From Fimbriosthenelais zetlandica (lineage: Eukaryota), in NCBI GenBank assembly GCA_977030845.1, contig OZ365112.1, positions 22,878,001 to 22,942,000 on the forward strand: a stretch of DNA of 64,000 nt, read 5' to 3'. The position numbers and the translations under genes were made by a program. Positions 1 to 64,000 of this stretch are shown here, one piece after another. Under the pieces are notes generated by a model. The model had not been told where the DNA came from. It ran no database searches and worked only from the letters and a program-made list of their open reading frames with translations. Numbering within the stretch: the first letter of the stretch is position 1; every line of letters begins with the position of its first letter.

Positions 1-610
1 TCTGACGCTTCATAACGTTTTCCATCTTGAACGGATTTCTTTGTAACGTTTTCCTTGAAAGCGCTTTCCGCAAACAGGACGCTCAATTTTCAGAGAACGT
101 TGTCGCTTGTGACGTTAGCGAGCGCTTTGGGTTTTTGAACGCGCCTCGGGACTTCTCCGCCCGCTGACACGTTGTGAGCTGGCCGCAAAAAACTATTTTC
201 GTATAAAATCGGTTTCTTTACAGAATTTTGATTTCACATCAATATTATGATTACATAAATTCATGAAACTAATTATGGACAAGGACTTTGATAAATTCGT
301 TGCATTTAAAAGAGTTTTGAGAAGTACGAAAATGGCGCTGGATTTACGAAACCGTAGAGGGAAGTGTATGGTAGATGTAATGACCACATATGTAATAAGT
401 CTTTATGTGTACAGGCTAGCCAGTGATAGTATAGATGTACCTAAAAACGCCCTACATACAGGGAAGTCCCAAAATAGGAATAAGGAAATTAGTTCCCGAG
501 ATCGCCGCCTATAGCAGCACTGTACAGTCTCCTGTCATATCTTTCCCATAATCCATCATTATTCATAGCATCACTTCCGTCACTCATTTGGAACAGGCTT
601 TATATTATTT

Positions 611-935
611 GAACGCATCTGGGACCCCCGTCCCAAGAACGTTCGCGGGACAAATTTAATATTTAGAACAGACCCAGAACAGTTCTATGTCTTTTGGTAA
701 CATTTGAACTGGTCTAGAACCGTTATAAAATTTTATATTTTTTATATAATATTAAAGCCAAATTTCGCTGGGACCAATAGAAGACCATCTTTTCTGTTAG
801 TGCGGGACTACTCCCAAGAGGACATGGAACCAGTTGGGAACGCCTCTGGGACACCCGTCCCAAATGCGTGCTAAAAGCAATTAACTGTTCTGGAACCGTT
901 CGCACAGTCCCAGAACCGTGCGAACAGTCCCAGAC
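611..935. repeat. Dispersed direct repeats with internal palindromic GGGAC-N4-GTCCC boxes; probable transposon remnant
   Basis: gaacgcatctgggacccccgtcccaa (611-636) and gaacgcctctgggacacccgtcccaa (838-863) match at 24/26. A short tandem acagtcccaga x2 lies near 904-934. The region is CpG-rich relative to the window. Confidence 0.5.
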
Positions 936-1887
936 CTGTTAAAATGTATCTGAGAACGTGCAAAAACTTCCGAACGAAGAAGGGACGCAACAGGCATGTA
1001 GACATGATTTTTCACCCCATACACTTCGTCATGACTCCAGTGGAAGCAGCGCCACATAAGCGTAGTGGTAGGTCGGGGAACCAGTGTACCGGTACCAGTA
1101 ACTCACTGTACATGCTGTAAGCCTAGGCCTGTAGACAGTCTACCCTCCCACCCTCGTCCACTTTACTATGGAACGCCATAGGGCCATTTATTCTGTATTT
1201 GAACATTTTTGCAAATATTAAAAAAAATATCTTCAAATCATTTAGAGATATCTCCAACCAGCCACCGGAATTCTTTACGACAACCGGAAATGGGTTCGTG
1301 TTTCCGGCAAAACAAACAGGTCTCGACACCACACAGCTGAAGAAGACTGATTCATGTTGATTTACCTAACCTCGGGCCTCGTGTATGTCCTTTTTTCAAT
1401 ATTTTTTCCGCGCATCAAATAGTGAACACTTGTACCCAGTCTCAGCCGATGACAATCAATAATGATAATCAAAGTAAGGTTGCTACTACGGTGCCTTTTA
1501 GTTTCACAAATACTGACATAGTGCACATTCAAACTTTACTAACAACTCAACCTTAACCCTAGCCTAAATACTATTTGACCATGCCTAAATGACTATGCCT
1601 CACTGATACCATGGACTGTACTGTCTGTGTAGACTGTAGACTATCATTGGATTTGGTATTCATAATGAATTGACATCCAGAACTGAGTAAGCAAGGGCCA
1701 AGGCCTACCCGCTACGGCCGTACCGGTGCGCACGGCACTTAAGTTAGCCCAGGGCATAGATAATGCCATAGAACTAGAGAGAATTGAATTGAATTGAATA
1801 TACCTTCAGGGAATACATTGAGCAGATGTGATTATTGTGAATGAGACTGACGGGTCAGTAGTCGTCTACCAGCATCAACCACCAATA

Positions 1888-4800
1888 ATGCCTGAATCAG
1901 ACATGACCCAGGACGACCTACGTCTGCTGGCTGAGCAGAAGGAGCAAGAATGGCGCAAAATACAACAAATCAGGTAAGCCCACAATTCAGGCCCATCCAT
2001 TCACCTTAACTTTAGGCTTAAGACAAGTTTTCATATAAAACATTATTTTCCTTGATATCAAATTGCTGTGTCTATAATACTTCCATGACATTCTTTATCA
2101 GAACTTCTTCACTGGAAGTGTCCCTCAAAGAAAAGCAAAAGGAACAAGAGGAGCTCACAATGAAGTTCAACAAACTCAAAGAAGACTTCAAGTACAACTT
2201 GAAACTTCTCAATGACCGCCATGCTGAACTTGACAACTATGACAAGCTCGTGTCTGGTAAAGATATATTTGGATATTTTCATTCTTCTGTATTCTCTATA
2301 GTCTTTCTGATCTGTTCAGGCTTACCTACTGGTTATTTGGTTATTGCCTTGTCAAGAAAAAATACTGCATGTTGATATATTAATTTCCCCTTTTGTACAT
2401 TTTGAGTGTTTTTTTTCGGTTTAGGATTACGGTCTGCCATTTCTGCAAGAGACGCTGAAATTAGCGAACTCAAGATCCGTGTGGATGCTTACAAGACGAG
2501 CACAGATCGTGAGGCTGCATCTAGAGATGACATGGCCAGACATTACCAACAACGACTGAGAGAAGTACAGGCCGATTTAGACCAATACAGGGTGTAGGTT
2601 AACCTGTGATATTCATTTATATACCATTCAATCATTTTTTAATCCTCAGAATTGAAAGGTACACTTTGTCCAAGCACAGTATAATATGTAATTGCTGTTT
2701 CCTGATTTTCCAGGGCTAAAGATGAAGACATAGCCTCTGAACGTGAGAAACTAGAGACGAGTCGGAGACTGATGGAACGACGTATTCTCCACTTAGAGGA
2801 AGAACTGCAAACCCAGAAACATGAACTGAACTCAGGTTAGTTCACTTTAGCTCGGGGAAAGAAAATGTCACATATTGTGGACGTGTAAGTCCAAAAAGGG
2901 CGCATTGTATCAATATTATTCAAAATATTTAGGCCCATAGGAACCCCTAGGCTAATAAGCGTCAATTTTGGTAGCGCATACACTGGCAGCACACACGTGG
3001 TACCAAACAAAATGTCACATATTAATAATATACGGTTTTTGAGATGAAAAAAGATTGGAGTGTTATTCTTTGGTCTTGATATTTGAAATGTATTTATTAA
3101 AATAGATATTTATTCACCTGTATTAGGTTTTGAGGAGGCCATGAGGACTCGGGAACAAGACTTCAGGGCTCAGATTGACGAGATGAACACCACAGTACTA
3201 GCACATGAACTCCAGGTAATATGAGTAGAAAAAATATCGTAATATTTTAAATTCATGAATCAAATTGAGTGAAGTAAATTTGGCGGTGTTACAATAGGTT
3301 GATAAGTTTAAATTTCTGTTGAAGGTCAAATTGTTAAAGAAAGAGCTGGAGGTGGCCAAGTCTGCAGCAGAGAAAACAAATGCTGTTGTTAGTGAGTCAG
3401 ACTCTCACCAGAGGGAGTTAGAGAAGGCACTGAAGAAGGCACAGTGGGAACTTCATGATACTACAGCCATGAAAGATGCCAGGTCTGTCTTACTAATAAT
3501 AATACACCATGAAGAATGCCATACTAATCAGTGGAATTTATACAATTAATATTTCCTTTGAACTGTTCTTTTTTCTGTTCACAGAATTTCCGAGCTTCTA
3601 AAGAAAGTTGAACGATCAGAAAAAGATATGAAACACATGCAGGAAGATTTTGGAAGACGGTAAGTGATTTACATGTATCCAGTTTTATAATTTATTTTAG
3701 CTTTCAGAAATATCATTCTTCAAATCTGAGAGGGAACCCTGATTTCAGAAGGATAATTTATTTCACTGACCCTAAGTTCATCCCTTTGTAAAGGAACAAG
3801 TCACATGTAATGATTTACATTGTATTATCTTAACAGGTATAGTGAATTGGACCGTGTGTTGAGGGAGAGGGAAGCATGTATTACTAAATTGAAGGAAGCA
3901 GTCAATCAAAAAGATTCAGAGAAGGCCTCTCACATCCGCGAACTAGAGTCACAACTGGAGGAAGCTGGATTACAATTCAAACACATGGAGTGGAACCTGA
4001 CTGACATCACAAAAGACAAGGACAATACTATAGAACGGTGAGACATCCTCATCCCATCCTTTACAATTAGCCAATAAATAATTAATTTAAACTTTACAGA
4101 ACTAAAGTTAAGCAATTATAGGGAGCCTGCGTTTAGGATAACGACTATCTTTGTGTCCACTTGCTTGACGCTGGCCAAGCGACAATTAAAACAAAATATT
4201 TATATTATTACAATCATTGATATACACTTTTTTCTCTGTGTAAAATTTCAGACTTCAGATAGAGTTAAATGATACTAAACTGAAGCTTGATCAGCATGTG
4301 AACGAGTCACATAAAGATGAGTCGGCCAAGGATATAGAGATTGACAGACTGCGAGACTCGGAGGCCAGACTAAAAGATGACCTCGCTCAACGTAAAATAG
4401 ACTTAGAAAGGTAGGACGATTAAAATAATACAGTTGGGGTTTAAGACATTTTAGGCGAACAGATTTTCATTCTCCCCATTTACAGTTCAGGCGAAGGGCA
4501 GGTGAAAGAAAACATCCTTCGCCTGTTACTAACAGGCCTGTATAATATGAATGACATGTTTGTTGGTATATCTGTAGGTATAAGAAGGAGTTGATTGCCT
4601 CTGTAGACAGAGAGTCAGATTTACAGCGAGCTAAGTCTCAGCTGGAGCTGGAGTGGAAGCAGCGGTACGAGGATATAGAGAGACAACAGTATGAAGGTTC
4701 TGAAAGCCTCGTCAAGGGACTGACACGCGCCAGAGATAATGTACGTTTACTTGTTGATCTGTCAATTTATGTTACATTATGTCCAGGAACAGAAACAATT

Positions 4801-7800
4801 ACTTATGTTGACTCAATCATATTTTACAGGCACTGACAGAGTGTGCAGTCAAAGACACAAATTTGAAACGTCAGGAGGAACTGATCAAAGTTCTCAAGGC
4901 AGATCAGGAAGAGGCTTTCCTTACGCTGAAACAACATGGCCTGACTATAGATAGGTCTTTAAAAGTAAGTCAATTTATACTATACCTCTGGATCAATTAA
5001 AGTACCAGCAAATTATATCAAATATATTCTATGAATCTACTGATTTTCTTCTTGTTAATTATCTTTAAATAGCCTCCCTCCTCTGACACTGAGACTGACC
5101 CCGCCCAAGTCCAGGAGCTGAGGACGCAGAATGAGAACCTGCTGGCTGTCATACGTGAAATGAGGAAAGAGATGGAGACACTGGGGGCGGAGCTTCCTGC
5201 TAAAGTGGCCACGCCCACCCCACAGGCTCCACCCACCACCGACACCCGCAACTACCCAGTGGCCAACGGTAAGAATTCCATTGATATTAGTTGAAATAGT
5301 CTATAAATACTTAGTATTTTTATAAAATATTTCCCCCAACAGAAATTTGAATGCCATTCCATGATTCATTTTCTTTCCAGAGTATGTGAAAACATTAGAA
5401 AAAGAAGTCCAAACGTTGAAATCCAAACTCCGAAAACTGCAGCACGAAGCTGAACATAAATCCACAGCCAAGGCAGAGAGTCCTGAGAAAATTAACCTGG
5501 GTTCTGACGGAGATAACCCGGTAGTCAAATCACACATTGAGGGTCTCAATAATACCATAGGTGAGCTACTGTTAGACATTGAGATCATTTTTCAGAATGA
5601 TAAAATTATAAGAGCTTCCACAGTTGTGATAGTCAAATGAAATTTGCTTTTCTAGACCTGAAATATTTTGAAAGAATCGCCTTTTCCCACCCCCCATTCA
5701 GGTGCTCTTAGAACTGAGAAGATGGAACTGGTCACTCAACTCCGCAAACATCAAACCAGGATTTCCTACATTGAGTCAGAACTTAGTAATCTCTCCAAAG
5801 AGGTTAGTTTGACAAAATCCACTACATGGCTACATTACAATTGGCCTTTCTGAGAAAATGGATATTCGTATGCATAAGTCAAGTTAAAATCTGTCAAGTA
5901 GGATTTGAAACGAATCATATAATCCCAGCAAGTTCTAGGTTTCTCCCAATACAGCTGAAAATAATTGGTCTTAAGAAAACTCAAACGTTGAGATGAAAAT
6001 CGTGATGTATTGAATTGTGATTTATGTTGTGATTTGTTTTGGTTGCAGCCCATCCAGAAGCAGGCTCAGATAGAGCAGCTGCAGTACGAGCTCTCGTCAC
6101 AGCAGCGTCGTCATCAGGTAGAGGTGGCTGGTCTGAGAGCGCGGGTAGCAGACCTGGAACTACAGTTAGCTGAGACGAGGAAGGAAGCAGACGAGTATTA
6201 TAAAGCTACCATAGAACGCAACCTCGAGACGACAGCTCTGGGTCAAGAGGTAATGCTAACAACTATGTTGAACTTTTCCAAATAGATTGGAAGAGATTAC
6301 TCAACTAATTTGGCTAATTTGGAGAAAGTCCCTACACTTAATGTTCATTGTTTCTCACTTTATTTTTAATAGCTCTCAAAAATGAAGATGGAACTTGGAC
6401 AAAAGAGGCCAGCTGTCAACTTTGGTGCTCAGGTAAGAAAGGCTTATTTTGTCTAGAATTTAGATTAATCATTGATTGTCCCAATTAGAACGAATTCTGA
6501 ATAATACCAGGATATTTCTGACGCTTTTATATTGTCTTTCAGGAGTTGGTCATCCAGCAACTACAGAGTGAGATAAACCGGTTAACACAGCTCCACAAAC
6601 CTGAAGCTAGTTACGATGTCCACATACCTGAATCAGGAGGTCCTGGTCCAAAACGCTGGGCGGAGAACTCAGCCCTGAAGGATCTCCAGGCTAAACTAAA
6701 ACAAGCAGCGCGCCACATCACCACGCTGGCTCGCGAGAAGAAACAACTCATCGAGATGGGCAACCGTCTGAGAGCTCAACTATATAGTGCAGGTGAGTTT
6801 TATAAATTATTAATTACACAGTGAAGCGTTGTAAGTAAATGGTCAGCAGAGACCAGGCTAACAGACCCACATGCATGCTGGTGGGTGGGTCAAGCAAGAA
6901 GAAATGATTTAATTAAACAAAATATCTTCGACAAGGACCTGTGTATTTTGAAAACTAATCTACAAAGACTCCATTCGTCTTGCGATTTGTATCCAAGCCG
7001 TCAATGATATTTGTGAATGAAATTGGCAAAGGACAGAATCTGGAAGAAACGCTAGTTTGCGAAAGAAAACTATCCAAATTTACAAGGATTGTGAGTCAAG
7101 GAATGAAGTGAAGAATAAGACATTTCTGCATCATACTTATTGAGGATCACGTTAACCGACCCAATAGTGGGTAGTATAGTTCCATCCTTCCACCACCTGC
7201 AGTACTTAGTGGATTAGTGTAGCGTAATATAGGCCATCATTTCTATTTAGAGTTGAGCTTCTCTTTCAGGTGTTAAATCTGACGCCCCCTCTGGCGCCTC
7301 TGCCCCCCATGTAGGTCCACTAAGTTACGTTCCTCCAGGTGGAGTTGGTTTTAGTGGTCAAGCACGTCTGACCAGTGGTCATCTGGCCTCGTCCTCCGGC
7401 CTCATCCCTACCACCGCCTCATCCTCCCACATGATGACCGGTGAGTCGGCCATGTCCAGTGGTAGCGGCGGAGTGGCGGGTCTCTCAGAGAAAATGAAGA
7501 ACAAGCTCATTCAGCTAGAGAGACTCCAATATGAACTCACTAAACAGGTGCGTCAATACTTCCCTGAGTTCAAAACTCTTTAATTCCTCAAGTGCAACAA
7601 TAAGAAAGTCGTCATTTTAAAAGATTAAAATCCATCCAAAACATTTCACTAGTTTGGAATTCATATCTTCAAGAAAACTCCAAGAAATATTACTAAGACT
7701 GAGTCTGTATTGCTGTAGAAACTGGTGGGTGAGCAGCGTGAACCGCTGGTATCTACAGGAGAGCTGGACCTGTCTGTGTCATCTGGTTCTGTGTCTCTGG

Positions 7801-8570
7801 GTGTTATGAGTAGTGGAGGTGATGAGGATGAACCCACAGAGCAGGATGAATACCGACCTACATCCATACTCAAAAAACCACGAGATCCTCCCGTCAAACT
7901 CTCACCCGTGCCTGAACGTAAGTCTTGCTGCTTTGATTAGACAAGAAAAAAAAGAAAACCTCAGTATTTTTTTTCTCAGGCGGTATTATTAACGAACCTA
8001 ATGTTTGGTGATAGATGCGGTGCCAGTATCACGACCTCAGACTTCCGCGTCGGACGTTCCCCCACCTCGACCAACCTCCGCCCTGTCTGATACCTTTGGG
8101 CCGGGTGGAGGGCGGCGGTCAGCGCAGGGAGCCATGCTGAGTATGTCCTCTATGGGCATGTCATCACTGGGTGGACAATCACTGGCTGAGATCTGGAAGA
8201 TGTTAGATGACGAGGGAGCCAGTCCTAGACCCTTCACTCCACTCAACTCTACAGACGGTCAGAATCCTCTCATACTCTACTAGCTCACTCTATTTGACAC
8301 TATGGCTTTCAGAGAACATTTAAAATACATTTGGGATTGTCTTAAGCCTGCTCGCATGTCTCTGTAGGTCCGTTCCGTGGTCTCCAGTACCCTGGTGACG
8401 CCTATGATCGACCTAGCTCCTCCCACGAGCTCAGTGTTAGAGGTTCCCGCCCCCAGTTACAGCCACGCCCACAAGCCCAGCCGAGTGTCAGTCAGTCCGT
8501 CAGCAAGAAGAAGGGGAAGAAAGCAGGTCCCAAAACTAAAATACGCAACTACAATGTCAAGGATGATTAG
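1888..8570 (+). CDS. CCDC57: Coiled-coil domain-containing protein 57 (centriole/cilium-associated), about 1140 aa, 21 coding exons
   Basis: Exons: 1888-1973, 2102-2256, 2425-2593, 2714-2835, 3127-3215, 3325-3482, 3585-3659, 3837-4037, 4252-4410, 4578-4740, 4830-4964, 5073-5268, 5381-5560, 5702-5802, 6049-6249, 6373-6432, 6543-6792, 7270-7547, 7719-7917, 8015-8257, 8368-8570. All are GT-AG and phase-consistent (3423 nt). Motifs match recalled CCDC57: KEQEWRK, EDFKYNLKLL, TVLAHELQVKLLKKELE, ELEWKQRYEDIER, ENLLAVIREMRKEME and C-terminal KIRNYNVKDD*. A probable 5'UTR intron spans 1474-1809. Confidence 0.92.
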
Positions 8571-10338
8571 CACATTTTATACTGATAATGCGTAGTCTTT
8601 TCTTTTTGGATTTTGTGTCGGTTTAATGAAGCCTTGTCTATTCCTTAAATGTATGTTTTTTTACAAACGTTATTTTACCATTCCATTTTATCTTTCAAAA
8701 TCTTTTGGCTTATTTATCAATATATTATAATACTATTTTTATAATAATATTTCTTAAATGAAAACATATTAATGTTTTATACGACGACCGTGTATTTTAA
8801 TACTGAAGTATTCCATCGAAAAAGTGTTCAATAAGTAATGATTTTACGTTAAAATGGTCACCTTTTTGATGGTGTAATTCTAAAAAAAAGTCGAGGCTTT
8901 ATAATGATATAAGTGCCAATGTACTCTACTTCTATAGCTATCCTTTTATTGTGGGAGTATTGGGCCTTGGGCTTGTCACCTCTAGCCGACCTGTGTACAT
9001 TATATATTTATATGACATTCAATGAGAGTTTACCTCAGGAGTGACTCTTCCACCTGTAGTAGTATATACAGCATATTAACTCAGCCTCTCATCATCTATT
9101 CACGAGTCACGGTATTATGAAGCTGTTATTAACTGCTCCTTTTAATTATTGAGGCTGTTTTATACCGTGTCGTTTACCGTTGCCGTGGTCGCTGTCAACA
9201 CTTGATGTAAATATCAGTCCGTCCATTGTTTCTAGACCTGAAACACAAAAAATACATACTCCCCAGGCTGTTCAGCGGTGTGTCATCCTACCATGTTTAA
9301 ACATATCTCGCCTTTTGTATATAATTTTATACTATATGTGGCCAAGTCATTTTTTCCATCTCCATTGTACTACCATCATAATGCCATTATTTATCAATTC
9401 ATTTATCAACTCATTCTGTGTCCAACATGCATATCTTTTTATTTTCAAGCCCAGGTCGTGGCCATTTTTGTGCTTTTCTATATTACTGATTGGATCTATA
9501 TTATATACAAGACTTATTGCTGTGTTGGCCTTGCTAGTCCATTCATTGATCATTTCTGTATAAATAATTCATTATCTCATCCATTGTCACCCCCACCCAA
9601 CCCTGCCATCCCAGTCACTTATTGACGGACACAAGCTCAGACACAATGGGCTTATCCCACTCTTGATTTATGCTACAATCAAAGGCAGTAGATGAGAGAA
9701 AAATGTCACCCTGTCATACTGCTGAACATGGTCCATGTTATTTGGTTGATATGTTTGTGACGTGTCGTTTTAACGAACACTATTTTATCTCATAGTTTTA
9801 TGGCCAGTTTATTTTTTAATAGGGAACACGTTCTATTATTGAAAGAACTTAATGTATGATGATCTGAAAGTAAAAACTAGAATATAATTTTGCCTTGAAT
9901 ATTCCTTTAGTGTGGTCTTTTTAAATGTTTCGTCTTTAATCCCAGTCTGTCTGCATGATCCCCTTTATGAATCAGCTTGAATATAACTACTATTGCTACT
10001 ACTAAATTAGCGAAATTTTACATAAATTGAATTGTGTGATATCTTTATTGAACTCCATAAGAAATTATCAAATGGGTTTCCCTCTATTATAGGAATTTAT
10101 ATGAATACACCCTTTTTATTTTCAGGTATGTTGACTTTGAGCCATGTTGAATATATATAATTACTGTATGTAAGTATAAATAACATTTTGTCTCACAAAT
10201 CAATATAATTTTTCTAACTACAATTTACAAAGTTGTTATGTATCATTATGTATAATTATAGTCACGAATCGTTAGCCGGCAGCTGGTGAATGAATCGTTA
10301 CTGTGGTGAAACCTTAATGTCTTTAATCATTCTCTGTT

Positions 10339-10541
10339 TGTGACTGATTTTGGTCATGAATCAATCGCTCTGTGTGACTGAGTTTGGTCATGAATCGCTC
10401 TGTGACTGATTTAGGTCATGAATCGCTCTGTGACTGATTTAGGTCATGAATCGCTCTGTGACTGATTTGGGTCATGAATCGCTCACTGTGACTGATTTGG
10501 GTCATGAATCGCTCACTGTGACTGATTTGGGTCATGAATCA
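10339..10541. repeat. Minisatellite, 7 copies of a 28-34 bp unit (ggtcatgaatcgctc[ac]tgtgactgattt)
   Basis: The ggtcatgaatc core starts at 10352, 10386, 10414, 10442, 10470, 10500 and 10530 (spacing 34,28,28,28,30,30). Confidence 0.95.
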
Positions 10542-11320
10542 TAAGTAAGTGACGGACCTATTAGGCAGGTCCCACATTGTTCTCATCATGAGGTCAAAGT
10601 AACAGTCATCATTGATGGTGACACTGACACCAGAATAATAATCATGGAACTCCTCCCGCGTCACCACCCCATCTGGACGCGTGGGGTCGTCAAAGTGGTG
10701 CAGGAAGACCTGGAGAACCTGCTCCAGGCTCTTACGACCTTTAATGTAGTCAGGATGCTGCATGGCATTCTTCTTGTACGTCACTGAAATGAAAATATAT
10801 TATTTAGTTCTACATTTAATGTAAAGCAACATAATCCTGAAGGGTGGCATATACTATGAACCTCATGAATATGGAAATGTTAATGTAGAATCTCAAAGAT
10901 CATAAGTTTAACTCTATTCTGACAGGTAGAACCAATTATGAATATTGTTAAATGTATAGACCTACCATTGAGGTCCTCAATTTGGAGCTTGCCATCATGG
11001 TTGTGATCTAATTTATCAAATGCCTCATCGATGACACGTTTTCTGGCCTCTGAGAGTGGTGGTTTTAACGCGTCTACAAACTCCCTGAAATCAATAGTCC
11101 CACTGTTGTCTTTGTCGAAAGCTTGGAAGACTCTCTTCAAATCGCCCTTGGGAATCTGAATGCCATATTTCTCAAATCCTACCCTGAATTCATCAAATTG
11201 AATCCCGTGGGAGAAATCTTTGTCGAAGTTCCTGAAAACCGAGGATAGGCCGAGAATGCCTCGGATACCTTTCTTCATGCACGAGTCCCTGATGTAAGCG
11301 AGGATTTTACGGGTATCCAT
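10539..11320 (-). CDS. Calcyphosin-family EF-hand calcium-binding protein, 199 aa, 2 coding exons
   Basis: Exons 11320-10966 and 10783-10539 join in phase 1 (600 nt). EF-hand loops: DKDFSHGIQFDEF, DKDNSGTIDFREF, DHNHDGKLQIEDL. The calcyphosin-type C-terminal motif is HP..IKG...FD....DGVVTREEFHDYYSGVS..I.DD.YF.LMM..W. An in-frame TGA lies upstream of ATG 11320; an acceptor at 11518 implies upstream 5'UTR exon(s). Confidence 0.88.
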
Positions 11321-14300
11321 GGCTATGGTTTCTCCTCTCAATGATGTTCAGTTCACATTGGAGCTCAAACAAAGCGGCGGTTTGCTCCTTTGTTGGTTGG
11401 ATTGATTGAGTGGGCTGGGCCTTACACAGGATACAATATGTAACGAGGTTTGTTCTCGGGTCACTACAGGTGTGTTTCTGGTTGCTGCTCTCTTTGTGTC
11501 CACGTTAACATATAGAATCTGAAATAAGAGACGAGTAACCCATTAACAATGAAATGATGGATGGACCCTTTCAGTGTAATCTAGGGGCGGGTCTGACCCA
11601 AGGGACGGGGTCGTATGGTGTGGTGGTGCGGGGGTCGGGGTGAGTGGAGGGAGTTCTCCATTTAACCTCACAAGCTTTCGGATCTGTCCTTGGCTTTAAT
11701 GCCTGATATGCTTAGAATATTACAGAGTTCAATATCAACCTCGGTAAACCTTATTATATATAAGCATTTAGATCAATGCTTGATAGAGCCTGCTTATAAA
11801 TTAAAGAGTACTAAGGCGCTAAACAAAACATTTTTGGGGGCCTAATGTTGCATAAAATCTGCTCCTCGGGCATTCTTACTGGATCGCTCAAACTGATCAG
11901 TGCATTAAGATTAAGTAGGTGATACAGGCACCTTGACATTTTTTGTGTAGTACTGCGGCATCTCAACAATAACATTTTACCAGAATCTTCCTGGTTAAAT
12001 TTGCTAGGTATCTTCAATTGGTGCAGACATAGAGGGTCATTATGCCCTCATTGATATAATTCCCTCTGGATCCTTACCTCTGCATGCCAATCTCTAATTC
12101 ACTATTATTTAACACTCCCATAGTCTCTGATACCAGACTGAATACCATTGTATGTGTGTATACATTATGCAGCAGTACTTGTACAGTACTACACTTCAGT
12201 GACAAGGGGTCTATAGAATCAACACAGCATACCTCAATGATGTTGGTAGCCTTGAGTACATCAGAAAGCGGAGCTGCTCCGTGAGTCACTCAGCATAAAC
12301 AAACTACCCTTCAATCTTCTTCCTGGTTGAAGAAAGGTGGGAGGACGGTAGTGAGTGAAGTTTCTCAGGCTCAACAAGTCTCTAAATCCAACATCAATTA
12401 ATATTATTTGTTTACGGGAACTGAACAACTCCCCTCACAATTTCTGGCAGATATTTGCTTCTGGAATGTTTAGGAACTTGAGGGAAAGCCCACACGACTA
12501 TCTCATTAAATATTTAGTCCAGAAATCAATTGGACATTGAAAAGGGTGAAGCTTTATGCTATGGTGAAATATCTGTTTCCAATTGTCAGGTTTGAGTTGG
12601 TCCAAGACTGATTATGTGATATATGTTCTCTTATAAGAGCAGTGAAGTCTGGCCCAGGTCAGACCCGTTTGACCACTCCATGACCTGTGAGCTGTAACAG
12701 TGGATCTACCCTACTTTAAACCCTACTTTGAACAGACTATTCTACTTACTGACAAGACTTAGGGCATATAGTGCAAAATAGTGGCCTTTAGTTGTACTGC
12801 TTACTCGTTCTCTAAAAGATTATCTGGCAGCTGAACTGATCAATCCCAATGATACGAAGCCAGTGGTATCGATTAACCTTTAAATATTTGTGTCACAAGT
12901 GATATTTGTATGCAACTTGCCAATATTGGGACATTCTAGTCCAGTTCACCATGTTCAGTGTCCCCTTGTAAGTGTGCGCTGACTGGGGAAATGTTGCAAG
13001 ATTAAAAGAAAAAACTGAATATTATGTTTATAAAGTATAGACAAACCTGTTGATATATGAGATGCCGCGCTATGGTATTAGCCTACTTTATGGTTGTCTA
13101 TTTGTATGGTGAAGTGGTTGATGCCTGGATGGAACTGGTGGATGTTTTATAGGGCTCTGGTAGGGCTATATGGGCTATAATCCTTTGTTATGTTTGTCAT
13201 ACAGGTGTGATCGTTGTCAGGGATCTCTAGCAGACAGATGTGTGATCCAGATGTGATATCTCCCAGATCTGAGCTCAAAATCCAGAGTTGTGTAATTTCT
13301 TAGTTTTCTGAAAATCCTGGTGTGGAAATGAATGATATCAGGGCTTGATCTCTGGTGCTGATTGATTTCTCACAGACTGATTGTCAAGAGTATTTTTTTA
13401 AATCAAAATCTCACATTTAGGGATCTCAGAAGCTATGATATGAGTAGAATATCAAAATGAAGTTTGAACTTTTGGAAGTATGTAGCGGGCGTGTGTTCAC
13501 AGTGTGAGGGTTGGGTAGATGATGCAGCCTGCCAGCTCCAGCCTTGGTCTTTGTAATACTGATACCTTAATGCTGGCCTCCTCTATCTCACACTCACGAC
13601 GCTGGTGAGGGACTCAGTGCTAGCTTTATGGCGTGCCAAATGTTATATATGTTGTTGATACAATGTGTAGGGATGTTAGGTAACAAATGGGAGGTAACAA
13701 ATCTTCCTGATACATTTGGAAATTGTCCAGGTTTTACGAAGGGGAGCGCATGAAAACATATAGCAGTAGAATATATTATATCCATCCATATCATGCTTTT
13801 GATACATGCAATGATATATGATAATGAAATGAATGAATTAACCACACCAGTTGATCCCAGTATCCATGGATATCGTCACGCCACTCTAGTTTTTAGCTGT
13901 AATTATTGCATTGTTGTAGCAACCCGTGAATGAGTTTGCAGAATTAGGGGAAATTTTACAGTATTTGGGAGGCAAACATCCCGAAACTTTGTTTTCGGAG
14001 GTTAGAAGTAATGTTTGGATCTCAACCCCATGTGAAATTGCCAGGCCTCTAACTCGGTCCTAAGAGAAAAAAGTTTTCTCTTTTAAGCTTTCAGCTTTAG
14101 CTGATAAGAGCTAAAGGGACTATCTGTGTTTTTGGAATGAAATTTACAACTAACAATCTGTGGGGGCATCTTTACCCCTCAAACAGTTTAAAAATCATCT
14201 GCTCTAAAAGGCACCGAGTGGCGGAGCAATGTGTTACACACTATCTTACCACTTAATATCCAGCTAGGTGAGTGTGAGTGTGGTCCTACTTTACTCTCAC

Positions 14301-15716
14301 TGTTTGCCTATTTCATCTTAAGGCACTTGAGCCTGAGACATGCGAGTCAAGTACTGTAATAGATACAGAACAGCTGGCTAGTTGTAGCAATGATTTTTAT
14401 GTTTCATTCATGGTCTCACGCAAATACTTTAGAATGTTTCAGTTGGTAAAATTCAATACCAAATTAAAGTTAGGCTACACACGGGCATTGATATTGAATG
14501 TCAATTGATGTTAATTCATTCTCTTTTGTTTTAATCTTCCGACAGTTTAAAGATATGGATCACAGACCCCTACAGTTTATGTTATTCCTTCTGTTTGATT
14601 CTTTGGTGCCTGGGTAGGCCTATATTCTCCCTTTTCGAACATGAATGGATGATTCTTTATATTTGTATGGATCTGTGGCGACACGAGCCGGGATTGTTAG
14701 TAATCACGACCTAGATCATTGGGAATAGTTACTGGTTTACTGCATCCACAGTCGCCTCTTATAGACAAGGGAGGGCGCCACAGAACCATTACGCGCAGTT
14801 AGGTTTTCCATAGCACCATGTTCGGCGTTTGAATTGCTAGGAAAGAGACTGAAGAAGTTTTTCTTTCATTAGTTGAACCATCTATCTACGTCTATGGTTG
14901 AACTTCATTAATAAGTGTTTCAGGTATTATCCGCCTGGAACTGGTCACAGGTCACCACTAGGAGGGGGTGCTATGGGAAAAGGACAAGGGCACTTAGGGG
15001 TCCAACAATTGAGGGCATTTGGCGGTTCAAAAAGGACATTTGGGAAAGTAAAAGGGGTCAAAGAAGTGTATTTGCATGGGGGTGTCGGGGGTGTCCAGAA
15101 AGATAGTCTGGATCCACCTCTGCAGGTTAGAGGAGAGGTGTAGCTGAAGAGGTTAGTCTTGATCAGTTTGGACGTGCAAGGTCAAATGACACACAACTCT
15201 TGCACCATGCATATATATATATCCCCATCAGTTTCCCTAAAGCCTTATAGGCTCCCTATCCCCAAACAAGGCTCTGAACTGACCACTGGGGACATCTACT
15301 GGCTGTAAACAATGATCTAAGCAGGCTTAGGTAAGCCCTGACAGGGTGTGAGCACGTTCTACAAGTGCTGCTTGTTTTCAGGCAAATGCTTTAGGTCCTT
15401 TACATCAATAGAAGTGAGAATGGACGGTTGTGAGGTCTCAAAGGGGAGTTGTAGTGATTTTCCGGGGATATTTATCATTCCCCCCGGCCCCTCTCCCATC
15501 CCCTGTACAAATAGGAAAGTCTACTTTTTGTTCAACGGTAGAATTTGAGACATGCATGTAAATGTCTCCGCAGATGCCCCTGAAAAATAATACTATTTTG
15601 GCTTTGCACGACAAGAGAGCTATTGCCGTTTTGCACGACATTAAACCCAAATGCAGTCTCCCCACACTTTTGGTTTCCATACTTTCAATATCTCCCCTAA
15701 AAATAATGTGGCATAA

Positions 15717-16022
15717 TTATGTGTTTTGATGCCTATAATGGCTATGGTCTTGTAAGAGAGTGAAATGACATCTGGTAGTATTGGTGGAGTAATTGGTGAC
15801 GTAGATGATGAGTGAGATGGTCAGTGTCATCCTGACCTCTGTATTATTAGGCAAGTTCCTTGTCACACTGACCACACCTCCGTCATCACTCACCGCCACC
15901 TCTGACCATGATGCAATGGCCTTGAAATGGTCAGTGTTGAAGTAATCGATCACTGTCCTGGCTGGACATTGGATCTGTACTGGGGAATGGGGTATGGGAT
16001 ATAAGTAGAAGAGGGGATACAT
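15717..16022 (-). other. Orphan ORF/exon resembling one degenerate HYR (hyalin repeat) domain
   Basis: The translation PVQIQCPART...AIASWSEVAVSDDGGVVSVTRNLPNNTEV...VTNYSTNTTRCHFTLLQD follows the recalled HYR pattern P.I.CP...A.V.W.EP...D.SG.V.V...F...ATD.SGN...C.F.V. A strong polypyrimidine acceptor would give an exon start at 15979. Confidence 0.4.
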
Positions 16023-17399
16023 CTTGGTGGTTATTCATCACTCCACTGGGCAGTAGGCACCATGTTGGATATGGTCTATAGGGGAAGCAGAAAAAATGGG
16101 CAGTGTGTAGGTAGAAGGTGTTAGATAAGCTAGCTTGTTATTAGTGAATAATGGAGGTAAGGCTGGGGGATTTTATTGCTGATTTCTTTCTTTATGATAT
16201 GCCTCATTATATCATCACTAGTATTAGGTAAATAACCAGCGTCTCAAATGAACTGTTGTTTGTACAAATGAATATATGCCATCTCAGCTTTCGGGGGGTC
16301 ATTAGTGACACAGGTAGCTGCATGTCTTATACATGTATATGTTCCGTCATTATGTATGAATAAGTGAACAATATCTGACCAATGATTGAAATCAAGCTTA
16401 TTTAATGAAGCCTCCGTTATGTCACTTTGATTTGACATCTCTGGAAGAGTTCCTGTGTAAGACTTTCTTTAAGGGCCCCTGTATGAGGAGGCCTTCGGGA
16501 GCTTGTGTATTTAACCTGAAGAAGTTACCAGATTCTATATACTACTTAGTACTACGGTACATGAAGCCCTTGCAGTTAGACACCCATAACGAATGTAACA
16601 CATACGTACTTACGTCCACATTGTGGGGCAAGTTCTCCTGGGCCCGTCTGGGTGTCTGCCTGCCGTGTCATTATACAATGTACGTACATTGGTATATCTT
16701 TATATCATGTAGGCACAGGCTACTGCAACACAGCTGGGACTAACTGTTTTACCTAATGCAGTGATGTACTTACTATGGTTCTAAAGGGGCAGGGTAGAGG
16801 ATGTGGGAGGAATAATACAAGTGAAAAAGAGATCGGAGGGTTAATGATAAATTTATCTCAGCGTTATTTGGTATTAACACTTTATTTACTACGGTCAAGC
16901 TTTGTCTGCCCTGTCTGATGTAGAAGGACAGCATAAGACATATTTTAGTATCTGTTCTAAACGGACTAATGGGGTGGGGTTTCAGTACATATTTCTAAAT
17001 GCATATCTACTTCCGTGACACATGGCATATAGAATGGCAAGAAGCACCTGGAAGCTATTGCCAGACAGAACAGCTTCATTCTGCCAATTAAAACATCCCG
17101 GGAAGAAAATTAATTATTATTTTCTGTTATTTTTAACTGTCCTTTAGAGGTCAGTCCCCAGACCACCTCCGTCCAGGTCTGCTGAGCTGAAAAAAACTGC
17201 TCCCGCACCCCCTCCCTCCGTGCCACGACCTTCTTGCAAAACAGTTTCTACAATGAAAAATTCATAGACATTCCAATGGGGTGTTTGAATGTCAGTGGCA
17301 TGCAGTGGATTCAATTTCCTTTTAATATCGATTTTATTTAACATGATTCCTTGGCCGACAGCTATTATACCAATGAAAGAAAAATACAATCCAACAATA

Positions 17400-20039
17400 T
17401 AACATTTGATTGCAAGTCGTTATTTTATTACAAACTTAAAAATATGTAACAATATAAACATCATACAATAGTGGCAAATTTTAGGGCATGGATGAATAAT
17501 TCAAGTTTCCCAAGTAACCCGTTCATATTGCACATTACATACATAGAAAAGAATCAATCAAGTAAATTTCCCAGTAGAAGTTATGCATGACATCATAATT
17601 GACTTGGATTTCTGATATCCCGAATCAAAATAAATAATCATCTCCTTGTCTGCTTAAGTAACCTCTTCAGCCAACAAGTTAAGCTTTATTGTTTCCTCTA
17701 ACTCTTTTTGAACCCTTGGTAATGGCAATCTCTTGCGGTATAAAATTAAAGCACACCACGAACCTGTTTCTATATCTCGTCTTTAAAGTAGAAAATATAA
17801 TATTTGTCATAATTATCCCAGCATATCATTAAATGGAAATAATACACCCAGATTAAAGTCATGCATGCAGAAGATATCCTTATATTAATGTTATATAACC
17901 AACATCTTCATATGCACACCATAAATACTCTCTTGAATGTTAAAAACTTCTTTATGCACATAGTATTTTTGTCGCACAATGCAAATTAAATATGTTCATT
18001 TAAGTATGAAAAATATGCCCCTTCTCATAAAGGGGGTCTTTCACTGCGACAAGCCAAACTACTTCAGAAAGATTTTCCTCTAATTATAAGCTACATTATT
18101 TGACCTGTTATCGATCTTACAATTTACTCTTCCGTAATACTATGATAATAGTTATATACAGTTCAAATACATAGACAATGTGTGCAAATTTATGGCAATA
18201 AATAAAATAATAAATAAATACACACTGTCAAACCCGATATCACGCTGTGTGAGGAATGAAAGCTTTCAATAAAGGCAGTTAATCAACAAAATAAAACACA
18301 TACCTAAGCTATATAAAGACACAATATTTGGTATTTTTGCCATTGCGAAGTTACCAAAATCTACGGCTGAAAATAATACTTTGTCCATTGAATGCAATGG
18401 GTGTGAAATATTGGAATCTAACACCAAAGCTTAACGAGGGGCGGCCATACCGGATGTACTGTACATAATTAAAATAGGTCCACTTGTCCAGCAGACTTGG
18501 CAGGTCTTTATCTTTTAACATGATAATGATAATATATTATTAATAATTAATAAATAATGACCAAGATAATAAGTCATCATCATCATCATCATCAACGTAT
18601 TAATGTCCACTAGTTCAACTCGACCCTATACCATACCTACACCCAAAATTAACTCCTTAATTCCCACCTCCATTCCATCGTGTATGGATGATAAAATATT
18701 ATGTAAAAGTACAGAGTATAAAAGTAAAGTATTATGCTACAAAATATATGCATTCTTACATCTTCTAACACCCCCTACAGACCATTGTCATAATTTGTAC
18801 ATTTGCAAAACTGTATGCACGTGAACAGCACAAGTTCCATAATATGATATCACAAGGCATACTATACCATGTCGTGGAAAACAATATCGATATATATTTT
18901 TGACATGAAAACTTCAATTCATCAGCTTTTTAATCTTCCTGCAGTATTACTTATTATCATTGCAAGATGATGTCTGATCAGAGAGCATTGACAAAATCAT
19001 TGATACAATCCTAAGACAAGTCTATTCTTCATCATACACATGCAACAATTTTCAGTATAGCATCGTGTACTGTTTAAAAGTTAAAAGTTGTGACACTCAC
19101 AGTCGAATACTGAAAATAGAAAAGATAGTCTTGACACGAATAGGAGAAAAGCAAAATGCATCAAGTCACTTCTAGTATAATTATTATAGGCTATGCTGTG
19201 GCATACGCATGTCCTACACTATTCGTTTCATGAGACCAAGAAACAGCCTATGAAAGCAGCATTGAGAGCCTGCTTCAGAAAACAATACTCTAGATAGACA
19301 AGGTGTAAAAATATATTATGTAATCTTTATATATGCCGGAAATAGCAAAGTAGCAGTCTCTTTCTTTGACGAGCTCAATATCATCTGAAAAAAGATGAAG
19401 GAACTAAAGACACGAAGGCAACAGATGATCTATCACAAGGAATTCCTATTTTATGTCTTTCTGGCAGTAAGTTCCTCACTTATTGTTGACTACACTGTTT
19501 ACACGGGAGAGAAACGTCACTGTTGTTAGGGAGATTGAGATTAGTGTATTGAGAAAGACGGATGCAGGGATACACTGTCTGGCCTGAATTCCTGTCCGTG
19601 GTGGCAGGACGAAAAGACCGAAAGAGAGATGGAATAGTTTGTAGAATGCTCTAGCATGAAATCACTTCTCAGGGGACCTCCCTCCTCAAAAACTGAGACA
19701 CTGAGCACTAAACCCATAGTTATGGCTGATTATTAAAACAAATTGAGATAACCTTCTAACATAAAAAGTCATTTCATAGAAATCGGTCCAGAAGAATATC
19801 TTCCCCTTCATTACAAACTTTCTCTCCATCTCTGATTAATTATGCACTCAGTCTTATGGCCTCGTAGGCTGGGTATCTTCGTTTACAATGTCAGTAGAAT
19901 TCAAACTGCCAAATATACGTGGTTATGTTTTCTACTCATCAATTCAAGCTTTCCAGATGATTTTTCCTGGGCTGATGACTCCCATGTGCCAGAAACAGAT
20001 TCTGAGACTGGCCCAGCCCTAGTCCTTCCTTTTGCTTCC
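17400..20039 (-). other. Probable long (about 2.6 kb) 3'UTR of Tob
   Basis: U-rich on the minus strand with no credible exons. A minus-strand AATAAA lies near 17423-17428, followed by a GU/U-rich downstream element. The 3' end is inferred. Confidence 0.5.
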
Positions 20040-21407
20040 TCAGTTGGCGACAAGGAGATGCTGCAAGCTGGGGTAGTTAGCCAGATTGTTCTGATTCATA
20101 CTGTCAATAAAGTTTTTATGAGACAGACTAGACTCTGGTGAAGGTAGGTTCTGGTTGAGACCAGGGGCGGAGGTTGAACCAGCAGACATCCCCCCACTGC
20201 GAGGACTTCCAGCTCCAGGGAACATCTCCTGGAGACCAGGCATGTTGTTTGAATGGCCACCATAGGAAGGCGAGGGGGTGAAAGGTCCCAACATGGATCC
20301 ATACAGATCTGTCATCGATCCATAGATGGGTGAGGCTAATCCTGACGGTAGAGTCCCATGGAGGTTACCTTGTGCTGCTGCTTGTTGCTGCATCATGAAG
20401 TAATGTTGCAACCTGTTTGGACTGCCTTCCAGAGCCATTGGATGGATCGGGCCTGGTGCCCTGACAGGAGACCTTGGACTCAGGGTGCGCGGCCTCTGGG
20501 CCATACCTTGGTTTTGAGTATGGAGTCCACTTGCTGCTGCCCCGAATGGGTTCTGAGGCATCGGTGGTGGACAACTGGGCCCGGATGGTAATCCATGTGG
20601 TGGAGATCTCTGCTTGATGTAAGCACCAAGCTCTGTTGGAGAAAGCCTGGATGGTCTCTTAGCTTGGGTCTTCAGTTTGGTAGAACCGAACTTGGTCTGG
20701 GCGAACATGGCTGTTGTCATTGTGTTGTTCTGTTGGTTGCGGTTAAGGAAGGAAGCAATGGGAGCAGCATTGGTTGTTCCTGAAGAACCTGTGCTCCCTG
20801 ATGGTGAGGTTGAACCATTATAGCTCCTTGCTGGAGCAATAGGTGACACGGAACCTGTCCCCCATGGACTGGTGGCACCTGAAGCCACTGGTGCAGTTGG
20901 TGTCGGAGTGGGTGATGTTGTAGCAGGAGAAACACTGAGGTTAGAGAGGGAGGAGGAGAGAGAATCAATGGGTTTGAAGCACTGAGCATCTGGGTTGAAG
21001 CCTTTAGAGGCTGTTGCTATTTCTTTGTCCACTCCCTGGAATGATTCGCGGTCTCCACGTGAAGAATAGAGCACTTTGACGATGCCCTTCTCACCGATCC
21101 TGTATGAGACCTCGCCGGGGTCGATCCAGAGGGTCAGGTCCTTGGGGAGGTACTCCTTTATTTCCTCAATTTCCAGGCGACTCAGTCTGGCTGCCAGTTC
21201 CATGAGAGGCTCCACCTTCTCCGTGGATACACGGATACACCTGTAGGCTGAACCTTTGTATGGCTTGTCATCGTACCAATGTCCTTCAAATTTACTCTTA
21301 ATGCCCTTCTCCAACTCCTCACCAAACATGTCAACGCGCCTGCGCGGTAACTTATTGTACAAGTAGGAGATGACAAAGTTCAAAGCCACAGACACTTCAA
21401 CGTGCAT
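20040..21407 (-). CDS. TOB: Tob protein (BTG/Tob antiproliferative family, CCR4-NOT deadenylase adaptor), 455 aa, single coding exon
   Basis: BTG domain with box A (GHWYDDKPYKGSAYRCI) and box B (LPKDLTLWIDPGEVSYRIGE). Also a PAM2 motif (KGFNPDAQCFKPI), the Tob motif TTAMFAQTKFGSTKLK and the Tob-type C-terminus LQHLLVAN. Confidence 0.96.
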   Translation of the reverse strand: MHVEVSVALNFVISYLYNKLPRRRVDMFGEELEKGIKSKFEGHWYDDKPYKGSAYRCIRVSTEKVEPLMELAARLSRLEIEEIKEYLPKDLTLWIDPGEVSYRIGEKGIVKVLYSSRGDRESFQGVDKEIATASKGFNPDAQCFKPIDSLSSSLSNLSVSPATTSPTPTPTAPVASGATSPWGTGSVSPIAPARSYNGSTSPSGSTGSSGTTNAAPIASFLNRNQQNNTMTTAMFAQTKFGSTKLKTQAKRPSRLSPTELGAYIKQRSPPHGLPSGPSCPPPMPQNPFGAAASGLHTQNQGMAQRPRTLSPRSPVRAPGPIHPMALEGSPNRLQHYFMMQQQAAAQGNLHGTLPSGLASPIYGSMTDLYGSMLGPFTPSPSYGGHSNNMPGLQEMFPGAGSPRSGGMSAGSTSAPGLNQNLPSPESSLSHKNFIDSMNQNNLANYPSLQHLLVAN

Positions 21408-24400
21408 TTTGTCTGCCAGTTTTCTACCTCTCTGTCAATTTCCTTCAAGGAATCCTGGATGTGCTAGATGCACTTCAAGATGACTGTACTGCCTCTCTGG
21501 AGATTTTGTCGTTTTCACTTTGTTGTTGTTCGCTTAGTTTTCTTGTTCCATTGGCTGTATCCTCTGACTATGTTTCCGTCCTTTGGTTATTTGGCAGGCA
21601 GTTCCTGAAATGAAAATTTCGAGTGTTAGTATCAAAACATACGATTGTTGATGAAGTTAAAGATGTAACCTGTTCCGATTTTCCTCTGGAGAAGACTCTT
21701 TCTTTCAAAGTACTATGTATCTTCACATACATACCCCCTATATATCTGTCATGTGTGTAATAATTTATACAGCATTCATAAGTGACATTTATAACGGGAT
21801 GGTGATAAATATTATGATGGTTCATGACCATGTGCTACCTTTCTCAGCACCAGATAACAGATATCATATGTACAACTTGCAGCATTGCTTATCGCAGTTA
21901 TCGGTATGCCATTAATATTTTCATTTAGTATGTAAACTAAGCTGTCATATTGAAATATAGCTGAACTCCATCTGGCAGTTTTGCATCATGTTCTGCATTA
22001 CAATGCCACTCCTGGCAGTATATCATTGAAAAGAGTATAGATTATACTTACTACCACGAGCATCTGTCACTACCCATCTACATAGACGACACTATGTATT
22101 GCCTATTGCCCAATACCATCCCAAAGCATTGGCAAGTTAATGCAATATCTATGTATATAATTTAGGGGATGACTATGCTGTATTTTTGCATCATCCTATG
22201 TAAGAACAAAATGGCTCATTGCCCTACCTTTGTAATGAGCTGGAATATAGTTCTTGTATGTATGAACTTTCCCTCGCTATATATAATAGGTAGCCGAGAC
22301 CATTTTATAATAGTCACCATCCATGAAAGTGTCTGGGACGGTGGAAGAAAGACATCAAACTGTCGAATGTTGAATATCTTCCCCGGAATGAGAAAGCTGG
22401 AGGAAGAGTATGTATTCAGTATGGAGGTGTGTGTTTGAGTGGGGGGTGGGTGGGTATTGAGGGGGGGGGGGGGGTTGCTGCGTCATGACCGTGTAGAACT
22501 CTCTTACTCATACCTTCATTATTGGTGGATGGGGGGATGACCTATCAGGAATACTGACATGTCCTCATGAAATGTTTTAGACCTCCCTCACTCGTCCTTC
22601 ACGCTGTGTGTGGTGGCCAGGTAAAGGTCGTAATACATAATGAAACAAGGGGACATTTCCAACTCTGTACTGTTATATGATCATACTGGGCTCAGCCTTG
22701 TGCAAAACCATTTATATATATATATGGAATAACGATCGATGGTACTGGAGAGACTGGGAGTTGTGCAATGGGTATATTGGGCCTAGCTATAGAGGCCATC
22801 TGGGATGGCAGAAGGGATGTATTTAAAATGTATGTTTGTGAAAGAAGTTATAGCAGCTGTGCGGAATTTAAATATAACATGATAGAGTATGTATGAATGC
22901 ATATTGAACCTAATCATGAGAATATGAATGTGAGAATGAATGAATGGATGGATGAATGAAAGGATGGATGGATGGATGACCTTACATTTATTACAATTGT
23001 CAATGCACCCTTATCATACATGTAATGTAGGCCACATGTTGTAGGTCATATCTCTGGCTTTCAATTGAAATTCAAAATTGACCTATAGTCTTATTAAAAA
23101 TCCACCCGCATAACCTGAACGATGAATTTCACCTATCATAATGAAAGGTAATCCATTGAACATTAAGTTTAAATCCACGGACACAATAACTACAGCTTGC
23201 TGTTTATGTGTCCATTCATGCCAGCGGCTGAGGAGAGCTAGCTGTGCCAATTTAGCCGCGCATCCACCGGTTGTATAACAATGCTTAAGGTTATAAAATG
23301 AGTACAGGCACCCACCTCAGATGCACCTCCTTTATTGCTGCACAACCTATATAGGCTTAAACACATCGTTAAGCAACGAGGAGCACATCACCTATGCCAT
23401 AGATTGATGCAGCGCATCCTTGTTATGAAACCCCATGCAGATCCCTGATTAAATAATCATCATTCAAAGTCCTGTAACCAGGCTAGCTCCTCCAATACAA
23501 TAATGATACATTGAACCCTCTGTTGAAACCTCCTGAACTTTTAAAGATATAAAATAAATAAATCATCATTATGCATATGCATAATTTGCTAGGTGATATG
23601 AATTAGCTATAATCAATACAATCAAGTATGATATTTTTATGTACATTGTGTATGTGGAGGTTATTTAGATAAATAGTACATCTCGATACTTGTTATCAAG
23701 GTAATGGTACAGACTTGTCCATCACTCAGATATCGTGTTTACCCTCACCTCCAGTCAACATAGTAACTTTAGACTAGCCACAGTCCCCCACAAAGATCTC
23801 TAGTAGTCTTTTTCTTCTAGTTGATACATTCCAAGCCCAGTCCACCCTTGCCATATAATACACTTTCAAGATTAAATAATCAAATGGATTGTCTGGGTAC
23901 AACCTTTGAATAATTAAGATTTTGCCAGGGTTTGTATGAGAATGGATGTGAATTCAATCAGGCACATCCAGCACTCATATTGTGGAGAAGGAAGTTTGCC
24001 TACCAAGAGTAAACAGATCTTTTTAACATATGCTGCACCTATACTACAGTCGATTTTTTTTTATTCCTGACTGATCAACAATAAATATTTCCACTAACTC
24101 ATGTATATCGTCCATTCAGCCATTTCACTTCTATTTTACTGTCACCCGTAGTCTGTCCTATGGTATTTGAGTTATTGATAATGGAAATTGAGGACAGTTT
24201 ATAGTTTGAACACTTGTCTAAACACAATATGTGCAGTTTATGCATGCATGCATTCAATATAGGTCTACTGACGATTGGTTTTTCCTAGTATTGAATGCAG
24301 GCTTAATATTGTACTATAGACTCCTTATTTTCAAGTGGATGTAATATCGTTGCTGGAGTTATAGATACTCAACTTTTTCTTGGGACTGCCATAGTTCTAC

Positions 24401-27400
24401 AAATCAGTCCCACAGGAAACAATTATTTTTGCCAACTACTGTCACATATCTTCCAGTGGGAAGACAAGTACAGCGGTCAGATCTCTGTTCCCTGTCATTG
24501 ATACATTGCTTGGCAGGGCTTCTGTCAACAGGTACACATAATTATAAGATACAGTTGCATAATAATTGCCAACCATTGCCAACAATATTATTCAAATCCA
24601 GGCTTGTGCTGCATGTGGCGATAGGATGTTCATGTTATGTCTGTGACTATAGCATGGTCTACAAAAGGTTAAACAACTGAACATGTTTCCCTAACCTTCC
24701 TATCAGCACGTGTGCCACTCGTATGATACATGATACCATATGATACCACTGTGACCCTGGACATTATACATAGCACTAAATGTCACATACAACATATAAA
24801 CATGGTATTAATGAATTGGTGGCACCACCAAAATCATGACATGCAGGCATAATGAAATTTTCTCATTTGAAACCCATTACAATGTAAGTAGTATTTAGGT
24901 TGTAAATGGTACACTTGGCTCCGGGCAGTTATATAAGTTACATTATGTACCTATCCAGTACCAACAATTTTTAACGGTACATGTATGTATGTATGTGTGC
25001 ATACAACTCATATAGTCGATGAAATATAAAATATTGGCATCATAGCGCCCTCAGCATTCAGTATAGTTACCAATTTGAACGATTGTCTGTTTGGGCTGTT
25101 ACCATAAATCAATGTAATTTTGATGATGTCACGTCTTGGCTACTTCGTTTTACCTGAGTCTCAACTGGCCATTCGCCCCCCCCCCCCACCCCCCACTCCC
25201 CACCCCCATGGAGGCCATATATATTGGCCTATACAGCCACTGCCTGAGCAACTCACTTCCTCCTGACTGTTAGCTGATGGGCGCATGCGCGCAGATCTAA
25301 TCGATTTTATTGACTTCCGATTGACTGCCCCAAGCTGATCCTATTGCTTGGCAGTTGTAGATATTTAGTACATGTACTCGTATGGTTTTGTTACATCCCT
25401 ATATATATTTCGGATATTATAGCCTTGACAAACAATTTTAATCCTTTCAATGTTTTATTATTCTTATTCAATCCTTGTGTTATTGAATGAAACCCAAGTT
25501 TCTTATATACGAAAATACTTCGTTTCCCCGAGTAATATCCTAATTATTTCCTCAAAATAATGTTTGGATATTGCACGGGTCGATTATCAGTTTTAATATA
25601 CGGGTAAGCAAAAAGTTTTTTTCTTTCAACACCTGTATACAACGTGTACATACTTCTCTACTGTGTATACTATATATTGATTGAGCTCGTGATATGTCAT
25701 ATAGGACTGAGGTAAAGCCTATATTATAGTTTCTCCTGAGTAGAACACCGTTTGATACAGACACACCTGTTCTCTCTATGTAACTCGATTCATGTCCATC
25801 TGTCTCTCACTCCCTTCTCTCTATATGTGCCCAGGTGGGTGTTTCATGCCTTGTGATATTCACACAGGCGTGTACCTCAAATTCACCCCATGCCAATACA
25901 ATTACACACAAGGATAACGTTAGACCAAAAGCATCTATATTTCCATGCAATCCTTCTTTCTAAGTGAATATGGATATAATATAAACTCTTTTTGCGTCCG
26001 TTTCGGGGAGAAACAATTTAAGGTTTGAAACCATACATTCACGCCTACTGGGATGCTGCATGTATGCAACCCAAAAATCCCCCCAAAATAATTGCACATC
26101 CACATACCTTCGAGTTGTCATCACTGTAGAATACATTCAACTTATCATTATAGCCATTATCAATGATAATCCAGTAATTATTCCATGCAATGCTTACAGA
26201 GTTCAAGTTGTCTTGACTATGACATTTAGTGTTTAATGTGGGTGGTCCTCTGCCGTATAGGTCTACCTGTGTCCTCCACACTGCTACCAATGTAAACGTA
26301 AACTGAGGAAACTCAACACTATACCAGTGTTACGCCTCCACTGCTGTTATACATTCCCGGCCCACCTTCAGAATGGAGGAGTAAGGGACAGAGTTTGTAT
26401 TCTGATACCATCCTATACATTCTCCATCCATTAGGTATCCAGACAACTCCTGATCTTTTCCTCCTCAATCCAGTTTGTTCCCCTCTTGTTTCCCTATATA
26501 AAATATATACTCCTATTCTCTGTTCTTTTACTATCCCTTGACCTCTTCTTCTTTTCCCTTCCACTCTTCCTCTACTTGTCTCATTGTGGATCGTATCTTA
26601 CATGATGCCTCATACAATAAATTAAATTATCCCTAACCACATACATAGATTTATACTTCAAGGCCGCCTGGCTTGCGGGTTTTAGCCTCTGGTCAGAAAC
26701 CAGTAGCATCCATCATAGAGGAGACAATCATCTAACACTCTCCGCCTTTGTTGTGTCCAGGTTTTGGCATATTACACATATCGACCAAACAGACGAAACA
26801 ATACCATATTGTCTCAAGCATTTAAAAAAAATCCTGACTATATTTTAGTTGAAAACAATCACTCTAATGGGTAATAGCTAATGCATAATGGAAAAGCATA
26901 GTTAATGCATATAAATGCAGCGCCATATTTCTATAATTTAAAGCGATTAGCTCATTGTGCACGCGGCCTGCCCGAGTGCAGTGATGGACACATTGTACGT
27001 CATGGCCAATTTAAATCATCACTTAGTGATGAACAGAATTTATGGCTTTTTTGGGTCATATAATTTATGGACATTTTTAATCTTATTGTTAATTAAATGC
27101 TAATTATGTAAACCGATACTACCCCAAATTAAACATAGTAGCACTCGAAGCTCTTGAAGGAAACATTTTATTAATTTTTATTAAAAAATTGAAGAAATAT
27201 TAATCTATGATAATGATTTACTTTAAAACATTTTCCAGATAAAACCTTGATATTTGTCTTACTGGGAAAAACGCGAGTATCTAATAGTAATATATTAATA
27301 AATAAGTCACGCCAAGATATAATTACTCACCACCTGATGTTCAGCGTGTGCCAGGCATGTGCATTGCCTTCCTAATTAGTAATTAATCCTCTCAATCATT

Positions 27401-30400
27401 TAACACGAAGATTCTTCCTAATCCTTCACAGCCGAGGTTAATTATCAATGAGGAGCAAATTGTCTCCTCGGTGCTAACATACAATGGTGCTCACCTCCCA
27501 TGTTCTATCACAAAGATTGTATATAACACGGTGGATATTACACCAGGTCTATATTAGGACGGTTGGTGTCCACCCATGGGAAGTCCATGTAGTTATTGGC
27601 GTGCAGGTACATATTTGTATGTGCAGGTATATACCACAAATGTATATCATGAGTCATATTAATAACATGGTAAATGGCATTATTGTTATGCTATATGGAA
27701 TTTTGCTTGTATGGGAGTTGCAGGAACAGGTGACATAGAGGAAAACCTTTTGTGTTCTCTTCCATCGCCATTAGATTCATCACCATTAAACAATTGGTGG
27801 CATTTGCATAGGCAGACTTTGTTTTGTATTAGTCCGGGCTATTAATTTGTCTGGAATCGTGCCCAGTAGAACAATGGGTCGGGCAGAAGCTGGTCAAATG
27901 TCTGCATGGTCACTCACTGCCTTAAGGTGTGTTCTTACACCTCTAATATATCCACTATATTAATATATTTTGTAGTTAATATATTTTCATGTGCAGTTGG
28001 AAGTACCGCTAAGATGAATGCGGCTTCAAAATTCAGGGTGTAACATACAGATAATTGTTCATCAAAGAGCAATATGACATATTCTTATAATGACAATATA
28101 TTTTACTGGCTGACATGGGCATAACTTCAGGAGTTAATATTTTGCAGTGTATTAATATTTGCTGCAGATTAATCCCCAGTACATACCATATTGTATGTAT
28201 ATAGAGCTAACTATAATGGAAACAAATTGGGCAGTGAGTTAAGGCCTTCCCCGAAAACTCCATTTGTACCTTTTGAGAGGTGACAGATGAAAAGACCTCC
28301 AATGAGACGTGGACACTTTATGTTAGTCTATATGTACACAGTGACACCTCGACCTGTTGTAATGATATTACCTGGTGCGTTTAGTCTAATTGTCTACCTG
28401 ACTCCATGCCTTCAAGCATCTTCATTCCCATCATTATCATCTCTAACACATCCCTTCATTCATTTTCATTTTACATCTAGAAAATCTCTAATGATGTGCG
28501 ATATACCCCATGAAATACTGCAATGGAGGCAAATAAAGTATTTTATATCATAATTAGTCCTGAAAATTCCAGAGTATACACTGTTTCATTTCTGTTAGTT
28601 GGGTGATTGGAATGAACAAAAATATTTTCTTAGCTTATCATATATGAAGTCCCACTAGATTGATATTACATACCTGTTCATGTCATCATTATAGCATGGG
28701 AGAAAATATGCAGACAGGTTGGTACAATGGATATGTAGTGACAGTGACACCTTCACCATGATCATGAAATATCCAGGCAATGTGAGAAATGACATGGAGA
28801 GTGGAGGACAATGTTGGGGGGCAGTGAGAGACTATAGAGAGACAGAGAGGTCTGTGGCCTGTGGCCGTACCAGCAGGAGGATGAGCAGCACGTCAACCCA
28901 CATGCATTGTGCATGAGATATTGTTCTCCCCGAGCACGCCTCCACGCGTAAGAAATATGTAATATTCTTTATCTCCCTTTCTTTTGTGTTCTCTATGGGA
29001 GGAGGGATGTCTGACGGTGAAGGATGGTGGACGTGGATGAAAGCACTATTATAGTGTTTGTGTGGGTCACCTGTCCTCCTAGTCCTGGAATTATTTCCAT
29101 GCAGACATTTGGTGCATTTTACCCATGCCATGATCACTGTCAAAAGTAGTGTTGGTCCTCTTGCCAATGTTAACATTGGGCCATTGGAAGTTGGAGGGTT
29201 GACCAACAGTTATGTACCTGCTTTATGCTGTATTTAGTGCACCACAATCCCCCTTTTCTTTGCTTTCTCGGCCTTCGGCCTCGAAGTGCCATAGAGCATC
29301 AGTCCCCATGTCAACCCGTGCCCCATTCCCTAAATAGTTCATCCGAGAACAGCCCGACTTTTTCTACCTAAAATAAATTAAAGCATGACATATACAGAAA
29401 GCCATAATTCTATGTAGATATTCTATGTATTGTTTGATATTACAAAACCTCCCCCTCATTTTGAAGATGTACATTTCCACTTCAGCCGGGCCCTTTCAGC
29501 TTTTAGGAATAATGGCAATAATTCCACTGTCAATAGTCAGTGGGCGTATAGCCACGTGGGGTGACTGTGACCTTTTATCTATATATGTAATCCTCGCCAG
29601 CTGTTATACCACATTCAATTATTTCAAAGGCCACGCTTCTGTCTTGGACCGTTACTCTACCTGTCCCAATATGCTATTAGTAAGGAATTAGACTGCACTA
29701 AGCCGATTTCCCCATTGGCTGATCGATTTTGGTTAATTTGAAAACCACGAAAATTAATAACTGTGAATTGTTTGAATTCATATACTATACATGTAACTTT
29801 AAGTTTTTAATTATATCTTTTGGTCTTTGTCATACCAGTTAAAGGTTATATCAGTTAGATGTTATAAGAAGAGTAGACCTATTGGCAATAGATAGGAGAA
29901 TCGGACTGGTGTTAATACAGCTTAACTGCTAGCTCTTAGCATTGATTGCAATATTGTCATCAGAGGCTGCGGCAGCTGCTGCTTCTGCTGAGCTGCTGAA
30001 AGCTGCTTTCATTCTGCCTTCACACTTACACCTGCAGTTTACAGCTAACCAACTGCACAGTTACAACACACCCACCTCCCACACCTACTCTCCTCCCACT
30101 ACCAGTTTTGTCTATATCTGCTGGATCTCCATCTTTCCACCTACCATATGGCATAATTCCTCCTGTATTCCTTCGATGATCCCTCCACCGTGGGAACGCC
30201 TACTTAGATGTAAGGGTAAAATGGATGGGGAGGAACATTCCCCCCAGACCTTCCCCCGTGTTCTCCATCCTTACTCTGGTGGGGTTGTTTTGGTTCTCAC
30301 CTACACCCTTGGCATCCCATTGCTCTTTACCTCTAAAAAGACATTTTGCGCTGCTCCTTGAGATACTCTAGCTTTAGACTAGCTTTATAAGATTATACAA

Positions 30401-31162
30401 GATTCCTAGGAATTAATCTGATATGTCTCTTTTGGATGCGTACTGTATCAAATCCTGCTGGATTTAGATGCTTGTTCTTTATAAAAGTTATTTAATTTGC
30501 AAAGCACCAAAGTAGTATTTCGATATTGCAGTTTTATATTATATAATATTGTTTATAAAGTAAAATAAACTGCAAAAATAAGGACCCTCTTTGATAAGTT
30601 TATAATTATAATGTAATTTTAATTTAAATTGATTAATTAAATACTTATTCTTCGCAATATTAAAGTCCAAATGTCAATTCCAAAGTGACGATATAGTCTA
30701 TGGTCCGTCAATCACATCTGTGAGACTATAGCAGAGAATTTCAATTTCTGCCTACTTCAATATTTATCCGTGTGACAGGCCCCTCAGGCCGGTGCTATGG
30801 GTATCGTCAATACAAACACCAGCCGTTCTACGTCTATATTGACTGCCTTTACCTCAGTCAATAGTCAATGTCCATCTCTCTAATACATCTCAATGCAACG
30901 TATTAATCCACAGAATCACATTTCCACCTTCTCTTGTTTTTCCCCCATTGATATTATGGGTTGTTACATGCTACATGTTCTCCTCTATAGTTGTCCATAT
31001 GGTCACCGAGGTAGATGATTCCTATAGGAAAGTTCTCACAGTTAGTGCTACACAGCCTCCAGCCTCCTGCTTCTCCACCTACCCACGCTCCTTATTATCT
31101 GTCCCTCCGAATCCACATCAAAATAATGAAAAATATCTTTAATAATTGTTTTTTATACTTAC

Positions 31163-31364
31163 TTTTGTCACGTTTGAATTTCTCCGTCCGATTGGTCGTG
31201 GGAACGGTCACCGACACTTGTGATGTTTTTTGTTTACAAAAATTATATCAAAATTTTCTCCGTATAAAAATATAAAAAAAGATATTCTCAGTCACATGAG
31301 AGCAGCGTGTTTCATCCCCTTCACAACAACAACCGTAGAGGCAACCCCTGGCCGGCCTTTATAG
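31163..31364 (-). promoter_or_regulatory. Candidate Tob core promoter and non-coding first exon
   Basis: Minus-strand TATAAAG near 31358-31363 predicts a TSS near 31330. A consensus donor GTAAGT lies at 31162-31157, and a clean acceptor (ttttcatttcag) opens the exon at 21604 that contains the Tob ATG. A second donor lies at 30852. Inferred; no transcript data. Confidence 0.45.
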
Positions 31365-32294
31365 TCGTCCACAGGTTAATGTATTCATGTGTGTGGGCGT
31401 GTGAGTCCTCAGCATCACACTGTTAACGGGCAGTGCAGCAGCCCTGCTAATCAATACACAACGAGTAGCTCAAGATGTGTTTATATTTAAACTCCAACAT
31501 TTAATATAAACCCGCACTTCATTTTATTTTATTTCTTATTTACAATTGTGAATATCGGTTAAAATATTGAGCTGTATTTTATTTGTTCTGGAGAGTTGAT
31601 GTGGGATATATACATGTATGTATTGAAATATACCTTATACATTGTGGTGGGGGGCGGGGGTGTCACATCTGTGACTTATACACTGTTTTAAAGTGGCGAA
31701 CGAGAAGGAAAACACGTGTTTATCAGCTGTTAGTTACATACAATAGATTTCTAGAAGTTAGATAATATTAAAGTCCTTATCGATATGGGCGCAGCATGCA
31801 TACTAAAATCTTTGAAGCCATATGTTCCACCGATATGTATAAACAGTATATCTCCATCCGAAAGCATTTGTTTGCATTGAGAAATGGGTAACTTGATTCT
31901 AATTATCCTGGATATTTGTTTGATTCATTCCCAATTCGATTTCCGCTATATTTGATATTACATGCATAATATTACCAAAGGGCTTATATAGTGGTATACG
32001 CTCTTTGATATTACATAATGTTGCATACTATAATATTTGTATTTCTCATTTTTTTTAAAAGAGAGAAGCCTTTTCGAAGTGTTCAAAATGCATATATATT
32101 AAGATATTTTCCTCTTGGGGATTGTTATGTCAATATCTTGTGGTCCAGGTATACGTCTCTCCCTCACAGATTTCCACCTTTTATAAACATTCTCCTCTTT
32201 CCTCCCTTTTTACCCGCTGCCTCTCCCTCACACACACACACCCCGCACACACATGACATCCTGGATTTCCAAGTCCTCTGTCGCCATGGATTCG

Positions 32295-32430
32295 CCCGGA
32301 GCCAATGGCGAAGAAATTCCCCTTTTACGTCATTGGAGGAGGCAGGAGGAGAACCCCTGATTATTGCCTTTTTTCTGCTGCTCGCCTCCACCCACGTGAA
32401 AACCTGGTATGACGCAGGCACGTCACTTGT
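32295..32430. promoter_or_regulatory. CpG-rich element with CRE-like and CCAAT motifs between divergent Tob and Death-domain genes
   Basis: CCAAT 32302-32306, TTACGTCA 32325-32332, ATTGG 32332-32336, TGACG 32410-32414, CGTCA 32421-32425. Confidence 0.4.
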
Positions 32431-34434
32431 TCTAATCGCCTCCCTCAAAAGATCGCCTCCTTCTCTTTGTACCGCTGTCCTGTGAACGCCTTAAAAAATA
32501 GAAGCGTTCTATGATTATATTTGATGCCCACGCATCCACTTCATATACTCACAGGTTATAGCTGCTTTGATACCTGCAAGAGAAATCAATCATGGAAACC
32601 GTGATGTTTCTTTTTGTTTTATTCACTGCATGTACAATGAGCTGCTTCGGATGTGCGTCTATATGCATACATGTACATTGATGCATATGATACAATGTAC
32701 AATGATGTACATTGTTTCTAAATATTTTTTATCATCAATATGTTTCATATCAATAATATTATTGTTTTTTGTGACCTTTAGACAGTAAAATGTTATTGGA
32801 GGCTCAGTCGTAAGTCATATTTGGTTTTGCATATAGACATAGAGTAAATTTATGACAACCCACGCATTAATTCTTGTTTTCACCACTGAATGAATGAGCA
32901 GCAACTGCAGCAGCCGTTGCAGCAGCAGCAGGTAGCAGCAGTAGTAAACGAGCAGTAGCTGCAGATTTGGCTTCTCAAATATAAACACCCAGGAACCCAT
33001 TTACAGAGAGAAACCAGGGGGTTACTCTTCTAAGGCCCAAGGGAAATTAGCCATAGATTTATTTGTAATGCGTATACTTTCACTCTCATACATCTGTTTA
33101 ATCACTGTGAACAATTCATATTATATGCAGTCTTAAAGTTTAATCTAACAGAGGCCTATCTTAAGGGAAATTCTCATTTTTCTAAAAACAAAATGATTCA
33201 TGTAGAATGTACGTATTCATGCTTGGGAGGCATCATATGTTAAAGCTTTGCCAGCCTACCCTGTCTCAATAAGTAATCAAGTGTCCCCCACATTCCCCAT
33301 ATACACCCAGGGGCAGGATGAGGGGCGGGGGCGGGATGGATTAGCATTAGGGCATTAGGATAAGGAGTGGGCGGCTATCATAATAGGAATCGTGGGTGTT
33401 GAGAAAGGCATTTATTATCGGTTTTTTTTTTACTATTTATACCTTGTTTGGTAAGAGATCCCTGTAAAAGTGGCCTATCAGGGATCGAACTGTTTTATTG
33501 TGGTACTATGATTATGCAGTGTAATTGTATATAGTAGGCAAACTCAATTTCCTTTAGATAGAAATTGCGCATTACAAGGTTGGTTGGATGTCATGTTCCA
33601 TTCTTGTACTCGTAGACAAATAGTTAGCTCCAGTCCTCTCCATCTGGTGAGTTTACCTGAATGGATTTTAGTTAGTGAATGTCCCACTAGGTAGCAGCTA
33701 AGAGCCAATAATTAGTCCAGTTGGGAATTCATTTTAATAACATGGAGCTTTTAATCATCTCGTGTATTAAATGACTAATTAATATTATTTTATTGGCGTT
33801 TGAACGAACAATTTACTGTGCACCTACATCATTATAATTATTTGAATTTGAAGGTGCATGTACTTTAATATTGATCTAAATGCATTGTGATTAATCATTT
33901 TTGCTCGGATTAACTATTGTTCCCGTATGGCCATGGATCAAAATTTCTCTTCTCAAGGAGACTTGTGAGCCAACTGGATTTGGAAGTGAAGAGGTATGTA
34001 CAGTCACGCTTTCAGGCGCGTAAAATGGTATTAAACAATCGTGCTCCTGTGAACACGCATGTTGATCAACTTAGTGTGAGGCAATAATACATTGGTTTAC
34101 TATATTAGTGAGTTTATGTGAGGAGAACATACATTTATGTTCCCTACATTTAAGTTTAACACGAATTACACTGACAACAACGAGTGATCAAACCCAAGGA
34201 CTGGGGATCTAATAAATAGATCCAAAAGCATGTGTACATGAGTCTACTATGACAGGTTCATAACTTTTCTTTCAGGCTAATGAAAAATTGGCAAACAGCC
34301 CTGGATCAATGGAGTGGGAAAGGGATAGAATGAACACCTCGGATCAGATCTACCAGCCCTCTCCTTCTTGGAGGCAATGCAATCTAAACAGTGACCTGGG
34401 TGCGAGAAGGTACGACTATACCTGGTGAATCAAA

Positions 34435-37385
34435 ATGTTGAAAGAAACGGATAAAACAGAAGATCAAGTTAATGAAAATCAAACTGTGTGTGTTTGGAAG
34501 ATGGATCAGTGCAATGCAGTTTCAGTCAGAAGATCTGGATCCAAGAGATTCCCTTCTGTGTCCCTCTCAGAATTCATTCTGCTGAGAGACTTGTCTCTAA
34601 GGATCGGACCCAAATGGAAAGATTTAGCAGCAGGACTTGGTTTCAAATCTAACGATGTAGATTTATTAATGAAGTCAAACCCTATGTCTAAAGGATCAGA
34701 ACTAGCATACAGGACTCTATCCATCTGGTGGAGGAAACGCGACTCAACGGATGTCAAACCAGTCCTCCAAAAAGTGTTCAGAGATAATAAATTCATGGCT
34801 GCTGAAGGTAAGGTTTAAATTTTTAGTGATTGGTTGAAATCAATGTCAGAGTTTTTATATATGCCATTATAGCTTCCACTCGGTGCTGTAGAATGTTTTT
34901 AATCCAGGATAGAATATAATCCTTACTTAGTATACAGTGTGTTAATCTTCCCCTCTTATAAACACTGGCATCGAGCCAGCAAGAGGCGTTTAGCTATTTT
35001 TTTGGTAATTGTTTCATATTTTGTATTGTCCTATATTTTATATCAGTAACTGCCTCACACCTGACAAGTAGTGCACCTCAGAAGCTATAGATTAAAGTTA
35101 CATAGGGAGCAACAGCCTATAAGTTGGAGCTAATACCTGACTATTAATTGATTCTTAGCTCTGTGGGGGTACATTGAGTGGCTTTAAATCGTATCAAGCC
35201 TAAACAGGACTCTCATTTTGTGCATATTGTTTTCAATTCGTCTATTATACACGAACGTGAATTAATGACCATACGCGAAAATTGAGAGCACATCTAGCTT
35301 ATAGTGGCCTGCAGTTGTTGACCAGTGCAGTAGCTAGATATAAGGAATACCTTATCTCTTTTAGACATAATACGTAGAATACTTTATTCCAGCACTGCTG
35401 ATGAATCGTCATCAGTTAAAGCCTCCAGCTATACCTTCTGATTCTGTCACATTGACCTCATCTTCATCTCATCCAACTGACAACAGAACAGAGAGGGTGA
35501 TGGCAAGAATCACCCCAAAACATAACCTCCAAAGGTACCTGACCTCTTCTGGACGACCCAAGACATCTGTGGTGAGAACTAAGGCAATTGGTGGAGAGGG
35601 TGAGTGACGTTCTGAAGTTCTGATCCCTGCAACATACGTTTTTTAGTATTAGAAACAGATTTACATAACAAAACCTTTACTTTGTAACATTAGAACATGA
35701 AGATTAACCTTTTCTTGACCCATTGGAATTGTGGAGTAACAACTCTCCAACTCTCCATTCCTCAAGGCAAACACACACAAGTCTTTCTTGCAGCATGGAA
35801 ATCTAAAAAGTGTCGTTCTGTCTTCTATTACTTGTTATTGTATTCATTTCTGAATTTGTACAATGGATTTGCCTTCTGATTTCCCAGGTTGTAGGTTGGT
35901 GTTATCCAACACACCTGATGCTCTGGCGTCAACAGATAACGCTGTCAGTCATCGACCTTCTGGAGTGACAGCTGGGGAGACTGTCAAACTCTCTGTTACC
36001 AATACATCTCTCAGACGACCCAAGACAACTACTGCTGTCAAGTTATCATCAGAGGTCATGCAGCAAGACAAGCCTGAGACAGGTGGGTATAGGCCAGACT
36101 GAAGGATTTTTTCACTTTTCTGAAATGAGGGTCCAGTATTCCCTGGGACCAATTTTAAGACATGAATGGGTGCATATATGGGTGAATCCGTATATTTCCC
36201 ATCCTTTTTCCAGAGTTGTCAATCCATCTGTCAGTGGTGGGTCTTGAGTGTGAGGACCCTAGACGAGCAATACTCCGGTTTTACACCACAGTACTGAGGG
36301 ATGAAGATCGTCACATCAGAATCCTCTCTCACCATTCAGCCTTTAGGGCTGTCACTGTCAAACGCTTCACACTAGATTCCTTTGCCATGCATGTCACCTG
36401 CAGGAACATGACATCCCTGTCTGATCTGGAAATACTACACAGCACACATCAACTGGATGCTATCCTGTCTGAGGTGCTGGCTTCACCAGAGGTGCTGGCG
36501 GAAGTTGGGGTGAAGGCACTCCACCTTGCTGCTCTACTCAACAGAGAAGAAGTGGAGGCTTTCAGGAAGAATCTGAGATGTGCAGAAGACTCGAAACCGG
36601 ACAACAAATCTGCCTCAATATTGCCTGAAAGAAACAAAGGTAGATATACTTTCAGCTCCAAAGAGGGAGCCTGCTCTGTCTAATTTAATTTGTCCTGCTG
36701 TTCAACACTGAAGCTTTCTTATCTCCTTGTTTATAGGCCTACATGTATCAATTATAAGATGAAAAACACTGATATATTTGTTTGTAATTGAGAGAAATTT
36801 ATATAAATTAATCATATTTTCTACACGGGTGATATCGCTTTTTCAGCATGGAGCAATGGTGAAAAGAGATCATGGACACTGGAGGACATTGGCCAAAAGT
36901 TGAGGATGGAGATCACTGCCCTCAGCAGCCGCTATCGTGTGTTCCAACGGGAGATGGCTGATTTCTTAATGGCCATAAAAATGAGTAACTGCTCTGATGG
37001 CGAGAAGATTACATGTTTGAATGACATCATACATGCATATACCTCCTTGAGAAACAGTCCCAGCATTGGGAAGAACGTGAGAACAGATTTAGTCAGGGAA
37101 TACCTCTCTATAGTCAATCTCGTTCGCATCATGTGTGACGGGATTCAGCGTGGTTTGATGTTTCACAACGAGTCTTCTCGTGTTTTTCAAATCTCGTCTA
37201 AGATTTCCAGTATTGAATCAATGATGGAGCCCGCATATAATTTCAGTGATGGGTATCTTGAAGTCGAGTTAGGATTAATATCTCCCCATCAGAAAGACTT
37301 CCGTGGACTTCTTTCATTTGTCCCAGGACTGTTGAAAAGGTTCAATGATTTTTGTGACTATATTAAAGATTCTAACGAAGAATGA
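34435..37385 (+). CDS. Death-domain + TRADD-N-like domain + unknown helical domain protein, about 579 aa, 5 coding exons (N-terminus uncertain)
   Basis: Exons 34435-34807, 35393-35599, 35888-36082, 36214-36639 and 36847-37385 are joined by phase-1 GT-AG introns (1740 nt). Death-domain signature: LRDLSLRIGPKWKDLAAGLGFKSNDVD...AYRTLSIWW. Exon 4 resembles the TRADD-N-like consensus. Confidence 0.78.
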
Positions 37386-37881
37386 TCGAGAAACCTAGAA
37401 TTTTAGTCGTCTTGTATGTATGCCTATTACTCCCAGTTTCCTATATATTTTAAAACTTCACTTTTTTAACAACAAAAAATCACGTCTCCTCCAATCATAA
37501 TATTTCAGGCACTACAAATATGTGTAGGGCTATTTATGGGGAGATGAAGATATATCTTAAATCTCTTAATCAGCCTGAATAATCAACCATACCAAGGGAG
37601 ATTTATTGGTATAAATGGGAGGGTCTTCCTTTTCTTGAGTTATTTCCTCGTGGCCATATATATATGCTGAGCCATATATCTCTGTTTCCATAATCTTCCA
37701 CTGTTGGCGCCCAGGTGGTGACCATTGAGCTGTTGCTATAACTTCCGGGTCAAGTCGAGCCAGCACTGAAGCAAGGGAGGGGAGGGATCATAAGGAGGAC
37801 TATAGAACGTACGGTGCTGGGGCGAGGAATATCTAAAGGCAATGCATTAGAGCTTGACTGGGCATTACACGGGTTTCCTGC

Positions 37882-39621
37882 ATGCCAACACAGTTGGTGA
37901 ACATGGCTTTTTGGAGTGACATTGTGACCATTCTTGCCTTGCTGTTATGTGTGATTCAGTTGGCAGCCTCCCTTAATCTACCATCAGGTATTACTAGAGG
38001 TAAGTCTGATTAAAGGCAGTTGAGGGTCTGAGGGCCACAAGACAATTTAGGTCCCTCTACTTGTTGTATACGATTTTTTGCCTGTCAGTACCCGTCAATG
38101 CAATGGAATTAATTATGTAATATGACTATAAATATGCTGATTGCTTTCTTAAGTGCTACCTAATGCTATTAAAAAATTCTCTCTGCTTTGTTCCATTTCA
38201 TTTTCATTATAAAATCTATTCCCCCAAAACGACAATTTAATACATTTATTGGATTCATATGTAGAAAACTTGTGCCGAACTATATGCAAAATATATGTTT
38301 CAGAGCTCTACTGTGCAAGCTGTGAGGCAGTCACTAAAGGTAAAATATAACCACGCCCAATTGTTAATGAATGGTCTCTAACTCTCTTTATGTAAGAATT
38401 TCGCAAATAACTATATAGACCTATACTGGTCACTCATTATGGGTTCTACACACTGCATTGTATAGGCATATCATTATTAGTTTCCCTCTAAAATACATGA
38501 AGTCTAGGCGTAGGTAATGGTGGGCATATCAGCAATGCATGTATAGGCCTATAAGAACTACACTGCTCTCAGCCATCCAATAGGTGAGCCACACGTGGAA
38601 TAGAAAGATAACAATGAGATCTATTCCCAGGACTGTAGGTCGAGCACCCATTATTAATAATGGTCATTGATTATTTACCACTCCTAGGCAATATTTGTAA
38701 CACTGGGTGGCACATTTTATCAGTCGATTCCACGGTTGACCTATAGCAATTTGTTTTACAATGGATTGGAGTATTTTGCCATATATGATTTAGTGTTCTA
38801 ATATTAATGATATGTACAGGTATGAACCCGGATATAGTTAACTCTTATTTAACTGTTTCGTTGTAGAATTGCATAAACAGCTGCAGTCGAAGACCCCCGG
38901 CTCAGTAGAGGTCCGTGTATCAGATGCCCTGGAGGATATATGTAATACTAAATATTATAAAAATCATGACCATTCACCAACGCATATGGCTCGGGCCTGC
39001 GAGTTTCTCTTAGGTAATTATTGCATTAATATGGTCACTTACATGCGTACTTGGTCTTTTACTAAGTGTAATACTATACAAGTTATATAATACTCTTTCT
39101 CCTGTATATAGCTTGTGAAAATGGTTATGTTGATGGCTGTTTTCTTTCTTGTTCTAGAACAACATGATGAAGATATGGAGCAGCTATTGATTCAAAATAT
39201 CCGAATGAACGAGAGCCAGACGGCTCTAGACAGACGCATATGTCATGTGTTATCTATTGCCTGTGCAGGTCAACGGAAACCAGAAAATAAGAAAGTGGAT
39301 CCACGGGTTGGTATTTAATTCACATTTTGTATCTGCCCATTTAATTTCTGTTACTCGAGGTATATTAGTAACTGCAGGCATGTGATGTAAAAGACTTTAA
39401 ATTTTGTAGCCTACCAGTACCAGTGAAAATGGCGGTTTTTTTTAGCTTCTCGATCTCATTATCCAAACATTTAAGCTTGTGTTCCTAATTAATAACCCTA
39501 GATTTTCATTCTTTTTCAGAAAACTGATGAATATAAGGACTTTAAGGTAGACATCGATGCGAACGCTAAGTACGTGAGACCAGTACCTGAGAGCCGTCCT
39601 CAATCCAAAGATGAGCTGTGA
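37882..39621 (+). CDS. ER-resident saposin B-type protein, Canopy/Seele-like, signal peptide + C-terminal KDEL, about 176-183 aa, 5 exons
   Basis: Exons 37882/37903-37999, 38304-38339, 38867-39013, 39158-39306 and 39520-39621 splice in phase. Signal peptide: MAFWSDIVTILALLLCVIQLAAS. Six Cys in saposin spacing (LYCASCEA, LEDIC, RACEFLLEQHDEDME, RRICHVLSIAC). The protein ends SKDEL*. An ETS motif ACTTCCGG lies at 37741. Confidence 0.85.
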
Positions 39622-41846
39622 TAGGTCCTCCCGTCCAATTTATACACCTCTCTGTTACATCAGATCTTAATCACAAATCATTAACTTTCATCTTGTTGTC
39701 TTTTTCTGAAATGATATATGGTTAGATCTTGGTCTAAGAGATTCGGTCGCATAATCTCTCCAATTATTGTTGAAAATTACTCTCTATCCTCCCGTGCTCT
39801 TGTCCCTTGGCATTATTGTACATTCCACATAGGGCATAGATCCATACAAGACAATACATAAAAGTCAATCTAAAATAATGAAACCGTCCTTTTAAATCCT
39901 CAGTAAAGAACCTTTTTGCTGGCGTAATTTTAATCGCAAGTAATATGAAAAATGAGGTTATATTTCATCTTTGTGGTTTATTAAATGCTGGTACTAAATG
40001 TTGAAGCTGCTGAGTGTCATACCGGTATCTAATATTATGTTTATCTATTATGTATTTTCACCCTGAGATTTGCTGATTCAACTCGCTATTATAATATATG
40101 TTGAAAACATCAAAAAGAGGTATTATCGAAACTTGAGTATTTCCAAGTATTTTGAACTACATGTACAGAAACTTATAGGGATTATCGTCAGTTTGAACTT
40201 TGACATAGCATGCCTTCCTTGTTATGCTATGTCTGTATTTGTATTTGGCTAAAACTCACGAGGAAGCTGAAAAGGTGAATTTCTCCATGAATTGTTTGTA
40301 AAGTTATTGTATAAATGTATTGTTATTAAAGTTATCGGGCTTGTTTAATGGCAACAGATTCGTAACACTGGCCAACGTATCTAATGCACGGCCTTTTTCT
40401 TGGGCCCGTGGTAACAATAATCGTGCCACAGCAAAGGCTTACAAAAGGGCATTTTTTTTTAATCCTTTGTGATAAAAGAGTACAAGAATATTTGTATCTA
40501 GATAGCTTGTATAAATATGGAATAATTCTGATTTTATATGCGATTTGTTAATACATATACTATCCATATTTTTTAAAATTTAATCATTCTGATCATTCCG
40601 ATCATTTTGATTTTTTCTATACGAGGTTAGATTATTTAAATGATAGAACATTCATGTTAGTGAAATAAAATTATGAATTCACATGTTAATTGAGGGTGGC
40701 CTATAATCGTGCCTGTATACACCACATTCACTCTAAAATTATTTTGATTTGGATTTTGACGTGTTTGATTAAGAATTAGGAAACAGTTGCACAGAATGTA
40801 CCGGGTACGGCTTTGGATTGACTGACTCTGTGAATCCTATCGGCATAGCTTTCATATAATGGTCATTCGAAACTCATTGCACTGATATATATGCTGTGAT
40901 TGAATAAAGGCTTTATCAAACTATACCATATTAGTTCTACCTTACTTTCAAGTGGTGTTTCTTGTCCCGATTCTGCATCTAATCGGCATCTATTAGTAGC
41001 TATATGATACACGACACGTGACTCAGATAAAGGGAGGGATCATCTCCCACTAATCCTCACCAAGGATTATTATCACATGATCTCCCCTGATGACCTCGCC
41101 CATTCTACCCGCTCATTAATCCATGGTCACACGGCCCAGTCACCATGAGTAGATTACTGTGATTACATTACTTTCCCTGCCATGACACCCAAATAGTCAT
41201 TTAAGGTATAGAACATATTGTTGCTTTAATATGGATATAATGTATGTTAAGTTAAAGCATTTATTCAGAAAGGTAATTGTCGCAATCATGCTTCTTTGGT
41301 TGCGCATGATACTTCACATGCCCACTGCCTTTGACCTCCAGGCAAGCCCCTGCCCTCTTCAATCCACCCACCCACCTACACCCACCCATCTATATATCCA
41401 CCCATCAATCCAGCTCATCCAACTGAACTACTCCTCCACATCTTATTTAGTATTCACAGCCTGGACAGGTGAGGATCTGACCCTTGAATGGTCAGTGGTT
41501 GTCAGTTTAGCCTCGGGACATCTTCATCTCATGTGAGGCCCTCTTCATCTCTTATAGCTACTACACTCTATACACTCTCAACATTGTATTCCTCAACATA
41601 GGACACACTCAAGCAGCCATAAAACTAATCTGGATTTAATTTTTACCAAATTAATTCTAGAACAAATTGCAGGTTAGTGATCTTCTTTAAAATGAGTTCT
41701 AATGAAGGTGCTTTTTTTCATTTAGTTATTTCACTTTGGAATATCTCGAACTCTCGATCAGTTGATGAAATGAGGTCCGTGGGTTCTGTTAAGTAACTTT
41801 CATATAACAATTTAACTTGGACAGTGGACAGGATAATTGAGGAGAA

Positions 41847-42488
41847 ATGGCTCAGGTACAGGAGACGCCAGAATTATCAGAGGCGGAGCTTCTCGCCATC
41901 AATGTGGAAGCTTATAAACGACAACTCACCATGACCAGAATCAACGTCTCTGAGTCTATCAAAGAGTGAGTGTTTTCTTTTGTGATACAATAAGAATTGT
42001 TATCAACAAAATTGATATCAGCAACATCTTAAATTTTGTGATGATTCTACTGTTTATGTAACAAACTTTCTTTACCGGGAGAATTTTGTTTCGGTATGTA
42101 TATGAGTGTGATTAGATCTCTGATTCTGTGCACCCCTTTGTAGGGGTGTATACTCCAAAATAATATTTCAGTGAAGTCAACTCAACTTATTATAAACAAT
42201 ATAATGTCATATAGTGTTGAATATCTGCCAATGAACATCGACCTACTTCTTGTTCCTGATCTGAATAATGTTAGCAGCCATTTAACTTGTGTAGGCCTAC
42301 TGGGTAACTCAAATAATTACAGACAGGTGACATGTATTAATATTAATATTTCGTGTTATAACTGTCTCCATTGCAGGATTATGGATTTCGTTGAAGCCAA
42401 CCGGAAAGATGACCATCTCGTCAATCCAGACCATCCCCCAGCTAAACAAAACCCTTGGCTCGAGAAAAAAGGCTGCACCATAATTTAG
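41847..42488 (+). CDS. Heterotrimeric G-protein gamma subunit, NPW-type (GNG13 / insect G-gamma-e like), 76 aa, 2 exons
   Basis: Exons 41847-41965 and 42377-42488 give MAQVQETPELSEAELLAINVEAYKRQLTMTRINVSESIKEIMDFVEANRKDDHLVNPDHPPAKQNPWLEKKGCTII*, with the GGL domain pattern and CAAX box CTII. Confidence 0.9.
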
Positions 42489-43321
42489 AATTTATAAAAG
42501 TTAGGCCTACTAACGTACCATCTCCACATTTAACCATGCATCCAAGAGACTATAATATTAATAACTTTCTCTTTCATATTACAATTCGGTGATAATTAAC
42601 ATAATTTTAGTATTGACAGATTTATAGATGCCGACTTAAAATGAAAATAAATGTAATAGCCCAGCCAATAATAATTATGAGGCAAACCTTAATGACCTTC
42701 TGTCAAATGTCTTATCTGTAATGCATTTCAAATAAATAAAAAAGGAAGATGACCATCTATCACCATCACTCTCATTTTTATTAGCTTTGATTTTAATTCT
42801 AGAAAGTGGAATTAATGGATGGAATTTCGCAAATTGAAAGTCGATAAAATCCCGAGTTCAAGTCCCGGTAGGGGCTGTTCTTTTTCTTCCCAACCAGGTG
42901 GGTTGCAAAAGGGACATGGACTAGACATAGTGTACCGGTAATAGGACATAAAATAATCTGATTGAGATAATATTTTCAGTTTATTTGTGTAAACACCGTC
43001 TATAAGAGCCCCATTGTCTATGACTGTGACTGTCCCTTCCACAGTGCTGTGGCGGGAGATGTCCGGTGCTGCCACCATCGCCCGTAGTTTGAACTAAATA
43101 AGGTCTAACTCTAACATCGGTGATTAAAACGTGTATAAAAACTCATAGCTTATGGAAAAAATTGACCTTACCTTCCATTTATCCTCTAATAGAGTATAAA
43201 ATAATATTATTTATGCAATAAAATCAAGTATTTAGACCTATTCGGTGTTTTATAAAAAACAAAAATAACTAAATATAATATTCGTTGTTGTGAGACCTAA
43301 ATGAAGCCGCATTCCTCACTA

Positions 43322-43364
43322 ACTTCCGGTTGAGCATTTGTTTTGGTCGGTAACCTGTCGCAAC
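43322..43364 (+). promoter_or_regulatory. TTC30 proximal promoter: ETS motif and RFX X-box-like site
   Basis: ACTTCCGG lies at 43322-43329. GTAACC-TGT-CGCAAC (43350-43364) is one mismatch from GTNRCC(N0-3)RGYAAC and ends 55 bp upstream of the ATG. Confidence 0.5.
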
Positions 43365-43419
43365 TCCACTTGAAACTTGATTTTCTGCTTCATACTCAAC
43401 GAAGCGTCAGATTTTCACG

Positions 43420-46400
43420 ATGGCAGCGATACAAATGAAAGAAGGGGAGGTTACCTCTACTATTTATGGCATGGTAAGTCGTTAATATTCCTTTTTATTC
43501 AGCTTGTCCACTGTTCATCTTGGCCTGCTCAGTGCTCGGCTGACAAGACCTGCCTGAATGTGCCTGAGCGACTCAGCCCACAGCCTGGCTGAGGCCTGAT
43601 TGTAGTACCGTATAGCCCTGCCCCTGCCCTGGCCCATTTCTATGGGTTACTTCTGTTCTGAGTGCCTGTTTGTGCCATGAAATACTAGCTGTCCAAATTA
43701 ATTAGTACGTACTGACACTATACTACTGTATAATAGGAAATTATAGAGATTATAGTAGCCTGTAGTGTAGCCTAGGCCTAGGGCTAGTATAGCCAGGCTA
43801 TAATGTATCTAGCTATATAATTATATAGTTTTCCTATCCTATGGGTTTATATAATATTGTTCATCCTATCCTTTTATTCCAGATCAAAGATCAACGACAC
43901 ACAGAGGCAATTCAAGTTCTCAATAATGTGGTCCAAACATATAATAAGGTACAATCTTTTTATTACCTTAAGTATTAAAATATTCCTTTATGCTGATTGT
44001 GCTTGATTTCATGAGTGGCATAAGCTATGATTATGAACACAATATTTCTGCTTATTTCTAGTCCCGGGCAGCGCTGTCATTGCTGGGTTACTGCTACTAC
44101 CAGATCCAGGACTTTGTTAATGCTGCTGACTGCTATGAACAACTGGCTGCTAATAATCCTGAGGTGGAGGACTACCGTCTTTACTACGCCCAGTCACTCT
44201 ACAAAGCCTGTCTTTATGAAGAGGCCATGAAGGTCTCCTGTCAGATAGACAACCCTAACTATAGTGCTAGGGTCAGTATACAATTTATCTTGTAAATTTT
44301 CGAAAAATTGAACTTAGTTCTGGTAGAACTCTACGGAACTTGAGATATTGGATATTTTGACTAAAAAGACCTTTTTGTAAATTATATTTTGACAGATCGT
44401 GAAGCTTCAAGCCGCCATAAAATACGGTGAGGAAGACATAGCTGGTGCACAAAGTCTGGTCGAGTCGTGTCCAGTTGACGACCCTGATACTGAAGTTAAC
44501 TTGGGCTGTCTTCTCTTTAAGGTAATGTCTAAATAGTTATTTTTATGCCTTTAATGCCTATAGCATTGGTTTATCTATTCTCTAAATTATGTTATTGATT
44601 CCAGGAGGGGCGGTATGAAGAAGCTTGTCACAAGTTCACCACAGCCATGCAGATTCTGGGTTATAAGCCTGACCTCTCTTACAATATCGCCCTCTGTCAC
44701 TACATGCTGAAACAATACGCCCCAGCCCTCAAACACATAGCTGACATCATTGAGAAGGGAATCAGAGAACATCCAGGTACATTTATTAATTTATAAAAAA
44801 AAACCCTCGAAATTCAAATCTAACAATGCATTCCAAACTTCCCAAAATTGTATTATTTATTTGAATATCTCAAAAGATGATTTCTTATCAAATGATAGAG
44901 ATGTACTTTAAATTTATAATATATGTTTCCCTTTCAGAGCTGAGTGTTGGCATGACAACAGAGGGTATTGATGTGCGTAGTGTAGGTAACACGATGGTTC
45001 TTCACGAGACGGCCCTCATTGAGGCATTCAATCTCAAGGCAGCTATAGAGTACCAACTCAAAAACCGTGAGTTGATATTTTGCTTCTTAGAGCTTCTTAG
45101 AACAAACATTTCTGCTTTGTTGAGAGATGAATTACAAAACTATTTTGGGAAATAACTAGGCTTTTGCTCAGAAATATTTAATAAAGTTAATGGCCTAGAA
45201 TAACACAAATGCTGTGATAGGATCCTATAGGTTGTTTATGATGGATTGATGCCATTCCCTTTTCCCCTCTTACCCATTGTCCACTTTAATACTTGCCCCA
45301 CAATCACTAAGTGTTTATTAATATTATTTCTCTTTTTGGCTGTGTACACTAGAGAAGCGACAAATATGTAACAATAGGGGCGTTTAAAATATTTTGTACT
45401 GCTTTTTAGTCCTTGTCTAATATTGTATAGGCAATTACATAACAATGCGTAGAACGCATATATGACATATATGCATAATTTTGGATTCATCCTAACCGCC
45501 TGGACCACTAGCAGCTACGATCCACTTTATTATTTATTTCAAAAAAGTAAATTTATACTCTAACACTTGTTGTTTACTCCAAAATATCCTCCATTTTCGG
45601 GAAATTCCTTCCAAAAATGTTCCAGGATTTCGTCGTTTCCTTTGTCCATTCTCACTACCCCTGTTAGTTACCTGATACCAATGTGATTCTACCCTTTCCA
45701 GTGCCGTACATGTATCTGATTCATGACCGTAAGTGGATGTTGGCTACTCCTTGCTTTGTCAACTAACAATGTTTGCCTTGAAGTGTCATACTTGCCCCTT
45801 AAAACTAACCAACCAATCTAATTTCTTACGGTTTACATTGAATTTTAGGGGATTTGAATGTAAATAATTGGTGTAATATACATGTATATGAATTTTAAGT
45901 TCGTTAGGTGTCTATGTTGAGAAAAATAAAAAAATTAACATTTATTTTTAAGGTGTCCAACTCGTCAGAGCACTATTTTCATTAAGGTTCAGATTGGGTA
46001 TGTTTCATTAGTTGATAGTGATTTACGGTTTATTGTAGATGAGGCTGCATGTGAAGCCCTGACTGACATGCCGCCCAGAGCTGAAGAAGAACTTGATGCT
46101 GTCACCCTGCACAACCAGGCTCTGATGAACATGGAATCTAACCCAACTAACGGCTTTGAAAAACTACAGTTCTTACTGCAGCAAAACCCCTTCCCTCCAG
46201 AAACCTTTGGCAATCTCTTACTGCTCTACATCAAATATGAGGTGAGAAATTTCTGACTGGTTCCCCACTAGAACACCAATCAACTACAATATTAATTTGG
46301 CTTATTTTGTGTCCTGTTTGTTATCTGAATTTAATGAATTTAACCGTTATTGTCTATTACAGTACTATGACCTGGCAGCTGATGTTTTGGCTGAGAATGC

Positions 46401-48128
46401 CCACCTCACTTACAAGTACCTAACTCCTGTGAGTAGTCTTATCTAAACTCTACTTTCCCTCATAGAAGTAATTCATATCTTCAGCCAAATATTCTGCAAT
46501 TGTTTGTTCGATAATTGATGATTGCCTTTGTTCTGTTCACTTTGATATACCTGTTGTCTTGTCTTCAGTATCTCTATGACTTCATGGAAGCTGTGATCAC
46601 CAGGCAGACGTCACCAGAAGAGGCGTACCGTAAGCTGGATGAGATGGCCTCCAAACAGACAGAAACTTTACGTAAATTAACCAAACAGGTACAGGAGGCC
46701 CGGGAAAACCACGACGATGACACGGTGAAGAGAGTGGTCACCGAGTATGATGAGGCACTGGAGAGGTACACTTTAACTCACTCATTTACAGGCTTTTCAA
46801 GATTTAAAAATAGCCCTTTTAAGGATTTATTTCCCTTCAAAGAAGGGCAAATTAAGATTGAACGAAAAAAAGGAAAATTCCTTATATATCGTAATTTCTT
46901 TGGTCATATTTCACCTTTGTTTTATAGGTACATTCCGGTACTCATGCAGCAAGCTAAGATCTACTGGGATCTTGAGAACTATGCTCAGGTGGAGAAAATC
47001 TTCCGCAAATCCGTGGAGTTCTGTAATGAACATGACGTGTGGAAACTCAATGTGGCGCACGTTCTCTTCATGCAGGAGAACAAGTTCAAGGAAGCCACAG
47101 GTTTCTATGAGCCCATAGTCAAGAAACATTATGACAATGTATGTATAGTAACTTTCCACATATTTTATCAATTTTTGTTCACTAATTTACTCATACTATT
47201 TTGTGTACATTGCATTAATATTTTTGGTTCTATTAATTTCCCCATAGTTTTATTTATCATAATTTGTATCTGTTCTTTCAGATCCTGAGCGTCAGCGCCA
47301 TCGTCCTTGCTAATCTCTGTGTATCCTACATCATGACTAGTCAAAACGAAGAGGTACTTGAATTTATTTGAATGATACTCCCTTATACTCATTATCCAAT
47401 TGCAAAACTTAAGCTTTTTTTTTCTTGCCCTATATCATCTCCGGTTATAAAATCCTGAGAAACATTAAGGGATATACTTTTATATCTTAGGCAGAAGAAT
47501 TGATGAGGAAAATAGAAAAAGAGGAGGAACAGGTGGCCTATGACGATCCGGACAAGAAGATCTACCATTTATGTATAGTTAATCTTGTGATAGGGTAAGT
47601 TATCATACGTTGTGCCATACAATATAATCAATTTTTAAAAAGTCATTGATTAAGTCGTTTTCTGTATCCCAACAATCATTGAGATCCCTTTTCCTCTTTC
47701 AGAACCTTGTACTGTGCCAAGGGTAACTATGAGTTTGGCATATCTCGTGTCATCAAGTCTCTGGAGCCGTACCAGAAGAAGCTGGGTACTGACACCTGGT
47801 TCTACGCCAAGCGTAACTTCTTATCTCTCATAGAAAACATGGCTAAACACATGATCATGTTACGTGACTCCGTCCTCCAGGAGTGCATACAGTTCCTGGA
47901 ACACTGCGAACGTGAGTACCGCTACTTATTTCATATCAATGCTACATAATAATTTTGAAATTTATGCTAAGATTAAACTTTTTTTTATCTCATTTTGCTA
48001 TAGTGTATGGACGAGATGAAAAGGCTGTCGTAGAACAACCACTAGAAGAGGAGCTCATTCACCCCGGCAAGAACACTGTCACTTACGAGGCACGTCTGCT
48101 GAAGTCTCTACTTCAAGAACTGGTTTAA
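43420..48128 (+). CDS. TTC30: Tetratricopeptide repeat protein 30 / IFT70 (fleer/DYF-1), IFT-B subunit, 647 aa, 14 exons
   Basis: Exons: 43420-43473, 43883-43948, 44062-44271, 44396-44521, 44605-44776, 44938-45066, 46039-46241, 46363-46428, 46569-46765, 46928-47138, 47282-47353, 47491-47594, 47703-47911, 48004-48128 (1944 nt, in phase). Hallmarks: SRAALSLLGYCYY, GIREHPELSVG, ALTDMPPRAEEELDAVTLHNQAL, LYCAKGNYEFGISRVIKSLEPY, KNTVTYEARLLK. Confidence 0.96.
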
Positions 48129-48645
48129 AATCTCCACACTAATATTTATGTCCTTATCTGTTGTACGTTTTGTTAAAATTGCTAGAATATAATTAAATTC
48201 AGTGCATAAGCAAATTACTGTCATTGAGTCCGTCCGAAACAATTGCTACCTACGACTTTATTATTTGAACCTTCAAAGTGATGGGGTTTTCTGAATAGTT
48301 GTCTTTGAAATTGTATTCATTATAAATTTATATAGCAAAATATAAATTTAGTTTTACGACGACTAAGTACTGTGTTCAGTGATAAAACGCATTATTTTAC
48401 ACTACAGTATTTTATTATCTCCGAATATTACAGATTTCAAAATATCACATTTTTGCAATACCGTATATATTACATAGAATCGTGCGTACAATGGACGGAT
48501 ATTTTAGCATACTTTCTACTCGCAAATATACAAGAACTGGCTTTCAAGATAACCAGTAGATTCAAATACATTCCATTTTGGGGGATAAAAACAATTACAA
48601 GTCCTATAGAAGAAAACTTTTTGAGTCCATTTTGTCCCCGGTTGT

Positions 48646-50262
48646 CTAAGACAAACTTTTGAAATGTTCCACTTTCTCCTTGTACATTTTCTGGAACTGT
48701 TGGGCGAGATAGAGGAAAGGCTGATCCACGTTCTGCATGTCTTTCTGCAATACAAGATTTTGTTTGAATTAGAAAAATAAAGCCTGAATGGATCAGTGAA
48801 ATAATGTGTTAATAATGTCTGAAAACAAATAATCGGATAAAGAGAGATATTAGGACGCGAGACAAAATGAAAAATGAGTTTAATAGGTGAACTCCTACTT
48901 ACTGCTGACACCTCAAAGTATTCTAAACCATTACTCGATGCGAAATCTTCAGCTTCTTTTGCTGTAACAGCCCGTCTTTCAGAGAGGTCGATTTTGTTCC
49001 CAACAAGGGCACCTGTGTAAAAAAAAAATCATTACAATCATCCGTTTCTTAAAGGCAAGCTCTCAATTATATCAATGACTTTGGGAATCCATAATCGGAA
49101 AATGTTGGAAAGAAGCATAATAAGGAGTATTATTTGTGCAGTTACATTTGCTTTAAGAAAAAAGTAAGTAATGTGTGGATTACCTGGAAAGGGAACTTCA
49201 GGTTTCTGTGATCTCACACGTTCTAACCATTTGGCGCTACTGTGGAATGAAGTTTGACTCGTGACATCAAAAACCACCATAACTACTGAAGGGTGATTCC
49301 ACTGAAACATTAATAGGAAAGTGTGTACACTTTGGATTATGTAATGATTTAAAATTCGAATACCTGTTTTTTTTTTTATTAATTAGAACTTCTTGTTGCA
49401 AAAGATTCACTTCATCCAAAATTAACCTACCATTTTTTGGACAAAGTCTGAATATATTTCCTTTCCCGAGGAGTCGTAGATAAATAATTCCTGGAATAAC
49501 ATGAGAATATTCCATATAAATATATCTATTAAACTTAAATTTAAAGAAGAGAAAATTGGATTCATGAATGATGAATTGATGGGATTATAATATAGAATAG
49601 AGGGAGAAACTTACAACACTGTCATTTGTTTCTGGTACGCTGACTTGTTTTGTAAGCAGCTCTGCACCACAAGTCTGAAAATGTGAAAATAATTAATATT
49701 TTACCACCAGAAATATTTTCGAAACTCCATGCAGCTATTACCTTTTTAGATGTCTACTTTATTATATTACTGAACAAGTATAGGATATCAGAGGTTACTT
49801 ACCATGGTATAATTCTTTGGAAAATGTGTCCCATCACTGTGAAAAACCTGCGTTATGGCACTTTTTCCACAAGTGGAATCTCCTACAAAAAGAATTTTAA
49901 TTTTAATATTTTATCAAACCTCTGCCCTGGGCATGGCTGGAGTAGAGTAGTAGGCCTATTAATATGGTACTATTATTACTAATAAGCCACAATGTTTGGA
50001 CATGATATGAAATGATGAAACTAGTGGAACACGAGAAATCCTAAAGCCATAATTAAGTCTGTCTACCCTAGTGGGCCTATTAAAGGAGCCAATCTCAAGT
50101 CATGGCAAAAATGATCAAAAATGTGAGGACGCTTTGATGGGCGATAATACAGAAGTTGGCTATTTATGAAGAAGATAAACCTTGTTTTTGCATATTAGAG
50201 ATATAATTTGATAAAAATAACTTACCCACTACAATGCAATTTGCTCTGAGTATCGTAGGCAT
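48646..50262 (-). CDS. IFT27: Intraflagellar transport protein 27 (RABL4), Rab-like GTPase, IFT-B subunit, 187 aa, 7 exons
   Basis: Exons 50262-50226, 49882-49803, 49674-49615, 49490-49431, 49301-49184, 49012-48903 and 48744-48646 (564 nt). G1 GDSTCGKS, FHSDGTHFPKNYTMT, G3 DSSGKE (no catalytic Gln, as in IFT27), G4 GNKID, G5 EVSAK. No C-terminal prenylation motif. Confidence 0.94.
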
Positions 50263-50697
50263 GTTGGGTTTCACCGATCTTATGGCAGAACACTCTCCTT
50301 GCACTCGATTATTCTATAATTTTGTCTTTGTTGTCTGCTGTCGCTAAAGGCATGTGGCGTTCAGCACTGACGAATTTCCTGTCATCTGATTGGTCCCGAA
50401 TGTTTCCCCCAAAATCGATGTAACACATGTCGGGAAATCGTAACTCCTTGCACTGTAAAGTACTCTAAATGGTAAACTGATGATGTTTTCAAACGATTAC
50501 TTGCAGATTTTCACCTAAAAAGGTTGGAAGAAGCTTATAAAATCGTATGACAGATGACCGGAAGTAGCTGTGCACCTTTCACTCCTCCCCTGACAGGAGA
50601 GTTACACCGGAAGTAGGTCATTCACCATGAAAACAATGAGGCTGACAACTACATCAACCCTCGGAAAATGTTTGAAGAATTTGAATTCCCTACCAGG
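50263..50697. promoter_or_regulatory. Probable bidirectional promoter shared by IFT27 (-) and the ankyrin/SOCS-box gene (+), with a non-coding first exon
   Basis: Tandem ACCGGAAGT ETS sites lie at 50557-50565 and 50606-50614. A consensus plus-strand donor CAGG|GTGAGT lies at 50697/50698. Confidence 0.5.
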
Positions 50698-51525
50698 GTG
50701 AGTTTAATCAGCTTATCAATTTTATGCCAGTGTATACATAAAGGTTTGACAGACAGTTTAGCGTCACTGTCTAGGTGCGATATCGTTAATTTTTGTGGAA
50801 TAAGCAGTATTTGGGTCAGGTTTTTGACAAAGGCAAAGCCAGGGGCCTGGCCCAGGCCAAGCCAAAACAACCGAGTCAGTGACTGAGTGAGTGAACTGAA
50901 GTCACGGATAACTAAAGTCTAAAGTAAATTAGGAGATATTAAAGATAATATTTATATTAGATCTATGTTATTAAATTTAACAAAACAAAACATGGAACAC
51001 ATAATTTTTATCAGGGTGAAAAGAAGTTTGGTTTGTATGATTCATCAAATTTCAGCTGCACATGGTTTGATTCTTTGAAACAGCACTCCGACCCCCTACC
51101 CCCACCCCCACCACCACCAAAAATAAATAAATTATAACATAAGTAAAAATAAATAGTGTGCCCGTCTATTTACATAGTCATAGCTACAGGCTTTAACTAC
51201 ATTTAAATTATGTAGCCTGGTGTGAGAACAAAACTGATTAAAAATTAATTTCTCATTAGGGCACGCTGCACCATATTGCTCATGATTGAAGCCATATGCT
51301 TGGCAGTTGCTCTCCCTTTCATCTCTCCCCAGAACAACCCTCTCGCGCACACCCACCCCCTGTGTCGCGTACCCTTCCTTCTCCCCATCATATTCATGTC
51401 TACACTTCATGATCATGATGTTATCTGAGCCACACTCACCCACGTGACCTCTCACGTGATGCCAGGTCTGTGTATGGTAAGGGTATATAATACACCAGCA
51501 GATGGTTTCACATTCCAGATGGCGT

Positions 51526-51539
51526 GTTGCCATGGTAAC
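51526..51539. promoter_or_regulatory. Perfect RFX X-box
   Basis: GTTGCCATGGTAAC is an exact match to the canonical X-box consensus. Confidence 0.7.
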
Positions 51540-53153
51540 CATATTACCCGCTGCCATTGATAGTTACCCTGGGAGGTACTTTATGGGGTCATTCTGCTGA
51601 TGACAGTCCTCAGACTACAACAACAAATAAATCTTTTCCTAAACTTAAAATGCAGGTTAAAAAAGCTTTCCAATGTTGCACAACCATTAATTTTATTGAC
51701 ACCATACAGTAATTAAAAATAGTAGGGATCTTCAGATAAAAAATATGAGTGGGCTTCCTAGCTAATGGAAAGTATCGTTCCGTTGGAATGGACAGGCGTG
51801 ACAGGAATAGCTCTGATGTGTTTTCGCTGTCACTGCTGGCGTCATGAGTTTTATGTTTATAGCGGGGGAAAAATCAGCTGCCCAACCTACCCAAACCCCT
51901 GGGCAGCTGTTGGCCATTGTATGTAACCCATCAGTGATTTAGGTTGAAGTGAAGGGGAAATAAAGGGGGAAATATCTCTATATATGTATGTGTGAAGAAT
52001 CATGAGGAACGTCCAGAAAGTGTTGGGCCTTGAGGGGACATTTATTTACACGTCTGTGAAGTTTTTGTCATCAGCTGTGTACATAAATATACACTATATG
52101 TATACGTCATACCAAAACATCCCTCACACTGTGCCACGGTCCAGACTGACAAAAGGGATGGCTTTAATATGGGAGGTTTACCATAATCTCAGTGTATTGG
52201 ATGTCATAGATAACACTGATTACCCAGATTATCAGCGGATTATAGAGCAATCAGTGATGAGGGTACTACATGTGGTGGTGACTTATGCAAGATTATGGCA
52301 AAAACCATCTCTTATTTGAAACCTTATCTGTCATCACAAAGCCAACCCTGGAGCTGCCATATCTCTCCCTGCTTCTGCTGGGCTCACACTATATAGAGAG
52401 GATCAGCAGCTGCTGCTGCCTCTGCTGATGTGGTCGTACCATCACATGCCCTCCATCCATCCACTCCCCCACCATCAACTCAAACCAACAACAACTGTGG
52501 CAGCTGGAACAGCTGCAGTATCTGCTACACACAGCGAATAGTAGAGAGGAGGAGGGAAGAGGAGAAGGTGGGATCCAGTCTTACTAGGGAGCAAGATCCT
52601 AGCGCATCCCTATTAAATCTTGTAAAGGGAAACCTCCTTTTAAGGCCGTGGTGTCTATTCAGCCTTCCATTCCCCAGTGTGTGTGGTTGGAGTCATTCAG
52701 TACCAGACCCTCAGCCTGAGCGAGCCACTCCCCCCGCCTCGACTCCATCACCAGAAAGAAGGGGTTTCTAGGATGCCCTAATAACACTCCTCCGTCGTCC
52801 CTAGAAATGTAGGGCAAACCCTGGAGCGTGCATGTAGCCCTTACACACGCGCACACTCCTGCGTGGCTATTTCTAGGAACACACTAACGCACGTTTTCCT
52901 ATCAGATGGATTAACCAGTACCTCTACTCAACCAGCCCAGTGGTCCAGTGAAGTGACCATTGAATAGATCCATTTGGACCTTCGTTTGAAGGACGGCTGT
53001 TGCTCACATATGAGAACCATATTTGTGTAGAAATTTTCCAAAGATCAAATCATCCTATATGTAGGGATATTACATGAACCGCGATGGGATCTTGATGGAT
53101 AGTAATTTCCGTAGTTCCTTCAAGTATAGAGAAAAATACACATCAGAGTCACG

Positions 53154-56100
53154 ATGATTCCTGCAGCTATAGCAAGGAAGTACGAAAAAGGTAGACATAT
53201 TTATTCATGAATATATATGTTTGAATATGATTATTTCCTTGATCATATTACATTTTCACATAGTATTATTTTTTATGGGATTTTATACTGGTATTTTAAA
53301 TACATAGGTAACATTTTAAATGTGTATTACTTTGTGTATATATTTTATATTGAATGACACTTATGGCTGTTTGTAGGCCTGCTGCTCAGCAGCTGTAGCT
53401 TGGCGTCTGGACATGGAGTCACTCACTTACTAACTCTAACACCAGCTCCTACCCTCCCCCCACCCACTCTCCTTCACTCTCTACCCCCTCCCTCTACACC
53501 CACCCCTCTCTCTCATCCGCTGCCCACACAGAGTAATATTAGCGTACTCGCCTATTGATCTGTATTGATCCCTTACTTATAAACCTTTGTACTTGACTCT
53601 GTCCGCTTTGTTAGCCGCTTGTATATGTCCCAGATAAAATAACATTGAAATGACAGTGTATTACATCATTCAAAATTGAAACTGAAATAGGATTTAGACA
53701 GTTGTCATAGTTTTGATATCGAGCAGAAGGCCAGCAACTCTATAAGTAACTTTAGTAAACTATATAATCAGAATGAATTATAATTTTAAGAATGTGTATA
53801 AATACTATAACCCTACTAATTGACTAACATTGGCTGAAATGAGATATTTAGTGTTAGAGTGACCATTATCACCTGCATGGTTGTAATATTAGAGCTAGCC
53901 TACTACACCTCTCTACCACACCCAATACGGGCGTGGCTAGCGCTGGTATATATACGGACGCTCTTTAAAAACACCGGGGCGCTTATCAGTTTGACACTAC
54001 CTTTATTCCCCTGGCTTATAATATAGACGTCATATCTTATTTATTTGATAGAATTTGATCCCTATAGGTTTCAACGAAGAAAAAAATATGCATTTAGATA
54101 GTATTTGGTTTAATTTGATAGCATATCGTCAGGTCAAGATGTTGCTGGTTTAGTGACTGTTACAAATAAGACCAAATATTGAATCAGGACACAATCTGTG
54201 ACAAAGATAATTAAATCTCTCTCCCTCCACCTCCTTCCCCCTACACCTCCCGACACGCGCGTCAAGGTAACAGCTGGCAGTTTATGTATGTAGTGGGGCG
54301 CTTTATACACCTAAGTTGGTACTCTACACTGGAGGTTAAAAAAAGAAAGAAAAAAAAGAGGTTAACAAACCCACTGTGTTTCTGAGACTGGGTCATTGTT
54401 CATATCACTGAGAGAGACATGACATACTACACTGCAGCAAGCCATGTACATTCACGTTGCCCTTGGCACTTTAATCCCTGCTAAGTGATCCTGCACCGAG
54501 TATAGGTTATCCCTGTGTGTAAAATGTTACTCAGTTCTTTAGCATCTCTGGACTGGATCGTGTATTGTTAGTCCCTTTATGTCATGTGACAGTTAACTAT
54601 CATTGTCCGGTCCTGATGCTTACAAGATAAATGTAACTTGTATCCAATGCTATAACAATTTATCAGATTCCCTACACTAACTTTCAATGGTATTTTCTCT
54701 CTTAGTATGTCCAACGAGTTGGTATGTCCCATGTTTTGACCATCAATTTCCTATAATCACTTATTTTGGCATTGTATTTGGCCTTATGGAGTTAATATTT
54801 TTATGCAATTAGTTGGCTCTGTATGACTGGCTTTTGTTACTGATACGGTTTTCTAATGTAAGGAATCATAAGCTGTTTGGTAGGGCCTACGTGGCTCCGC
54901 GTGCACTCCACTTACCAAAGTTTGGCACTTCTAAAGAAAGGATTTTACTTTTTTCATTTGAAAACTTGTTACATTTACACGTTGTGGATCATACCAGAAA
55001 CCTTTGGATATTTTAACTTTTAAAACGCAATGGGATAATAATGAATAGGTTAACCTTCGCAGCCTCACAGTCACTAGTAAAGATTTTACTTCTACGAATA
55101 GGCACTGCTAAGTGAATCTCCAAAATCACACGTTTTGAATGATCTCAGATCTTTTTTCAGCAGAATATGATACAAATAACTTATTTTTCTCATATGATCC
55201 TAGACATGTGACAAGCAAACGTGTAACACTACACCAGGGAGAACGTAAACTGATATACACACAGCAGTTTTAGCCATGACATTATTTCACTTTGAACTGG
55301 GAGAGATAATAAATAATGGATTGAAATCTCTATAATATATTATGTCCTGCTTTTCTCATGGATTTGAAAAGCAAAACTAGGGAATGTAATTGAGATCTTA
55401 AAATTCCCAGAACGCAAAGGAAACTGAAAGAGGAAATAAGGGAATGATGTCAGTTAATAACCAATGAAACAGTAGTTTCTACAATGGAGGAATGGAAAAA
55501 AGTTTGTAATGTGACCTGCAAAGTATGGAGTTTGGGATGTGGTTTTGGTGAAAAACAATGAATGTTTGAAAAGGAAGAAAACCAAGGGAACACACAAGGC
55601 TCTTGTTTATGCTTGGTACAGTGCTGGAGAGAGAAATTCGGAGTGTTCTCTATATACACTGTTTCTTTTTGGTGGTCGACAAAGAATGGCTCTGCTACAG
55701 GACCATTGTCTGTGCATGAAGGAAACGGGCCAGACCGATGGTACTCCAAAGTTTTCAAATTTTGTATATGTTCTCTTGGGGATCAAAAATATTCATTCTG
55801 TGCAAGAGGATTTGTAACTTTTCTTGCACAACATTTGGCATGGTATTCACTTTTCTCTCTTTAAATGGTAAAATACACATTTTTGATGATTTTCACCAAT
55901 TTTAAACATTGTACTTTCTTTCTTGTCACCAGGGGAAGTCAGTTATGAGGAGCGTGAAAAGATGAGGCTGTCAATGCGGGCCAACATCCATGACCTTCAC
56001 CGGGCTGTTCAGCTGGGGCGCTCTGACTGGGTCCAAGACATCCTCAACCAGGACAACGTCAATATCAATGGCACCGTCTGTGGTACAACAGCCCTCTCTC

Positions 56101-56891
56101 TGGCCCTCTACAAGGAGCGTGACCCCATTTTTGAACTCTTCCTGTGCCATAAATGCTCATCTAGTCGTCTGGATCTGAACAAACTGAGTAAAGATGATAA
56201 GCAGAGGATCGAGCCCCCTCTCATCACAGCTTGTAGACTGGGTAACAAGCGAGCAGTCAAACTCTTACTCAAGTTCCGAGCTTATGTGGACTCGACTGAT
56301 AACTTCCAGCATACTGCCCTCTGGATGGCCACCCTCCAGAGGTACACTGACCTGGTCAAGCTCCTCCTCTGTCACGGTGCTTCTGTGAACCCCTCTCACT
56401 TATGGACTCATTCTCCACTGTTTTTCGCGGTCAAGTACTCGAGTAGGAGAACTGGTATAGCTAAACTGCTCATATACCAGGGAGCGGATGTGACCATCAA
56501 GAGTACTCTGTCTCTTCTTTACTGTGCCATCATTCAGGGTGATCAGAGCATGGCACGTCTCATAGTAGAAGCTGGGTATAATGTCTCAAAGGACCAACGT
56601 ATCAGATCAGAGTGGCAGTCAGGTGCTTTAACACGCAGTGAAGACTTGATGTACTGGCTAGGTGTGGAACTGTCAACCCCAGTCAGTCTTCAGAGACAGT
56701 GTAGATCAACAGTTAGGACAACCATAGCCAAAGTTCACAAAGGAAGGTACTTCTTAGACAAACTTAGAGAACTGCCACTACCAAAGAGTATCCTTAACTA
56801 TTTAGCCTTGAGTGAAAATGCATGGGAAGAAGGGTCCACAGTTTCACCCCCCTTAATAAATGTTCAAGAACCAATATTGGGTGATAATTAA
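53154..56891 (+). CDS. Ankyrin repeat and SOCS box protein (ASB-like), about 331 aa
   Basis: The main exon 55933-56891 encodes about 6 ankyrin repeats (TALSLAL, EPPLITACRLG, TALWMAT, SPLFFAV, SLLYCAI) and a SOCS box (PVSLQRQCRSTVR...LRELPLPKSILNYL). The only phase-compatible start found is exon 53154-53190 (MIPAAIARKYEK-G); that part is less certain. Confidence 0.85.
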
Positions 56892-58348
56892 TGTAAAGTA
56901 AAGTTGGTTTCTCTTTTAATTTATTGGATTGAAATGATTTAGAAGATACAAGACCTTCGAGATGGTATCAAAGTGATCAAGTGGTTGGATTAAGATAGTT
57001 AAAGGCTATTGTTGTTCATAAAGATATTGTATGAATTTATATAATTTTAAATAACATTTGATATTTTCATTCAACTATGTTTCAAAGTTTGATAGAAAAT
57101 ACTTAAATTATACAGAGTCCTACATAGATATGCCTATCTCCTCTTTTGGAACAAAATATTAATGAAGAATCTTAAAGTCGAGGACTCGGAACTTAAATAT
57201 CTTTCTGTTTGTAAAATTGTCAATTGAAATCCCAGTGTCTCATTGCAGAGTTAACTCTATTCCACGCTTGACAGCAATTAGTCTATGATATTCTAGGATG
57301 CAATGCTATTTTAGTATGTTTTTCCATTGCATGGACGTTCTTCTGACCAGAGTGAATCTTACATTTGACCTGATATTAGACTTATGAAATAATAAAATAG
57401 TTGAAAGTGCAATAATTATAATTGTGAATACTTCAGCAGGCCAATTATAAATTCCTCTCTCTGTGTGCGCTAGTTTAAGAATGGTCCATGTCTGTTGAAA
57501 TATTTAATCCAACTTAAAATTCAACTGCATGATATTTTGTTGATTCTGTAGCCTATCTTGAAGCTAGGGTGATAATAAAATTCTAAGGTAGGGTTGACAT
57601 TTAGATGTGTGCTGTGATAATTTTGGATAAGGACATAATTTAGGTGACACTCAAACTTTTTATAAGTTTCACCTTCTTGCAGTAGGCCTATTATGGCTAT
57701 AGGCTCTGTCATCTCCTGTGCAACTTAAATTAATTTCTTTTAGAGGTTCGGGTACATTTTAACTGGCCTGTATTTTCCTCAGGATGTTAAATAGCATAGG
57801 GAACATCCCCTCATGACATGTTACTATTATGTGCCGGGTATATTTTATTGTTCAGTGAAAAAGTAGGCCTACCAGTACCGCAATAAATATGGTCGATTGC
57901 AATATATCAGTCTCGGTTTTGCTTTTCTTTCATCCTCAAAGCTGGGAAATTAATATTGATACTATCAAATAATGAGGGTAAACTATTTAAGCTTATTTTT
58001 AGGGCAGTAGTAGGGGTCAGACCGGACCTGGGAGAAGTTTTAAACCTAATTATCAATGTGGTGACTTGTAGTCACCATGTGGTCGCCATTCACTGCGCCA
58101 AACCGCAACATGCAAGGAGTAGTTCCGAAAAAGTCTGTATGGGGGCAGTAGCTTAATGCCTCTTTCAGGTAGGCTACCATTACCCCCTCCATACCAGGCA
58201 TTATCGTAAATATTTGCTAATATTCTTCAATAAGTATTGAAATAATGCATTTCTAAAATATCTGGATTGCATTTGGAAGTTAATTAATGTAAAAAAAGCC
58301 CGTTTCAATATTACAGATTGTTGACCCCAATCTTCAAGTTCAACCAAG

Positions 58349-61109
58349 ATGGCGGCAAGGGGACCTGTGGTGCATGTCTTCTCTTGTGTTTCTGGACTCT
58401 CTCAGTCATTGAAGGCCTCACTACCGGCCATTAACGTCATAAACGTCAGTTATAAAGGTATGGAGGTTTATATAACAGACAGATATGTCTCTCTAAGGGT
58501 GTCAGTGTGTAATGGGCTCTCAAACACTGTTTTGTAAGGCCCTACTGATAGGCTTTTAGCCTCTAGAGGCTAAAGTTATACCGGTACCGTATTTGCGAGT
58601 GTATAAGCCGCGATTCTTTGGAAAAAAAAGTTGCGGCTAGTACAACGACGCTATTTTTATATAGATCTAGATTTCTATATTAAACTGCGACTTATATAAG
58701 AATTTTAACCTGAGCGACCAGGGGGTGCGGCTTATCTATAGCCTTAATATAGGAATTGATTTTTGCTCGATCACTGTGACTGCCAGCTATCATAAAGCAT
58801 GAACCCATATGATAAGGGTGGGTCACCCACGCCCACTAATAAACCATTTGAAAGAGATTATAGGGGATTATTGCACCTGTTGTCATACTGAAAAAATGCT
58901 ACAAGTTCACCTTCTCCAGCATGGCAAATAGACTAGCCTACATGTAAATGATGTATTATTTTTTTTAACAAAATAATATAATTGCTCTAATTATTACATA
59001 TATCCTAACAGTCTAATCTAATAAAAATATATATACCCGGTACATGATGCCACATATGCCACATAAGCCTTAGGTAAATGTTTGAATGACCTGAAATTTA
59101 ATAGGTATATTGTCACCAATTGATTACAGATAACGATGCCAAACTTGACACTGAAGAGAAAAACAAGCTGGGAGAGGCAGAAGTTCTAGTTGCAGATCCA
59201 GCATTGATTAAAAAGTACAACTTGCTGTATGAACTTCCCAAGCTTAAATGGTTGCAGTCTACTTTTGCAGGTGAGACAAAAATCTCATGTCGAAAATATT
59301 TGAAGGCCTTTGAATATAGACAAGCCCTACGTCTTTCAATCCCTGCATCATCAGGGCATGATAACATATAGGCCTATACATTACTCTTAATAAAATAGTG
59401 GAAAGTCATTTATTGATAATGTCTTATCTTCTTACTAGGTGTGGATGCAATTTTCCATCGCCTGGATGAATCCAAGGTACATTTTTTCGAATTTTCCTCT
59501 TAGGCCATAGGCTATAATATATACCATAGTGCACAATATGTCTAGTCATATGTTATATAATATTATTTCAAAGAACTAATTCTGATGGATTAAAAAGTCA
59601 TTAAAATAAGTGATTACTTTAAAATTAATTTTCTAGGACTCGCCTGGGTTCACACTTACCAAGGTGTATGGTATCTTTGGACCTCACATGGCTGAGTTCA
59701 CCGTTGCTCATATCATAGCTCGGGAAAGGCAATTCGCTGCTATGCTTGATGACCAGCGTTCCAACCATTGGTAGAGACATTCCAAAATGCTACTTAAGGT
59801 TTAAGTTGAAACATTAAACGAAATGTATTGGGTCATGCATGCGAGGAAGTTCCTTATAATCTCAGATATATCAAAGTTCCATTGGATAATTGTTGTAATT
59901 AATGTTTTAATATTTGAAAAATCCACTCTATTATTATAGGAACAAGTCTGCCTACATGGAATATAGAATTCTATCTGACCTTTCCCTTGGTATCCTAGGC
60001 ATTGGAGATATTGGAAGAGAGGGTAAATGTTATTTAAAAATCACCCATTAAATATCAGTGTATTTTTTATAAGATAATTATTGTTAATTCAATAATATCT
60101 CTACTTCTCCTATCTTTATGTTGATTGCCTATATTTGTAGTTGCTAGAGCAGTCAAGGCATTTGGCATGAAGGTTTGGGGATGGGGCACACAGGAAGGTT
60201 CACCAAGAACACCCTGTTCACACCTTGATGAATACAGGTAAGCTCAGATCTTCTAACATTATTGTGGGGTTTTCCAGCTTGGTTTGACATGAATTATAAT
60301 ATAAGTTATAAATAATTAAAGTACCGTACTAATTAATACTATCCACCATTTTATCCAGGGGCCCCTCCGGCCTCAGTGAAGTGCTGAAGAATTGTGACTA
60401 TGTGTGCAGCATTTTACCAGACACACCACAAACTACTGGTCTGCTATCTGGTGACACTCTCTCACACTGCAAGGAAAAGGTTAGTATAAAAGTATATACG
60501 TTAGTATAATTTTTTTAGAAGATCTTTCTAAAGAATTTAGTTGTAGATTGGTTATTTATTGCACTCTGTTGACAATCATTCATTATATTTTTGTGTATAT
60601 TTCTCGCAGAAGTCGGTATTGATGAACTTGGGACGTGGAAACGTGATAAATGAGTCGAGTATTATCAATGCTCTAGGGTAAGTTAAAGACCAGTTAATAT
60701 AAACCTTGGAAATTAACTATGACCTTCACACGTCGTTAGATTGGTCTATAATTTGTGGGTTAAATATTTTCAGCAACGATTGGATTGGTGGTGCTATCCT
60801 GGATGTGTTTCAAGAAGAACCCCTGCCTAAAGAGAGTGCCTTGTGGAGTCACCCCAATATAACCATAGCTCCTCACGTCTCAGCCGTTACCAGAAGGGAC
60901 GAGGTAATTTTCACTGATCATTCACTGATTTAAAAGGTACCGTATCTAATAGGAATAATAGTTATATTTTTTAGTCAAATCTTAATTTTCCAAGGCTAAA
61001 GATTTCCATTTATTTATTCAAGATGGTCAAAGTCTTCTTGGAGAACTATCAGCGCTACACCTCTGGTGAGGAGTTGAAAGGAGTGGTGGGATGGACTAAT
61101 GGTTATTAA
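58349..61109 (+). CDS. D-isomer-specific 2-hydroxyacid dehydrogenase, glyoxylate/hydroxypyruvate reductase A (GhrA)-like, 335 aa, 10 exons
   Basis: Exons: 58349-58457, 59130-59270, 59439-59476, 59637-59770, 59940-60022, 60141-60237, 60359-60479, 60610-60677, 60774-60903, 61023-61109 (1008 nt). Motifs: [10 protein letters not shown], Rossmann [32 protein letters not shown] and catalytic PHVSA. The ATG sits within a YY1-type AAGATGGCGGC. Confidence 0.9.
58587..58745 (+). mobile_element. Terminal fragment of a non-autonomous Tc1/mariner-pogo type DNA transposon (MITE)
   Basis: Begins TA|CCGTATTTGCGAGTGTATAAGCCGC with repeated GCGGCT(T)A / GCGACTTATA subterminal motifs. This resembles the recalled widespread TACCGTATTTT..CG..TATAAG.CGC..TGCGGCTTATA class. 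The other end was not found. Confidence 0.6.
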
Positions 61110-61335
61110 CTTCCGCTTTGAAATCTGAATTCATCCTTCAAAAAAATACCCTGAGCTATAATTGTTCTAGCAATATTTATTGATCCCAAACCTACAGAAT
61201 GCCCCAAATTGAGCTTTATTGATTACTCCACTGAGTTGGATAATAAGAATCATGTCTTTTTGTTGATAAATATTTTATAATATATATGTGCATAAGAATG
61301 AAAGTATTGGATGAGTTCTGCACCAGTGAGTTGTT

Positions 61336-63379
61336 TCAGTCACTTTCCTGTGTGTGAGTATGTCGGGTAAAGTATGGCAGTTCGTGTAGACGAGCTTCAT
61401 AATGTCTGTACCACTTCTCACCATCCAGTATCCTCCCTCTCAACTCATCATACCAGGTGCCGGGCGGCAGGTAGATATCTCTATACACTGCTCCCTTCTC
61501 TAACACAGGAGCCACGAGTACATCATCCCCCAACATGAACTGGTCATCTATGACCTGAGCTTCTTCATCACAAGGTGCCACCCACCACAGAGGTCTGATA
61601 ATGGGGGCTCCAGTCTCCACTGATTCATTAGCCAGTCTGATGATGGTCTCAGCATACTTCTCATGTAACTGAGTCATTCTCTTACAAATGTTCAACACCT
61701 CTTCATCATACTGCCAGGGGGAGATGGAGAACTGAAGGGCAGGCAGAAAGACATTGGCCTGAAGCCATCGAACAAAGAGTTCAGGATCTGGAAGTCCTGA
61801 TGAGGATCCAATCATGCCTGAACTACCATAAGCATTGCCTCCTATCATATCAGGCAGTATAAAGGGGTAGCCAAGGATGCTGAATGTGAGGGCGTGTGGG
61901 ATGAGAGATTTCAGCCCATTGTTGTAGCCCCATTTTGATTCTTTATCCATCATTCTCACGAAGATGGGCAGGTGTTGGGTCTGTAGCCCTACCCTTACTT
62001 CTAATGCCCTGTTGTCCTTGTCACATTCGTAGCACATCTCAGCATATTTGGTTGTATAAACATTGGGATTCTTCCAGCAATTCTCAGGCCGAGCCATCGG
62101 TGGCAGCCAGTTCACCTCCCCAGCATCAAATTTAAATGAAGCTAGTTTGTATTTCTCCTTGATATTTATAAGTTCATTCTTGAACCATTCCACGGCTGAG
62201 GGTTTGGTGACGTCCAGTATCTTACCTATTCCATCCCACCAGATGGTATGACCGGGTAAGGCGCCTGACTTGATCCAGTGTGGTTGTGAAGAGGCCTTGG
62301 ACATAGGGCTACAGAAAGGATGTACCCAGAGTGTAGCCCTGAACCCAAGCTCTCTCAATGTCTCCATCATTGCCTCAGGCTGAGGGAACTTTTTACGATC
62401 AAAATGCATGTCACCATAATGGGTCGTCCAGTCATCATCTATCTCTATCTGAAATCAATAGGATAATGCAATATAAAGGACTATTCCAATTTAATGGAAA
62501 ATACAAAATGGGGGACAATTCATAGAGATTACTAAGGCAGAAAATGTGTGTATATTACAACAAATTGTTTGGTTAGGAATAGTTTGTGTAATTCACCTGT
62601 GCAGCCTTGAATCCGTGGTCCTTTATCTCCTTGGCATAAGCCAGCACCGACTCCTGGGTGATGCCTTTCTTGTACCTGGCCCAGGTGGACCATATTGGAT
62701 GTGTAAATATGGCCTCGTCGGGTATGGCTGTGGGTGGTGAGAACACCTGCCTGGTGGCCAGCTGATGAGTCTTAACCACATCATAACTGATAAACACCTG
62801 ATAGCTCATCTTCACACTCTCATTCTCCACATTGTGATAGGGTGAGTTCCACTTTGAGATGAGGGAGAGAGTTTGATCTTTCTTATGGTTCATAGTGATG
62901 AAGAGAGGCACTTGCTGGGAGACGTAGAGAGAGAAACCACTGGATGAGAGCCAGTAGCGTTCCTGTACCCCTCCATATTGGTCCTTGAATGAATCTCCAG
63001 CCACAAAAGCCATCTCAGCCCGGGACCATTTCTCAATGGGCCAGAGTTGATGCCTGATTTGAGCCGCCCCATACCAATGTGATCCAGCCATGGGGAATGT
63101 ATCAACAAGTGTCTTGATGGTGGCGACAGGGAGCCAGTCTACCCTGTATTCTATACCAGTGTCATGTTTGATGTAAGTAAAGCACACCTCTCCCAGCCCC
63201 GGCCATGAGAGAGTGAGAGATTTAAAGTCCTCACCGCGGCTTACTTTAGGCTGGATCTCTGGTATCAGACCTCGACCAAGGACTGCCGACTGCACTTCTT
63301 TATGGTGCTCATTAGCAAATGATACTAACAGAGATTTACCCTGGATTTCTAAATGAAGGGTGTGGAAATCAATCTCCAT
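61336..63379 (-). CDS. MYORG: MYORG-like glycoside hydrolase family 31 protein, at least 631 aa, 2 coding exons in window (N-terminus may extend upstream)
   Basis: Exons 63379-62597 and 62448-61336 splice in phase. Motifs: PIWSTWARYK, IEIDDDW, FDRKKFP, WVHPF, nucleophile FKFDAGE, acid/base LPDMIGGNAY, PIIRPLWW and DDQFMLGDDVLVAPV. The symbol is a family-level call. Confidence 0.9.
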
Positions 63380-64000
63380 TTTGTCACTTATTGGGGGTCT
63401 TCTGATCTCAGGACAGGGTGTGGTGGATGGCCTGGTGTGCCTACAATATGATGTTTATCAATGAAGCTTACATTATTATTGAGGTCACATGGAGGTGGTC
63501 AATGTTTAAGGAGGACAGATAAGATCTATCTGACTTTGAGATAACATGTCGATGATCATCAGTGTTAACTATAAATATACAGTTTTCTGAAAGTAAGATT
63601 GTAATTCTACCAGTGCCACCAAAAGCTAAATCCAAGATAGAGTAGACTGTCTCCCCAAGAGTGCCCAAGTGTATAGAAACTTGCTAAAATCACATATAAA
63701 TGTTACATGTCCTCATTTTTATTGTCTTATTTAAAAGAAGTTACAATTCATATTAAATCGGAAAAGAAAAGGTGTGCATTATTGAGTAGCGAGGAGAAAA
63801 ATAGATGATACAGAATGTTGTTGATGCTGTATACACACCCATATGTGGTTACTTGGTATAGCACAGACCTTATGAACCCTGGATGTCAAAAATCACTTTT
63901 CCCAAGTCGTAGAATCAGCTTGTCTATAGTTTCTGTACTGGCCATAAATGTCTGGACCTCACAGTCAATATGGTTATCACAATAGTTCAGGCTTGGCACA

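What the first reader, a model, noticed from the sequence alone, without database searches (positions are those of the whole stretch)
34435..37385. Death domain + TRADD-N-like domain + unknown helical C-terminal domain: candidate novel immune/apoptosis adaptor
Seen: exon 1 encodes a Death domain. Exon 4 (36214-36639) reads LDSFAMHVTCRNMTSLSDLEILHSTHQLDAILSEVLASPEVLAEVGVKALHLAALLNREEVEAF, fitting the recalled TRADD-N-like/DEDD C-terminal pattern GS..FHV.C....L..L...Y.SG.L...L...L...E.L...G...V.L...I.EEEY. Exon 5 encodes about 180 helical residues I do not recognise. All introns are phase 1, consistent with exon shuffling. Established: Death plus TRADD-N-like domains mark immune/conflict signalling shared by animals and some bacteria. 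Inference: TRADD itself has TRADD-N first and Death last, so this reversed order with an extra effector-like domain may be an undescribed adaptor.
Basis: partly seen in the sequence, partly recalled or inferred. Interest (0 to 1): 0.7.

Follow-up and report, generated by a model that had tools for sequence, protein, structure and literature searches.

The report
Death, TRADD-like and SPACA9-like adaptor gene
This is a real five-exon animal gene whose protein joins a death domain and a diverged TRADD-type domain to a domain folded like SPACA9, a protein that lines the inside of cilia microtubules; I found that combination described nowhere, and its function is untested.

Summary
A five-exon gene on the + strand (34435-37385) has GT-AG introns that are all phase 1 and encodes 579 aa. 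The exon 1 donor is at 34808, so exon 1 ends at 34807.

Exon 1 is a death domain. The window copy scores just under Pfam's cut-off. A profile of the family hits almost only solved death domains (RIPK1, TNFR1, FADD; best E 8.8e-6).

Exon 4 is a diverged TRADD-like N domain. It gets no Pfam hit. Profile-profile comparison with this genome's own PF20694 exons gives 95% probability. The confident AlphaFold model best matches a PF20694 cluster (TM 0.74).

Exon 5, the "unknown helical domain", has the eight-helix fold of SPACA9, a microtubule inner protein. SPACA9 scores Z 17.1 (rmsd 2.2 Å, 148 of 156 residues); the next unrelated fold scores 9.5. SPACA9 is also the top sequence-profile hit in the PDB (E 0.005).

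The gene is single-copy here. The whole layout recurs in bivalves and most of it in annelids, all unnamed.

Death followed by TRADD-N is not new: Kaur et al. 2021 list such architectures. The SPACA9-like C-terminus is not mentioned there or in any paper I found.

The function is inferred, and no RNA data could be obtained. I rate it a new variant of a known kind.

The parts
34435..34807 (+). Exon 1: start codon (in-frame stop just upstream at 34426-34428) and the death domain (about residues 43-124). Donor GT at 34808, phase 1.
   Evidence: Pfam Death E 6e-4, 20.3 bits, cut-off 22.6. Aligned bivalve counterparts score 23.8-39 bits. The family profile A5 hits RIPK1, TNFR1, FADD, Fas, CRADD and TRADD death domains in the PDB, best E 8.8e-6. 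Dreissena has a phase-1 intron at the same place.
35393..35599 (+). Exon 2: Ser/Thr/Pro/Arg-rich linker with a GRPKTS motif. No fold predicted.
   Evidence: AG/GT borders, phase 1. No Pfam hit. Aligns with low-complexity linkers of the bivalve proteins.
35888..36082 (+). Exon 3: second linker exon with an RRPKTT motif.
   Evidence: Counterpart in L003 at 39% identity, E 3.6e-6. The motif stretch is found again in L013 and in the Paralvinella protein P0187.
36214..36639 (+). Exon 4: diverged TRADD-like N domain (beta-alpha-beta-beta-alpha-beta sandwich, residues 2-125 of the exon translation) plus a short linker. Ser55 sits in the beta2-beta3 turn and Cys62 is invariant in the family.
   Evidence: AlphaFold2 pLDDT 88.8. 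Atlas structure search: best match is a PF20694 cluster, TM 0.74/0.69, rmsd 2.7. hhalign against this genome's PF20694 exons: probability 95.2%, E 2.7e-8. Atlas features 0.94. Family column counts.
36847..37385 (+). Exon 5: SPACA9-like eight-helix domain (residues 11-177 of the exon translation) and the stop codon (37383-37385).
   Evidence: AlphaFold2 pLDDT 87.3, pTM 0.85. Foldseek PDB: the first 22 rows are all SPACA9 chains, probability 1.0, then a gap. VIA-align: Z 17.1 and 13.7 for SPACA9, next 9.5. The A3 profile's top PDB sequence hit is SPACA9, E 0.0046, end to end. 44 relatives found in the 1.84-billion-protein library.

Best explanation
Shown: a real, single-copy gene encodes a 579-aa cytoplasmic protein. 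Its parts, in order, are an N-terminal death domain, a roughly 135-residue Ser/Thr/Pro/Arg-rich linker, a diverged TRADD-like N domain and a C-terminal domain with the SPACA9 fold. The last three parts are one exon or two exons each, separated by phase-1 introns. The same layout is kept in bivalve molluscs, and most of it in annelids. The family is therefore old within Lophotrochozoa, not a recent shuffle.

Inferred: the protein works as a signalling adaptor. The death domain would dock it by death-domain to death-domain contact onto a receptor or adaptor complex. The TRADD-like N domain would bridge to a partner, as TRADD's N domain does for the MATH domain of TRAF2. The SPACA9-like domain would present a conserved binding face. 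The family's most conserved motif (S-x-S-V-G-x-x-V-R-T-D-L-V-R-E-Y) lies where SPACA9 touches tubulin, but with different residues. The partner may therefore not be tubulin.
For: Gene model and phase-1 introns. Single copy in the 447-Mb genome. Death domain. TRADD-like N: (2 of 15 family members hit PF20694, best E 0.004). SPACA9-like fold. The fold is described as eight helices and unique among human proteins in PMC9564825. Conserved layout: full-length bivalve proteins from Ylistrum, Mya, Mactra, Dreissena, Magallana, Mercenaria and Pinctada. The Dreissena gene has the same domain-per-exon plan and phase-1 introns. A 619-aa uninterrupted frame sits on a 2.1-kb transcript-like contig. An annelid protein (Paralvinella, P0187) aligns over linker, middle and C-terminal domains, E 1.7e-25. 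The adaptor logic of Death-like plus TRADD-N proteins is from Kaur et al. 2021.
Against: No transcript evidence exists for this species. Neither Pfam PF20694 nor PF15120 reaches threshold on the window protein. Solved TRADD-N (1f2h) scores only Z 5.0, no better than generic ferredoxin-like folds. In the HMM alignment to SPACA9, six of the seven published tubulin or SAXO contact residues are not kept. No binding partner is known. The gene is single-copy with a constant C-terminus, unlike the expanded, variable immune families of Kaur et al.
Confidence: 0.7

Rival explanations
1. Exon 4 encodes only a generic ferredoxin/RRM-like alpha+beta sandwich, and its likeness to TRADD-N is convergent or due to fold commonness.
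For: No Pfam hit at E<=1 for the window copy. A PF20694 scan of the whole genome finds seven other places but not this exon. Foldseek PDB gives nothing significant. HMG-CoA reductase (Z 7.8) outranks TRADD-N 1f2h (Z 5.0).
Against: hhalign gives probability 95.2% and E 2.7e-8 over 76 columns against bona fide PF20694 exons. The best Atlas structural match by a wide margin is a PF20694 cluster (0.74, against 0.48 for the first unrelated fold). Ten of the ten best feature hits that carry a Pfam family share that family or clan. Two family members hit PF20694 on their own. The Ser in the beta2-beta3 turn and the Cys ending beta3 match the family motif.
Confidence: 0.12
2. Exon 5 encodes an ordinary four-helix bundle or coiled-coil with no evolutionary tie to SPACA9. 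The match would reflect the limited ways in which helices can pack.
For: About 10-12% identity. Pfam SPACA9 is hit by only 1 of 38 family members, at E 0.042. Tubulin-contact residues are not conserved. Kaur et al. labelled a possibly related Lingula C-terminus simply 'Coiled-coil'.
Against: Z 17.1 over 148 of 156 residues at rmsd 2.2 Å, with the next non-SPACA9 fold at 9.5. Foldseek lists 22 SPACA9 chains at probability 1.0 before any other protein. The sequence profile independently ranks SPACA9 first in the PDB with a co-linear end-to-end alignment. Six of the nine best PDB hits are SPACA9 sequences. Shared motifs are (K/R)-Y-x-x-F in the first helix, an aromatic residue at Y117, and G-x-x-x-x-x-P in the last helix. 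The fold has eight helices, as described for SPACA9.
Confidence: 0.15
3. The exons are not one gene in this species: a mis-joined model, a pseudogene, or two neighbouring genes (death domain gene plus TRADD-like/SPACA9-like gene).
For: No RNA run could be listed. Some relatives' models lack the death domain (P0008, P0029, P0187).
Against: The frame is intact with canonical splice sites and matching phases. The same order sits in one frame in seven bivalve proteins and on a transcript-like contig. The Dreissena gene shares the intron at the end of the death-domain exon.
Confidence: 0.05

Closest known systems
'Death+TRADDN-DEDD2+Coiled-coil' proteins of Lingula anatina (XP_013395730.1, 468 aa; XP_013413759.1, 590 aa) in Kaur et al. 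2021, Fig. 4 source data 1
   Same: Same order of death domain then TRADD-N then a helical C-terminus, similar length, and a lophotrochozoan host.
   Different: I could not fetch these sequences, so orthology is untested. Neither appeared among the 44 relatives of exon 5. Their C-terminus is labelled only as coiled-coil, not SPACA9-like.
Unnamed bivalve 'Death domain-containing' proteins (Dreissena XP_052262253, Mya WAQ97003.1, Magallana A0A8W8K4A6, Ylistrum XP_060063338, Mactra KAL4241118.1)
   Same: Alignable over all three domains, with the same exon plan in Dreissena. These are the family to which the window gene belongs.
   Different: Only 17-30% identity to the window protein. None has a described function or an annotated TRADD-like or SPACA9-like domain. 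Heterodont members have lost the turn serine.
TRADD (vertebrate TNFR1-associated death domain protein)
   Same: Combines a TRADD-N type domain with a death domain, and serves as an adaptor.
   Different: The order is reversed (TRADD-N first, Death last). TRADD has no third domain. The structural match of exon 4 to solved TRADD-N is weak (Z 5.0).
DEDD/DEDD2 and the invertebrate Death-like + TRADD-N expansions (Kaur et al. 2021)
   Same: N-terminal death-fold domain followed by a TRADD-like N domain of the PF20694 type, and found in marine invertebrates.
   Different: Those mostly use DED or CARD, occur as large lineage-specific expansions and have variable C-termini. This gene is single-copy with a conserved C-terminus.
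SPACA9 (C9orf9), lumenal microtubule inner protein of cilia and sperm flagella
   Same: Same eight-helix fold end to end, with a weak but top-ranked sequence-profile match.
   Different: SPACA9 is a stand-alone protein of about 170-220 aa. Here the fold is the C-terminal domain of a 579-aa death-domain protein. Most tubulin and SAXO contact residues differ, and Pfam PF15120 is not reached.

Membership tests
Death domain (Pfam PF00531) | Sequence match to the Death profile at or above the curated cut-off (22.6 bits) | tested here: inconclusive
   The window copy scores 20.3 bits, E 6e-4. Aligned family members score 23.8, 26.7 and 39 bits.
Death domain (Pfam PF00531) | A family profile recognises solved death domains specifically | tested here: met
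   Profile A5 hits RIPK1, THOC1, TNFR1, ankyrin, FADD, Fas, CRADD and TRADD death domains. Best E is 8.8e-6, with almost no other hits.
Death domain (Pfam PF00531) | Six-helix bundle fold | not tested
TRADD-like N domain (Pfam PF20694) | Match to the Pfam model at or above 23.7 bits | tested here: not met
   No hit at E<=1 for exon 4. The exon is not among the 7 genome-wide PF20694 hits. Two of 15 family members hit below threshold, best E 0.004; P0029 hit at E 0.03 when scanned whole.
TRADD-like N domain (Pfam PF20694) | Profile-level homology to bona fide members | tested here: met
   hhalign of A2 against A4 (own-genome PF20694 exons, three of them over the cut-off): probability 95.2%, E 2.7e-8, 76 columns.
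TRADD-like N domain (Pfam PF20694) | RRM-like two-layer alpha+beta sandwich with a four-stranded antiparallel sheet and two kinked helices (Kaur et al. 2021) | tested here: met
   The model has strands 2-8, 46-52, 57-62 and 103-108 and broken helices 15-28/30-38 and 65-76/79-88/91-97, pLDDT 88.8. It matches a PF20694 cluster model at TM 0.74. The match to solved TRADD-N itself is only Z 5.0.
TRADD-like N domain (Pfam PF20694) | 'uS' motif (tiny residue + Ser) in the beta2-beta3 turn | tested here: inconclusive
   The window has D-S in the turn: Ser is present but the preceding residue is not tiny. Across the family the Ser column holds Ser in 6, Gly in 7 and Thr in 1 of 14 sequences.
TRADD proper | TRADD-N at the N-terminus and the death domain at the C-terminus | tested here: not met
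   The order is Death, then TRADD-like N, then a third domain.
Expanded Death-like + TRADD-N immune families (Kaur et al. 2021) | Lineage-specific expansion with variable C-terminal regions | tested here: not met
   Exons 4 and 5 each match only themselves in the genome at E<=0.01. The C-terminal domain is conserved from annelids to bivalves.
SPACA9 (Pfam PF15120) | Match to the Pfam model at or above 25 bits | tested here: not met
   No hit on exon 5. One of 38 family members hits at E 0.042. The genome scan gives only an 18-bit hit elsewhere.
SPACA9 (Pfam PF15120) | Eight-helix fold: a four-helix bundle capped by two pairs of short helices | tested here: met
   Eight helices in the model. 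Z 17.1, rmsd 2.2 Å, 148 of 156 residues aligned. Foldseek probability 1.0, TM 0.60-0.78. Fold description in PMC9564825.
SPACA9 (Pfam PF15120) | Conserved tubulin/SAXO contact residues Q20, Q21, H37, T61, R64, Y117, N123 | tested here: not met
   In the HMM alignment only the aromatic residue at Y117 is kept (as Phe). R64 aligns with a conserved Asp. The alignment is low-identity, so this is approximate.
SPACA9 (Pfam PF15120) | Binds the lumenal microtubule lattice | not testable with these tools
   Needs biochemistry or imaging.

The most novel reading that the evidence does not exclude
The SPACA9-like domain still binds tubulin or the microtubule lattice. This family would then couple death-domain signalling directly to microtubules or cilia, for example by sensing lattice damage or by anchoring a death-fold complex on axonemes. 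SPACA9's 'unique' fold would then belong to an older domain family shared between cilia structure and cell-death or immune signalling. An amphioxus death-domain protein also carries the fold.
Probability: 0.12. Interest if true: 0.8.

Novelty: new variant of a known kind. Interest (0 to 1): 0.5.

Why it matters
Death-fold plus TRADD-N proteins are seen as the invertebrate and bacterial face of apoptosis and immune adaptor logic. Almost all catalogued ones belong to fast-changing expansions. This one is a stable, single-copy, three-domain protein kept from annelids to bivalves, which makes it a tractable candidate for a core pathway component.

Its C-terminus gives SPACA9 a first distant relative outside cilia proteins. 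SPACA9's fold was reported as unique among human proteins and known only inside microtubules. This raises a testable link between death-domain signalling and the cytoskeleton. It also shows that current Pfam models miss both domains in this family.

Tried and rejected
- RNA evidence: two searches for sequencing runs listed none.
- Pfam on single exons: nothing for exons 2-5.
- phmmer and profile search of exon 4 against PDB sequences: no TRADD hit.
- Foldseek PDB for exon 4: nothing significant. TRADD-N 1f3v was rank 39, though it had the best TM.
- Atlas search for exon 5, by features and by structure: nothing usable.
- PF15120 scan of the genome: only an 18-bit hit on another contig.
- Word-indexed protein searches with the full-length and middle-domain profiles: only 8 and 10 close relatives, none carrying a TRADD-like annotation.
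- Pfam on other relatives of exon 5: no further partner domains.
- Complex prediction, exon 4 domain against exon 5 domain: no verdict. The score was 0.00 and the partner folded poorly without alignments, so this is no evidence either way (after four busy refusals).
- DNA for P0003 and P0013 could not be fetched.
- A recent exon-shuffling origin in this lineage is rejected, because Dreissena shares the exon plan.

Full report
**The gene.** The exons are 34435-34807, 35393-35599, 35888-36082, 36214-36639 and 36847-37385. Every intron is GT-AG with a pyrimidine-rich acceptor, and every one is phase 1. The only correction is that the exon 1 donor GT sits at 34808, so exon 1 ends at 34807. An in-frame stop lies just upstream of the ATG at 34435. 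Exons 4 and 5 each match only themselves in the 447-Mb assembly at E<=0.01. No public RNA or DNA run holding this stretch could be listed, so splicing here is inferred.

**Host.** The neighbouring TOB/BTG gene (20043-21407, minus strand) has the annelid Paralvinella as its best named relative, followed by molluscs and nemerteans. Earlier notes of this scan also call the genome annelid. I treat it as a lophotrochozoan, probably an annelid.

**Relatives.** An exhaustive HMMER search with exon 5 found 44 proteins.
- The long hits are unnamed or "Death domain-containing" proteins of bivalves: Ylistrum, Mya, Mactra, Dreissena, Magallana, Pinctada and, from a second search, Mercenaria.
- They align with the window protein over the death domain, the low-complexity linker, the middle domain and the C-terminal domain.
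- Two unnamed assemblies hold closer counterparts. L003 matches exons 3, 4 and 5 at 39-54% identity. L004/L013 matches exons 4 and 5 at 42-51% identity, and its exon 4 counterpart is split by an extra intron.
- An annelid protein (Paralvinella KAK2166844.1, P0187) aligns over linker, middle and C-terminal domains at E 1.7e-25.
- The Dreissena gene has the same domain-per-exon plan. It has a phase-1 intron exactly at the end of the death-domain exon and another before the C-terminal exon.
- One bivalve-like relative is a 619-aa uninterrupted frame on a 2.1-kb transcript-like contig.
- The three parts therefore belong together, and the family predates the annelid-mollusc split.

**Exon 1.** Pfam Death scores 20.3 bits, under the 22.6 cut-off. 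Aligned relatives score up to 39 bits. A profile of the N-terminal region hits almost only solved death domains: RIPK1, TNFR1, FADD, Fas, CRADD and TRADD, best E 8.8e-6. The death domain is confirmed.

**Exon 4.**
- *Negative results.* Pfam gives nothing for the window copy. A genome-wide PF20694 scan finds seven other exons but not this one. PDB sequence searches do not find TRADD.
- *Sequence-level support.* Language-model features place the exon with PF20694 clusters at 0.94, sharing 217 of 256 features. Two family members hit PF20694 weakly. hhalign of the family alignment A2 against A4, built from this genome's own PF20694 exons, gives 95.2% probability and E 2.7e-8 over 76 columns.
- *Fold.* AlphaFold2 with A2 gives pLDDT 88.8 and a beta-alpha-beta-beta-alpha-beta sandwich with broken helices. 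This is the topology Kaur et al. describe for TRADD-N.
- *Structure searches.* The best Atlas match is a PF20694 cluster (TM 0.74/0.69, rmsd 2.7 Å). Next comes an SH3/TPR protein at 0.69, then unrelated folds at 0.48 or less. In AlphaFold Swiss-Prot the top hits are the N-terminal regions of SH3TC2 and SH3TC1 (TM 0.60). Against solved structures TRADD-N is unremarkable: Foldseek rank 39, and VIA Z 5.0 among many ferredoxin-like folds.
- *Motif.* The beta2-beta3 turn reads L-D-S-F, so the family's serine is present. Across relatives that column holds Ser in 6, Gly in 7 and Thr in 1 of 14 sequences. The Cys closing beta3 is invariant.
- *Verdict.* Exon 4 is a diverged TRADD-like N domain that current Pfam thresholds miss.

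**Exon 5.**
- *Model.* With 38 relatives (A3), AlphaFold2 gives pLDDT 87.3 and pTM 0.85, with eight helices.
- *Foldseek PDB.* The first 22 rows are all SPACA9 chains from sperm and cilia microtubule structures, at probability 1.0 and TM 0.60-0.78. After them the E-value jumps to 0.19.
- *VIA-align.* An independent all-against-48,161-chains search gives SPACA9 Z 17.1 (rmsd 2.2 Å, 148 of 156 residues) and 13.7. The next fold scores 9.5.
- *Sequence profile.* The A3 profile ranks SPACA9 first among PDB sequences (E 0.0046) with a co-linear end-to-end alignment. Six of the nine best hits are SPACA9 sequences.
- *AlphaFold clusters.* Hits include an oyster family member (TM 0.85), a "C9orf9-like" entry (by my recollection C9orf9 is the old name of SPACA9), and an amphioxus "Death domain-containing protein" of 985 aa with the fold at its N-terminus.
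- *Published context.* Gui et al. 2022 describe the SPACA9 fold as eight helices and unique among human proteins.
- *Limits.* Pfam PF15120 is not reached. In the HMM alignment only one of seven published tubulin or SAXO contact residues is kept. The family's most conserved motif lies at the equivalent spot with different chemistry.
- *Verdict.* I call it a SPACA9-like domain, probably a distant homologue and not an orthologue. Its binding partner is open.

**What is known.** Kaur et al. 2021 describe Death-like plus TRADD-N proteins with varied C-termini in marine invertebrates. Their source data list many "Death+TRADDN" architectures, including "Death+TRADDN-DEDD2+Coiled-coil" in Lingula. SPACA9 is not mentioned in that paper. 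No paper in the library joins SPACA9 with death domains in a relevant way. Unlike the catalogued expansions, this gene is single-copy and its C-terminus is conserved across phyla.

**Mechanism.** This is inferred. The death domain recruits the protein to a death-fold complex. The TRADD-like N domain bridges or switches. The SPACA9-like domain binds a conserved partner. A fold test of contact between the exon 4 and exon 5 domains gave no verdict.

**Scores.** I rate it a new variant of a known kind, with interest 0.5.

Noticed in passing
model of window 36216-36638 (+), against AlphaFold Swiss-Prot and Atlas: The best reviewed-protein structural matches of the TRADD-like N model are the N-terminal regions of human SH3TC2 (53-176) and SH3TC1 (83-209), at TM 0.60. 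An SH3/TPR Atlas cluster matches at TM 0.69. This suggests these Charcot-Marie-Tooth-linked proteins start with an unannotated TRADD-N-like domain. No paper links SH3TC2 with TRADD in that sense.
   Followed up: partly
window 35393-35599 and 35888-36082 (+): Both linker exons end with a similar short motif: S-G-R-P-K-T-S at residue 179 and L-R-R-P-K-T-T at residue 237. It recurs in L003, L013, Paralvinella P0187 and Dreissena (S-R-P-K-T-S). It may be a conserved docking or phosphorylation site, and exons 2 and 3 may be a duplication.
   Followed up: partly
L007-L011 (G000 contigs C11, C1, C19), L005 (C38), L006 (C10): The genome holds a small set of canonical PF20694 TRADD-like N exons. Five are near-identical paralogues with the G-S-I-I-I-E-I-R-C motif. 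One sits in a very long open frame (1494 aa) that may be NCOA6-like.
   Followed up: partly
AlphaFold cluster hit C3XSQ4 (amphioxus, 985 aa): A 'Death domain-containing protein' carries the SPACA9-like fold at its N-terminus (residues 2-171, TM 0.66). Sea cucumber, scallop and annelid proteins also match. The fold may be a recurrent partner of death domains in marine invertebrates.
   Followed up: no
L013 7460-7726 and 8836-8997: In the relative from assembly ERZ25767047, the counterpart of exon 4 is split by an extra intron of about 1.1 kb in the middle of the TRADD-like domain.
   Followed up: no
window 10883-11341 (-), 20043-21407 (-), 46515-47285 (+), 55923-56888 (+), 61339-63379 (-): The neighbours are ordinary animal genes. 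They are an EF-hand exon, an intronless TOB/BTG gene, an ankyrin-repeat SOCS-box gene and a glycoside hydrolase family 31 gene. There is also a TPR-looking exon with no Pfam hit, which I recall as IFT70/TTC30-like. No other death-fold gene is nearby.
   Followed up: partly
L012 (G000 C38:7531590-7531763, minus strand): This is the only trace of a canonical SPACA9 gene in the genome: one 18-bit exon-sized hit with a TAG inside. A true orthologue, if present, is probably split into short exons that the six-frame scan misses.
   Followed up: no
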